Source of the DNA: Pavona decussata
Lineage: Eukaryota
Direction: 5' to 3'
DNA: 64,000 nucleotides
NCBI GenBank assembly: GCA_977016875.1
Contig: CDRNST010000083.1
Location: forward strand, 930,001-994,000
Part shown: positions 1 to 64,000 of the stretch, piece after piece
How positions within the stretch are numbered: position 1 is the first letter of the stretch
How the letters are laid out: each line of letters opens with the position of its first letter
Position numbers and translations under genes: made by a program
Notes under the pieces: model-generated
The model's input: the letters and a program-made list of their open reading frames with translations, nothing else
Told to the model about the DNA's origin: nothing
Databases searched by the model: none

Positions 1-689
1 CATGTTAAAACCTCAACCTGGAATGGATAGCTTACTATAATTAGGAGCACCGTCCTGTGATGCTACCACACATTGAAGTTTAGGGGTGCTGTTATGACTT
101 TCAAATGTCTAAAAGGTTTGACTCCTTCACATCTTTGCAACAGATTGACTTTGAGATCTCAGGTCCACAGTCTTAAAGTGCAACTATTACCCCCAATTTT
201 TTTTTGCTAAACATGTTCTCCTACATTGTAATTCCCCTGATCAATTGTGCAAAAACATTTTTGAGATAGATATTAAAATCCTTGCGTTTCTACAGCTTTT
301 GAAGTTTGACTTTCTTGACCCGTTGCTGTGTGTTTAGGGACCTGGGTTCAGTTACAGAATATGTTGTGACGTCATCGAAGGAATAAACAAGAGTTGTTTC
401 GTAAGCATTTGACAGCGCTTCGATCGAACCATGAATTTCTTTAGCATATTTCATCACCATATCATCTTCAAAAGCGTCAAGATTTTGACACAATGTAAAT
501 ATGTCATTGAGTGACTCAAGCTCAGTCCTTCGATGATGTCACAGCTCATCACAGCCGAACTAGGCCCATTCTCCCTTTATGCGCGGATGCGGGTCAAAGA
601 AGTGCAGAATTTCCCAAATTTGAAAATTAATGAAAAAAAAAAGAGAAAAAAAACTTGGGCAACAATTTTTTCGCACAAGTGATCAGGCC

Positions 690-1015
690 AATAATAACCC
701 TACTAGTGCACCGAAGCTAGTATTAGCTATGTTTGACTGCCTAGGCTGCCCTAGCTAGGATGGAAATGGAATGCCACTTGAAAACATTGGCCAATTTCTT
801 CTAATTGGGTTTTTTTAGGGAAGTCACTAAAAACTCATTATAGTTACATGTACTTCTTCCTAGGAGAAATCACTAATTATTAAAATATTTTCTTCCTGGT
901 GCTCTGTGCTCTAAGAGCAATAATATTTATTTCATTTGAGCAAAACAGTTCTTTGTCAAATATTTGAGTATTGTTGATTAAAATACAGCAAAATCATCAT
1001 AACAGTGACCCTTAA
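690..1015. mobile_element. Truncated copy of the 2593-2969 MITE family
   Basis: Shares CTAGGATGGAAATGGA...CTTGAAA, TTCTTTGTCAAATATTTGAG and the CCCTTAA end. Confidence 0.65.
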
Positions 1016-1674
1016 ACACTTAAACACCCTTTCAAAATGGACTGGGTTTCATTTTGCTATTTATAATTACACCTCAATCTATGATAATCCTGGAACTGGA
1101 GAATTCATGATAAAAAATGCTTCAATACAAAGCCTCATTACAGATTCTGAGGTAAGATTCGTGAGTTGCAACTGAAGGGCAGAAAGAACTTTAAGTTGAG
1201 TTTCAGGCTGATTTTTTGCTTTCATTGCTAAAAAGTGCCTGCATTTTTGTATGTTGTTATCAATTAGACAGAGAACATTGCTCTGCCATTTTTTCTACTG
1301 CTTTACATTTAGTTTTGGAGACAAATGAGGCCAAAATATTGGGCTGGAGTCATTTCATGTTGCCCAGCAAGAATAGAATAGAATAGACTGTTTATTCACA
1401 AATACATCGCAGTCACTAGACTGAATTGCGTATTTTACAGAGAAATAGAAAAGAAGCAGACCAACAAATGCTTTGGAGCATGGAAAACAGTGTTGCTCCT
1501 TGATTAATATTTAATTGAAGGACACTTGCAAACATTCAGGCACTTCAGAACAAAATGAAAAATCAGCCAAAAATTAGTTAAAAGACGGCCGTTATATTCT
1601 CAGTCCTTCAATTCGTGTAGCCAAGGTACTTAAGTCATGTACACGACTGTGTGTATTATATTTAATATTTTTAC

Positions 1675-1761
1675 CTCACTGTAATCCAGTTTTCCATCAT
1701 TGTTTACATCTGCATCATCAAGAATTGCCTGCACTTCAGATTTAGTCATCCTTTCTCCTTG
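1675..1761 (-). CDS. EFCAB7: EFCAB7 coding exon 4 (EF-hand)
   Basis: EF-hand loop DVNNDGKLDYSE; phase 0 at both ends. Confidence 0.88.
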
Positions 1762-4700
1762 CTATTAACAGAGTCAAAAAAAAAAGAAAAGAATGGCAAT
1801 GTGAAAAAAAGCCACAGTCAATTAGTTTATGTATTGTAATTAAAAATGTTTCTACTGCCCCAATGAGAAATTATTGGGTAATAAAATTAACTTTTTAGTA
1901 AATGAAACATTGATGATTATCTCTAGAGAACTTACTGAGTAAAGAGGATTAGCTATATAATGGCGAGTCATCAATGCAAAGATTTTAATATTTAAAATGT
2001 AACAGTACATACAAACATTATTAATATGAGGAGAACTCTGATCTGTCAACTACAGCTGTACATGGAAGAAGAAACAGGTAACATACTTTTGTCAACAGTG
2101 TAAATAACTCATCATATGTTATAAATCCATCACCATTTTTGTCAATGCATTTAAATGCCTTGACCAAAGAGTCCTTGCTGGGTGGTTTTTCCTTTCTCAT
2201 GATGTCACAGAAATCATTATATGATATACTGTCTATGGAAAAAACAAAAGATAGACACACCTCACAAACTAATCATTTTTAATGCAAAAGGTCTGTAAAA
2301 AATGAAAAAAAAAAAACATGAAAAAGAAAATGAATCTATCTACAGTTCAGTAAATAACTGCCTTGCCACAGATCTTCTCATACCCAGGTTTGTTTTCTGT
2401 TTGGAGAAAACATCTGATAAAAAATTATTGGTCACATTCTGCATACATGTAGATGCAAAATTCAGAAAAAATATGTCATCAGTGACTTTTCCATCCTTCT
2501 GCGAAAGTAGTTTCTTACATTAATCCACTAAACTCCAACCCATACACGCAACACAAACATGCAAATTATTTAGACACAGTTGTCAACAAAACTTAAAGGG
2601 GCAGTGTCACCAGATTTTTTGTTACTTTGAATAGCCAAAAAACATATTTGAATTAATGGAATCGTCAAAATAATGGTTCACTTTTGTTAACAATAACCCT
2701 AATAATGCACAGAAACTAGTATTAATTATCTTTGGCTGGGGAATTGGCTAGGATGGAAATGGATTACAACTTGAAAAAATTGGCCTTCCTGTGTATTGTA
2801 GAGAAGTCCTCAAAAACTGCTTATAGTTTGTTCTTCCCCGGAAAAATCCCTTGATATTTCCTTCCCGGTACTCTAACAGCAATTTCATGTTAGAAAAAAG
2901 GTTCTTTGTCAAATATTTGAGCCATTTTGACGAAAATATAGCAAAATCGCCATGACAGTGTCCCTTTAAGCAGCAGGTTGTTTCTTAATTATCTAAACTG
3001 ACATTAAGAGGGACAAAGTGATCTTTAAAATCCATCCCAGGCAAATTCATACATTGTAAGTAAAATAAGATCAAGACCAGGTCAGATGTTACAGGATAAT
3101 GACAGCTCGGAGTCAAGAACAAGCAAAGACATAAAACCTGATCATAAATATTAAATCTAATGCTTATTACAAGCTAAGAAGTGTGTCACATAAGGTCATC
3201 AGTTTCAAGTCTAGTATTTTTAATTATTTTATCTTTCTTTGACAAAGCCTGTTTTGTCTGAGTGAATCAATCTGTTACAAGTCTAATGGAAGCCCAACTA
3301 GGGATTGTAGGAAGAGATTGCTTTCACACACAAATGTCCAGTTAAACCTCAGTTGTCAAGTTCCACTAGTTCCACAAGTTTGACCTGACATTATTGAGGT
3401 CTGGATAGACAGATTTAGTTCAGCAACCATACACTGTTCTGATGGCTACTTTCTAGCATCTACTCCAATTCAGTTGAAAAAGGCACATACACTGTACCAA
3501 CTTTTCAATACATTTGGAATTATATTCATTCAACTAATTCTCAAATTTGTCATTATAGCATTCAGGATTGTGACTTGTTACAGTACAGTCAAATCATAAT
3601 TTTATCAAGTATATGGAACCAAAGGTGAAAGTCCAAAATGTGAAAAAATAAAATTGACCAGGTTCAGTAATCATTATGTTTGCCTGTACTGCAAGCATCA
3701 ATATTTCTTTCTGGTAAAACAAGTAGTATAATCTACATGTAATTACCTGTGTCATGTTTCCAATATTTCTGCATAGACTTCACTGAGGGGTTTCTTCCAC
3801 CAAACTGAAGAGCTGAGAAGAATGGAAACCATTATATTATTATGGATCCATGAAAACATTTCTCTCATATAATAACTATAACCAATGTCCAGGTCAAAAT
3901 TGCAGTGCCACCCCTTAAGAGGAGGAACACATCATCCTGGGGAGCATGGATGGTACAGTGCCTCCCACCATATCATATGAGTTGAGTTTGTTGTTGGTTC
4001 TCAACAGTCTTTACTCCGAAAGGGATTTCTCCAGGTACGTTTTCCAACTCCAACTCAATCTGGAGAATGTCCCCAATTAGTCCTCAGCGCTAAATACATT
4101 GACAGTTACACTGTAAATAAAGTCATTTGTTTTATCCTGCAAGATCCTTTAAGGTGATTCCATCGAAAGAACATTTGTAATGAGAATTTTTTGAAAATCT
4201 CTACAGATGTTAAATACATCTAGTACATCAGAAAAACAACAAAAAAAAGAGGGGGTCACCGTGCTTGTTTTCACCCTAGAGGGCTGTAGTATCTCACTAT
4301 TTTCTCGGCATGTAGCCTCAATATTAAAAGAGCTAGTCTTCAGCGAGAAGTGCCCACTACTTCCAGAAAGTTAGTTCTGACAATGAAATACTAGCATTTT
4401 TCTTATAACAGCATTGTAACTTTGTAGTAAAACGTCATAAAGTGGCTAAATAAATTAATCCCATAGCATAATAGGGCACATTCGAGCTGTTGTATGCTTC
4501 CCGCGAAATGTCCAAAATTGATCGTAGTAGTGATTCCACAAGAATTTTTTGAAATTGAATAATGAAAAATTATTGAAACTGGGATATAACTTAGAGAGTC
4601 GTATTTTCTTTAATTTCGTTGAATAAAAAATGGGGGTCACCGTGCTCGTTTAGAAGAAAAGGACCATTTATTTTCCTGCTGAGCTTAACCTCAAGGAAAT

Positions 4701-7700
4701 CCCGCAATGTTGTGCGTGCGCGCGCTCATGCGCGCGCTCGTGCGCGCGCTTAATGACGCGAAAAATTATGCGCAGCAAGGATGCGCAATGCAATTCATTG
4801 GAATCACCTTAAGGTTACCGTATACCTTAAAGTGCCCCTAACCCTTCAATTTGTTTTCTTTTAGTAGATTTCCATATCTTTCAAGAACTCATTTTCGAAA
4901 AATTTTTTGAGAAATATTGACTCCTTTTCTTTTTACGAGCGCTAGAAGTGAAGGCAGTCTTGTCGATATTTTCACCTATCGTTCGCATTAGTCCCCCACT
5001 CGGCCAAATATGGAGCGTGACGTAAGAAAAGGACATCGTGCAAAAATATCCGAAGATTCGCAGTAATGCTTCAATTGTAAACAGAGAAAATGGTTAAAAA
5101 ATTGTGGTTTTTGGATGCAGCAACTCTCGAAATGTAGAGAAAGGAATCAGCATGCATAAGATTCCTTCTGAATCCTTCTGGTGTCCTTTTCTTACGTCAC
5201 AGCTAAGAAAGTGTCAAATATTGGACGCTTCTCATTGGCTCGTTCCTAATGAGCCCACGAGACAAAAATTTGTCCAGCGGGGCTTAAGGCGCGCAAAAAT
5301 TTAAAAATTTTAATAACTTTTAGCGCTCGTAAAATAAAAAGGATTCAATATTTCTAAAAAAAATTTTCGAAAATGAGTTCTTCACAGATATGGAAATCTA
5401 CCAAAAAGAAAACAAATTGAAGGGTTAGGGGCACTTTAAGAAGTGAATTGCCGAATTTTTCATGACATCTAAATGCGACTGTCCAGATCACCTTTTAAAA
5501 GCTACAAGTCAAAGCAAATTTTGGTTTTCACTAATTTTATTTGCTCCTCAGTTTCCGGACCCAAAGCACTAATAAAAGTTGTCCGCGTTTTACCTTATTC
5601 AATTGCAGGATTATAGGATTAAAAGAATGTGAAGTGATCGTACAAAAATCGCTGTCTGAGAAAAAAATATTTTGGAAGAAAAAATTTGCAGAGACCTTTT
5701 TGTTGTTTATATGTTAAACTAGCTACTCTCCAAATTTGAAGGGAAACAAACAAATTCCCTTAGTTTTAGCTCTTTTTTTGAAGTGTTCCCTCCAAGTGAA
5801 AAAAATGATTGGAGAAAGGATTGCTAAAAATTCAACAATTCATATTAATTCTAAATTGTTGGTATAGTTTGAAAGCCAGCTCTATTACCTTTAATTTGAT
5901 ATGGGGTTTATGTATCTACAGTAATAACTAGACGTGCTACATCGCTTGGACATGAGACACCTCTCAAGGTATACGGTAACCTTAAAGGAATTCCCAGGAT
6001 CTTAATTAAAAGCAATGACCCTGCATGCATATGATGTCATAGATCAAAGACTTATAGCCTACATAATCAGTACAGCAGGACTTCACACTTTGAAATTGTA
6101 AATGGTTTGAACCCAGGAGTCATGTCATAAGTACGTAAATTATGATCATCCGGGTGAGTGTAGTCCTGAGAAGGACTGTTTGTGGTGACTTTGACTGACG
6201 TTTCGACAACCTGAGCGGAAGTCATCTTCAGAGTCAAGAGTCATTACACCCATTTTGAAATCATTGGTGATCCTTGCAATCTGATTAGCTCTCAACAGTA
6301 CGATTTATTCCCAAATCGCACTAAATTTTGCTCTAAATCGCATCCTTTTTTTTAGCCCAACAAAATGGAAATGTAATACTACAACAATAAAAGATTAACA
6401 TTGACACTTAAACTGTGTGCTTTCAAAATAGGTGTAACAAAGTGGTAATTGAACTTCGTGTTGTGCAATTTTGGTCTGAAATTATACTTGTGATTTCAAA
6501 TCGATCTCCCGCTGCGCGCTCGTTCAATTTTGAAATCACGCGTGTGATTTCAGACCAAATTGCACTCCACTCAGTTCAATTACCATTATAAAACACACTG
6601 TTGAAAGCCAATCAGATTGTAACACCACTGATTTAAAAAATATAGCTGTTATAAAAACTGATACCAATAATTATTAGTATAAATCTACTTCATCTGCAAT
6701 AGATTAGTTATTGATACAATGTAGGTCATTACCATGTCAATAACAGTTAGGGTCAATGGACATTAAATTTTTCAGGACAACAATTTGGTGTCCACAACAG
6801 AGAAAGTCTATAAGTCCAACTCCTGTCCATAACAATGCACTAGTCGCTACTTTTATCATCCCCCACCCCACCACCACAACTACGACTGGCGGTAATGTGC
6901 AGTTCCAGAAAAAATCCATACCTAACCCATGGAAGGTCATCAGAATTTCCTGGGGGCAGGGGGTCTTAAAACGTCAAAATTTTAGAAGCAAAGTATGAAG
7001 CTAAACTGGAATTTCCTGGGAGGGGGGGGAATGAAAAACAGAAAACCTTCCATGGGGGGAGTATGGATTTTTTCTGGAACTGCACATTATTTTACCAGGC
7101 AACAGTAGCCTGAACAATATCACAACTTTGCATTAGTTTCACACATTTCCCCTGAGGGTAGTAACATATGAAATGTTGACGTTTGGGTTGTAATTTGCAT
7201 CACTTCACATGTTTAACAGTGGGAATGCCACAGTGTTCTGTACTTGTGAATTCCCCTTATCTATCCTGGGGTAACCTCATACCCAGATGTTTGTCTTTGA
7301 AGAAAACACCTGGTAAAATCGATCAGATCTCCAATTTGATTGGTCAATGAAAATGGCCCAAGGCAATCAATGCAAGTTGTATCAACTTTGTTGGCCAGTT
7401 TGCCTGACTTTTCAAATCTTTGATTTTAAACACTTGCAGACGAAAGCCTTACAAAAAATCCATCTTGACACTTGCCCTCCTGTGAAAGTGGTTACTCATA
7501 ATATTATTATTAAATTTTGACCAGTCATTATAAAATAAGCATACAATTTTAATAGTCTTATCTCTGCTAAAAGTCTTGTGGAATTTTTTGCTTATAGTAA
7601 CCTGACACGTACAACTAACTTGTATAGATAAATACAGCACACACACTTTGGAAATTACTGTCAACAAAACTTAAGTGGTGTCTTTCTTCAGTTCCCAGCA

Positions 7701-9493
7701 ATTTGAAATCATCTATTTTCACTTTTTGTATACGGTAGGTAAGATATGAACAATATTAGTATTTTTAGCGACAAATTGATCTTGAAAATCCATCTTGGGC
7801 AATTCATGAGCTACGTCTTTTTGCTACAAATGTTGAGCTGGCACAGTTATTCTATGTGTCACGCTGATGTGTCACACTGCTGACACATTATGACGTCATG
7901 AAAACGGATTTACCAGATGTTCTCTATGGAGAGCAAGAAGATATGGGTACGAGAAATCTTATATCCCAGGGGTAATTAGGGTAAACATTACTGACGAGGT
8001 GTCCATAACAACGAGGTACCTCTTTAAGGCAGGAGTCAGTTGGCTGTACAAAAAGCTAAACACACCACTGATTGATTTCAATTGATCCAATCACTTGTGA
8101 TCGTTGATTTTCGCTTAAGCAGGTCTCAAAGTCAATTATATGCCTGTAAGCACCTGTTTTGCCAGATCATGATTAAAACACCACACGAGTACATACGGGT
8201 AACATACGGAACATACGGATACATACGAATACATACGACTAACATACGACTAACATACCAGTAACATACGAGTAACATAGGGATACATACGACTAACATA
8301 TGGATACATACAAATACATACGAGTAATACGAATGTTTTTCTTATAAAGGAAGCTCTAATTATAAGCTTTGCAAGCATTTTTCACGTCAGCAAACACGTA
8401 CCCGGTCCAATTTGAGGGGGGAGAGGAGAATGTTGATCGACCCCCCAAAGCTTAAATTTAGTCACAATAAAATAAATTCACATGGAGTGCAAAATTATTA
8501 GCTTGTGCTACAAGATGACAATATATTTTGCATGGCGCTGACGTCGTATGACGTCAGCAAATCCACCATCTTGATTTCACTATTTCACCTTAGTTGGTTA
8601 TGAGAAATGGCAAAAAATCAGTGCAAAATCAAGCCAGAAGCTTAAATGTAACCATGTACATGTAAAAATGTTGAATTTTCGGAACAGTTGACACATTAAA
8701 AAATTCCGCACATCGGATTACCTGGCATGACCCCAGGCCATCAGTTTAATATCAAATATCTTTGCCCTTATAACGCAATCTTTCCTTAGTCGGGGAAGTA
8801 ATGCGTGACGAGTAAATATCAAATATCTTTTGCTCTCTCATGTTATTAAAAAAAATAAAAATAAAAATTTACTCCTATGAACTTAACTCGTATTTTTTCG
8901 TATTTTATTACTCGTATGTATCCGTATGTTAGTCGTATGTATCCGTATGTTACTCGTTTGTTAGTCGTATGTTAGTCGTATGTGTTCGTATGTATCCGTA
9001 TGTTCCGTATGTTACTCGTATGTTACCCGTATGTTAGTCGTATGTACTCGTGTGGTGTTTTAGTCATGATCGTTTTGCCATACGGTCCGGGTATTCTGGC
9101 AGGACTTAAATGAATCAGCTTCTTACTTCTGCAGCAACTCGAGCAATGTCAGAATGAATTCTCTTGGTCTCTATTTGAATATAAAAATAGAATGAACCAA
9201 GCGTCTTCTTCTCTTTTACTTGAGGTGCTGAGCTTACAAAACTAATGTAACTTTTAATGAATATTTTAAAAACATTCTATCTTACCTAGAGTCAGTTCAT
9301 CGATGGAGGTGATTTTCTCCGTCGTACTGCTTAAAACAGCCAAGTATGCAGCCCGGCATTCCTTCATAAAGTTGTCAAATTTTGCAGTCGATTCGCGCCG
9401 AACTTTCTCAGAGAAAGACACATTGGATGCTCGAGATGACACGCTAGAATTTGAAGACCTTCTCAGAGGTTTGGATCGCTTTATCTCTGACAT
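1675..9493 (-). CDS. EFCAB7: EF-hand calcium-binding domain-containing protein 7, 5' part (3' exons lie left of the window)
   Basis: Phase-compatible GT-AG exons 9286-9493, 3747-3812, 2087-2232, 1675-1761 give MSEIKRSKP...FMKECRAAYLAVLSSTTEKITSIDELTL-ALQFGGRNPSVKSMQKYWKHDT-DSISYNDFCDIMRKEKPPSKDSLVKAFKCIDKNGDGFITYDELFTLLTK-QGERMTKSEVQAILDDADVNNDGKLDYSE. This matches the EFCAB7 N-terminus as I recall it (CRAAYL, ALQxxGRNPS, FCxIxRKEKP, two EF-hand loops). Confidence 0.9.
2087..2232 (-). CDS. EFCAB7: EFCAB7 coding exon 3 (EF-hand)
   Basis: EF-hand loop DKNGDGFITYDE; TAG acceptor and GTATG donor. Confidence 0.9.
2593..2969. mobile_element. Non-autonomous TTAA-flanked DNA transposon (Kolobok-like MITE)
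   Basis: TTAA-AGGGGCAGTGTCA ... TGACAGTGTCCCT-TTAA terminal inverted repeats; the internal sequence recurs at about 690-1015 and 53846-54221. Confidence 0.75.
3747..3812 (-). CDS. EFCAB7: EFCAB7 coding exon 2
   Basis: CAG acceptor and GTAAT donor; encodes ALQFGGRNPSVKSMQKYWKHDT; not in the ORF track. Confidence 0.85.
3940..4122 (+). mobile_element. Degenerate SINE-like fragment
   Basis: GGGGAGCATGGATGGTACAGTG head, GTTGAGTTTGTTGTTGGTTCTC core and AAATAAAG tail resemble tRNA-derived SINEs. Confidence 0.4.
4149..4812. mobile_element. TTAA-flanked non-autonomous DNA transposon A
   Basis: TTAA-GGTGATTCCA ... TGGAATCACC-TTAA; internal GGGGTCACCGTGCT motif twice. Confidence 0.75.
4809..5985. mobile_element. 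TTAA-flanked non-autonomous DNA transposon B (host of element C)
   Basis: TTAA-GGTTACCGTATACC ... GGTATACGGTAACC-TTAA. Confidence 0.78.
4827..5439. mobile_element. Kolobok-like element C with long TIRs and a THAP-domain remnant
   Basis: TTAA target duplication; about 120 bp TIRs AGTGCCCCTAACCCTTCAATTTG.../...CAAATTGAAGGGTTAGGGGCACT; frameshifted THAP-like start MVK/VVFGCSNSRNVEKGISMHKIP at 5090-5166. Confidence 0.8.
6191..6237 (-). ncRNA. Minimal type I hammerhead ribozyme (Penelope/retrozyme type)
   Basis: Minus strand reads UUGACU-CUGAAGA-U-GAC(13 nt)GUC-GAAACGUC-AGUCAA: 6-bp stem I, intact CUGAnGA and GAAA core, palindromic minimal stem III, GUC cleavage triplet. Confidence 0.8.
6441..6589. 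mobile_element. Palindromic MITE-like hairpin element
   Basis: TGGTAATTGAACT...GTGCAATTTTGGTCTGAAAT is mirrored by ATTTCAGACCAAATTGCAC...AGTTCAATTACCA. Confidence 0.7.
6893..7089. mobile_element. MITE with about 27 bp TIRs, TA-flanked
   Basis: ATGTGCAGTTCCAGAAAAAATCCATAC ... GTATGGATTTTTTCTGGAACTGCACAT. Confidence 0.8.
8156..9080. mobile_element. Foldback/Mutator-like element with 9-bp target duplication and tandem subterminal arrays
   Basis: GTTTTGCCA at 8156-8164 and 9072-9080; TIRs GATCATGAYTAAAACACCACACGAGTACATACG; ACATACG-core arrays in inverted orientation at the two ends. Confidence 0.85.
9286..9493 (-). CDS. EFCAB7: EFCAB7 coding exon 1
   Basis: ATG at 9493, in-frame TAG upstream at 9533-9535, donor GTAAG at 9285, phase 1. 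Confidence 0.85.
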
Positions 9494-10512
9494 ATCTTCC
9501 GTGAGATCTTCTGTCACATAATCTTTGTTTTCCTAGCCATCAATGCGCAAGTTGTGGATCTAACAAGAAATACAACCCACAGCTCGAAATGGAGCTTTGT
9601 TGTCTGCTCACAACCTCGTCCCCAGGGCTTTTCCTTTCTCGTTAACCGGTTCGGTCGTCTTCATCCCGCAGAGGGTCACAGAGCGACAATCAGAAAAGTC
9701 GTCTTCCTTCTGCTACGTTTTGTCTCCCACAGAATTTGTGGCCATTTAATGCGGGTTTTAGTTTCGGTCTTGTTACCTACAGAAGCTGGGCTTTCTTCTT
9801 CTTCCTATACAAAGTCTATAAATCAACATGACGTTCATGTTGTCGAATGAAGCCCAGTTGTGAAGGTGTGAAGGGCATGCTCTGTCTGTATAAACCGAAG
9901 TTAATTTTACTCACGCATTGAGGTCAAGGCAAGTCATGCACCCCCTGTTAAGGTCTAAATCTCTTAGTTCCTATTGGAACCAGCAAGTTAAAAGTACAAA
10001 CAGGTCTCACAAGGTAACGCTATTTTTGCACATACATGTACTTTGTTTCTCTTGCAAAGTCACGAAAATCTGACAATGAAAGTGCAGTTTTGATTGGCAC
10101 TTAGCGGGCTCTGTAAAACTGAGGCTACCTATGGTTGCACGCTAAATGCTAATGATGTCGACGATAGTAAATTTTGTGTTAGATGTTTTTCACGAGGACA
10201 GGATAGCAGTTGTCCACCCGATTAGTTGTCACGGTCGTTGTCACGCAATACACAAGTCAACCCCTTTCCCAGGATCCTCTCTCTTCCTCCTCGCTTGAGA
10301 GGAAGAGTTCTTTGGGATCTTCAGAAATGATGTAGAGTAATTTTCTCGTGCGGGATGCACTATGGACGAAATTCAGCTATCCAGGTTTCTTTTCTTTTCT
10401 AGGAATATAACGATGCACATTATTAACGCGAATTAATAATTTACGTCATTGTTAATTAAAATCACACTATTTTATAACATCGTTATTTTAAGACACCTTT
10501 ATTCCCAACAAG

Positions 10513-10910
10513 TTACATGTCATCTACCTCTCCGTCAGAGTCAGTCGACACATCGTCATTCAATATTGATTTTAAGATGTCTTTAGATTCATCAATGTAA
10601 CGATCGTTATCTCCAAGGGGTTAGTTCACTTCTTCTACTTTCTTGTGCAAAATGTCCATCGCCTTTCTGTCTTCCCGTTTTACAGTCACCTCAATAGGAA
10701 TTTCCAGACCGCCTTGATGTCAGCTCCTTTCTGCGGTGCATACCAGATCAGATATCAGCTCAGTTCTATTGGAACATGTCCCACATTAGAAGGAATAGGG
10801 TTCCCTGCAATATTGTTTGCCCAGTGACTGCAAACTGGTCGTGTTTATTAGGGAGTATCCAAACCTGTTGGTATCCAGGGATCGGAGGTACCGGGTTCCT
10901 CCCTCGCACG
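10513..10910 (-). pseudogene. Decayed HIRAN-like domain gene fragment, probably transposon-derived
   Basis: Across frameshifts and stops: PNKHDQFAV...VGHVPIELS*YLIWY...QGGLEIPIEVTV...acidic tail DDVSTDSDGEVDDM*; motif order N-x-HD-x-FAV, VGHVP-x-E, GGLEIP is typical of HIRAN-like proteins. Confidence 0.6.
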
Positions 10911-12597
10911 TCCACAGGCTCTTTTGGCTCATCATGCATTCTTTCCTCCCCAACGAATTGCGTGACGAGCCAAAGTAGGGGATAAAAGTACTGGGATAGA
11001 TCGCCTCCGCTGGGGAGCGCGGGAAAAGCCACTCAGGGGAGCAATTTTCCCGTGCGCATACGCGTTCGTTCTAATATGAGAAATTTGACCGCAGGGGCAC
11101 TTGAACCCATAGGGGCCCTCACGCTCCATCCGTTTCCAAACAATGACTAAAATCTTTTTAAATCTTCTATAAACATCTTGGCCATAGAATTGTCAGAAGC
11201 GCTTTTGATCATTTTTATGTTAAAAGCGCTATATTTAAGTGAATAAATTATTATTTTTAGTTATGAACATGTTTATGAATCTGTCCTCACCATTCCATAA
11301 CTTTTCAGGGCATCATTGCGATCGACATTGGGCATCATTTGTGGTTCAATTTGGTGACCATTCCCGACGCGCTACATTAGTATTAGCAAACAGCTTGCTT
11401 TTATTGTATTTATATCTTGTTTGTTCGTTCGTCTTTTAATAATTTAACCGTTCGCCTCAAGGTCAAGCTGGTAAGTTGTGAATTCCGTACTTTTACTAAA
11501 ATTTGAAGATTTTGGCAAAGCCCACGTAGACTTAGAAAGAAAATACAAAAACTAAGAGGAACAAAGCGAAGTAATCCCAACGGCGCACTATTGTTATCCT
11601 TATTGTTTCCTTTGAACAAAGACTGTATGCATAATAAATGTATGGGGCTGTGCGGAAATCTTGCCAAAATTTGATGTTCTTAAAAATAGCTCATAGACGC
11701 CTCCGTAAGGCCTCGAAGCGTCGATTTCCTAGCCTGCGTGCAGACGTCTCGTATTTCCTTAGGGAAAAAGGAAACCTCTGCACGCAAGCTACAAATTTCC
11801 GCGGAAGGCTGTCAGCTTTGACATTCCCTCAGGATAGACTATCATCGGGTGACTATCAGCTATTTGTTAATACTGAGACGAGCAGCGTAGACAATCAGAT
11901 TACAGCATTCGTGATAGAATGTTAGTGATTTATACCAATAAATATAAGACCACAAAGATCGTCGAGCCCTCGGGTAACAGAATAGCTGGAGGGGCTCGGT
12001 CCAGTTGGTGGGATCGGAGTGGTGGACGAGGAGAGAAAATATGCGAAGAAGTTGTTTCTGTTGCACTCACTTATTTTCGTGTTCTCCTTTCACTGTCAGG
12101 CTTAAAAAACCGAGCGCTGTTAGTTATTTTCTCAACCAAGGGAACATCCAAGTATGCTATTGAACTTAGCTAGTGTGATGTCAGGACTGAATAACATGGG
12201 TCGACTGTTATTTCTTGTCAGTTCAGCGAGGACCTAACTGTAGAAGGCAAGGCTCGCAAGTTTAAAATTAAGCGAAAAAGAAAGAGACCAATATTTTCTC
12301 AAACGAGACCGAACAAGCTAGTCCAGTAAAGGTTTTACTATCGTTGCTCTTAAACACATTTGCCGACAGCAAGCATATCAGACTCGTTTATCATTCGCAG
12401 CTGTCAATGAATATGCTTAATCCAAAACTTTTATGTTAACTAATGTTTAATTATAAATCTGTTGTTAGATTACTGTAAAAGTTAACATTTGTATGGTACT
12501 TTTATTAGTTTATTAATCTTTTGTAGTTATTCAGAAAATGTATGTAAAAGTTACGGAATTCAGTATTATTTTCTGCAAAGTAACTTCAATAAAACCG

Positions 12598-12628
<31 letters not shown>
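12598..12628. repeat. (GTCT)n microsatellite
   Basis: Read directly. Confidence 0.9.
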
Positions 12629-12633
<5 letters not shown>

Positions 12634-14984
12634 ATATTTAAGAAAAAAAAGTTCAGGAAAAAAAGCAAAAGTCTTTGTTTTGGAAATGTTTTCCTAAAAT
12701 TGTCGGCAAAATAACCAGGAAAGTTATCTTTTCTTAATAGAGCCACACTTTTCTTAAACAAAATAAATTCTGAGCGGTCCGTACAGAAAATATCGGACCG
12801 CTAGAGGAGCCCATCAGAATGCAGCTTACCATGCGGGAGTAGCCTGAGTTCAGCCATGTAAGAAATTCCATATTTCATTAAAACAAATCAGTCCCTCCCA
12901 GTATCTTATCTACATTTTGAACGACCCGATAATTTAATGCATAGACATCTCCCACAGGGTAGCTTCCGTAAGTATATGTAGCATTTTAAAACTGAACTAA
13001 GTCGGTAAGTGGCACGCCTGACAAACAAATTAGTACAACGAGTTCTACTAGTTGGTATGCACAAATTTGCAGTAACTGTAATCTTTTATACCTGGCTTAG
13101 CAAACCTCAAAAGTTCTATATGAGCAAGATCAAGCAGGTACCCAGACAATAAACACAATTGAAAACTAACAGTTTAAAATACTTTGTCGTCTTTTAATAC
13201 CCTTATTCCAACACCTTGCATGATAAGTTCACATTTTTTTTTCGTGAATTTCTCAAGCTTGACGCAATTTGTAATATTTTTCAAATAGCGTAGGACATCC
13301 AAATTTGCGGATGACAATGATTTTTTTGGCAGGGTTGTCGTCAAATTTTAATAAGTGTTTTTGTTATGAAAATAAACGAATGAAACGGTAAAAATAGTAA
13401 CAGTTGTGGGCAGAATGCGGTATCTCGTAAATTAATGTTATTTTATTATGAATGCACCCTTGAGCTGGATCGAAACTTTATTGTTCGTGTTATCTAAAAA
13501 ATGTACGGGAACTCAGACAACTCCAAACATTTGAAGGTTTTCGATACGTAATGGTACAAAAATGCCTGGCATGATTCAACCCAATGAAGCTTGTTTTTCC
13601 TGTTACCACGCCCCCTGCGCGCTACAGGATCAGGAGTGAAGTCCAACCTATCATTTTTTTGACTCTAAATTGAAATGCGCAATTCGCAAGGAAGACTAAC
13701 AGGGACGTCTAAAATATGACTTATTAAAGGTTTTGGTCACACGTTCAGGCTTTCTATACTACGAGAAAGAGGAAGCGCAACGATCGGTACCGATCTACTA
13801 ATGTTTTTTCTTATATAGAGAGACCATTATAAACTTGTTTTACCCCGGTGAATCTTCTATTTTTTTATTCATGTTTTTAGCAGAGGTCCATGATTATTTT
13901 TTAGAAATAAGTATCACAGACAGGTCCTCCCACTCAGTGCGCGTTGTTCGCTGCCGTACGTGATCAAAACAAAAACATATAAACAATATTTATGTAAAGC
14001 GGTTTACTTTTATGACCAGTCTGGTCACATTCTTCGGGCCGTTAAGCGGTAGAAAATCTGAATATTAAGGCTGGATTGACTAGCATGTTTAACAAAGAAG
14101 TCAAAGAAGAGCTATACTTTTATTTGAAGAAATCGTGCGGTATGAAAATTCCATCTTCGATCCCAGTCCGGAATAGTGAACTCCATTCCAACAGTAAGCA
14201 AGCTGTTACTCAAAACCGTTTCATTGTAGGCTTTATGCATAAGTTTATGGCTAATATCTAACTCGAAATATTGGACATTCGAGTTGCAGTCTGCTCGTGG
14301 CTCACTTAAACTCGGAATTACTGAGTGATTCGCTCTGGGGACCCTTCATGTACTCGGTGAGGTTCGAATATCAGCAGCTCTCTGTGCAAATTTTTAGGAT
14401 TTTGATGGGATCCAAGACAGCACGATGTGAACGCAGCCCTCCAACTGCAACTTGAATGCTTGCCAGAAGTATATATATTTTTCTCTGGCAACAAGGTGCG
14501 TGAAATTATAGTACGCGTGGTATAACCGAGATTGATTGATCGAGAGACTGAGCTGAATGTCCCTTTCCCGCGGATAGTTCGTGAATCTGTTAACAATTGC
14601 ATAGAAATAAAAATTGAGGGAAATACGTCAATGCACTGATTCTTAAAAAAAATCGAAGAGAAGTTTCATTCAGTTCAGCGCAATTACAATATAATATCGA
14701 GTGACACTACAACCCACACTTATCAGAATTTCCGTGAGACTGGGCTCTTAAAGGCCACACAGCTTTTATACCCGAGCACTGCTGCTGCTATTTTAGTCAT
14801 CCCCATATATGGTTGTAAAATACACCGTATTGGTTCCTCTTGATCGATTGTTTGATTGAATGGGATCTGGAACCAATAAGATGGCAGTTAAAAAAGGCAA
14901 ATGACTTTCTCACAAGAAACCGCTTATTTGAGTGTGTGCAGTGAACCAGGACATGCTTGCAACGTGCATAGCTAGGGTTCAAAA

Positions 14985-16125
<1,141 letters not shown>

Positions 16126-17710
16126 GAGTTGTATGGAATGTAACCAAGTGCCTTCAATTATGGAACAATGCAGAGTATGTTTAAAGCTATATGGTATCTG
16201 CATTGCTATTTGCAATTTTTTTTAGGTATAAACGATGTTCCAAGGAAAAGACAGTAAAATATTTGGCTTCAAAAATGTTTTAATTGTGTCATCATAAAAA
16301 GAGAGAAAAAAACTTATTAAGGTGGTAAATTATGCCACTCATAAATGTGTACATTACATTGAGAAAACTGAAATAAATGCAAAGCATTCAAATAATTTTT
16401 TTGGTTGTTTGTTTCTTGTTTAGTAGCAGGTAGTTGTTATTATTTCTTTCTTTCAAAACGGCCTAAACGTTCAATTATAGTAATTTCATGCTATGTCAGT
16501 CATTCCACATAGGAATATACCATTAAATATCACTTTTCTTGTTCATGCATTGTGGAGCTTCCATGATTCTGAATCTTTTGCTGATCAGTTTTTCTGTAAT
16601 TTCCAAGCTTCATTTTACAAATTAATCTGGCCGTTTGTTGTGATGTCAGCTACATGCAACAAGCCCTATATAATTATGTTCTGGGAACTCAAAAGGTAAT
16701 TTGCATGTTACTGTGATAATTTGCAAGAGAAGACATTGACAGGCATGCATATGATTACTTGAGATAATGTGTTACATATGATTTGTTATGGCTAGGTAGT
16801 GAAACAAAATTGTATAAAGCTATTAACATTTTAATATACTACATCAAATCTTGTGTCCAACTAAAGAAAACTTTAATTATGTGGCTTGTGTCTGATTTAA
16901 AAACAGACAGATGTTTCCCTTAAATGGAAGGTCCTCTCCCTTCAGTTGATCCATGAACAGAGAGAAGGTTGAAATTACTTCATGTTGCAATTGCTATGAA
17001 AAACTGTCAAAAGTTTAAGCTTCTTTGTTGGTTTTGAATGGCCAAATGTAAGGAACTCGTAAAGCACTTGTTCAAGACAATATTAATAAATCATATAGCA
17101 CTTGCGTGGCTATCGGTAAACTTTGATGACTGTATAGGTTGTCATTTGTTATCAACCCAAGTGATAAATATTGTACAGGATGTCATAACATTTTGTTTCA
17201 CTCAATAACTTGTGATACCATCGGAGCCTGACAGCTCCAGTACTACTGTTGTAAAAATCATATCTACCACTGAAGTTCCTTGAATTTATATAAGTGGCAG
17301 GAAATTTTTACTGATAAATTTTCAGCAAGGATGTTGAACAAGGATGATGTCAATACAGAGAAAAAAATTATTCCAAAAAATAAAAAAAAAAATGCTAAAA
17401 GAAAAGGAGCAACTCTGCTGTCAACAAAACATATCTTTATTGCCAAGCACATGCTACACGACATAAGATGCCATTTTCACAAGAGTGTCTAGCCAATATT
17501 GCAGGCAGTGTATGCGGGAAAAAGTTTGCACTCAGACAAAACATTCTTTCGCATCAATTAAACCAGTCAGAATATTTCACTTTTTCATTGTTCAGTAATA
17601 TAATAAATCTTTTTTAACTGGACTCTGAACCATGACAGGCGACACTTTGAACTGTTCTACAGATCATGTATGTAGTAGGGCATGCATGTTATAAATATTA
17701 TTTATTTGTC

Positions 17711-17790
<80 letters not shown>
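17711..17790. repeat. (TAT)n microsatellite
   Basis: About 26 perfect units; source of the poly-Ile ORF. Confidence 0.95.
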
Positions 17791-17791
<1 letters not shown>

Positions 17792-18385
17792 GTCTTTTAT
17801 TTATCATCATCATCATCATGACACAAGCAAATCGTGACATCAAGCGGATTACAAAAATGTGCATATAGTGATTAATTTCCGTCAATTATTTGCACTCGGT
17901 GATCGTAAAAAGATATAGCTTTGCCACCTGGAGTCCAAAATCCGTAGTCCAATCCAGAGTCCGGAGTTTAGCCTAATGACTCCCACGAGCGGCGCGACCG
18001 CTCATCAAATTTAGAAGAAAACCGAGCAAGCGTCCGCGAAATACGCCAGCCGCCTGAAAAGAAGCCTGCCTCGTGTTTCCAAAGGCAAGGCGATTTTTTT
18101 TTTCGCGCGCCGACGAGTGAAGGATATGGGAATCTTCCGATATTTGTCAGCTGAATGTCAGCATATAAACTCTTCAATAAATACAAGTCCATTTTACAGT
18201 TATGTTTCCCTTAATGTTATGTTATGTTTCCTTGTGGCCCCGATGGCTTTTTTAATAGTATTATTCTTATATACATTGTACCTTCCTGCTTCAACACTAT
18301 CGGATGCAGTTTTCTACAGTTCTTCGAAAAGACAGAGCTTGGTAACCAGGCGTCTATTTCTTATCAGAACAGGGTCGGATGAGGG

Positions 18386-19722
18386 TCCCCAAGAGGGTTC
18401 TCCAATCCCGCCATCCCGGACAAAATTTTCCCTCAATCACGTCATCCCGACCGCTGTTTTAGCCCAATCCCGATCCTGGTCGGGTCATAATTTTTTTCAA
18501 GCCCCTTACCTCGACGAAAAAAGTCATTTTCAGTTGGATGTAAATTCCCACTGCAAATCTGAACACTGATCTTTGCACTGGTCTTCGGTCACCGAGAAAT
18601 TAGCTGTAAGCTGTAAGATTATTTACCCTATTTCTCTCCATCAACATCGTTCATTTTATCAAAGTTTCCCGCGAATCACGTCAGTCTATAATTCAGTTAA
18701 CAATTTCTTTTTAGAGCTTGTTCGTTTCCTTTTTTTTTTCTTTTTTCTCTCAATTGATTGGTGAGGGCTGTCTTTCTTATCACGCTGATCCTTGGAAAAC
18801 TTTTCAGTCAGGGATAATGGCCATCAAAGCCTGAAGAGCATTGCTACTCACGTACCACAACGTGGCTGCAACAGATATTTGAAAAAGGTGACAGGCCAAA
18901 CACGACTGCCACTGGTCTTAGACTTCTAGATTAAGTGCTTTCCTGAGTATGTTTCTGAGAGATTTTCCTTTTTGATCAAAATGTGGTGAGATCTCGCTGT
19001 TGACCTTTGATTTTGATCATGAAGGAAACTACTCAAATTTACCGAAGGGAGGTTTTCTTATCATTCGGAGCCGTTTGAATTAGTTCCTTTATGCCGTTGT
19101 GTACGCTAGCTCTGTTGCATTTGTTTAGGTTTATCGGCTCAAGTTAACTGCAAGGTTTCAGCGAGCACTGAAGAAATTTTATCTGTAAAGACATTGGACC
19201 CGTAAATTTCTTTTCTCGTCCAGGACGGTAACAGCGGTGAGCTTCTGTTTATAACAATTTTTTTATTTACTGTTCAACCAGTAACCTCGTTCTTAGCTTT
19301 AGAGGACCCTGGGAACGAGTTTGTTCAAACATTTGTAAAGAACGAGATGTTAACCAGTATGTTTGTAAAATTCATCTCTCTCCTTAGGTGAATTTCAGGC
19401 ATCCTGACAGTGACAACTTATGCAAGGAGTCTCGTTATTGGAACTTATCGTTCTGTGAGTTCTCTCCTGTCAGAGGTTTCTTCATGTTGTTTTTTCTCCC
19501 CTGGCGAAGTTTATAAATAAAAATCAAAAATAAAATAGATTTTCATTAGCTTCCCGGATCTCGTTTCTTTAGAGTTACATTTCCCGCATCCCGCTTTGTA
19601 AAATCGTCAAATCCCGCTTCCCGTCCCTAATTCTAATCCCGAATATCGTCGCTCTTTTCCGTTAAAATCCCGAATCCCGACCTTTAAAAAGCCAAATCCC
19701 GGATCCCGAAAAACCTATTGGG
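18386..19722. mobile_element. Probable non-autonomous DNA transposon with subterminal ATCCCG arrays
   Basis: ATCCCG/TCCCG clusters at 18404-18475 and 19552-19709; weak terminal inverted match CCCAAGAGG / CCTATTGGG. Confidence 0.45.
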
Positions 19723-20283
19723 CTTTACTTACTTCGTTCCTTTCATATAACAGATCCTTACAGTGATCTTGTGTGAAAATATGGCTAATTCGCTTATTAC
19801 GAATATTCCTTATATTCTCAGGTTTCAAACGGTCGAGAAAGCAACAAATGGATCGCGATTTTGAAAAAGATGACGATATTTTTTGAATTTTCAATACATG
19901 ATTCGATGTGACCCACATCTTCGTCAGTTACAAAAAGTATTTGAAAAACAGTTTGAAATTATAACCTATAGAAGCATGCATATGGTTTCAATACACATAG
20001 TCTGGGGAAAGTTCAGCTTTATAGTTTAACTTATTGGGTCAATTATTAAAAGACAGTTTAGACGGTGTTTAACAAAACTACGTTCTAAGTCATTTTCAAT
20101 TTTGCAAACAGTCATATCCGTAGCTGCGGCAACAAGAAGGCTTGCATCCCAGACTAGAAAACCGTATTTATCTACTTAAAATAAACCACTTAATGTTATA
20201 GAAAGATTTGGAGACCAACTGGTCTTGAGCCGTGGCCTAGGTTAGACTCTGAACTGCATTCTATCCCCCCTGGAGTTATTACA

Positions 20284-21023
20284 TCATTCCTGACCAAACT
20301 GATTGCGGGTTTTGTTTGGCAGCTGTACTAAAGACCGCTTAGTCTCAAGTGTTGGTAAAATTGTTTTAGCTGTAATCGGCTTAGAAAGCGCAATATCGTC
20401 CGTTCGATGACTTAACTTAGCCGCTCCGTCAACTGGCAAAAGCTGCAGACATTTTTTGTACGATGTCCTGACGTGACGTGTCTTATCTTCTGTAAGTAAA
20501 CTGGGGCCTTTTACTACATCGGCGCTCATCAATGAAATGACAGATGGAGTAAATCGTTGTCTTTTCAACAGCGTATTTGTAGCTTTTGCTGCTAAAGGCT
20601 GTCTTAAACCTTCCACCCTCTTGTCGATCTTTGATTTTCTATTTGATGCAAGCTTCTTTTCTAATTTAGCTATTTTAAACACTTGTGGAAGATCCTTTCT
20701 TTGCCTTTCGGCCGGCAGAAGTTGTCGTCTTTTCTCACAAATCCTCTCACATCTGCACGTATGACATTCGCACTCATCTTCTTTAGCCCTGATTCTTGGC
20801 TTGTTTGACAACGATTCTGCTTCTTCGTCTACTATGCCAAATGTTTTCTTTGTGATCGTAGGCTTCGTTCCAGAGTCAATGTGTAAAAGGCTTTAGAAGT
20901 TATTTAGTTTCTCGTGAGTTTGCTGTAACTGCCAAAAAGACGCGTTTATTTCCGGCAAGTGTTTCTGCGTTATTTTCAATCTGCTTTCGCTAGGTGGCAC
21001 ATAGCCATAATATAAACAGCATC
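20284..21023 (-). pseudogene. Long terminal-exon-like reading frame (about 245 codons) of an uncharacterised basic protein, interrupted by one TAA
   Basis: ORFs 20893-21081 and 20284-20811 share a frame and only TAA at 20893-20895 separates them; strong poly-T/CAG acceptor just before 21023; Cys cluster CECHTCRC. Confidence 0.5.
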
Positions 21024-24000
21024 CTGAAAAAAAAAAAAGAAGATAAAATTGAACGTAAAATATTCTATCGTGGCAAGACATATAATTGACACAATTACAT
21101 GCTCTTAAACATGAAATACCACCATTCTGCTGATGGATACCCTGTATACAGTCAACAAGTTCTTGGCGGACAACTTTTCATTAATTTCGGTAACTATATA
21201 TGTATAGAACAACTGAATAGCTATTAAACACAACCAAACCAGCACCACTAGCAGTACCTCCTGTCAGGGTTAATCAAATGGAGGAGAAACTTGCTAGCAC
21301 ACGTGATCGCTGGGTGTTTTCCAGTTCATTGTGCGCATCTTCACGATTAAGACATACTCTACAGTTCCGGTAGCCTAAGCCAAACCTCAACCTACGTTTT
21401 ATACACTTAATACTCTTTAAAGCTATCGCCTGGCCTCAATGCGCACAGGTGAGAAGAGGAGTTTGGATGAAGGAGGGGACAGCAGGTAGTTTAGATTAGT
21501 GTCAACTGTATCCCCGTGCGAACGGACTGGGGAGAACGAGCCTTCAGACGCTGAACACTTCAGATCACCTAGAGTGGTCGATATGTATTGAAGTTAATAT
21601 AAAATGAACGCTTTAAGAACAACTTGATTTGTCTTGTCAACCAATCTCACGGTTCGCGATTAGTTTTTCTCTTTCATTGAAGAAAAGCTGTCAAAATTCA
21701 CTCAGGACCCTTCTGACACATCTCTTGCACCGTTTAAAAAGGAGTTACCGTTCTGTTTTTGCTGAAGCATTTAAGGCAAGTCTTGGATAGATTTGTCAAA
21801 CTTTCTCCCTCTATGCAGGGGTTAAATCATATTCAGGTTGGGTAGGTAATGCCCTTCATGCGGGTAAGCTGGCCTACACCTTTGTTGCCTGGCATGAAGT
21901 TGAAATAATCCAAGCAACTTTGTTTCGTGTCGCCTTAGAAGTTCTGAAAGCTAATAGTAGTCTTTCTTCTTAGGATGCTCCAACAAGACTGGGCGAGTCA
22001 CCCTCAATAAATTTTCGCACCTGATTTATTTCCAAATGGGAATATTTGGTGCTCTTCTTCATTGAACCACTCGACTATTCCTAGGAGCGAGAGAGAGAGT
22101 GTGGTAATAAAATAAAAGGGTTAAAAAGCTTGATAAGCTGGCCTTCAGGACCCATTTATTGGCCCATTGATTTAGTTCATTTTAACATTTTAATAGTGAA
22201 GAATGTTTGAATTTTTATACTTTTTTCTGGAGGTAAAAACACTGATTTGAAATATCAGCATCAGTATCCTTTCAGGTGAGAGATATTCTGACTGTACTCT
22301 TCCACTGATTTGTTCGGCAGCTAACATATTAATTTAGCATAGCGTTTAATTTCAGAATTTCAGAATAGCGTTTAGTTTCAGCCTTTTGTGCAGTGAGTTG
22401 CATGGTCAAGATGATTGAGATTATTTGATGAATTACTGATGGAAAAATCAATCGTCGGATTCCCAAACTATGGGCATTTTTTGGTAAAAATTAAGTTTAA
22501 AAAATATGCGGAAATGCCAAATGTTTTTACTTTCACAAAACATAAATAACATTTCCTTAAAAATTCCAACTTTTTGCATTTAAAATGCCAACAAATCAAG
22601 AAATCAGTTAAATCATACCTGCCAAAAAGCGAGACCCAAAAATATGACCAACGCGACATGAAATGATTCGCGCCACAAAATCTTTGCTATTTGATAATTT
22701 CCTATAATTCCTGAAAATTGAACTGTTGGAGTCTACCTTTCTGGTTATTAACAAAAATGTTTGTCGAGATAGAGTCTTATAAAGCAAGACACAATTCAAT
22801 GGGACTCAACTCTTTCACGAACAATGGAACGAAGGCTTCGAACGGGAATTAGAAGATGAGGAGAACAATAAGGACGACAAGCTGTTTAACAGCTACAATA
22901 ATAAGACTAGAATTCTAACTGATTTCTTCATGGTAACACCTTTTTATAAATAAATTTTGCGTTTATTAATCACACAGCCTAGGCGGATCAAGAAAGCCTC
23001 AACTTTGAATGTAACTTAATCGCACCTGAGTCATCATGCAGAAGAAGCAACTGACTCAGTTCCCATCCACAAAGATCCGCTCGTGATGAAACACTCACGG
23101 GATTCCTGTAAACAGAGACGCATTATGTGGGTAAGTACTAACGTGAGGTTAGACTCAGTTCACAAATGGAGTAAAGTTGTTTGCTTTTGTTCACACCGAG
23201 ATTGAACATTTCCATTGGTTAGTAAATTAAATATATATATGCTGGTCGGCTCGTAGGACTGGAAAATGTCCTTAATGAACAAAATGTTTGCAAAAGCCGT
23301 CCCGTTTTTCTCACTAGAACATTCCCAATGGGAGGGAATTCGTGTTCTATCAACAACAGTAACCTCAATGAAGATGGTTTGCAATCGTTCAGAGTATTGA
23401 GGGCATCCCAGGGGTTTGGGGGAACAAGAGAACTTAGAGAACAAAGGATATCTTGAAATAACTTTAAGGGAACTGTTGCGTCTTTTGGAGAACAGAGGAA
23501 CATTAATTTTCCAGCTTGTAAGAATATCCCATCCGTATATGTTTTGTTATTGGACCATTTTTGCTGTTTCTCGCAGTCAGTTGCAATTATAGCGAGGCCT
23601 GGAAAAAAATTTGCTCTTGAGAAAAAAAACTGCTGATGCCTTTTAAGGCAAGTAAGGTAACGTCATCCTGCCATTAGTTACACCGTCAACCGCCATTACC
23701 ATTCTATGCTCTACAAACTCTGTCAAAATGGAAACGGAAAATGAAGAAATTCAAGTTTCAGGAAACACAGCAGTAATTGTACTGGTTAACAATTTACCAC
23801 GATGAAAATGAAAAGCCGACAGAGAGATGGTGTTTCGACTGACTCGGTTTGAGGATGATTGCATTTTTAAAAATCGCTTGCAGAAGGGATTTGGGATTAA
23901 GATAAGTGTGCAATGGTTAAGTTAACATCGTCAAGTACAAAATTCAGCTGTCCTCAAAGGACTTTCTCGACCAAGGTTATTATTAACACACCATTGCGTT

Positions 24001-26639
24001 AGAAGGCCAAAGCGACATTTCAGTGCTAGTGAATGTCTGTTTTCTCTTGGTTTGACGCGGTCGGTTTACTTCAAGATCACTTATATCCGGATCAGTTTAC
24101 TCGTACTTTTGTCTTTGGATTTTCATTCGTCCGCCTCGTTTCCAAAACATGCACTTGCAAAGACATATAAAAGGGTAAGTTACAGCTCTATCGAGCAGTG
24201 AATACTTGTTGAATTAATTTAGTTGTCAAAGACATATACTTCAGTGTCGACAACCTTCTCTTTAGTCTCTCTGAGAGACCCTGAGCTGGATGGGAAAAAT
24301 ATCAGAATTCAACAGTAATCAGTCTGAATGCGACATTTTATCTTAACACTGAATAAAGACGTTTAAAAGCTTCGCTGTGACCAGAGTGTATTGTTGCTAG
24401 ATTTACAATTGTTTCATAGATTGTCGAGATGAAAATAACAGTGAAGCAAATATCATTTACGCCATCGGTTACCATGAAACCATCGCGCACCATGGCATTT
24501 ACCCAATGACAGCCAAGGTATTGTGCCTGGTATAAAACCTGCCTTCTCACAATACGTATGCCGACTTGTTGAAAATTTCGTTTGTAATGAGTTCAGATCG
24601 AAACTTTGAAGCCGAAAACATTTTAAAACTGTCCTTTCTAACACATTCAAGACGACAAATAAACAATTAACTATATAAATTGAGTGCATTGGCGGGTTCC
24701 ATTCTTTTGAAAAAATGCATTATTTCAAAACAATACGCCAATGTATGAGAACGAAATGTTTGTGATACAAAAATCGTTACCGCGAGATGTAATAATCTGA
24801 TAGTCATAAATAGAACGTTCCTATAGCTATTTCATACAAGGTATGATTTGTTGTTAGTCTAGTTGAATCTTTTACCAAAGCAATCCATTCTATTCATTTT
24901 CAGTAACCATGTATTTGAAAATGAAAGCATTTACCTCGTATCTTGCTCTGGAGGGAAATGAGATCTTAAGCCGCCATGCTTACCCTGGTAATCTGTTCTC
25001 ATGCTATACCTAGTGTACACAAGATCATGTAAAGGTTATTTCATGCGTCCGATTTCAATGGTGATCACTTTCTACTCCTAACCTGTCACCCGAAACGTAA
25101 TTTAAAAATATCATGTCCATGTTTTTTTCTTCAAAGCTACGTCAGTTATGCCGCTTTACGTGAAAACAATGTTTGCGGCGCTAACGACACATAAATAAAT
25201 TAAGGCTTAGTGATCCATCCAATTAACAACTCACAACACACATTACGGTACAAATGTGGATTTTTTTATTCACCATTTCCACGAGATTCCTTCGTTTAAA
25301 GTATACAGCAGGCCGCTCCTATTGTATATAGTCAACACATTTCACAGCAAACAAAACCATATTCGTGTTATTTTTTTTCTGCATTTGCTAAGCCACGTAC
25401 ATTAGGCGGTTTTTAACAGCTTTTTTTCAAGATTAATGGGTCGTGTTTTAAAGGAATCTTAATGCTAATAAGAAAACAATAATTCATCTAATTATCCCTG
25501 TGGGAAATTCATTGAGATGAAGCTCTACAGCCATTGAGCTGTACTCAGTTAATAATGCAAAAGTAATTATCAACTGAGAGTAGTGTCTAATTGGAAAAGG
25601 TGTCTAATTTGGCGCCAATGTTTACTTATATTAACATTAACAGAAAAATTTCTCAAACAGAAAATTTATATTTCTGAACTTATTTCTTTATGGACAGTAT
25701 TACTTTTTTTTGAAAACATTAGTAGACTTGCGAATTGTATCTAGAGAGATAAACTTTTAACCCTTTTCTGATCGCAAAAAAATTATGCTAAAACTTTAAT
25801 TCGTATTGTTCTTTGTCTTTGATACACGTAAGTTCTTATCTTTTGCCAGGGGTTTTAAACTTGATTTTGAAATCCACCTACCCTACCCCACATAGTAAAA
25901 GCGGATCTCTTTCCCAGTCTCGCTCACTCCGCTCATTAGCAGCAGCGGGCAAATAATAACTCGCCAAAACACTTTACTTGACAATAGTATCGATATGCGA
26001 GAGGCCGTTGAAGAGGATCACCAGAAAGGCCATTCACGTGGGAGTGCGGAGCAGGCAGGAGAAAGGGGAGACAAAAAAGAACAACCAGGAACTGATCCAA
26101 ATCCTATGTTTGCACCAATGGAGGGTCAATGGTCAGGACTAACACGCGAGAATTTTAGCCAAACTAGACAAGCCTAAACCAACGACTTGTTACATTAAAT
26201 AAATATTTACTAACACAAACCACGCTTATATTTTTCCTTTCTCTGAACTCATACCCGGCCTGCCAAGAGAAAGCATCTTGGTCACCGTATGTTCCCACGG
26301 ACGGATAAGTATTTTAAAACGTCCGCACACAGGAAAAATTTTAAAAAAGGACACCTTAGCAAAGGTACTCCAATCTGCTAGCAGAGGTTTTTGCAGCTTC
26401 TCCTTTTCTTTAACCTAAGCCATTTAAAAATAATAAGAAAACATACGGCGACAAAGAAAAACCTGTGTTAGCAGTGTTATTTTCAAACAACAAACAAGAA
26501 CAATTTTTAAACAAACGGTGCGTCATACAGCAAACTTTGTAACAGTGATAACTGTTAACTTTTACACAGGCTAACTTATCAGTTGGTAACACCCTCGATT
26601 TATCATAAACTGGTAATTGGTTTCTTAGATCCCTAGAGT

Positions 26640-28835
26640 CTATTTCGGGCGAGGAAAGCTGTGTACTTCAGGAAGTTGTCCATATTCATCGTAAGAACTT
26701 CTTCTGTTTCCTCGACTGTAATATCCTCTCCTTGCAGCAGCATCATAGTCATCAGTTAGCTCATCATACCCTCTGTTCTGGTTACCCTGTCTCCCCTGCT
26801 CACTTCTGAAATTACCCTCATTAAGAATTCGTTCACGAGGCCAGTTGTCATCTACAGGTGGTCTAGTTTCTCTCATTCTCATTTTTTTCAGCGTAAAGGC
26901 AAGATCGGCTGCTTTATTCGGCAGAACTGTGCATGACTTGGTTTCCTGTTCAAACCCCCGAGCGGAAACTGTGACTTCATAGGAGCCTGGAACTAGCAAT
27001 CGCCAGAAGTCTCCATCACGCGCTGTGAACACATCATGGCGGCGATTGGCTACAGATATTCTCGCTCCGTCAATTGGTTCGCCATCTTCATCCTTCACAA
27101 AACCGTGAACACCAGTGTGAACCTAGCAGCAAGAAAGTTTGTTACAGTTAGAAAACATAATCTCAAGAACCTACCCTAAACCTAAAGTTTTATTCAGTTT
27201 TTGGTTTTAAAATATTGAAAAAACACAAAAATATATTTACTCCTGTTTACTCCTAGACTTGAAGATACGAATAAAACCATAACATTTAGAGGTATAAAAA
27301 CAAAACAAACTGACCTGGGATGTCTGTTGTAATAATTCTTCAGCCATTCTGAAGCAAAAACTAGCTCTATATATTTGTTTATTTAAAGAACGCACAACTT
27401 ATCACTATCACTGGACGTATTTGTAACAGTCAATATCAATTTGACAGTTGTTATGGGCTTTCCATCTTCACTTATTGTAGACATTGAACTGATAGTGTAA
27501 TTAGAAATAAAATGGTGTCAAAGTTCCTCTGATTGTCGTTGTTTTTTTTTTTCTTCAGCCCAGTTGTTTCCAGTGTAGTCGAACAGCTACCCAGCATCCC
27601 TTTTTAGAATACCAAAAATCAGTTAGTAATACCCATCACATAATTCACTTTACCTGCTCTATATAATTGAGGAGTGCTTCTTTGTTCTCTTGCCAATATT
27701 CCGGTAGTTCACTCGCATTAGGAAACTTCTGGCAGCCAAGCTCCAGCGTTATATCAAAGCAGTTCGAGTGTACGTAGTTATAATCTTGCATCCCTCCTAA
27801 CACGCTAAACCACTTAGCACCATTAGTTATTCCATCAATGAAATGCTCGCGCGGAATGTCTTTACACTTCCAAGGTGCGTTTGCCAGGTGCATTGTGGGA
27901 TGCACTTCTGAATAAGAACGAGCAAGTTGCCTGAACACGTCATCATCCGGGGTAGCACTGTACACGCTCTGTCCCGAGGGATTATCATCATACGGGTAGT
28001 TTGCCACGAGAGCGCCGCTGTGCAGACTAGCTGACAGAACAAAGGGAATTGACTTAATCCACTTAATAACAGCTCGAGTTTCAGGTTGAGGAGGTCCGCT
28101 CGTGCTCGGAAAAAACTGGTCGGGAAAATTTCGATTCAAGTCCACACCGTTCGCGTTTGTACGACTTGATTTCCACTGGTCTTCGATAGAGGTGGCGGCC
28201 ATTTCATATCCATCGGGATTCATGCTCGGCATAATGTGGATTCTTGTCGTGTCCACAATGTTGGTAACTCTTCCGTTCACGCCGTAATTTTTACACAAGT
28301 ACTTGATAAGGTGAAGCAACATCTCTTTTCCTATAGCCTCATCTCCATGCATGTTAGCCACATATTTAAATTCAGGCTCCCCTGGATTATGTTGTCCTGG
28401 GTTGTTAGAAATTTCCATGACCCAGAGTTTCCGGTTTTGTACCGAGCTGCCGATATCATACAAGCGCGCTATTTTACTATACTTCTTTGCATAGTCCTTT
28501 AACAGCCATGTCATTTCTTCATAGTTGTGATGTCTGAAGCTGCTGTTCTTCTCAAGGATCTCGTCTTTGCCGGACTCACTTTCTAACTCCTTGAGCGTGG
28601 ATTTGGCGATTTCTTGGTTGTGTTCCTTAAAGTTTTCCTTGGCGTCTGCTAATTTATGTTTGAGTTCCTTCATTGCTGCAAAAGCATCTGTTTTCTTACT
28701 TTCCTGTTTTCCATCAACCAGTTGGCTCTCGTGTTTTGGAGTTTTTGCTCCCTTTTCAGGCGGTTTTCCCAATGTAGTAAGTGCCAAACTTTGAAAGACC
28801 AGAAACAATGTCAACAGGTTGAGATGAACCGCCAT
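26640..28835 (-). CDS. Secreted M14B metallocarboxypeptidase A (single-domain CPD/CPE-like), about 554 aa
   Basis: Exons 27654-28835 and 26640-27122; signal peptide MAVHLNLLTLFLVFQSLALTTLG; motifs NMHGDE, DLNRNFP, SLHSG, PDDDVFR, GGMQDYNY, ITLELGC; transthyretin-like domain GDFWRLLVPGSY. Confidence 0.93.
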
Positions 28836-29837
28836 GATCACTGCTGTGTTTCCTGAAGACCGGCAAAACATACAATGAGCTCCGAGTTGTTTCTCAGTTG
28901 ACAATCAATTCAGCGTGTAGTTAGTAGCTCTGAGGTCAGTATTGGGAGTGGTTAATAGAGAACCACTCCCTTGAAACATTGGATAATGATGTACATTTTA
29001 CACATCGCATCATGGTCACACATTAGTATATGATCAACGACGACGTATCGGTTTACTCTCGCCAAATTTGATTCTTTACTAAACTATCAAAAGCTTTGTA
29101 GGTAAAATCCGACACAAATTTTCCTTCTCTATCTGATGTTATTTTTTTATTTCTTTTCTTTTTTTCTTACTTATTAATATGTTTTCGTATTAGGACTGTA
29201 AAACACATCTTTCAATATTTGTTTGGTTTTAAAGTCTAAATTATCAGGGCACCTGCTGTGAAGCGACAGGTTAAAGATTCTACCTGCTCACCTTTTAGCA
29301 CACAGATAAGTTATCAGAAAGCCTTGTAAACATATGTTGTTTGATTTAAAAACAAATATTAGCAAAATAATGCAACCCATAGCCTATCATATAATATTAT
29401 CATTAATTTGGATCAATATTACCTTTGGACCAACTAGCGAGTTTAATTTGTCGGCGTTGCTTCGGAACTTATGGACTTAATGGAAACAAAACTACACTAC
29501 CATTCAATATTTTTCCTGTCAATAAGAAAAAAAAATTCCACTAACCTGTCGCTAAGACAAAATCAGCGCTCGCTTTCCCTTTAAATGAGTAAAGACTATA
29601 AATTGCTTGTGTTACAAGAAAGTGTTTATTACAGCCACACCCCACGCGACCAGGGTAAGATCTAAATAAAGATGGTTTATGAACTGCTAAGTTCAGTTAA
29701 TGGAGAAATGATCTAACACAAATGTTTTGGAGTTAAATTTCAAGGCAGAACCCTTTTGACTGCGAGAGAGATTGCATGAGATAGCGAACAAGGTTTTTTA
29801 TTTTCCCTGTTTGTCAGTCAACAAGAAGTTAACCAGC
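28836..29837. promoter_or_regulatory. Putative bidirectional promoter between the divergent carboxypeptidases
   Basis: Start codons 1 kb apart; palindrome GGGAGTGGTT-N7-AACCACTCCC at 28944-28970; CACCC box GCCACACCC at 29634-29642. Confidence 0.55.
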
Positions 29838-32800
29838 ATGTATTATACCTCAGTGGTTGTAGTATTCGCTGTTATTCTAATTGCCAATTTTGTAAACAGT
29901 ACTCCCTTATTGAGAAGAATGCTAGACATGTTTCATGGAGGCGTCGAACAGAAAGAATCACACCAACAAAGTGTCGACATCTTAAATGTGGACGAGTTTA
30001 AACACCACGACTACGAAGAGATGACTTGGTTTTTGAAATACTTTGCAAAGAAGTATCCGGACATTACCAGGCTGTACTCCATCGGGTATAGCGTTCAGAA
30101 CCGAAAGCTATGGGTGATGGAGATTTCAGACAATCCAGGGAAACACGAACCAGGTGAACCTGAAGTGAAATACATTGGTAACATTCATGGCAATGAGGCC
30201 CTGGGTCGAGAATTGTTATTGCAAGTGATCAAGTACCTATGCGATAACTATGCTAGCGATGCTGAAGTTAAGACACTCGTGGATACAACGGGAATTCATA
30301 TTCTACCAAGCATGAATCCAGATGGCTATGAGATGGCAGCTGTTCGAGGCAAAGAAAATAAACTGATTGGGAAGAGAAACGCTCGCCGAGTCGACTTGAA
30401 CAGGAATTTTCCGGATCAATTCTTTCCCAGTACCACTGGTCCACCACAGTTGGAGGTTAAAGCAGTGATGGAATGGATCAAGGAATATCCATTTGTATTA
30501 TCCGCTAGTCTACACAGTGGTGCGTTAGTGGCTCTGTATCCTTACGATGATTCACCCTCAGGACAGAGCTTATACAGTGCTACGCCTGATGATGATGTGT
30601 TCAGGCGACTGGCAAAGACATATTCACAGGTACCCTGTAGTTAGCAAAGAAGCTAGTCTCCATGTAACGCGTAAGACAGGCAAGGCGAAGGGTACCCTAT
30701 AGCGCCTAAGGAACACGTGGGACGTGGGCGTTAAATTCACGTCGCGCGTGACTGGCCTGCTATGGAGAGGACCCGGCCAGTCAAGTCCCCTGCGGTTCAA
30801 TCTGGATGGATGTCATACTGCCCTTAGTCAGGAAAGCTTATGACACATGTTCCGGTGGCTTGTTCCGTCAGTATTGGTAAAATCAACTGTCCCAGAGTAG
30901 TTTTTGGCAAACTTCTCTTTGTGTATTCTCTGTACTATATTTTCTGGTTTATAAGATCCGAGATTTTATTGACTTGTTTAAAACTCGAGCTTATCAACTC
31001 TTAGCAGGGCTGTCTTTGTTCTACAGGCACACCCTGTAATGCACTTGGCCAACCCTAAGTGGAACTGCACCGGTCAAAAAGAAGAGCACTTCATAGACGG
31101 CATCACCAATGGTGCCAGTTGGTCGAGCCTGTCAGGAGGCATGCAGGACTACAACTATGTTCACTCAAACTGCTTTGAAGTAACCTTGGAACTCGGCTGT
31201 GATCGGTTTCCTAAAGATAGCGACTTAAAGAAGTATTGGGTTGATAACAAAAAGCCTTTGATCGAACTGATGCAACAGGTGAGTTCGCGCGCGGTCCATA
31301 AATCAACGGGAAAAACGAAGATCCGTAACTTACAGTACGGACCGGAAAAACGGGGTTAGTAAGATATTTATTATATCTCTGAGGTTTATCACGTGAAAAC
31401 TTATGATAATTTTACATGCGTTTGAGATATTCAATCAGCTGCTGACACGTCACTCGCTTTACTTCGCGCCACTCCTTAGAAGCAATGAATGAATGGCTAC
31501 GCGTTCTCCTTCTCAGGCTGAGTTGCACGAGTTGCGCCTTTGCCAAAAATATTTTCGATATGACTTCAAACGATGCTCTTGCAACTTTCTGTTTATACAT
31601 CTTCATATTGTTGACTAATTCGTTTAGTGATTCTGACCGTAGCTCAGTTAATTACAGTCGAACCTGTATTAAACGGCAAGCCTCCCCCTCACCTCAGCGA
31701 TTTTTCTCGAAAGAACGAAAACAGATAATAATAATCTTTTGTTAGGAAGCTTCCGTTCACTAAACGTGGTTTTCAGAAAGGTCCTATAAAGATTAAATAT
31801 ACAAAAGGCTAAAAAAATACAATATATAAGACAAAATTACAAAATGATAAAAACAGCAATTCAAACTAGAAGCTGAAACTACAAAGATATCATCGATGGG
31901 TTAAGTTAGTTAGTTAGTAAAGGTGTTGTCTGCTCAATCCTTCCATTTAAGAAACTAAGGTACAACTTTCCTCTTGAGGACAAATATTTTCAAAAGGTTT
32001 GACTTAGAACCTTCAAAGGAGTTAAACCTTAAAAAAGGAGGGTGTTGGGGATTTTGAGAATCTCAATTCCATGAACCGCACAGTATGTATGAGCTTTTTG
32101 CGTCCTGTATGAACATAAGTCAATCTAATGTTACCTGTGTCGAATCCAAGGTGCATTATGGCGTCCGTGGATTCGTCAAAAACACCAATGGTGAGCCTCT
32201 CTCTGATGCAACCATTAGCGTCGCTGATCGTCGTCATGACGTCACTTCCGCTAAGGACGGAGATTACTGGCGCCTACTAGTGCCAGGCTCCTATGAAATC
32301 ACGGCCAGAGTAAACGGTTACCAGCCCCAAACGCATCTGGTAGAGTTACACGCGTCAGAAGGAAAGGTGGTTAACTTTACGTTAAAGCGAAACCAGGAGG
32401 ATCAAAAAAAACTATCATTTGAGACAAATGAAGATGACTTGTTGGACAGGGTTATGGTGAGTATTCCCGTTTTGTAAAGAAAGCGAGCTCTCAAAAGCAA
32501 GAAAACTACAACAGACGGGAACTGATAAAGTAGCTCTAATCTATCCCACTGCGGGGGAGAACTGACTTCTGTTTAATTGAAAAGTTCTGCTAACGATCCG
32601 TTAACATTTGCCAAAAATTCCATTGTTTGAATATCACCCGTCTAATTTGAATGCTTTATCTTCACCTGCCACTCCTCCCTTTTGGAAAGCGGGACTTCAG
32701 AACAAAAGAAAAATTAGCTAACGCTACACGTACTGGAGAAAGGGTAGCAAAACCTAAGCAAAATTCCAGACAAATTAGATTACGCTTGCAACCATAAAAA

Positions 32801-33027
32801 AAAAAAAAAAAATAATAATAATGATAATAATAATATGGGGCTTTGGCTTTTCCTTAAAGTACAGTTTAAAAAAGGAGAAAATTTTTATTTCATGTGGTGA
32901 AAGAGTACCCCTCCCTTCCCCCCCCCCCTCCCCCCAATGAAAAGTACTTAGAAAAGTACGTGTTTTGTGATAGGCTGGTGGCTACGTGACAGAAGAGACT
33001 GCTGATCCAAGAGAACGCATTCCATAG
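29838..33027 (+). CDS. Secreted M14B metallocarboxypeptidase B (single-domain CPD/CPE-like)
   Basis: Exons 29838-30629, 31027-31278, 32151-32456 and probably 32974-33027 (TAG); signal peptide MYYTSVVVVFAVILIANFVNS; motifs NIHGNE, DLNRNFP, SLHSG, GGMQDYNY, VTLELGC, GDYWRLLVPGSY. Confidence 0.92.
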
Positions 33028-33600
33028 CCAAATCATGGCGACAGAGAAGAGCAACCAGAAGACAGACACGTGCTACATCCGGGGATGACTGACAGGTAAG
33101 TGAGTAGTCGGCACCGATGCAGTAAGCTCGTAACCGCCATCCTTCGTGCAACACGTTTGACTGTCAAGATTCGCCGTTGCGTCGGTTACTTCCCAAGGGA
33201 CCAGAAATATGAAGAACGTAGCAATTTTGAGAAAGGATAGTGTAATATATGTTATAATAGGAAGTGAGATATAAGTGGGAAGAGTGAATAAGATTTGTCT
33301 GGTTGAAAACGTTGCTTAATGGCGTGGCTAGCAAATAGTCTACTTTTGATAAGCGATGGGGGGGGGGGGGGGGGAGTGAAGGTATTACAAGTAAGCACTA
33401 TTGTTCCCTGGGCAGTTGTTATTCAGTCCTCCACAGTGGAAAGACCCTTGTCCGAACTTTTGGTCACAAAAAAGGCCCGTGCTCTTCCATATTATTTAAT
33501 TTAGTTATTTTAATGATGGATTACCAATGTAGATACGGGTTTGGCTTTGGACGGAGGTTCCATCAAATCATTTCTTTAATATTTACCTCTTTCTATTAAG

Positions 33601-34174
33601 GACCAGGCTGTTTCTTGAAGACCAGTTGCTTGAGGGCGAAACTTCACGGGATGGTGGATCAACTGCGGGAATCAAAACTGGTGAAATGTCTGGTGAAGGA
33701 GAGGGAAGTGGCGCAGAGAACTCTTCGCATGACAAGCGGGAAGTGATGCCCAAGGCTTCCCCTGCCAAAACACCGATAAAACCAAAAGCAAAGGAGAGGA
33801 GTAACAACACTAAAGATTCTCCTTCTTTGAAATCCAAACCACGCAATGCTGTCGAAAAGAAGCCACCTCAAGTTGCCAAGAAGGTGGTTCTGGCTAAACA
33901 AGGTGCGACTGACAAACGATTCTCAAAGCTGATTGGTTCGACCGTAGCTTGCCGTATGGCCGGCAAAAAGATATTGGTAACTGGAAACCTGAGATGGGTG
34001 GGGCACTTGCCGCAACTGCCAGTAGATGATGCTCATCTCATAGCAGGAGTCGAGCTGTTAGCTGATAATAAACTGGGAACTGATGGTACATACCGAGGAG
34101 TGCGCTATTTCAACAGCGCTCCGAAGCGTGGCTACTTCTTCAGACTAAAGGACTGCAAAGCTGTCAAGCATTAA
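33601..34174 (+). CDS. Exon encoding a Lys/Pro-rich linker and a CYLD-type CAP-Gly domain
   Basis: GNLRWVG...IAGVEL...GTDGTYRGVRYF...GYFFRLKDC; acceptor TTCTATTAAG at 33600; phase 2, matching donor GTAAGT at 33096. Confidence 0.85.
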
Positions 34175-35052
34175 TTAATTTAGAAATGACCGCGCCACAA
34201 TATATTTGTTCAACCACATCATAGTTAATTGAGGGACCGGTTATGAAAAGTTCCCACCTTCCCACAATGGAGCTGCAATTTTTGCTGGAAGGGCCGCGAC
34301 CATGCACAATCCTTTGTGTTAACGTTCACACTAGAAGAACGTTTCTAATATCAAGGCCAAAAATGCTAACAAACAAATGTATAACAAAGACGTTTGTCAG
34401 GTTTCTTATTTTTCAGTTAACTCGGTTTTCTCTCTTCTTTTCGAAACTGGTGGCGGCTTTGATTGTAACAGGGGAGAATGAAATTTATTCCCTTCGACTT
34501 AGTCCCCCACAAAGACCCCTTAGAAGATTTAAAGTGTTCAGTGTTGTATCAAGTCTTGCTTTTCTTTTGAACATCAAGTTTTTCCCTCAAAAAACTCACT
34601 GCCGTTCAATCCATTCTTCGAGTTGTGTCTTGGCAAGGTGGAACCACGAGAAGACCATGAACATTATTTTATTTTAACCGCATTTTGCCGAACAAGCGGT
34701 GAAAAATATTATTTATACCAAATGTACCATTGTAAGGTGCATTATTAAAAAGCCTGTTAGAAAGACATTACTGACGTCGTTTGAAAGTAAATCTATTTAC
34801 TACAAACGCCAAAATATCTTTACTTTCCCTAATTACTCGGGCCGTAAGGCGGACCGAGTTAAGGTTTCGGTAGCATTATCAAATTCTTTTTTCTCTTTGG
34901 GGTCGCGATGGACGGAGAGATAAGACTTCGGGCCACGAGTTATTGTTCTCGGTCTCGTTTTTTGTACTCGAGTGGAACGAGTAAAGTTTTCGGTGGCGTT
35001 ATCAAATTCTTCGCGTTCTTTGTACTCGGGCCGTGAGGCGCCGAGTTAAGTA

Positions 35053-35128
35053 ATCGGGGAAGGGGAGGGGAGGGTCCCGAACTCCCTCATTTTTTTCGCT
35101 TCCTAAGCTCCCCCTCCCTTTCCCCGAT
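35053..35128. repeat. Short inverted-repeat (mini-MITE) element
   Basis: ATCGGGGAAGGGGAGGGG / CCCCTCCCTTTCCCCGAT. Confidence 0.55.
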
Positions 35129-35939
35129 GTATTCTGCGAGTCACTATTCTTTCGAATCAAAACATTTGGCGTCGGTTGTGAAGCGTTCGTGAACGTTTCC
35201 CTTAGCGCAGAGAGGGTTCTGGAGTCGTTAGAACAAAAAGGTGAAGGCAATGATAGCATGTCGAGTGGCGAAGAAAGCTAAAACGTAGCCCGTGGATATA
35301 GGATAAGAGAAGAGGAGGTAGCTTGAACATGTTCAAAGAATTCCAAAGATTCGAATGCAGACCTCACCGCAAGCAACGCGAATGTTTTACAGAAGAAGAA
35401 TGGTCATGTCGAATCGAGCGATCGATCGCAAGTGCACGCGAGGAAGACGGGAAAAGAGAAACAGTTTTTGACTAGCTTTGATTTGGGTGACCACAATAAG
35501 ACTTAATTTTCCAATTTGACGTTATAGAAATGTAATCGGTGGCGCGATCGCTATCATGTCACACTCAGTCCTGCGATGACCATTCTCGTGTGCCGGAAAA
35601 ATCCTGACCCTTCATGGGTTATCGCGCGGAGTATTTTTATTACAAAACGCGAAACAAGGCACGTGCAGAAAAATTGGTGGACCAAGGAATACATCACGCA
35701 CGACAAAATCATGCGAACGTACTTGCAATTTTGTCATCAGTTTTTGAATTTGTTCAAGAAGGAAACCGTTTTGTCAACAAACTTCTTTAATTTGTGCCCT
35801 AGCCTGCTCACAGAGCTTTGTTTGACTAAATCATGTTTCATATCGTTAACACATGCGAGTAAAAGAATTTGAGCTTACATGGATAAGTTGATATTAGAGT
35901 GTTTATGTCGGTGTATACTAAATAGGAGAATAAGAAATT

Positions 35940-36830
35940 GTCAATTGTACAGAAATTTCTATCCGTCGTTCGACAAATGCTTCCCCAAGAACCACCCAAT
36001 AAACAAGATCTTCAACAGACAGACACTAAAACTCAGCTACTCATGCATGCTAAACATGAAAACCATCATCTTATCACATAAAAAACCAGATACTCTCAAA
36101 TGTAGCAACAACCCCAAACCAAAATCATGACCCGAGCTGCAACTGCAGGAAGTAAGCAGAATGCCCTCTTAATGGTAAATGCCTCCAAGCGAACGACGGT
36201 AACAACAACTGAATCGTACGTGGGATTGGCACAACACATTCTTCCGAAACGCCAACAGACGCAATGCAACAGAACTATCTGAACAATATATGGACCCTGA
36301 CGGACGCAAACAAAACATTTCTAATTAAATGGAAAGTACTCAAAAAGTTCAAACCCGATAATAACATTAACAAGAAATGTAACCTATGTCTTCACGAAAA
36401 GTTTATTTCCGTAGAAAAGATCTTAGTAGCCTGAACAAACGCAATGAATTACTTCGTCCAAACCCCTACGGAAATAGATATGTACTCAAAACCTCTCGAA
36501 AAACGTAAAGTAACCGTTTGTATCATGGCACGTGAATTGTATCACGCTTGTTTTAAATCACCAGTTCGAATGATTTCATAAATCCATACCCTCATATAAA
36601 TAGATACGTACCAAAAACCTCTTGTATAACGTAACGTAACCGTTTGTATCATGGCACGTGAACTCTCTCACGGCACGTGGAATTGTATCTTATCGCCTAG
36701 CAGCTGCTTGCTTTAAATCACCAGTTTTTGATTACTTTATATACTTTACGGTCATTCGTTGAAGTTGCGTGATGAGTGTGGTCAGCTCCTGACCATATAC
36801 GAAACAGAACTGTAGCAATAAAACGATGAA
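35940..36830 (+). mobile_element. 5'-truncated, decayed Penelope-like retroelement (RT C-terminus and GIY-YIG region)
   Basis: [70 protein letters not shown] with stops and frameshifts; 3' direct repeat GTAACCGTTTGTATCATGGCACGTGAA; terminal hammerhead. Confidence 0.85.
36764..36819 (+). ncRNA. Degenerate type I hammerhead ribozyme at the Penelope 3' end (C3G)
   Basis: GUUGC-GUGAUGA-GUGUGGUCAG(cuc)CUGACCAUAUAC-GAAACAG(aa)CUGUA-GCAAU. Confidence 0.7.
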
Positions 36831-37056
36831 TCACTTCTGGGGCCTGAACTATTTTTTTCCTGGGTGTACATCTCCGTCTATTTCTATCGATTTTGGGGAG
36901 TCAGCGATGCTGAAAGTTATCACTGCTAAAGTGAAGGTGAAAGATCGTTGGCTTACGCACCACGCAGTCAAATATGGCTCGAGTATAAGCTGAAAACAGC
37001 TTCTTGTTATTGAGCAATCCACAGTCCTATGTTTAATCACCATTCCATAATTCCTT

Positions 37057-37159
37057 GGGGATCATTTCGGGGTCGACAAGAAGAAAAGTGTGGATCATTT
37101 TGGGGTCGGGATCATTTCGGGATCATTTCGGGATCATTTCAGGGTTGGGGATCATTTCG
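37057..37159. repeat. Tandem GGGATCATTTC repeat cluster
   Basis: About 7 copies of GATCATTT. Confidence 0.8.
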
Positions 37160-37530
37160 GGGTCGCGATCATTTCGGGGGCTGAACAGGTCTTCAAAGCA
37201 TGGCGATAATAAAGATGAAAATACAGTTTGGATTCCAGATTCACTAGTCAAAGAAGCAAATACGTTACAGTTTACAAGCACACGATCTTGTTCTATTAAC
37301 AACAGTTGGTATGATGTAATAAATGCCCTTGTCTTTACATGTAATTAACATCGATTTACGAAAAGACCACGTTCTCGAGTTGACTTTGTAACCAGGCTCT
37401 CTTACTTATCAGCCCAGCCTTCTCTGGAACCCAGACCCCTACAAGTGTTCATTCCCTTTTTTTCGCCCGACCGACCCACCATCACGAGACGGGGCCATCG
37501 TAGAAACGAAATATTTTGTTGGGATGGCCC

Positions 37531-37723
37531 AAGGCCCGTTTAATTATAAACGGTTGCAACATTTGCCCTACATTCTTTCTACAAAAGTTGAACGGATGCT
37601 GGGTAAATCAGTGTTGGATGAACGGAGTTTTCAAACGTTTTCAACGCCATTCAACGTTTTCAAGAACAAAGGAAATGTTGAATCGATGCGAAGAAAAGTT
37701 TTAAACCGTTTGAACGGGCCTTT
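37531..37723. mobile_element. MITE (PIF/Harbinger-like)
   Basis: AAGGCCCGTTT...AAACGGTT / AACCGTTTGAACGGGCCTT. Confidence 0.6.
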
Positions 37724-38684
37724 AATCGCATTGTGTAGCGCGGGTTGAAAATCTGTCTGATTCTAAAAATCTGTGGCATTTTCATTTTCAAAGATTCCAA
37801 TACCAACAATATTAAGCTCGAGAAAAACATCTTAACTTCACAAAACAAAACAAGTAAAAAAAATTAAATTAAATAACAATAATAATAAAAAAAAAGTAAA
37901 TTAAAACAAAAACAACAAAGAAAATCAAAACCATTGGCGACTTTCCAAACGTTTCAGACAATATTGGTACGGCCAACTGGGTTTGATGTGTCGCATTATG
38001 AAAATTTCAACAAGACGCTTTGGCAACGAAACAATAGGTGAGGCTTTCATGTCTTTACATTACATTTTATTCCTTCTTATTCATTTCAACGAACACAACA
38101 ACATTCTGTCCAGCTCAGACAATCTATTTATAGCCGGAGAGTCGAGTGTAGCTTACATTATTTTCGGTATTTACAAGCACAGAGGCATAAACGCCTAAAA
38201 TTCAAGACATTTTACTTCTTTCTTTGTACAGCAAATCTAACAGTAAAAAGGTATGAAATGCTGCATCTGTGAAGCGGTCCCAGACTACTTGACATCAATA
38301 TGATGATTTTTTATAATCTACCTTCTGCAGGGACCTCTGAGATGTTCCAAACATCCTCTTAAAAGAATCTGAACGCAACTAGCCAGAGTTTATAAGTAGT
38401 TTCCAACGGAAAGTACTTGATTTTCGATTTGTACAACCCAACGCTGAACTGGTTTCGTGTCACTGGACGATTGTCAACGGAATGCATTTATTCCATCCTC
38501 AAATTTCATGAGTAAGGCCACCCTCTTCACTTCCGAATTCCGTGCACAGCGAAAACTGCGAGGAGTACAAAATTGCTTGCGTGTGTCTGGGATTGTAAAG
38601 AGAGTGATTGAGAGTGGCGACTGCTGCTACCAGGCTGCGCCCTTGGTACATTAATTGCACACATTATCTGACCCAATGTCATCT

Positions 38685-41600
38685 TTAAACCTTGTGGAAT
38701 GAAGCAGTGGGTGAGGACATTGACCTCACTCTCTCCAAGTCAATGAGCAAGTCAAAGTTTTCAACAGTCGTCTCCACATATCCAACAAATCCTCTGACTG
38801 AACCTCTCAGTGGACCGACGATTTGCGTACCTAGGAGAGAAACAGGAAATTCGTTATATTGCTGTAATACCTCATGCTTTTATACCATAGGCAGCCCTTC
38901 GATACACAAGCAAACGAGCGAGAATACGCGTGTTTCCATCCTCGAGATTCAGCTTTAGCTGCCATATTGAATTTAAAAGGGCGCATTCTTTTGGTACAAT
39001 TCTGGCTATTCTTATTCCGGAATACCAGTTCCCCCCTTCCCCCCCCCCATCTATTCTTAGAAAACTGTATTCCATTCATTCTGCCTCCGTTTACTATTCT
39101 GTTTATTGCGAATCACTCAGAATAGGCCCCAAAGAACATGAATACCCTCTATTCCGTGTATTCCTATTCCTGAGTAGTCCCAAAAAGAACGCACCCTAAG
39201 TACTTAGCACTTATTGAGTGTAACCTGTTTTTTTCAGCGAACGCCTAGCCTCCCTGCATCGACTAAATAAATGTGTCAAGGCACTCTTTACACTCCTAAA
39301 TCGAGGCAAGTAAAGATTAAACTTGGTGGAATCGTAAAGGAACCCTGTCAGATTTTACCTTGGTACTCAAATGGGACAATAACCTGATAACCAAGACACC
39401 ATACTACATTAGTGTGATTACACTCACTGAGGTTAGCTATTGGGACATTAAGACATTGTTGTCTATAACATGTTCACACTTACCGAGATTATCCATTGGG
39501 ACACCCAAATATTGTTTCCTTGTTGGACTTGCAGCCTCTGAACTTAGTGACTCACATGAAGTCTGGTCACTGCTTATGCTTAAATCGGCGCTGAATCGTG
39601 TATCATCTCCCATGGAATGGCTGGCTGATTTAGTTCTCCTAAGTGATGAGCACTTTGTTGGTCTTGTCACCTCAGGTGTATGTGAAGCCGTCCTTTTGAG
39701 AGTCTCTTTCATAGGAATACTATGACACGGCCTACTGTCACGTGGTCCTCCAACAGGCAGGATGCGCGGTAACCGTAACATTTTAGGCGTCGACTGCGCA
39801 GAATTCACCGTTCCTTGTGAGCCACGCACACTGGGATTCTGGGATTGGGTGATAGCTATTCCGTATGACCTCAAACTCGGAGATCTGGAGCCTGACCTAT
39901 AAGACATGCCGGTGGAGAGTTCGTCCATAGATTCACGCATTTCTATTGTCTGGCTTCCACTCAAATCATTAAGCTGATAATCACTTGGCTCAACTGTTAC
40001 TCTTGGATAAGCTCTTTCATCATCGTAAAGTAGGTTGCTATGGTGAGTACAATCCAGAACCACATCAGGAGCTTTCTGCACATCTCGTAACGGCATTTGA
40101 AACACCTGTATAACACACAGAGAGACAACATGGAATTACGAACACAAGGTTCACAGAAACTATGTTAACAGAACGTCATAGTTATACCGTTTTGAAATAT
40201 CGTAATGAGAGATGGCGTTAGAAGGTTCGGCGACACGGCACTTAGAGAATGTACTGCCGCACATTGGCCAGTGATTGCACTAAAAAAAGAGGCTGTAACT
40301 CTACTACACAGGAGTTCCACAACATAGTCTATTCCAGGCGTTCAAACAATGGGGAGTGGCGCGAAGTGAATTGCTATGTATGCGAATAATAAAGACGAGG
40401 AGCGATAAAAACGAGAAGGGACTGGGCAGATGGGGTGCGTTCTCTCGCCTTCTCTCTCCAGTCTCCTCACATTATTATTCACCCGCATCACATTTTCTTT
40501 GCGCGGCTCCCACTATCTAAACGCAAAGCACAGGCTATCCACAACAGGACACGGTAATCTGCAGGTATTGATAATATAACGGTACGGTACGATACAGTAT
40601 TTACAACCGAAGGGACAGACGAACAGAGTGAAAGGGGGGGGGGGGGGGGGCGCTTGTAAGGTTTTTGTGCAACATGCCACATCGTACTCGGTATTCTAGC
40701 GACGCTTTCCATTCACCAAAAATTTTCGGTTTGAATTTTCGGAAATTTCGGTCTCGAATGGAAAGGGCTTATTCTCGGTCGGTTTCCACTTTTCGGGAAC
40801 ACTGAAAAGGTTGTCCTAAATTTTCGAAAATCTTTTCGGGAAAAGATCCTGTTCCATTCGATTCCCATCCGAAATTTTCGAAAATTTCGTCGAATGGAAA
40901 GCGCCCTAGGTGTCTTTTATCACGAGCAATTCGTCTGAAAGAAGTTGGGTAACGACAACAACAGAATTTGTCACTGACCTGGGAAATTCCTGTGTTACTT
41001 CTCGCGCGCATGGCATCCAACTGTACTCTGCTGGCGGACGACAGTCGCCGGCGGTCATAGGAGTCCGTATACAGGGACTTGGACTTTTGGAGACTACTTA
41101 GATTACACGTCAGAAGAGCCCACCAACACTCCCGCACCTTCTTTTGAATGACGCAATAGAAAATGAAGATTGCAAATCCCTGAAGACTGTTGCAGACAGC
41201 AAACATGTAATGAAACACGAGACGTGCATCCGCTACTGCAAAGAAACCGAACATCCACGTGATGCCGACCAAGATAAGGATTCCAAAGGCTCGCTTGATT
41301 TTTAGGAGCCCTTCGTTACCACCGTTTGGGTCAGCGGCATTAGGCGGACGGGTGGCGAGTTTGTACATGATTAACGAAAATGTAATCGTGTTGATAAGGA
41401 TGACAAACACCACTGGAGCAACAAAGGCAGCAAAAAATGCTATGTTTCCAATGCGACAGCTGAAAAAAACAAGTTCAATCAGTGAGTAAATTGATATTGA
41501 TGCAATATCTAAGTAGACAGCCGCGGCAGCAAGATAACTTCTGTTAGTTCTCGCCTTTTTGACCATAGAAACTAAGCAAGAAACACAGATGATTGGCAAA

Positions 41601-44600
41601 AAATTACTTTCCCAGCCTGGAAATTATTTTTTTTGTCTCTAAAAACGTAAATTTAACTATCGTAACGTTACTTTTAAATACAGCAGCTTTTCCTTGCTGT
41701 TAAGTCCCAAGTTTTACAAAACAAATGTAGATACATAATTCAGTAACAGAAATTTAATTTGTACTTACATAAGTAAGTAGGTTCTGTCTATTTAAAAGCA
41801 TTGGTGTGCATACTGGAGGATGTTTGTGCACCTACTGGGATGCGTGGGTCACTATTGAGCTGTCTATTAAGATGTCTGAGCGAGTGTTAAGATATCTGAG
41901 CCACTATCATTGTTAAGTGTACTGCCCCTTTCAGACGTGTGACAGGGTTTTATTGTTTTCAGTAATAATCTTGGTTTGCTTTCAGTTTAGTCGAACAAGT
42001 TTTCATACTCACTAGTGTTTTCCTCCATAGCTGGTTTTATCCACAGCAATTGTGACGACTACAANNNNNNNNNNNNNNNNNNNNNNNNNNNNNNNNNNNN
42101 NNNNNNNNNNNNNNNNNNNNNNNNNNNNNNNNNNNNNNNNNNNNNNNNNNNNNNNNNNNNNNNNNNNNNNNNNNNNNNNNNNNNNNNNNNNNNNNAATGA
42201 TGTCACGTGACTTTTGGTCCATGGCTTCATCTCATTGTAAGAAGAAGCTCAACAGCAACAGATAGTGACTTACCCCATCCCAGTGCGGAACACTTCCACA
42301 TGACGTAATCTCCATAGTCTCTAAACACTTTGACAAAAGCCTGGTACATGAAGTACGCTTCAATCAGCATCCATAGAAATGCTACCAACAGGAAGTAATG
42401 CACGAGAGCTGCTACAATCTGACACGCGTCCTCAGATACACGGCCTCTCTCCACCCCCGACACGAACACAATTAGTACACACAGAAGCGAGGCGCACAGA
42501 TGAAGGAGAATCTTGGCGGCGATCTGATCCTTTCGCAGCTTCCTGTGAGAATACAACAGACAACAGTTACCTCTCATTCCTCTAACAAGTTTCAGGAATG
42601 AAGCACAAATGCATGAAATTAAAAACAACAACGAAAACACAATTAGGAAATATCGAAAGAAAGAAAATATGCCACTGTAGTAATAAAGCTCAACAGTTTT
42701 CATTTCCGTGGTCACATTTGACTCAAGCTCTAACCAAATTACATGATTCCATGTGTGACCGTGTTTTCAGGGAGGAAAATTAAAAAGCTCGCTTAAAATT
42801 TAATGCCATCGGCTTAAAGAAACTGAGTAAATAGCTTGAAAAACCTTTCAACCGAATTTCTTTGATTTAATAATAACAAAAAAAAAGTTGGTGCAAAACA
42901 ATAACTGGATTTTTATCATGGTTGATGACGCACAAAATTATCTTGAAATAAAACATTCACATTAAAAAGCATGCAACTGCTGCGAAACAATATTATCGCT
43001 TGCTCTTCGTGTCAATATTTGCTCTTCGAATCAATATATAGTAAGTGAGCATTCCCAACAGTAGCTAAGACCTTCTGTTGTGTAGCCACCAAACTGCTTT
43101 AGCTATGAAAATACACGCTTACTTGAAAAAGCCGAAAGTGAAGATAGTCAGCGACAGTCCCAGAATAGACAATGCGCATCCAATATAGCTGATGAGTGAC
43201 AGCACAGTGGAATGTTTACCGCACGCCTTGGATGACGGGCCATCAATATCCTGAGATTCACAATAACACAAGCATGTTAACTTCAAATAAGCCGTACATC
43301 GTTAGTGCCGAATCAATAGCAAACAAATGCACCGGACACTCAGAATGGCGGTTCTTTCGGTTTACACTTCAAACTATTCTTGGTACGACAGAACTGATTA
43401 AACCCATCCCCTACGGAGTGCAGAAAGTTTAAGCCGCGAGAGGGGTGGTGGTGGGGGGTGGGAGATTCAAACTTATGTGAACAACGGGATTTACTGCTTT
43501 TTGCTGATTATATGGTGAGGAGCAGGCCAGTGGAACTTGGATGGCGTAGTGGTACTATTACGAACATTACTACATGTACACGACGTTACTTGTTTGAGGA
43601 CGTCAAATGTTACTATGAATAGCAAGATGTATCTAAAACGAAAACACCGGATTGACGCTCAGTAAAATTACTCACCACCAAGGCTGCAAAGTTGGTCATG
43701 TGATTGCATTCGCAAATAATAGTGTCGTTAACAATGCCACGGAGGGAACACCCAGCAGTCGACCAACCACCTATAGACAAAAACATTGACACAACATTCG
43801 TACAACGTTATCAAAACCTAAGGCTCGAGTTCGTTTACAATAGCACTCCTTTATCCCGGTTCTGGCTTCTGAAGCAACAATGTAAAAACAAACACAAATT
43901 CACAAACATAGCAACTAAAGGAGAATGCTCGGGGGCAAACGTCTGAAGGTGTGACTCACTCATCTTATCTGAACCCTAACTTATCGACTCCCTGAACACT
44001 GGCGGCGCGAAATACGCACAAGCAGAAGACCTCAACAGTACAGTGCTTGCGTGAACTTATTCCACAACTTAATGTGGGAAGCAGACTACACAACGTCCAC
44101 TAACTTCCACTTTGAGAAAAAGTTGCATTTCCGTTTACATGAAAACAATTTTGGGTAAACATTTTTTACAGCAAACTTTTGTTACATTAACAGGTGACTT
44201 ACGTTTTTCGAAATCCCACCAAACACACCTGGTGCTGTTTTTTACCACCTATTTTGAAAAAAATAAAAAAAATTAATAAATAAAAAAGGAAGTCAGTGAC
44301 GATAAGTAAACAAAAAAGGTGATAGAGTGATTTTCAAGTGAGTGTCAAAAGTCATTTCGCGTTTGCTTTGGTTTTGCTTTACTAGACTCTCTGTGATTGG
44401 TTGGCAAAGTTCGCGCCATTTTCTCAACCAATGGAAATCCAAACCAAAATCAATCGTGCTTGGACGCACGCGTTTTTCCCGCGTTTGACGCAGGTTACAT
44501 ATATTTGCTTCGAGTTCTGATTGGCTGATTGTGCTGTTTACGTCTGTTATGAATGGCTAGAGAAATTACTTTGGTTTTGGTTTTACAACACTCAATTAAA

Positions 44601-47600
44601 AACCGCTCTTACACACTGTAACATCTTCGCCCTGCCGAAACGTTTTAAGTCGGCTAGCGTGATAACACAAAATGCAAATCTAATCATTTAACTCGAAGAT
44701 GGTACCAAGTTACTCTTTCATACTCCTACTAGTAACAAAAAACACGAGTTTAGTGAAACAAAGTAGTGCAATTGCTGTTGTAATGTTTCAGTCTGTGGAT
44801 AAATTCGTTTAGTGCCACCATCCAAATGAAATCTGTCGAGCATTACCAATACGCGATACTTAGTCAGGTCTTGCCGAAAGGGAAAATATTTGGCTCGAAG
44901 TCATGGTAGCTCCTAACTTGGTCAATAAATTATTTTTCAAGTTCAACAAACTATGAACTTCCATGGTAAAATTCATTTCAACGCTGTTTACTATCAATGT
45001 GCAGTTTCAGGTCAGTTTAACTTCACAAAATTGCTTCCAATCAGTTTCCGCGCGGTACGTACCTGTTCGTGAGGCATTTTGAACTTAATAATAACAGGCG
45101 TGGTCAAGTTGGCCACGTGCTTTCTTCTCAAACTGGCAGAAAGGACAGGGCTACTCTCAGTGACTTTACTTCCTGTAGAGTTCTCCATGGTGTAACTCGA
45201 AGTTTCTGATCTTTCTACTCTGGCCACTTTTTCCGTCGTAAAACTGTCCTCACAAACTTCCTTTGGCCGGTATTCAGGCGCAAACAGTTTGCTGGTCCGA
45301 TAGTAAACCACAATCAAGGTTGTATTCTCTGTGTCGTTGGCGTTTAAAATTGACCCGGGTACGGTTATACTTGCTTCACTCTCTTCATTTGTAGAATTCA
45401 TGGTCACGTTAATAGCGATTGTGTCTTGGGTTGTTTGAATAGACACGTCAACATTACTATTGGCTTTGTTGATTAGCTGTGTATGAACTGCAATCTCGGA
45501 TGTGTCTTTACTGAATTTTCCGCCCTTGTCAATGTAATCCTCAAGAATTTGAACAAATCTGAAAGGCAAAAAATCATTAAAATAGAAACAAAATCGAGCC
45601 TCCACTTACAATTACAGTCAACGCTCGCCTTGCGGACACCCCGATAATACGAAAAGCAGCTAAATCCCCGGCAAAAAATAAATTACAGAAGTTTGTCGCT
45701 ATTATGGACACTAACTCGCGGTCCTGAAGGTGTCCGCAATAAAGGGAGTTGACTGTATGTACCTAACAGAGAGGAAAAGCCAGCAAGACGAGCCTCCAAG
45801 AAAGAAAAACATATGGATCAAATACTGTACAATGGTGAAGAACAGTTTTAATTTCAGTTCTCCTAAGCTTCTCGGTGATACCAAACAGAACCTCATTATT
45901 TCCAACATTTCTCGTTCGATTTTGTCATTAACTAAAGTAAACGGGAAACGGAATCCATGACCTCCCTACAATATGATGAAAACATACACCGCAATATACG
46001 ACGAATGTAGGGCTCTGATGCGTAAGATCTCCGGGTCTACTGTGAAAAACACAATAATCATGGTTTACTTTAAGGCCGACAGGTTGTCTTATCTAAAGCA
46101 GTTCTGTCTTATTTCGTAGTTTCTGAAGTCAATCTGTATTACGAATGGCGTAGAAATCATTTATCAGTACTTACTTCGCAGATCTGTTGTTCTTTTTCTG
46201 TGCATCGTCTAACACTTCGGGCTTAGCTTTCATCACGTGAGTTAAGGTGTATAACATCTGATCTCCCACGTCGGCGGAAGTGACGTTTGTTTTGACCACA
46301 TTGTCCAGGATGTTTGCCGTGATTGTCAGGTCCTTTTGCAACAATTTTGATGGCTTGGAAGTGATATTTCGGACTTCCTTCATAACTTTGAGCGCGTTAG
46401 CATGCGTCACTGGAACCTGAAAAGAATGCTGACTTAATTTCTGCCTTTACAGGAGTCCACAGTGGTGAGTAAAGCCAGTATGACGTATTTTTAGTTTAAA
46501 CGCCTGGCGAACACGGTCGTTAGGGCGTTATCACAATGTTCCGGTATTTATTTGAACTTCACCTTATGAAGCTGATTGCTTCAGCGTAAACCTTAACTTG
46601 TTATACAACGTTGGTTTTCGTTAAATTACTTCCGTCTTTGAATTGTAACGTTCGTCGTACTTTTCCCTAGAGGTCATTAAAGAATTTCTTTTGAAGACAT
46701 TTCAGACTGTTCATTATGGTTCATTTAATATTAACACTAAAAGGCATGTACAGGAGTATCGTGGTCACGTTAACAATTCTGGTTTGGTTCAACTGTGCGA
46801 ATAAATCAGTGGAATAAAAGTATAAATGATATTAAATCAAGTTTAAAAAATGCCCACGTTTAACAATCGCCGGGTCCAGGGGCTGAGATTTAAACAAAAA
46901 CCATCAGTTATTTAAAAACAAAAAGCCAAAATGCCCTCTCCCATTTAGCCTCCCACGCAGTCTTTTAACGGGAGGAGGTTATACGAGTCCCCCAAAACGA
47001 CTGTGTGGGAGCCTATTCCCCATCCCCTTCCTCAAAACCCGCTCCTTTTTAAAGAAGCCCTAAAACAGACATAAAATAACTTAGCAATCAGGGGTCAGTA
47101 ACGGACAATGAAGCACGAAGTTCCTACCCCACGGTTGGGTACTACGAGCGCCTCCTTACCTTGTTAAGTTTGTCCAGAGCCTGCGTTATTTGTGACTCTT
47201 GGCTGATTTCTGATATTAAACAAAAATTGAACAATACATGACTCATCTGGCTAAGTAACTGCAAGGACGCCGCCATTAGTCGACAGTCCTATGCCGATCG
47301 AGAAACGCAGAAGTCGCACATCGCGGTGATTTTTCAGCAATGAAAACTGGATTTCGAAATCCAGAATATAACTATAGGGACGTCTTATACAGAAGATTAC
47401 ACTGGTAGAATCTGTTTGGAAATTGAACTACTTAACTGGAATTCACTGGGTTTCCTATAAGGAGTAGTGAGAATTTGTCGCAAGGCTTACATCAATTCAA
47501 ATCTTTTTAAATAAGCCCAAGAAATTTACAAATAGCCATAAGAAACACCCGGAAACACTTTTTTCCAGTTACTAGAATTTGAAGAATTTGTTGCATTTCC

Positions 47601-50600
47601 ATCCAAATTTTGATATTTTGCCAGGCAAATACGCCGGTGCGCAAAATGCGTAGCTACAGCACGCCAGGTGCACTGCTCTCAAGGTGCGGATGGGCTTCCT
47701 GTGCTTTCGCTTTCTACTCCTGGGCCGGTTGTTCGAAAGCCGATTAAATTTAATCCACGATTAAAAGTTAACCGAGGTTTTCTGCTCACTCGTTAAAATT
47801 GTTTCTAAACTCTAATGTTAAGCTAGTGGCAAAGAAAAGTCAACGTCAAAACTAAGGGACAAAAATCTTTTTGAAAAATCTTTATTGATGTGTTATTAAA
47901 CTCGAACCAAAGTTCTTGTTAATCCAGGATTAGCTTAATCGGGCTTTGAACAACTGGGCCCTGGTTTCTCAAACTGCTTTGAAAATTCTCCTGCAATGGT
48001 TTATAGCTGCCATTACCTGTTGAGTAACTGTGGTTGCTGCTGTAGGGCCCAGGCCCCACCTTTGTGTAGGCCCGTACTCCTATATAAAATCGTTGATTAG
48101 CTTTCAGACCGCTAACGTCCTTTGACAGAGTCTTCTCCCCGCTCAGGTAGGTCCGCGTTATGCCACCCTGTTCATAGACCACAATCTCGTACTGAGTAAT
48201 TTTTCCATTGCAGTCTTTAGCACTGGGAATGGACCATGAAACTCTGATGGTGTTTTTTCCGCGCGGTATTACCAAGACATCACGGGGCGCTCCACTTGGA
48301 GCTACAAACAAACAAACAAGGAATGGCATGGCATTAACAACAAACTGAAAGTCCAAAAATACATTATGGGACTTGTTTTTGGAGGTAAAGAGTTAATTGT
48401 GTAAATTCCACCTGACACTTCTCTTCATTCGTAAGTTTAGCTCGTCCACAATATAACCAACATGTAAGTAACACATGTTTGCACAATGGACAAAAGGCAG
48501 CCATCTTACCTGCTTGTTTTGTTTTAAAATGTTTGTTCACACTGTATGGGCCAACATCTCCATCTTTATAATAAGAAGCGACCTCCACCGTGTAGGACGT
48601 GTAAGGATGTACGCCATATAACGTTATCCTCGCGTCGCCACCCGGACTTGTCTTGTTCCGCTTGTTTATGAGCCAGGGTGAGTGTCCTGTGTCTGTTTTG
48701 TAACGCACCATGTACTGAAGAGTGTCTGCAGGCGTCGGATCTGTTACATGAAGTAGTACTTGCCTGGACTGCACATCAGTTACAATAATAACAGGGCGAG
48801 GAGCTGGGAACGAATGATTCAAGAAAGTAAATACGTAGTTCTGAAAATCCATCGTAAGCAATTAAGGACCTCTCTCTAAAGAAACGTTATAAGGCCAACA
48901 CCTCTAGAATGATCCTTAAACAACACAACTGAACCTTTTTGCCTTTCACTTCGAACCCTCTCTAAAGTATAAAGCATGGTAGGACAATCTGCTTCTTAAT
49001 CGGGGAATGTTTAGTTGTAATGTCGAGTGACGCTTCACGAAAATGTGTGAGTGTCCTTGACGCTCTGCTTACCGTGTACAAGCAGCAGAATATTCCGTGT
49101 GGAATTGATGGCTAGTGTCGGGTACCAAGCCGAACAGGATATAATGGAACCTCTGTCCTTGTATTTGACTTGATTCAATGTTAGCACGCTTTTCACGCTT
49201 CCATTTCCATATCTAATGCGCTGGACGTGTGACAGGAGCGGTGTGGGAATACGCCTTCTGTTTTTGTACCATTCTATGTGGACTCCAGCTTGACCATTTA
49301 CAAAGCATGTCAAGTTTACAGAGCTCGTACGGTTTAGCTCAACTTTTCCACTTGGAGGACTCACTCGTGGTACACTCCCTACAAAGTTAAATGTTAAAGT
49401 ATAAATTCTACAAAACTTAGCAAATAACGAAAGTCTACAAACGGTGAAGAAATGTCATCAGCTCATCTGTTTGATCACGTGGTACGGCACCCTCTTGGAT
49501 TTCACCGATACCAATTCAATCAATCTGATCAATGTAAACATCGATACCATAAACAGGAGATACCAGAGGTTATCCCTATCGAGGGTATCCCCTTTTAAAT
49601 CAAAGCAATTCAAATATATCGTTCGAGACCATAGCCATTCGGAGAAGTTTCCGGCACTGATTAATATTCTACAAGCAGTTGGTTGTAGTTCACTCGAGAG
49701 AATACAAATACAGTCGAACCTCCGCTAACGGACACCTCCCGTAGGCGGACACCTCTCGTAAGCGGACACTTGGTCATGTTCTCAGCTGCATACAAACACT
49801 ACATATTTATCCTCCTATAAGCGGACACCTCTCTTAAGCGGACACTTTTTTCTGGCCCCAAGGATGTCCGTTTACGGGAGGCTCGACTGTACAGTCTATT
49901 AAACACATTCCAGTAGTCTCAATAGATCACCCGTGTTCCACTCTAAAGCATAATAGCTTGGTTTGCTTTAAGATATCCTTACCTTCAGTAGGCAAGCATT
50001 CATAAATCTCAACTCGCATACAAATGTAACCACCCGTGTACGAGACTGGATTGAAGCGAATAAAACGTGCAAATATTCTGCGAGGAAACATCTTCCTGAT
50101 TACGGTGTCATTGTCCCAGTTTCCTTGAAATATCTGAAGACGGAACAAATGTCCATGTTTAGAGAGTCACGTGTATTGATTATTTTGTTTTTACTTCATT
50201 AATAACAAATTTAATTTCTTTTGTCATTCATTACTTTTAGTTTGATAAATTTTAACCAAAAAATATGCACTGAGTTCACATAAATGTGTCCACAGTAATC
50301 CGTGGTATTGCTTCATCTATAGTCGTAATATCAACCAACAAAGGGCCGAAGTCTAACTTGGAAAATGGTGTAAGACAAGTACTGATAAGAAAGCAGATGA
50401 ATGTAAGTAGATAAGTAAGCAGTAAGTAGAAAAATGTGTGAGTAGTCACTGCTACATTCCTTTTGGACACTGTTTACAGTAAACTTGAAAAAGCCTGAAA
50501 CATTTTAACTACAGGGGTTAGCCAGATTCACATTGGTTTAGAGCACGTTTTTGTTAAACTCCCGTCCGTCTGAACTGCCGGCCCAATGAGTTTACGTGAT

Positions 50601-53600
50601 CTTAACTAGCGCTATCGTTTGACCTGCTATCATTTAGTTTGGATTCCCTCAAAATTTCCGAAGCATTAGTTTGATGCCATTCTTGTCATTTTCATCCTAC
50701 CTTCGTTCCACTGTCGGGGCCGTTCTCTCGGTAAGACTGCCATGTCGTTCCGTCAGTACTGTAGTTTAGCTTATATTGAGACACAAACATTTGCATCATG
50801 TAACCCTGGGTAGCTACACCAGAAACCGACCGCACTCGTCCAAGATCGATCTGAACCATACAGAGAAAAAAAAATATACTTTTCAGTTTTTCAAGTGCGA
50901 TCAGTTTTTTGATCAGGCATCTTCGTATCCAATCTCGTTCTTAGAGGCTGCGTTTCTTTTGGTCATCGTGGACATATGGCCTCCGCTGGCCTAAAACGCG
51001 CGCGGGCTCTGGGGAAGAGACTGAGACCCCGGACCATTCTAAGATGCGCAGAATGTACGCGCAGCAACGTCCTTGAGAATTCAAGCATTCAATCAAACCT
51101 TCAAAGCATATTTTACAAATGAGGAAGGTAGTATAGGGTATTTTACCTGCGCCGTGACCGAAATTCCAAGTGACGTTTCTAGTGTTTGTCAAAAGTTACA
51201 GACCGCCTCCGTCCCCAGCAGATATTCCTAACCGTAGATTTACCTGTAAGTACTGATTTTTATCATCTTTATCAGTACACCATCCTCCCCATACTGGTCT
51301 CCCTGCGCTGTCTTTGCTGAGTTTGTTGTTGAGCCGTCCATTATAGGCGTAATGTTGATTAAAGTGAGATGACGCCACCATCTGCTGGTTGGTGATCCTG
51401 CGGTCCTCTACACCCACTGGTGTGTTGCAATCTGTTAATTTATTATATCTCTCAGTTATTACGCGTGGTGTGATTGGTCAGTTTTGCGGGCCGTATTTCA
51501 TTATAACATAGCGTGCATGCTTCCTAATCTAATTCCTATTGGCGTCATCATGGTACTTTTCTCAACAAACGCACGGCCGTGCGTCCATCAGATGACGTGT
51601 GCAAGTTAGATGGGAAATTATAACATAGCGCGCGTGCATCCTAATCTAATTCCTATTGGCGTCATCATGGTGCATTTCTCAACGTACGCACGGCCGTACG
51701 TCCATCCGATGACGTGTGCAAGTCAGATGGGGAAGCACGCGCACGCTGTGTTATTAAAAAAACTTTTACAGAGAGACAACACCATAAAAAAAATCTATAT
51801 TTATAAAAGATTAAGGCTTAATGAAACGTTAAGATTAAACCGATACGAGAACCAGAGAATTTTGTAATTAATCAGGAACAAAACCTGTTTTCCAGGAATC
51901 ATTTACTTTATTTTCACTATGTTATAAAAGAATTGGTTCATGCTTTGAGCTGTGCGTATATCGAGTTGAATGCACTTGGGAAGTTTGGAGAGCACTCAAG
52001 AAGCTAGAGATGCTCGAGGCGTACTCTTACGCTTCTCTCGTGCTTTCCAAACTTCCAGTGTGCATCCATAACTCGATATGTACGCACGCTAAGCATGAAC
52101 CAATTCTTAAGCATGCCCGCGCCGCTACGTTATAAAATTACGTTTTAGAGAGAGACGGCACCATAAAGAAATGTATATTTATAAGAAATTGTCAAAGTTT
52201 AATGAAAGGTTAAGATTAAACCGATATCAGACACCACTTTCACCTTCGTGTTTTGTACAGCACATTTAGAGAATTTTGTAATAAACATGTTTTCCAGGGA
52301 TCATTTACTTTATTTCCACTATGTTATAAAAGAATTGGTTCATGCTTTTAGCTGTGCATATATCGAGTTATGGATGCACTAGGGAAGTTTGGAGAGCACG
52401 AGAGAAGCGTAAGAGTTCCTCGAGGCGTACGCTTCTCTCCTGCTGTCCAAACTTCCCGCGTGCAACCATAATTCGATATACGCACGCTAAGCATGAACCA
52501 ATTCTTAACTGTACGGTTCGCTAAACCTTTTTTTAGTTTCTTTTCCCGTGCGCCCGATAAACCTCAGAGATATAATAAATACCTCTTACTAACCACGTTT
52601 TCTCGGGCCGTACTGTAAGTTCATATCCTCGTGTTTTTCCGTTGATTTATGGCCTTAAGTTACTCCGAGTAGGAGAGCGACCTTGGCAATCAATGTGTAT
52701 TCCTGTCACATGAATGTCCCGCGTTTTCGTTCAAGCTATAATTTTCTCCAACTAACAGCCATTTCAGTGTTGCGTGTGCGGTAAAGAATAGCGACTATCT
52801 TTCGACATGCTAGGTAAACAGCTGGAAATTTTTCCGGCTACTGGCAAAACATACGACAAATAAACTAAAATGTGTGACCTCAACTGGCTGAAGAGAGGTG
52901 TCAAGGCTTGCAGTGCTTGGTTGGAGGTCCGTGACTTCCGATAGAATCCGGCCGCTTTGTTCGCAATTCGGATTGACTTCTTGATAGCTTCCACGTTATT
53001 TTAGTCATAAATAAACCCATCTTAATCACCCACTATTTCAGCCGTATATAAATCGGTTGTGGTTACATTTAAGACTTACGCCTAGTGAAATTAAATGTCG
53101 GGGAAGATAGTCGCTATGCACGTGACATTGAAACGGCTGTAAAATCGTCAGTGAAATGAAAGCGATTAAAACGACACTGCTAATGCTACCAAGGTTTGAA
53201 TTGTCACTCCACCTGTAGCACTGATACAGTAGGTAATACTTCACAGTTTGAAACCTTCTTTTCTATAAAACAAACTATTCCACTTCGAGCACCTTGAGCA
53301 ATTTCTCAACCAGCGGACAATGACACCTTTTCCTTTCTGAAGCCTCTCTTTGTTTAGTGCTTTTGGAATTATTTCTACTGTGAAAAATTTCCTTTATTAT
53401 CACCTTGTTTACTTTGTTTCTATCAGACTGATGATGGTGCAGAATGTGTTCTGACATGTTACTTGTACACTGAATCTTGGTCGCGTTCAACATCGTTCCC
53501 AGGGACCTCTCTTTAGGAACGAGGTTGGTCGCGTTTGAAGTTACTTGCCACCAAGTTAACAAGCAATAAGCAGCTTTTGGACCTAACCTTGGGTATTCCC

Positions 53601-56600
53601 CTGGTACGATACTCTAGTGACATTATAGAGCCTTTATTCGCTGGTACATACCTTCAGATGGTTGACAGCCATACAGCTCAACCCTACCGCACGGGGAAAC
53701 ATCTTTGTCCATTGTTATGGGATGAATACGAAAAACCCGCGCAGTCAGTGGCGTTGTCAGATTCTTTTTGGCTGTCCGAGCGGGGTTCCTATTTCCTGTA
53801 AACATCTGGAGACAACAAGTAATATTTACTATACTACTGCCTTACTTAAAGGGGCAATGTGATTTATTTGTAGTGTCCCTTTGAATGGTCAAAAACAACA
53901 AAACTATATCAATGGAAACTTTAAAATAATGGGTCAGTTTTGTTAACATTAACTCTACTGGAGTCATTCATCTTCACCTGCGGATGGCTAGGATGGAAAT
54001 GGATTGCAACTTGAAAAAAGTGGACAATTATTGCAAGTTCCTCTTGTGTATTTTGGAGAAATCGCTAAAAACTGATCATAGTTTGTTGTTGCTCGGAGAA
54101 ATTCGTATTTTCCTCCCGGTGCTCAGAGAGCAGTTTCATTTTAGAGAGGAGGTTCTTATTTAAATATCTAAGAATTATTTTGACTAAAGTACAGTAAAAT
54201 CTCCGTAACAGTACCCTTTTACAGACGGATGAAAATTCCAAGGGTTGTATATCACCCGAGTGATTGCGAATTCGTACCGAAACAGCATGCATGCGTTTGT
54301 TTTGAGTACCCAAGCCTTGTTATCCGGGCGAATTTTATGACAATAAGGACAATGACAATCTGGTAAACCCCCACACAAATTAATACATAACATCTAAAAC
54401 CATACAAATAAGAAATATTTCAGTAACAGATCAGATATGCAAAACGTACCTTTAGTTTTCCGTTAACTGTGTAATTGAACCATCTACTGCCGTCATAACT
54501 AAAGGACAAGCTGTATTTTTCGATGCTGATGGTTCGAGCTCCTTGTGTTGCCACTTTAGTGATGGTGTGAGGAGTAAGGAGGTCTATCTGGAGATATGGG
54601 TTCCGATCATTATCGGCCGCACACCAGCCACGCCTGAAATAACAAAGTAGAATCTTCCGTTATTTACACAGGGACCAATTACCAGGGCCATCCAACTGGA
54701 ACATTTTTCAAGATCGTTTAAAGGGGCTTTTTAGTTTTATCTTTTCAGATTCTTTAGCTAAATTTTTAATTCGCAGGAGGTCTTTGCAACAGAGCCCAAA
54801 CCCCTGAATAAACGAGCTGTAGGTGGCTTTCCGAAAATCCTAGCTGACCTTACTTTACTCTTTTTAGATGGCATTACACTTAAGAAAACGCTAGTTTTTC
54901 ATCGAATCACTCAGGACACTTGGTCCTTCCTAACAGATGTCCATCGAAATGAGTACCATGTCCGTAACCCTGCCTGCTAACAGAGCTTTCTATTTGTTGT
55001 TTTTGTTTTCTCCTTCAGTTTTTTTGTCGTTTCTGTTTTCTTTCTCTTGGGACGACGAGAAACTTCTGTTGTCAGGATGCGGAAATGTGGCCGCGTATAA
55101 ATAACGCAAATTATATCTTTTATTATCGTTGAAGTTTACAGTTTATGTCGCAACAGAGCTGATTTTGTTCTCAGAACGTCTACTTGAACCAAAATGTTTG
55201 CGACATAGAGTGTTTGTCAATTGAATGTCGAAAGTAATTCCGCGTTTGCTTTGGTTTTGCATTACTACGCTCTGTGATTGGTTAAAAAAACTCGCGCCAA
55301 ATTTCTCAACCAATGGGCCGGGAATCCAAACCAAAACCAATCGTATTTTCGTCGCTCGCGTTTTACCGCGCTTTTCATACCATGAACAAAATTACCCCAA
55401 TATGTGGCAGCACGTGTTCTAATTTTTTTTTCTAATTCCGTTATTCTAACAGATCTCAAAAATTAAACCTGTCATATATTATTCCACCAAAGGGAAATGG
55501 AAGCCGGCTACTGGCTCGGGTGTTAGAACAAAAATATAGGGCAGTAATAATAGAACGAATATTTTTGTTCATTTTAATAAAACTATCCTATATTTTTTTG
55601 TAATGTACGTTTTATACTTTACTTGACAGGTTTTTCTTACGAGCATGGAGGCCTCACTCGGCTAAATATCGGTAAAATTGTATCTACTGATATTGAGCCG
55701 TCAAGTGTTGGAAGATTTTCGCGACTTTTACCAAGTCATGAGAATTAAAGGCATCAGTTAATAAAACGGTGACGCCAAGGTTTTGTAGAAGTCCATGTAT
55801 CTTCATATTCCATATTATTAAAAACTGAATCATTGTATAATGCAATTCGAGGGATTTGATTAGCTTAGCAGCCATGGTACACGAGCCATTATACCATGGC
55901 CGAGAAATGACGGCCATTAAATTGTCTGCTGGTTCTTCTCTCACAGCGAAATCAGTAAGATCTAGCAATATTTCTTGATTGTTTTTAATAAAACAATTAT
56001 TCCACTTGCGCTTGTTGGATATGAGATGATTTTAGCCAACGAGGCGCGTATATCCATCATCTGATACCCAACGCGCGCTCGTGGAATAATTGTTAATTAA
56101 AGTATGCTCCATATTCAATAACGCTGCCCCTACTTTCTGTGTTTAAGTTTAATATTTTTAGAATAAACCTTGATTACCTCTACAGCTTCACCAGGAGAGC
56201 CCGTGAGGGAATTTTAATATATTACATTTTATTTTGTCAATTCACGGTTTGGGTTTTGTGGTGTTTACTAAAGGATTAGAGAAAAATGCCAAAATTAATT
56301 TCATGCGGAATACGCTCGTGATTTGAGCGAAACAGCCTGTCTGTGGGGGTTGCCAGTAAATTTCGTCTGTTCAACCGATCGGCTCTACAGTTCAGCAAAA
56401 ACCCGGGATAAATTCGACAGTAAAAATCCTCTAAAAAGGCAAGAGCAAAATCCCACCGCTTCTATATTCATAAGTTGCGTACAAAATCATTTGAAACCGA
56501 AATCATCTAGAATTTTCTGGACTCCCCCCTCGACTTTTCAAACAGTTCCTGTCATCACGAAAATTTTAAATTCACACTTCGCTGCATTCAAACTTTTCAA

Positions 56601-57669
56601 ATTTGAGAACAAGGTCAGTAACGTCTTTTAGCAAAACAAAACACTTTTCATCTTGTCTTAATGACGGCCGTTTGTGAACGTAAACTGCAATAGGCGATCT
56701 TGGGGCACGCGTTTGTTCGCTTTTTTCCTGTTTTCGCTCCACAAAACAACACCAGATTGAATCTTACGAATAGATCCCCATAGCACACCTTCCCGCACCA
56801 TATAAATTGTATCCTCGAGGTTGTTCTGAGGGGATAAGTTTGTTAATCTCACCCGTCGTATAATCTTGCAAAAGACGGCCCAAAGTACGCCGATGTTTCG
56901 GAGGAAGCTGTGATTTGTTTCCCCTTGATGTAACCACTCTCCATCCCCAGAGCTCGAGTGCACCCTGCGAAAATAAAGACATTTTTTTCTTTCGATGAAA
57001 CAAAAATTAAACAACATCAAGTTTTGCCTGATTTACCAAACAGAAATAACTGTTTTTAAACTATGATCAGTGCCTTTTTACCTCGCAGTGAAGCAACCAG
57101 CTGATATGCGTGTTTCACTTCTCTCTGAACAATCCGTCAGAGAAGACTGATTACTAGTTGTCTTAATACAGATCAGCCAAAGACCTATACAAGGTAAATT
57201 AGCCGGCTAGATCGCAACATTTAACTTACGATATAATATTTCCTTTTATTTCGGAAAACGCTTTAAACGAATGATATTTCCAGTCGTTTTATTTACATGA
57301 GATTATCCGCGCAGTAAAGACATGAAAATTGAGAAACTAATCGAGCTCAGGACGTGATGTACCAACAAAGCAAATATGAAACGGAGAACGACAACCGACC
57401 AAGGAATAATCCTGAGATAAACTAGTAAAACATTTAACACCCTCCCTCTCAGATTTCACTTTCAAAACTGGAGACAGTAGAAATGGATTGAACTGAAGAT
57501 AAAAACTCCCAGTCCGCCTGCTTGATGAATTAATAGCATAACGATCTCAAAAGAATAGTGTAGTTTGAGTGTAAGCTAAGTAGAATTTTAACTTACCGTA
57601 ACATTGTGCGATACATATCAAAACAGAGAAAGCGAATCGGGTCATTGTAACACAAGAAAATGAACACAT
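38685..57669 (-). CDS. Adhesion G protein-coupled receptor: signal peptide, 2x F5/8 type C (discoidin), Ig, 2x FN3, GAIN/GPS, 7TM, long C-terminal tail; 21 exons
   Basis: GT-AG exons 57597-57669, 56853-56964, 54450-54633, 53652-53805, 51244-51431, 50701-50850, 49983-50133, 49073-49378, 48510-48803, 48017-48301, 47160-47209, 46175-46416, 45063-45558, 44203-44248, 43676-43770, 43123-43250, 42274-42542, 42013-(gap), 40979-41459, 39484-40105, 38685-38830, phase-compatible at every junction that can be checked; GPS CVWWDF...GWSTAGC...CECNHMTNFAALV; family-B TM motifs HYFLLVAFLWMLIEA and NSLQGFAIFIFYC. The last exon is the least certain. Confidence 0.92.
38978..39199. mobile_element. MITE (PIF/Harbinger-like)
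   Basis: AGGGCGCATTCTTTTGG ... CCAAAAAGAACGCACCCT. Confidence 0.6.
40698..40909. mobile_element. MITE with TAG target duplication
   Basis: CGCTTTCCATTC ... GAATGGAAAGCG, flanked by TAG on both sides. Confidence 0.65.
40979..43250 (-). CDS. aGPCR exons 16-19: 7TM domain
   Basis: ISYIGCALSILGL, KILLHLCASL, HYFLLVAFLWMLIEA, ILVGITWMFGFF, NSLQGF. Confidence 0.92.
42065..42195. other. Assembly gap (131 N) hiding the start of the aGPCR TM4 exon
   Basis: N run; coding sequence VVTIAVDKTSYGGKH emerges from it. Confidence 0.95.
43676..47209 (-). CDS. aGPCR exons 11-15: GAIN domain with GPS
   Basis: Helical subdomain A; ASITVP, SPVLSAS, NLTTPVIIKF; GPS HM/TNFAALV. Confidence 0.88.
44322..44610. repeat. 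Interspersed repeat, second copy at about 55205-55375
   Basis: Shared CGCGTTTGCTTTGGTTTTGC...CTCTGTGATTGGTT...TTTCTCAACCAATGG...ATCCAAACCAAAA. Confidence 0.7.
45613..45757. mobile_element. Tc1/mariner-type MITE, TA-flanked
   Basis: TA-CAGTCAAC...GCGGACACC / GGTGTCCGC...GTTGACTG-TA. Confidence 0.7.
47719..47964. mobile_element. MITE (PIF/Harbinger-like)
   Basis: GGGCCGGTTGTTCGAAAGCCGATTA / TAATCGGGCTTTGAACAACTGGGCCC. Confidence 0.7.
48017..49378 (-). CDS. aGPCR exons 8-10: Ig-like domain and two fibronectin type III domains
   Basis: VNLTCFVNG...IEWYK...SVLTL...SC; LYGVHPYTSYTVEVAS; APSGAP...VSW...GLKANQRFYIGVRAYTKVGPGPYS; all phase-1 exons. Confidence 0.9.
49709..49891. mobile_element. Tc1/mariner-type MITE with internal GCGGACAC repeats
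   Basis: TA-CAGTCGAACCTCC ... GGAGGCTCGACTG-TA. Confidence 0.75.
49983..56964 (-). CDS. aGPCR exons 2-7: two F5/8 type C (discoidin) domains
   Basis: CTRALGMESGYIKGKQITASS, GWCA..YLQIDL..VATQG, RVELYGC; second copy DCNTPVGVE..WC..YLQIDLG..VATQG..IFQGNWD..MRVEIYEC. Confidence 0.9.
51444..52650. repeat. Composite repeat with internal duplications and two palindromic MITEs
   Basis: About 115 bp duplication (51502-51622 and 51618-51733); palindromic AAGAATTGGTTCATGC...GCATGAACCAATTCTT at about 51927-52110 and 52329-52508; right part also occurs inverted at about 31295-31390. Confidence 0.75.
53846..54221. mobile_element. Third copy of the Kolobok-like MITE family
   Basis: TTAAAGGGGCAATGTGA start and shared internal blocks with 2593-2969. 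Confidence 0.7.
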
Positions 57670-58428
57670 GTGTCTGCTTTTCAGCTAAGTCCAGTCTAGC
57701 CACTTAAATCATATTGGAAATTCTTTGTATCAATGCAAAAGAGGAATTTAATTTTAATAATCTTTTACCGGAAAATACAAACATAGGGTGTGAAAATACT
57801 ACGTTTGATCATTGAAATGTTAATTCAGGTTTTGAATAGGACAACGGGTCAATCTTAGGATGAAGGTGAAAGATAAACACGCGAAATTAGATCAGAGTTT
57901 TTCATTTACGACAACAAAAGGTTCGTTCATGGCGTATGAACAAACTTATCTGTCAAAAAAGATAAGGCATTGAGAGAAATTTGAAGATTTATCGTGAACG
58001 ATCTCGGTGACATGACTCATCAAGTATCAAAAGTATGCCAAAGTATTGTAGTTTTGATGGTTTCATTCACTAATCTTGTCAAATAAACCTTTTCCGTTTG
58101 TACAGACATGGCGACTGCCCGCGAGCTCATCTCATCCGGTATTTTACGCGCACCCTGTTTTTTATGGCCTTGGAGTAATTAGCGAGAAATTCTTAAACCA
58201 ACTTGTCCTTTCTAACCAAAAGAACGAGACAACATTAAGAAGTAGAAGGGTAAAAATCTTCATGTTTTTGGTTTTGTATTCATTTTAGAATGCGGTACGT
58301 GATGCAAGCTGTGATGACATCATTGGTATGTTTGCTTTTCCATCCCTGAATGTTTTGAGACATAGGATGTCACAAGCATCGGCTCGTGATCGTGGGATGA
58401 CGGACCAAACAAGAATACTGCTCTCTTT

Positions 58429-58432
<4 letters not shown>

Positions 58433-58460
<28 letters not shown>
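58433..58460. repeat. (CT)n microsatellite
   Basis: Read directly. Confidence 0.9.
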
Positions 58461-61400
58461 TTAAATTAGAAATTTATTGATTGCAACTAAAATTTGCTCT
58501 AAAATATTCTTGCATCTGCTATCCTGACAATAAACAAAAGTGCAGTAAGCGACCTGAACAGTAGTCAGCAAAGCCAAGAAGCTGAGCGGAGCAGTCATAT
58601 ATAACTTCAATCTTTAGAGGACAAACAGAGTTCACGTTCCATTTTCAGTCGATAGATTTTTGGACATTTTAATTCTCGGGAGCTTCATTTTCTCGGTCGC
58701 TTTAAATTTTCGGAGGTCAACTCCGTCGGCTGTTTCAACCTACGAAATTTTTGAAGTTGTAGAATCCCTTGGTTTGACTGACATGTTGCGTTCTCCGTGA
58801 CGGTTTTTAAATGGCAAACGCAAATGGATGCACTTCACTCAGTAACAGGACTTCCGTAAACGTAATAGTTAGACAATATTGAAAACCGAAGAGTAAAGTA
58901 TTCAGGAAATTTAAGAGAGTGACTCATTATTAATTTTATGATTAAATTTATTTGCCTTTCTTCCCACAAGAGAATTCGTACGTAAACTGGCCCGCCTGCT
59001 ATGTCGCTCCGGCAGTAGGGCAGTCCACGTCAAACGTAATATGGCGATTCAATTAAAAAAAAAAAAAACGAGTTTTCGCGATCTAAGATTTTATTTTTTT
59101 TACATATCCACAATGATAAGCTGTTGTGTTTCCACATAATGGATTTCCGTTTTCTCCTTTGTGAAGAATTTAAAGCTCCCTGGGGGCCGCCGGTCCTGGG
59201 ACAAAGTTCTTAACGCGATTTGGAGGCGACTTACTGGATTACGGTTTTGCACTTTCTCGGTCGTTTAGCTCGAAAATCAACAATCAAAAAAGGAAAGGAT
59301 CTAGTATGTCAACTGCATCTAATTGGTGTCTTCCGTTATTTAAAGAAAAATCCTACATTGATGGCAATGGACGTAGATTAAAGTATTCAGTTACAGAATC
59401 AGAATATTCAACCTGCTACAGAGGCTCTGCCCAAACCACAACCAGCACAGGTATTATGAACTACAAAAATGTAACATCATTTCATTCTTAATGTTATTAT
59501 TGTATCAAAAAAAATAATAGTAATAATAATAACAACAACAACAACAACAACAACAACTATTTGGTAGTCTCTATACTTGAGTTTAGCAGAAAAACATTTC
59601 CGCATATGGAAAGTCATTAATATCTCCCACCCCTTGGGAAAAAAGAAAGACAGAAAGAACTGAAACTCAAAAACCCCTAACCCATCGCACTGGAGCATTA
59701 ACACAGGCATTTACATCAATCCTTGTGAGAATGATAAATAGCCATCAGGATTGAAATTTGCTACTTTTCCATTGCTCTGCAATGTTTTTTTTTTTTTTTC
59801 GTGTACAGACTTTTTGTCAAGATTTTCTCTAAAGCATAAATTTTTCAATTGGGCCACAGGCTCACAGACAATAGTGTTTTCCAACCACTTCTTACATTGT
59901 AACCAGCTATTAACCTCCAGATTTTCCCACAAATCCAGTGATCAATTAACCATTCCCTACCATTCCCTAGGATCGACCTTTTGGATGCAAGTTAACTGTA
60001 ATAATACCGATTGCAAGTAATTCCCTACAGCATTCACTATCCTTTACAGATATACTGGTATTATCCTTATACACTGGCTGAAAAGTTTGCAGGGTTGTAC
60101 AAGACAAAACACAAATCATACTGCATGAACAGAGCTGGTTTGACCAAGAAGTTTACAGTTTCCAAATGCTCACAAACAAAAGTGTTGTGGATGGTAACCA
60201 TTCCCCTCCTCCATTCTCACCCATTTTGATTGTCTGGTTTTCCTGCAATTTTGCATGGAAGGGTTTTTTTTATAAATTAGGGCCAACACATAAAGCATAT
60301 GAGTGTGGAATGGAGCCATAAGGATGCTCAGAAATATTCCAGGAAAATTGTAAACCCAATATGACTAAGCTGAAATATAATACGGCACCAAACTGTAAAA
60401 TTTTGTAAACAGTACTGTTAAAAGGAATTATTTGGCCATGGTGCTTATCCAGAAATTAATGTTTAATCAATACAGTCTTGTTTTTATCACTGTGTCATGT
60501 GAAAACGCAACACTTTGGATGTCATTGTGTTAGAGGTTTAGCAAGTTTAAAGTATGCAAATTTTATGAAACAGAAAATAAAAACATAGTGCTATTGATCT
60601 GTGAAATAGTTTTTGATACACATCCTAATAAATAAGCATTGTACAGGTGCTACTCACAATATGGGACTGAATCAGCTTTGTAAGTGCATATTTTGACAGA
60701 TGACACCATGCAATTATCATTTTAAGCCTTTCTAGATCCTGTACCTCAATTATGACAAAATGGATGCCAAAATGCTTGTAGTGCTTATTAACAGCTAGCT
60801 AACCTAATATTTGAAACAAAACCACCTTCATAATTAAGATCCCTTGCTGCAGAGAAACTGGTGATTCCTACTCTTCAGAAAGCAGACATAAATCAGAGGT
60901 AAAATATGGAAAGCTGGATTCATTAGCAAGAGCTATATGCATTATATTTATTTATCTATTTGTGTGCTTTTTGTTTTAGTTTAAATACAGACAGATTCCC
61001 ATGAGTTTATAGAGAGCAGCATTTGTTGGTACTTTAATTCTTTTATTTATGATAAAATATTTTATGTCAACTATACAAATATTTTATCCATCAACTAGGG
61101 AATTGTAAGTCAAAATATTTAGCGAAGTTGCGGTGCAGTGGACTTAAAACCCACTCCCAAATATCCTTTTTCAAAACATCTAAGTATCTGATCTATCAGA
61201 TGTTTCATTCAGAGGTTGAATAGTTTATAGAGCCATACATAGTGAATAATCAACAGTGGAAGGGACGTTACCCTCAGTGCATTTCTGTCATTTGTCTTTC
61301 CAAATGAAGACCCACTTGGAGAACAACAAAACAGACAAAAAGGCTTCACTTTGCTGACAGTTAAAATAGTTATGGCGGCTGAATAAACATTATAGATAAA

Positions 61401-64000
61401 TGACAAAATAAATTATGTACCCATGTATTAAAAAAAAAAAACTGCCAAAGCTGTCTGATAATGTACCCAAACTAAAATTATTTTAAAGCCTATATTATTA
61501 TTATTTTTTAATCCTATCCGTCTCTGATGAGAAATATAATTGAATGGGGGAACATAGCCTTTGAAACTAATTGGATTATTTCCTTTGTATTCTGGGTTCT
61601 GTGCTTAATTAACTACCAATTAAAATGGGTGCGTCAACAGTAAAATAAGAATTGTAAGACTGTTTGACGAAGAAAGACAGTTTGAATTTCACTTGTAAAC
61701 CAAAATAGTCGATGTAAGCTATTTTATTTCCTACAAAAGTGCGACAACTGTCTGAGTGCATGGAATTAAATATGACCATGACGTCTTAGCAAATTTTTCT
61801 CGCGTTTCAAATTTTCTGTCTTCCCTTTCGGAGCGCCGGTATTCTTAGCTTACAGGTCAAAATCTGGTTCACGCGATAATTTAGCATGTTCTGAATGAAA
61901 CCTTACAAATTACGTTGCGAGCGAACAAAAATAAATCAACAAATAATTAGCAAAAAATGACATTGTACTAATTCTGAAATTGTATATTCCGAAAAGCTTT
62001 TTCAAAGAATCCGCGCAATGACATAAAGCGGCACTGAATACCATTTTGATAAGCACTGATTCGCGAATCCTATTTTTTTCTTTTTTTCGCGATTTCTGAG
62101 AAAATAACGCCCCTTACATTTCTGCAGAAAAATTACATTTATATTTTCGGGTTTTTTCCTTAAGTTCAACAAAAAATCAACTCTTCTATTCCTCACAATC
62201 TAATACATCTCCACGTTTGTGTGTTATTGTACCACCCCGGAACAAGGACATTTGTCAAATCTGTACTTCAAGATGGAAAGGGTTTTCTAGAATTCTGCAA
62301 CTTGTCAATTGTATAGTGTTTCTTTTATATTTTGCACTGTTACAGGTCGGCGATTCTTCGACTTTCAGATTTTGCTGTAAATTGACAATTGAATCACAAT
62401 GTTGTTTGTTGATAATTTTACTGGTGGCGCTAAATTTCCTTTAACCGCTACTCAGAGAGTATTTTGTCTTTAAATTACCGGTTTGAAAGTGAGACCCAAT
62501 TACTAAGGATCTGAAACAAATTAGTTCACCCACATAAAAACACGCCGGACGAAACAAACAATCGTAATGTTGGTTACATTTCTAATTCTCTAATGACGCG
62601 ATGGTAAATATTGGAAAAGACTTTTGGACGGCTGTGGGAAAGAAAGCTCTTCGGAAAATAGACTTATCTAGTAAATACATTGGAAACTTTACTCTGGATG
62701 AAACAAAGACCATTTTGTGCCGCCAAATAGACATTTTTTTCTAGAAACAACAGCTACTCACTGAGTAGAACTGAAATATTAAACGATGAACTTTAACTGC
62801 ATCTGCATGTTCACTTGATGACCCGACATCAGGTCTAATTATAGAAACAAAGGAGGATAAAAGAGAGCAGGAAAGCGTTCACCTTTAAAAATTCATCCTC
62901 TTGTATAAAATACATTAGAAAAGATAAAAATCGCAAGCTTTTGATCTTTCTGAAATCCGTGATTCCAGAAGTCGAATTGTTAAATAAACACTAGTGTTCG
63001 GTGTCAGGGCGAAGCCCGACAACAGATGTGGAAACAGCAAAACGCAAAGCAAAACACACTGGAAGAAGGGAAATTTTTCATCCAATCTGTCGGTCGTCTC
63101 CTGAGAGATAAGTATTATTTCAGTTGTATCCAGTGTTCACGTTGTAATAAACTGAGTTATAGATACAGTGGACAAATATTGTCACAGATGATGAGCGGCA
63201 TCGCAAACGCCACTGAAGAGATAATAGAAAGCTATGGTGGACAATGAGATTAAGGTTTGCGATTTATCGCCATGCAGTAGCGTATATAACGCATTCATAT
63301 GACAAATGAAAACTTTTAGCATCAAATATCCTACGACTGACGCCTCTGAATGCAAAGGCTCATACAAATGAACGCAAAATACCAGTTGAAAGCAGTTCTG
63401 AGTTTCCTCAGAAATGTGAGCCTGAGCTTACAATGGCACGTCAAACACAGCATAATACACATCTTACCTGACCAAGTACCTCTCATCCACGAACACAAAA
63501 GAAATCCCCAAAATAAGAATGAATTCTTCCCCATTACTCAGAGTTACGGTTTAAAACTGTGCCTTTGAACGGCGGCAATTATTTTCAAGTTGTACAATTC
63601 CAAGACATGCGCCTCACACAAAGACGCATACAAGACAGCTATTGTATTTCAATCTCCTAATCGTTATTTTATTTCTCGATTTGATTGACATTCGCGTGGA
63701 AGTGACATAGGCTCAAATGCAAACATCATATCGAATATCATAATCCCCCAAATCGGCCGAAATCCACAAACCAACAATATTTTTGTTCTTCAAGAGGTTT
63801 ATGTCTGCCACTGAAACCTGCTAAAGCGTTTAACAAGTCCAGAGCTTGCTTTTAACTTGGAAAGCGCTCCGAAAAATACCTGAGATAGCGGGCACTGAAA
63901 ACCAGACGGTCTGCACATGCGTTTAGTGATAGGTCAAATCATCAATCACCCGAGGGAAATTTATGAATTTTAAAATACACAACGAAAGATACAAGTGGCA

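What the first reader, a model, noticed from the sequence alone, without database searches (positions are those of the whole stretch)
32151..34174. Secretory carboxypeptidase spliced in frame, through one TAG, to a CYLD-type CAP-Gly domain
Seen: carboxypeptidase B exon 3 ends in phase 0 (GTGAGT at 32457). A well-bounded exon at 32974-33095 reads AGGYVTEETADPRERIP*PNHGDREEQPEDRHVLHPGMTD with a single TAG (33025-33027, followed by C); the other two frames each hit a TGA within 32 nt. Its GTAAGT donor is phase 2, exactly what the CAP-Gly exon 33601-34174 needs. Apart from that one codon the locus encodes signal peptide, M14B peptidase, transthyretin-like domain, linker and CAP-Gly with no transmembrane segment between. 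Known: M14B enzymes are luminal or secreted, CAP-Gly domains are cytosolic, and UAG-C is a relatively leaky stop context. I know of no such fusion. Inference, three options: (a) programmed readthrough giving short and CAP-Gly-extended enzymes; (b) a real fusion gene with a nonsense allele or base-call error here; (c) a second cistron or separate gene starting at gggATG 33085 (MTDRTRLFLEDQ..., about 194 aa cytosolic CAP-Gly protein).
Basis: partly seen in the sequence, partly recalled or inferred. Interest (0 to 1): 0.85.

Follow-up and report, generated by a model that had tools for sequence, protein, structure and literature searches.

The report
Secreted carboxypeptidase fused to CAP-Gly
This coral gene really does join a secretory carboxypeptidase to a CAP-Gly domain, normally a cytosolic module, in one mRNA; the fusion is found in five groups across Cnidaria, and the in-frame TAG is a variant or error of this reference sequence, not a readthrough signal.

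Summary
RNA contigs from three independent studies of the same coral each hold one spliced transcript. It joins 29838-30629, 31027-31278, 32151-32456, 32974-33095 and 33601-34315 at GT..AG borders. All three read A, not T, at 33025, so the codon is AAG (Lys), not TAG.

Full-length orthologues with the same order (signal peptide, M14 peptidase, transthyretin-like domain, linker, CAP-Gly) occur in:
- stony corals (Orbicella, Oculina),
- an octocoral (Dendronephthya),
- hydrozoans (Hydra, Hydractinia),
- a record that is probably a scyphozoan.

At the TAG position they carry K, E, Q or F. The Met at 33085 is Leu in two of them.

Programmed readthrough and a separate CAP-Gly cistron are not. Whether the reference T is a true allele could not be checked.

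The interesting residue is the architecture itself. The enzyme resembles carboxypeptidase D domain II. It has a cleavable-looking signal peptide and no membrane span. It ends in a CAP-Gly closest to the third CAP-Gly of CYLD, without the GKNDG motif and with two invariant cysteines. That predicts a CAP-Gly inside the secretory pathway. I found no paper describing this.

The parts
29838..30629 (+). Coding exon 1. Start ATG at 29838, signal-peptide-like N-terminus (29838-29900, 21 aa), then the first 200 or so residues of the M14 catalytic domain with the HxxE zinc motif, DLNRNF and the second zinc His.
   Evidence: Pfam PF00246 7e-60. Duck carboxypeptidase D domain II 1H8L 2e-82. RNA contigs cover it and run past 29800. 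The motifs are seen.
31027..31278 (+). Coding exon 2. End of the M14 domain, with the Tyr248-equivalent (DYNY) and the catalytic Glu (LELGC).
   Evidence: Pfam PF00246 6e-12. Joint 30629>31027 in X1 and X2. Motif.
32151..32456 (+). Coding exon 3. Transthyretin-like (CarboxypepD_reg) domain and a short acidic tail. It ends in phase 0.
   Evidence: Pfam PF13620 3e-18. Joints 31278>32151 and 32456>32974 in X1, X2 and X4.
32974..33095 (+). Coding exon 4, 122 nt of linker. It is conserved as coding sequence in hexacoral orthologues.
   Evidence: Both borders are confirmed as GT..AG joints in three runs. The two halves align collinearly to residues 478-493 and 496-517 of P0208.
33025..33027 (+). TAG in the window. 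RNA contigs of three studies read AAG (Lys). Orthologues have K, K, K, E, Q or F here.
   Evidence: table 3: at 33025 T>A in 100% of contig depth in X1, X2 and X4. Orthologue sequences.
33601..34174 (+). Coding part of exon 5. It holds an acidic Ser-Gly cluster (about 33689-33712), a Lys-rich linker, a CAP-Gly domain (Pfam match 33980-34153, modelled domain 33899-34171) and the stop TAA at 34172-34174.
   Evidence: Pfam PF01302 8e-11. AlphaFold2 pLDDT 89.7. Foldseek best hits are CYLD CAP-Gly3, TM 0.71-0.77. The Ser-Gly motif is conserved in 11 of 12 orthologues.
34175..34315 (+). 3' untranslated region, as far as the spliced contigs of X1 and X2 reach.
   Evidence: table 8: records 1 and 13 end at 34315.
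26640..28835 (-). Head-to-head paralogue. It is a carboxypeptidase D-like gene in two exons (M14 at 27645-28835, transthyretin-like domain plus tail at 26640-27098) without a CAP-Gly. It is context, not part of the fusion gene.
   Evidence: Pfam PF00246 1e-82 and PF13620 3e-16. The same divergent pair lies next to a CAP-Gly exon in another cnidarian contig, L005.

Best explanation
Positions 29838-34174 are one five-exon gene. Its protein has, in order:
- a signal peptide,
- an M14B (carboxypeptidase D domain II-like) zinc carboxypeptidase,
- a transthyretin-like domain,
- a disordered linker of about 140 residues,
- a C-terminal CAP-Gly domain closest to CYLD CAP-Gly3.

The TAG at 33025 belongs to this reference sequence only. 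It is either a nonsense allele of the assembled haplotype or a base error. The species' mRNAs read AAG and relatives have sense codons.

How it works (inferred). The signal peptide takes the whole chain, CAP-Gly included, into the secretory pathway. There the catalytic domain trims C-terminal Arg or Lys, as carboxypeptidase D, M, N and E do. The CAP-Gly sits on a long flexible tether that may carry a glycosaminoglycan. It serves as a protein-binding module that holds the soluble enzyme at a luminal or extracellular partner, or brings substrates to it. In this it would play the part that the membrane span, GPI anchor, amphipathic helix or extra domains play in other M14B enzymes.

Shown here: the gene structure, the sense codon in RNA, conservation in five cnidarian groups, and the domain identities. 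Inferred: the luminal location, the enzyme's specificity, and the role of the CAP-Gly.
For: One spliced contig of 2266-2333 nt joins all five exons at GT..AG in X1 and X2. X4 shows the joints 31278>32151, 32456>32974 and 33095>33601. No contig lies in intron 3 or intron 4. Position 33025 reads A in all three runs.

There is no second copy or retrocopy in the 602-Mb assembly.

Full-length proteins with PF00246 + PF13620 + PF01302 come from:
- Orbicella, Oculina and Dendronephthya, plus transcript-sized contigs;
- Hydractinia, Hydra and two EukProt records.

The window's exons align to these proteins in order, at 75-89% identity to the closest one.

All ten N-terminally complete orthologues examined start with a short hydrophobic segment and have no later hydrophobic stretch. 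Two N-glycosylation sequons are kept in 11 of 12. Six Cys are invariant. An acidic Ser-Gly-x-Gly motif in the linker is kept in 11 of 12. The two Cys inside the CAP-Gly are invariant in 23 of 23 family members.

The zinc ligands, Asn-Arg, Tyr and the catalytic Glu are present in the window's gene. The nearest solved enzyme is duck carboxypeptidase D domain II. The CAP-Gly fold and its closeness to CYLD CAP-Gly3 are shown.
Against: - The runs laid are Logan contigs labelled 'RNA?' rather than raw reads. They show that the spliced form exists, not how abundant it is, and they can hide a minor T allele or a minor unspliced form.
- The reference DNA at 33025 could not be checked.
- The secretory location rests on sequence features only. 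No signal-peptide predictor was available, and every characterised CAP-Gly I know of is cytosolic.
- The residue at the Arg127-equivalent position is Lys in the hexacoral fusion proteins, the window's included, although an Arg follows it. The octocoral orthologue has Gln at the catalytic Glu. Full activity is therefore not certain in every lineage.
- No ligand of the CAP-Gly is known.
Confidence: 0.82

Rival explanations
1. Programmed stop-codon readthrough. The TAG is the normal codon. Most ribosomes stop and give a short enzyme, and a fraction read through to add the CAP-Gly.
For: Coding conservation continues downstream.
Against: The mRNA contigs of three studies read AAG, not TAG. Orthologues have K, E, Q or F at this position and no stop. 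The downstream conservation is therefore explained by ordinary translation.
Confidence: 0.02
2. Two genes or two cistrons. The enzyme ends before the CAP-Gly part, and a cytosolic CAP-Gly protein of about 194 aa starts at ATG 33085.
For: An ATG at 33085 is in frame. In the reference sequence as written, the TAG would end the enzyme at 33027.
Against: Contigs join exon 3 to exon 4 and exon 4 to exon 5, and none starts inside exon 4. The Met is Leu in Orbicella and Oculina. Exon 4 upstream of the ATG is conserved as protein. Every full-length orthologue is a single open frame.
Confidence: 0.03
3. The gene structure is the same but the topology differs. The N-terminal hydrophobic segment does not lead to translocation of the chain, for example because it acts as a reverse signal anchor. 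Enzyme and CAP-Gly then face the cytosol, where the CAP-Gly could meet ubiquitin or cytoskeletal partners as in CYLD.
For: All characterised CAP-Gly domains are cytosolic (general knowledge). CYLD CAP-Gly3, the closest relative, binds ubiquitin and NEMO (PMC8511506). Basic residues follow the hydrophobic segment (RR in the window, KK or KRK in relatives).
Against: The hydrophobic core is only about 11-15 residues and is followed by small residues, which is typical of a cleaved signal peptide. All characterised M14B enzymes are secretory (general knowledge). Conserved sequons, an even number of invariant Cys and an acidic Ser-Gly motif fit a luminal protein. The canonical tubulin/EB1-tail binding motif GKNDG is absent.
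Confidence: 0.1

Closest known systems
Carboxypeptidase D domain II and the other M14B (N/E subfamily) enzymes (CPD, CPM, CPN, CPE, CPZ)
   Same: A signal peptide, then an M14 catalytic domain, then a transthyretin-like domain. About 60% identity to duck CPD domain II over exon 1 by my count on the printed alignment (1H8L, 2e-82). Zinc ligands, Asn-Arg, Tyr and catalytic Glu are present, as is the Asp in the YPYDD stretch that gives basic specificity in this subfamily (the mapping comes from general knowledge of the family).
   Different: One catalytic unit rather than the three of bilaterian CPD. No membrane span, cytosolic tail or GPI signal. Instead a long linker and a CAP-Gly domain, which no described M14B enzyme has. 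Lys sits at the Arg127-equivalent position in hexacorals.
Third CAP-Gly domain of the deubiquitinase CYLD (PDB 1IXD, 7OWC, 7OWD)
   Same: Best sequence and structure match (5e-12 with the family profile; TM 0.71-0.77, rmsd 1.2-2.0 A, 35% identity). Both have TDG where canonical domains have the last three residues of GKNDG. Both lack the Trp before GVEL. Both have a Cys near the C-terminal end of the domain.
   Different: CYLD is cytosolic, and its CAP-Gly3 binds ubiquitin and NEMO (PMC8511506). Here the domain is the C-terminus of a protein with a signal peptide, and it has a second invariant Cys in the first strand. Whether the ubiquitin-contact residues are kept was not tested.
Canonical CAP-Gly domains of CLIP-170, p150Glued and TBCB, which read EEY/F C-termini
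   Same: The same fold (Foldseek probability 1.0, TM 0.6-0.7). As an idea, a module that reads protein C-termini joined to an enzyme that cuts C-termini would make sense.
   Different: The GKNDG motif is LGTDG and the groove Trp is Ile or Val. Binding of EEY/F tails is therefore not expected.
Genes with programmed stop-codon readthrough extensions
   Same: In the reference sequence a single in-frame stop separates a complete enzyme from a conserved C-terminal extension.
   Different: The stop is absent from the mRNAs seen and from all orthologues.

Membership tests
M14B (N/E subfamily) metallocarboxypeptidase | Peptidase_M14 domain above the Pfam threshold, followed by a transthyretin-like domain | tested here: met
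   PF00246 at 203.5 and 46.3 bits (cut-off 21.6). PF13620 at 66.2 bits (cut-off 32.3). Best solved relatives are CPD-II, CPN and CPM.
M14B (N/E subfamily) metallocarboxypeptidase | Zinc ligands HxxE and His; Asn144, Arg145, Tyr248 and Glu270 equivalents | tested here: met
   HGNE, DLNRNF, SLHSG, DYNY and LELGC are all present in the window's exons 1 and 2. The octocoral orthologue P0082 has Gln at the Glu.
M14B (N/E subfamily) metallocarboxypeptidase | Arg127-equivalent, which stabilises the transition state | tested here: inconclusive
   The aligned position is Lys in the hexacoral fusion proteins, with Arg at the next position (not in P0050). It is His in the octocoral. It is Arg in medusozoans and in the window's paralogue.
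M14B (N/E subfamily) metallocarboxypeptidase | Removal of C-terminal Arg or Lys in an enzyme assay | not testable with these tools
   Needs recombinant protein and a substrate such as dansyl-Phe-Ala-Arg.
CAP-Gly domain | Match to PF01302 above threshold, and the CAP-Gly fold | tested here: met
   42.1 bits against 26.5. AlphaFold2 pLDDT 89.7. The top 41 Foldseek hits in the PDB are all CAP-Gly domains.
Canonical EEY/F-binding CAP-Gly | GKNDG motif and the groove Trp | tested here: not met
   LGTDG (or LGTNG, LATDG) replaces GKNDG. Ile or Val replaces the Trp before GVEL in all 23 family members.
CYLD CAP-Gly3 subtype | Closest to CYLD CAP-Gly3 rather than to other CAP-Gly domains | tested here: met
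   5e-12 against 3e-6 for the next family. Ranks 1-3 in Foldseek.
CYLD CAP-Gly3 subtype | Ubiquitin or NEMO binding through the residues mapped in PMC8511506 | not tested
   The residue numbering of the solved chains could not be mapped reliably from the printed alignments.
Programmed stop-codon readthrough gene | The stop codon is present in the mRNA | tested here: not met
   AAG in the contigs of X1, X2 and X4.
Programmed stop-codon readthrough gene | The stop codon is conserved in orthologues | tested here: not met
   K, K, K, E, Q and F at that position in P0055, P0065, P0050, P0208, P0059 and P0080.
Secretory protein | N-terminal cleavable signal peptide and no membrane span | tested here: inconclusive
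   Hydropathy and the shape of the N-terminus fit in the window and in ten orthologues. No dedicated predictor or experiment was available.

The most novel reading that the evidence does not exclude
This would be the first CAP-Gly domain that works inside the secretory pathway or outside the cell. A fusion found in both Anthozoa and Medusozoa placed a CYLD-like CAP-Gly, perhaps stapled by a disulfide between its two invariant cysteines, at the end of a soluble carboxypeptidase D. There it would serve as a tether or a substrate-recruiting module. The reference individual may in addition carry a natural allele that cuts the CAP-Gly off.
Probability: 0.5. Interest if true: 0.65.

Novelty: new variant of a known kind. 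Interest (0 to 1): 0.45.

Why it matters
CAP-Gly domains are textbook cytosolic modules of microtubule plus-end proteins, tubulin chaperones and CYLD. Here one is kept at the C-terminus of a signal-peptide-bearing carboxypeptidase in both Anthozoa and Medusozoa. It has lost the tubulin-tail binding motif and gained an invariant cysteine pair. This suggests the fold was re-used in a new compartment.

It also adds one more solution to an old theme in the M14B family. Each member carries its own device for being held in the right place.

Hydra, Hydractinia and probably other laboratory cnidarians have the gene, so the idea can be tested directly. For genome annotation, the case is a reminder that a single in-frame stop in a reference assembly should be checked against RNA and relatives before readthrough is proposed.

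Tried and rejected
- **Second copy in the assembly.** I looked for an alternative haplotig or retrocopy in the window's own assembly, to see the other allele at 33025. Exon 4 and exon 5 are each single copy.
- **Both alleles in JGI metagenome contigs.** I scanned with a 26-base pattern carrying W at the variable site. There was no match.
- **Coral skeletal matrix lead.** The 'CAP-Gly orthogroup' of skeletal organic matrix proteins in Stylophora turned out to be a microtubule-associated tumor suppressor 1 homologue, which is unrelated.
- **Nematocyst lead.** 'Carboxypeptidase D' entries occur in jellyfish nematocyst and venom proteomes. They cannot be tied to the CAP-Gly fusion rather than to one of the paralogues, so this stays a lead only.
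- **Literature.** Searches for CAP-Gly together with carboxypeptidase D or metallocarboxypeptidase gave only tubulin-code papers. A search for carboxypeptidase D in coral secretomes gave nothing useful.
- **Short CAP-Gly hits.** The representative-protein search with the CAP-Gly exon gave mostly proteins of 180-260 aa. Those I inspected are terminal-exon fragments of the same cnidarian family, not stand-alone proteins. Two of them lie downstream of M14 and transthyretin-like exons on genomic contigs.
- **Other look-ups.** Cluster members carried no names. The ESM Atlas look-up gave only generic CAP-Gly clusters. Earlier findings of this scan held nothing on this place.
- The five exons were never joined into one protein for any search or fold. 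All searches used single exons by reference, or stored orthologues. No complex prediction was run, because I do not claim a specific binding pair.
Full report
**1. The observation**

The window is eukaryotic DNA with GT..AG introns. The public runs that hold it are labelled as one coral species or as coral metagenome.

- Exon 3 (32151-32456) ends in phase 0 before GTGAGT.
- 32974-33095 lies between an AG and a GTAAGT. Frame 1 is open except for TAG at 33025-33027, which is followed by C. Both other frames carry stops.
- The exon's 122 nt leave two bases, which 33601 completes to AGG.

Pfam confirms the domains: Peptidase_M14 in exons 1 and 2, the transthyretin-like CarboxypepD_reg domain in exon 3, and CAP_GLY at the end of exon 5.

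I also fixed the two upstream exons. They are 29838-30629 (ATG to GT) and 31027-31278, both phase 0.

**2. Is it one transcript, and is the stop in it?**

Reads were laid on four runs from four studies, on 29800-34700.

In X1 and X2, one contig of 2266 or 2333 nt lies on 29800-30625, 31023-31276, 32149-32455, 32973-33093 and 33599-34315. These are the tool's coordinates. Each joint fits equally well a few bases to the right, which gives the GT..AG borders used here. In X4, separate contigs carry three joints: 31278>32151, 32456>32974 (121 letters on the shorter side) and 33095>33601.

No contig lies in intron 3 or intron 4. There is thus no sign of an enzyme mRNA that runs on to the TAA at 32477, or of a transcript that begins in exon 4.

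The runs are only guessed to be RNA. However, contigs that skip four introns exactly at GT..AG are spliced. The 602-Mb assembly holds no second copy of exon 4 or exon 5 that could be a retrocopy.

At 33025 all three runs read A in the whole contig depth. The codon in the mRNA is therefore AAG, Lys.

The same contigs differ from the window at a few other sites. Two of these, 31186 and 32409, are shared by all three runs. The main contig of X1 differs at 8 letters in 2266. The reference haplotype therefore simply differs a little from the animals sampled for RNA.

T to A is not a known kind of RNA editing. The simplest reading is a private nonsense allele or a base error in the reference. A scan of JGI metagenome contigs for either allele found nothing. 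Contigs also drop minor variants, so a T allele at low level in those animals is not excluded.

**3. Relatives**

The exons had to be searched apart. To reach proteins of the fusion's length, I used the 396-residue single-exon M14 domain of the head-to-head paralogue (27645-28835, minus strand) as the query.

Among its hits are proteins of 618-690 residues that carry PF00246, PF13620 and PF01302 together. They come from Orbicella faveolata, Oculina patagonica, the octocoral Dendronephthya gigantea, and several transcript-sized Logan and JGI contigs. A search with the CAP-Gly end of one of them found nine such proteins.

A fragment from the representative search (P0164) led to a second branch of the family. 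It holds Hydractinia symbiolongicarpus (792 aa), Hydra vulgaris (750 aa) and two EukProt records. One of these is tagged GoldUCD, which I take from memory to be the Aurelia genome project.

The architecture is therefore shared by Anthozoa and Medusozoa. I did not see it in any non-cnidarian hit. The bilaterian M14B proteins have other additions. This is not a rigorous exclusion.

The window's exons align in order to the closest orthologue, P0208:

| Window exon | P0208 residues |
|---|---|
| exon 1 | 28-291 |
| exon 2 | 293-375 |
| exon 3 | 376-477 |
| exon 4, before the TAG | 478-493 |
| exon 4, after the TAG | 496-517 |
| exon 5 | 520-709 |

Identity to P0208 is 75-89% per exon.

At the TAG position the orthologues have Lys (three), Glu, Gln or Phe. 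The Met at 33085 is Leu in Orbicella and Oculina.

Two genomic contigs of other cnidarians show M14, transthyretin-like and CAP-Gly open frames in the same order and strand (L004; L005). L005 also has the divergent paralogue next door, as here.

**4. What the protein looks like**

*N-terminus and hydropathy.* All ten N-terminally complete orthologues examined, and the window's exon 1, begin with a short hydrophobic core of about 11-15 residues, followed by small residues. After residue 45 no 19-residue window exceeds a mean hydropathy of 1.10.

*Features that fit a luminal protein.* Across twelve orthologues, two N-glycosylation sequons are kept in eleven and six cysteines are invariant. An acidic Ser-Gly-x-Gly cluster in the linker is kept in eleven. 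From general knowledge, that motif is the consensus for glycosaminoglycan attachment.

*The catalytic domain.* It is closest to duck carboxypeptidase D domain II (2e-82). It has the zinc ligands, the Asn-Arg pair, the Tyr and the catalytic Glu. It also has the Asp of YPYDD, which in this subfamily is taken to confer preference for basic C-terminal residues (the mapping is from general knowledge).

Two oddities stand out:
- The position aligned with Arg127 is Lys in the hexacoral fusion proteins, with an Arg next to it.
- The octocoral protein has Gln at the catalytic Glu.

*The CAP-Gly.* A 23-sequence alignment of the domain gave an AlphaFold2 model with pLDDT 89.7. Its best PDB matches are the CYLD CAP-Gly3 structures (TM 0.71-0.77, rmsd 1.2-2.0 A, 35% identity), followed by other CAP-Gly domains. 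Sequence searches agree.

The canonical GKNDG motif is LGTDG here, and the Trp before GVEL is Ile or Val. As in CYLD CAP-Gly3, binding of EEY/F tails of tubulin or EB1 is therefore not expected.

Two cysteines are invariant in all 23 sequences. One is in the first strand and one in the last short strand of the model. Whether they can bond could not be measured, because the tools give no coordinates.

**5. How it most likely works**

*Shown.* It is one gene and one mRNA with a sense codon. The architecture is conserved. The catalytic residues are largely intact. The CAP-Gly is closest to CYLD CAP-Gly3.

*Inferred.* The signal peptide carries the whole chain into the secretory pathway. The enzyme trims C-terminal Arg or Lys there or outside the cell. 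The CAP-Gly, on a flexible and possibly glycanated tether, binds a partner that localises the soluble enzyme or delivers substrates.

This fits the family's habit of using a different C- or N-terminal device in each member:
- a membrane span and tail in CPD,
- a GPI anchor in CPM,
- an amphipathic helix in CPE,
- a partner subunit in CPN,
- a frizzled-type domain in CPZ.

That list is from general knowledge.

*The main rival at this level* is that the chain stays cytosolic, where CAP-Gly domains normally live and where CYLD CAP-Gly3 binds ubiquitin and NEMO (PMC8511506). I give it about one chance in ten.

**6. Known or new**

The proteins are in public sets under the automatic name 'carboxypeptidase D-like'. 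The gene is therefore not undiscovered as a sequence.

I found no paper that mentions a CAP-Gly on an M14 carboxypeptidase. I know of no described CAP-Gly in a secretory protein.

I file it as a new variant of a known kind. What remains is a moderately surprising and testable domain re-use.

**7. Limits**

- The joined five-exon protein was never built or searched.
- The runs laid are contigs, not raw reads.
- The reference DNA at 33025 is unverified.
- Location, activity and ligand are all predictions.

Noticed in passing
window 26640-28835 (minus strand): A paralogous carboxypeptidase D-like gene lies head to head with the fusion gene, about 1 kb between the two start codons. It has its own signal peptide, an M14 domain in one exon and a transthyretin-like exon with a long tail, but no CAP-Gly. 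The same divergent pair is seen in another cnidarian contig (L005).
   Followed up: partly
window 31296-31390 and 34216-34390: Short stretches in intron 2 and just after the 3' UTR collect very high summed contig depth in all four runs, up to about 18,000 in the coral metatranscriptome. Many loose ends sit there. They look like copies of abundant expressed repeats.
   Followed up: no
P0082 (Dendronephthya) and the hexacoral orthologues; window 30369-30371: The octocoral orthologue has Gln in place of the catalytic Glu. The hexacoral fusion proteins, the window's included, have Lys at the Arg127-equivalent position. Medusozoan orthologues and the window's paralogue keep Arg.
   Followed up: partly
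L008:131-715 and L008:1783-2382: A 2.9-kb Logan contig of the medusozoan type carries two CAP-Gly terminal-exon-like open frames in tandem on one strand. This suggests a local duplication of this exon or gene in that species.
   Followed up: no
window 15241-16125 (+): An open frame of 294 aa with three C2H2 zinc fingers at its end.
   Followed up: no
window 40769-48861 (minus strand): Exon-sized open frames with secretin-family 7TM halves (40769-41599, 42227-42715) and fibronectin type III domains (47919-48861). Probably one adhesion-type GPCR gene.
   Followed up: no
window 34830-35060: By eye, a degenerate direct repeat of about 50 bases (the 'ctcgggccgt.aggcg..ccgagttaag' motif and a 'ttcggt.gc.ttatcaaattctt' motif, each seen twice) lies downstream of the gene. 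Not checked with the repeat tool.
   Followed up: no
medusozoan orthologues P0211-P0215, residues about 20-35: Directly after the signal peptide these proteins have a His- and Arg/Lys-rich stretch with dibasic sites. The anthozoan proteins lack it. It may be a pro-segment.
   Followed up: no
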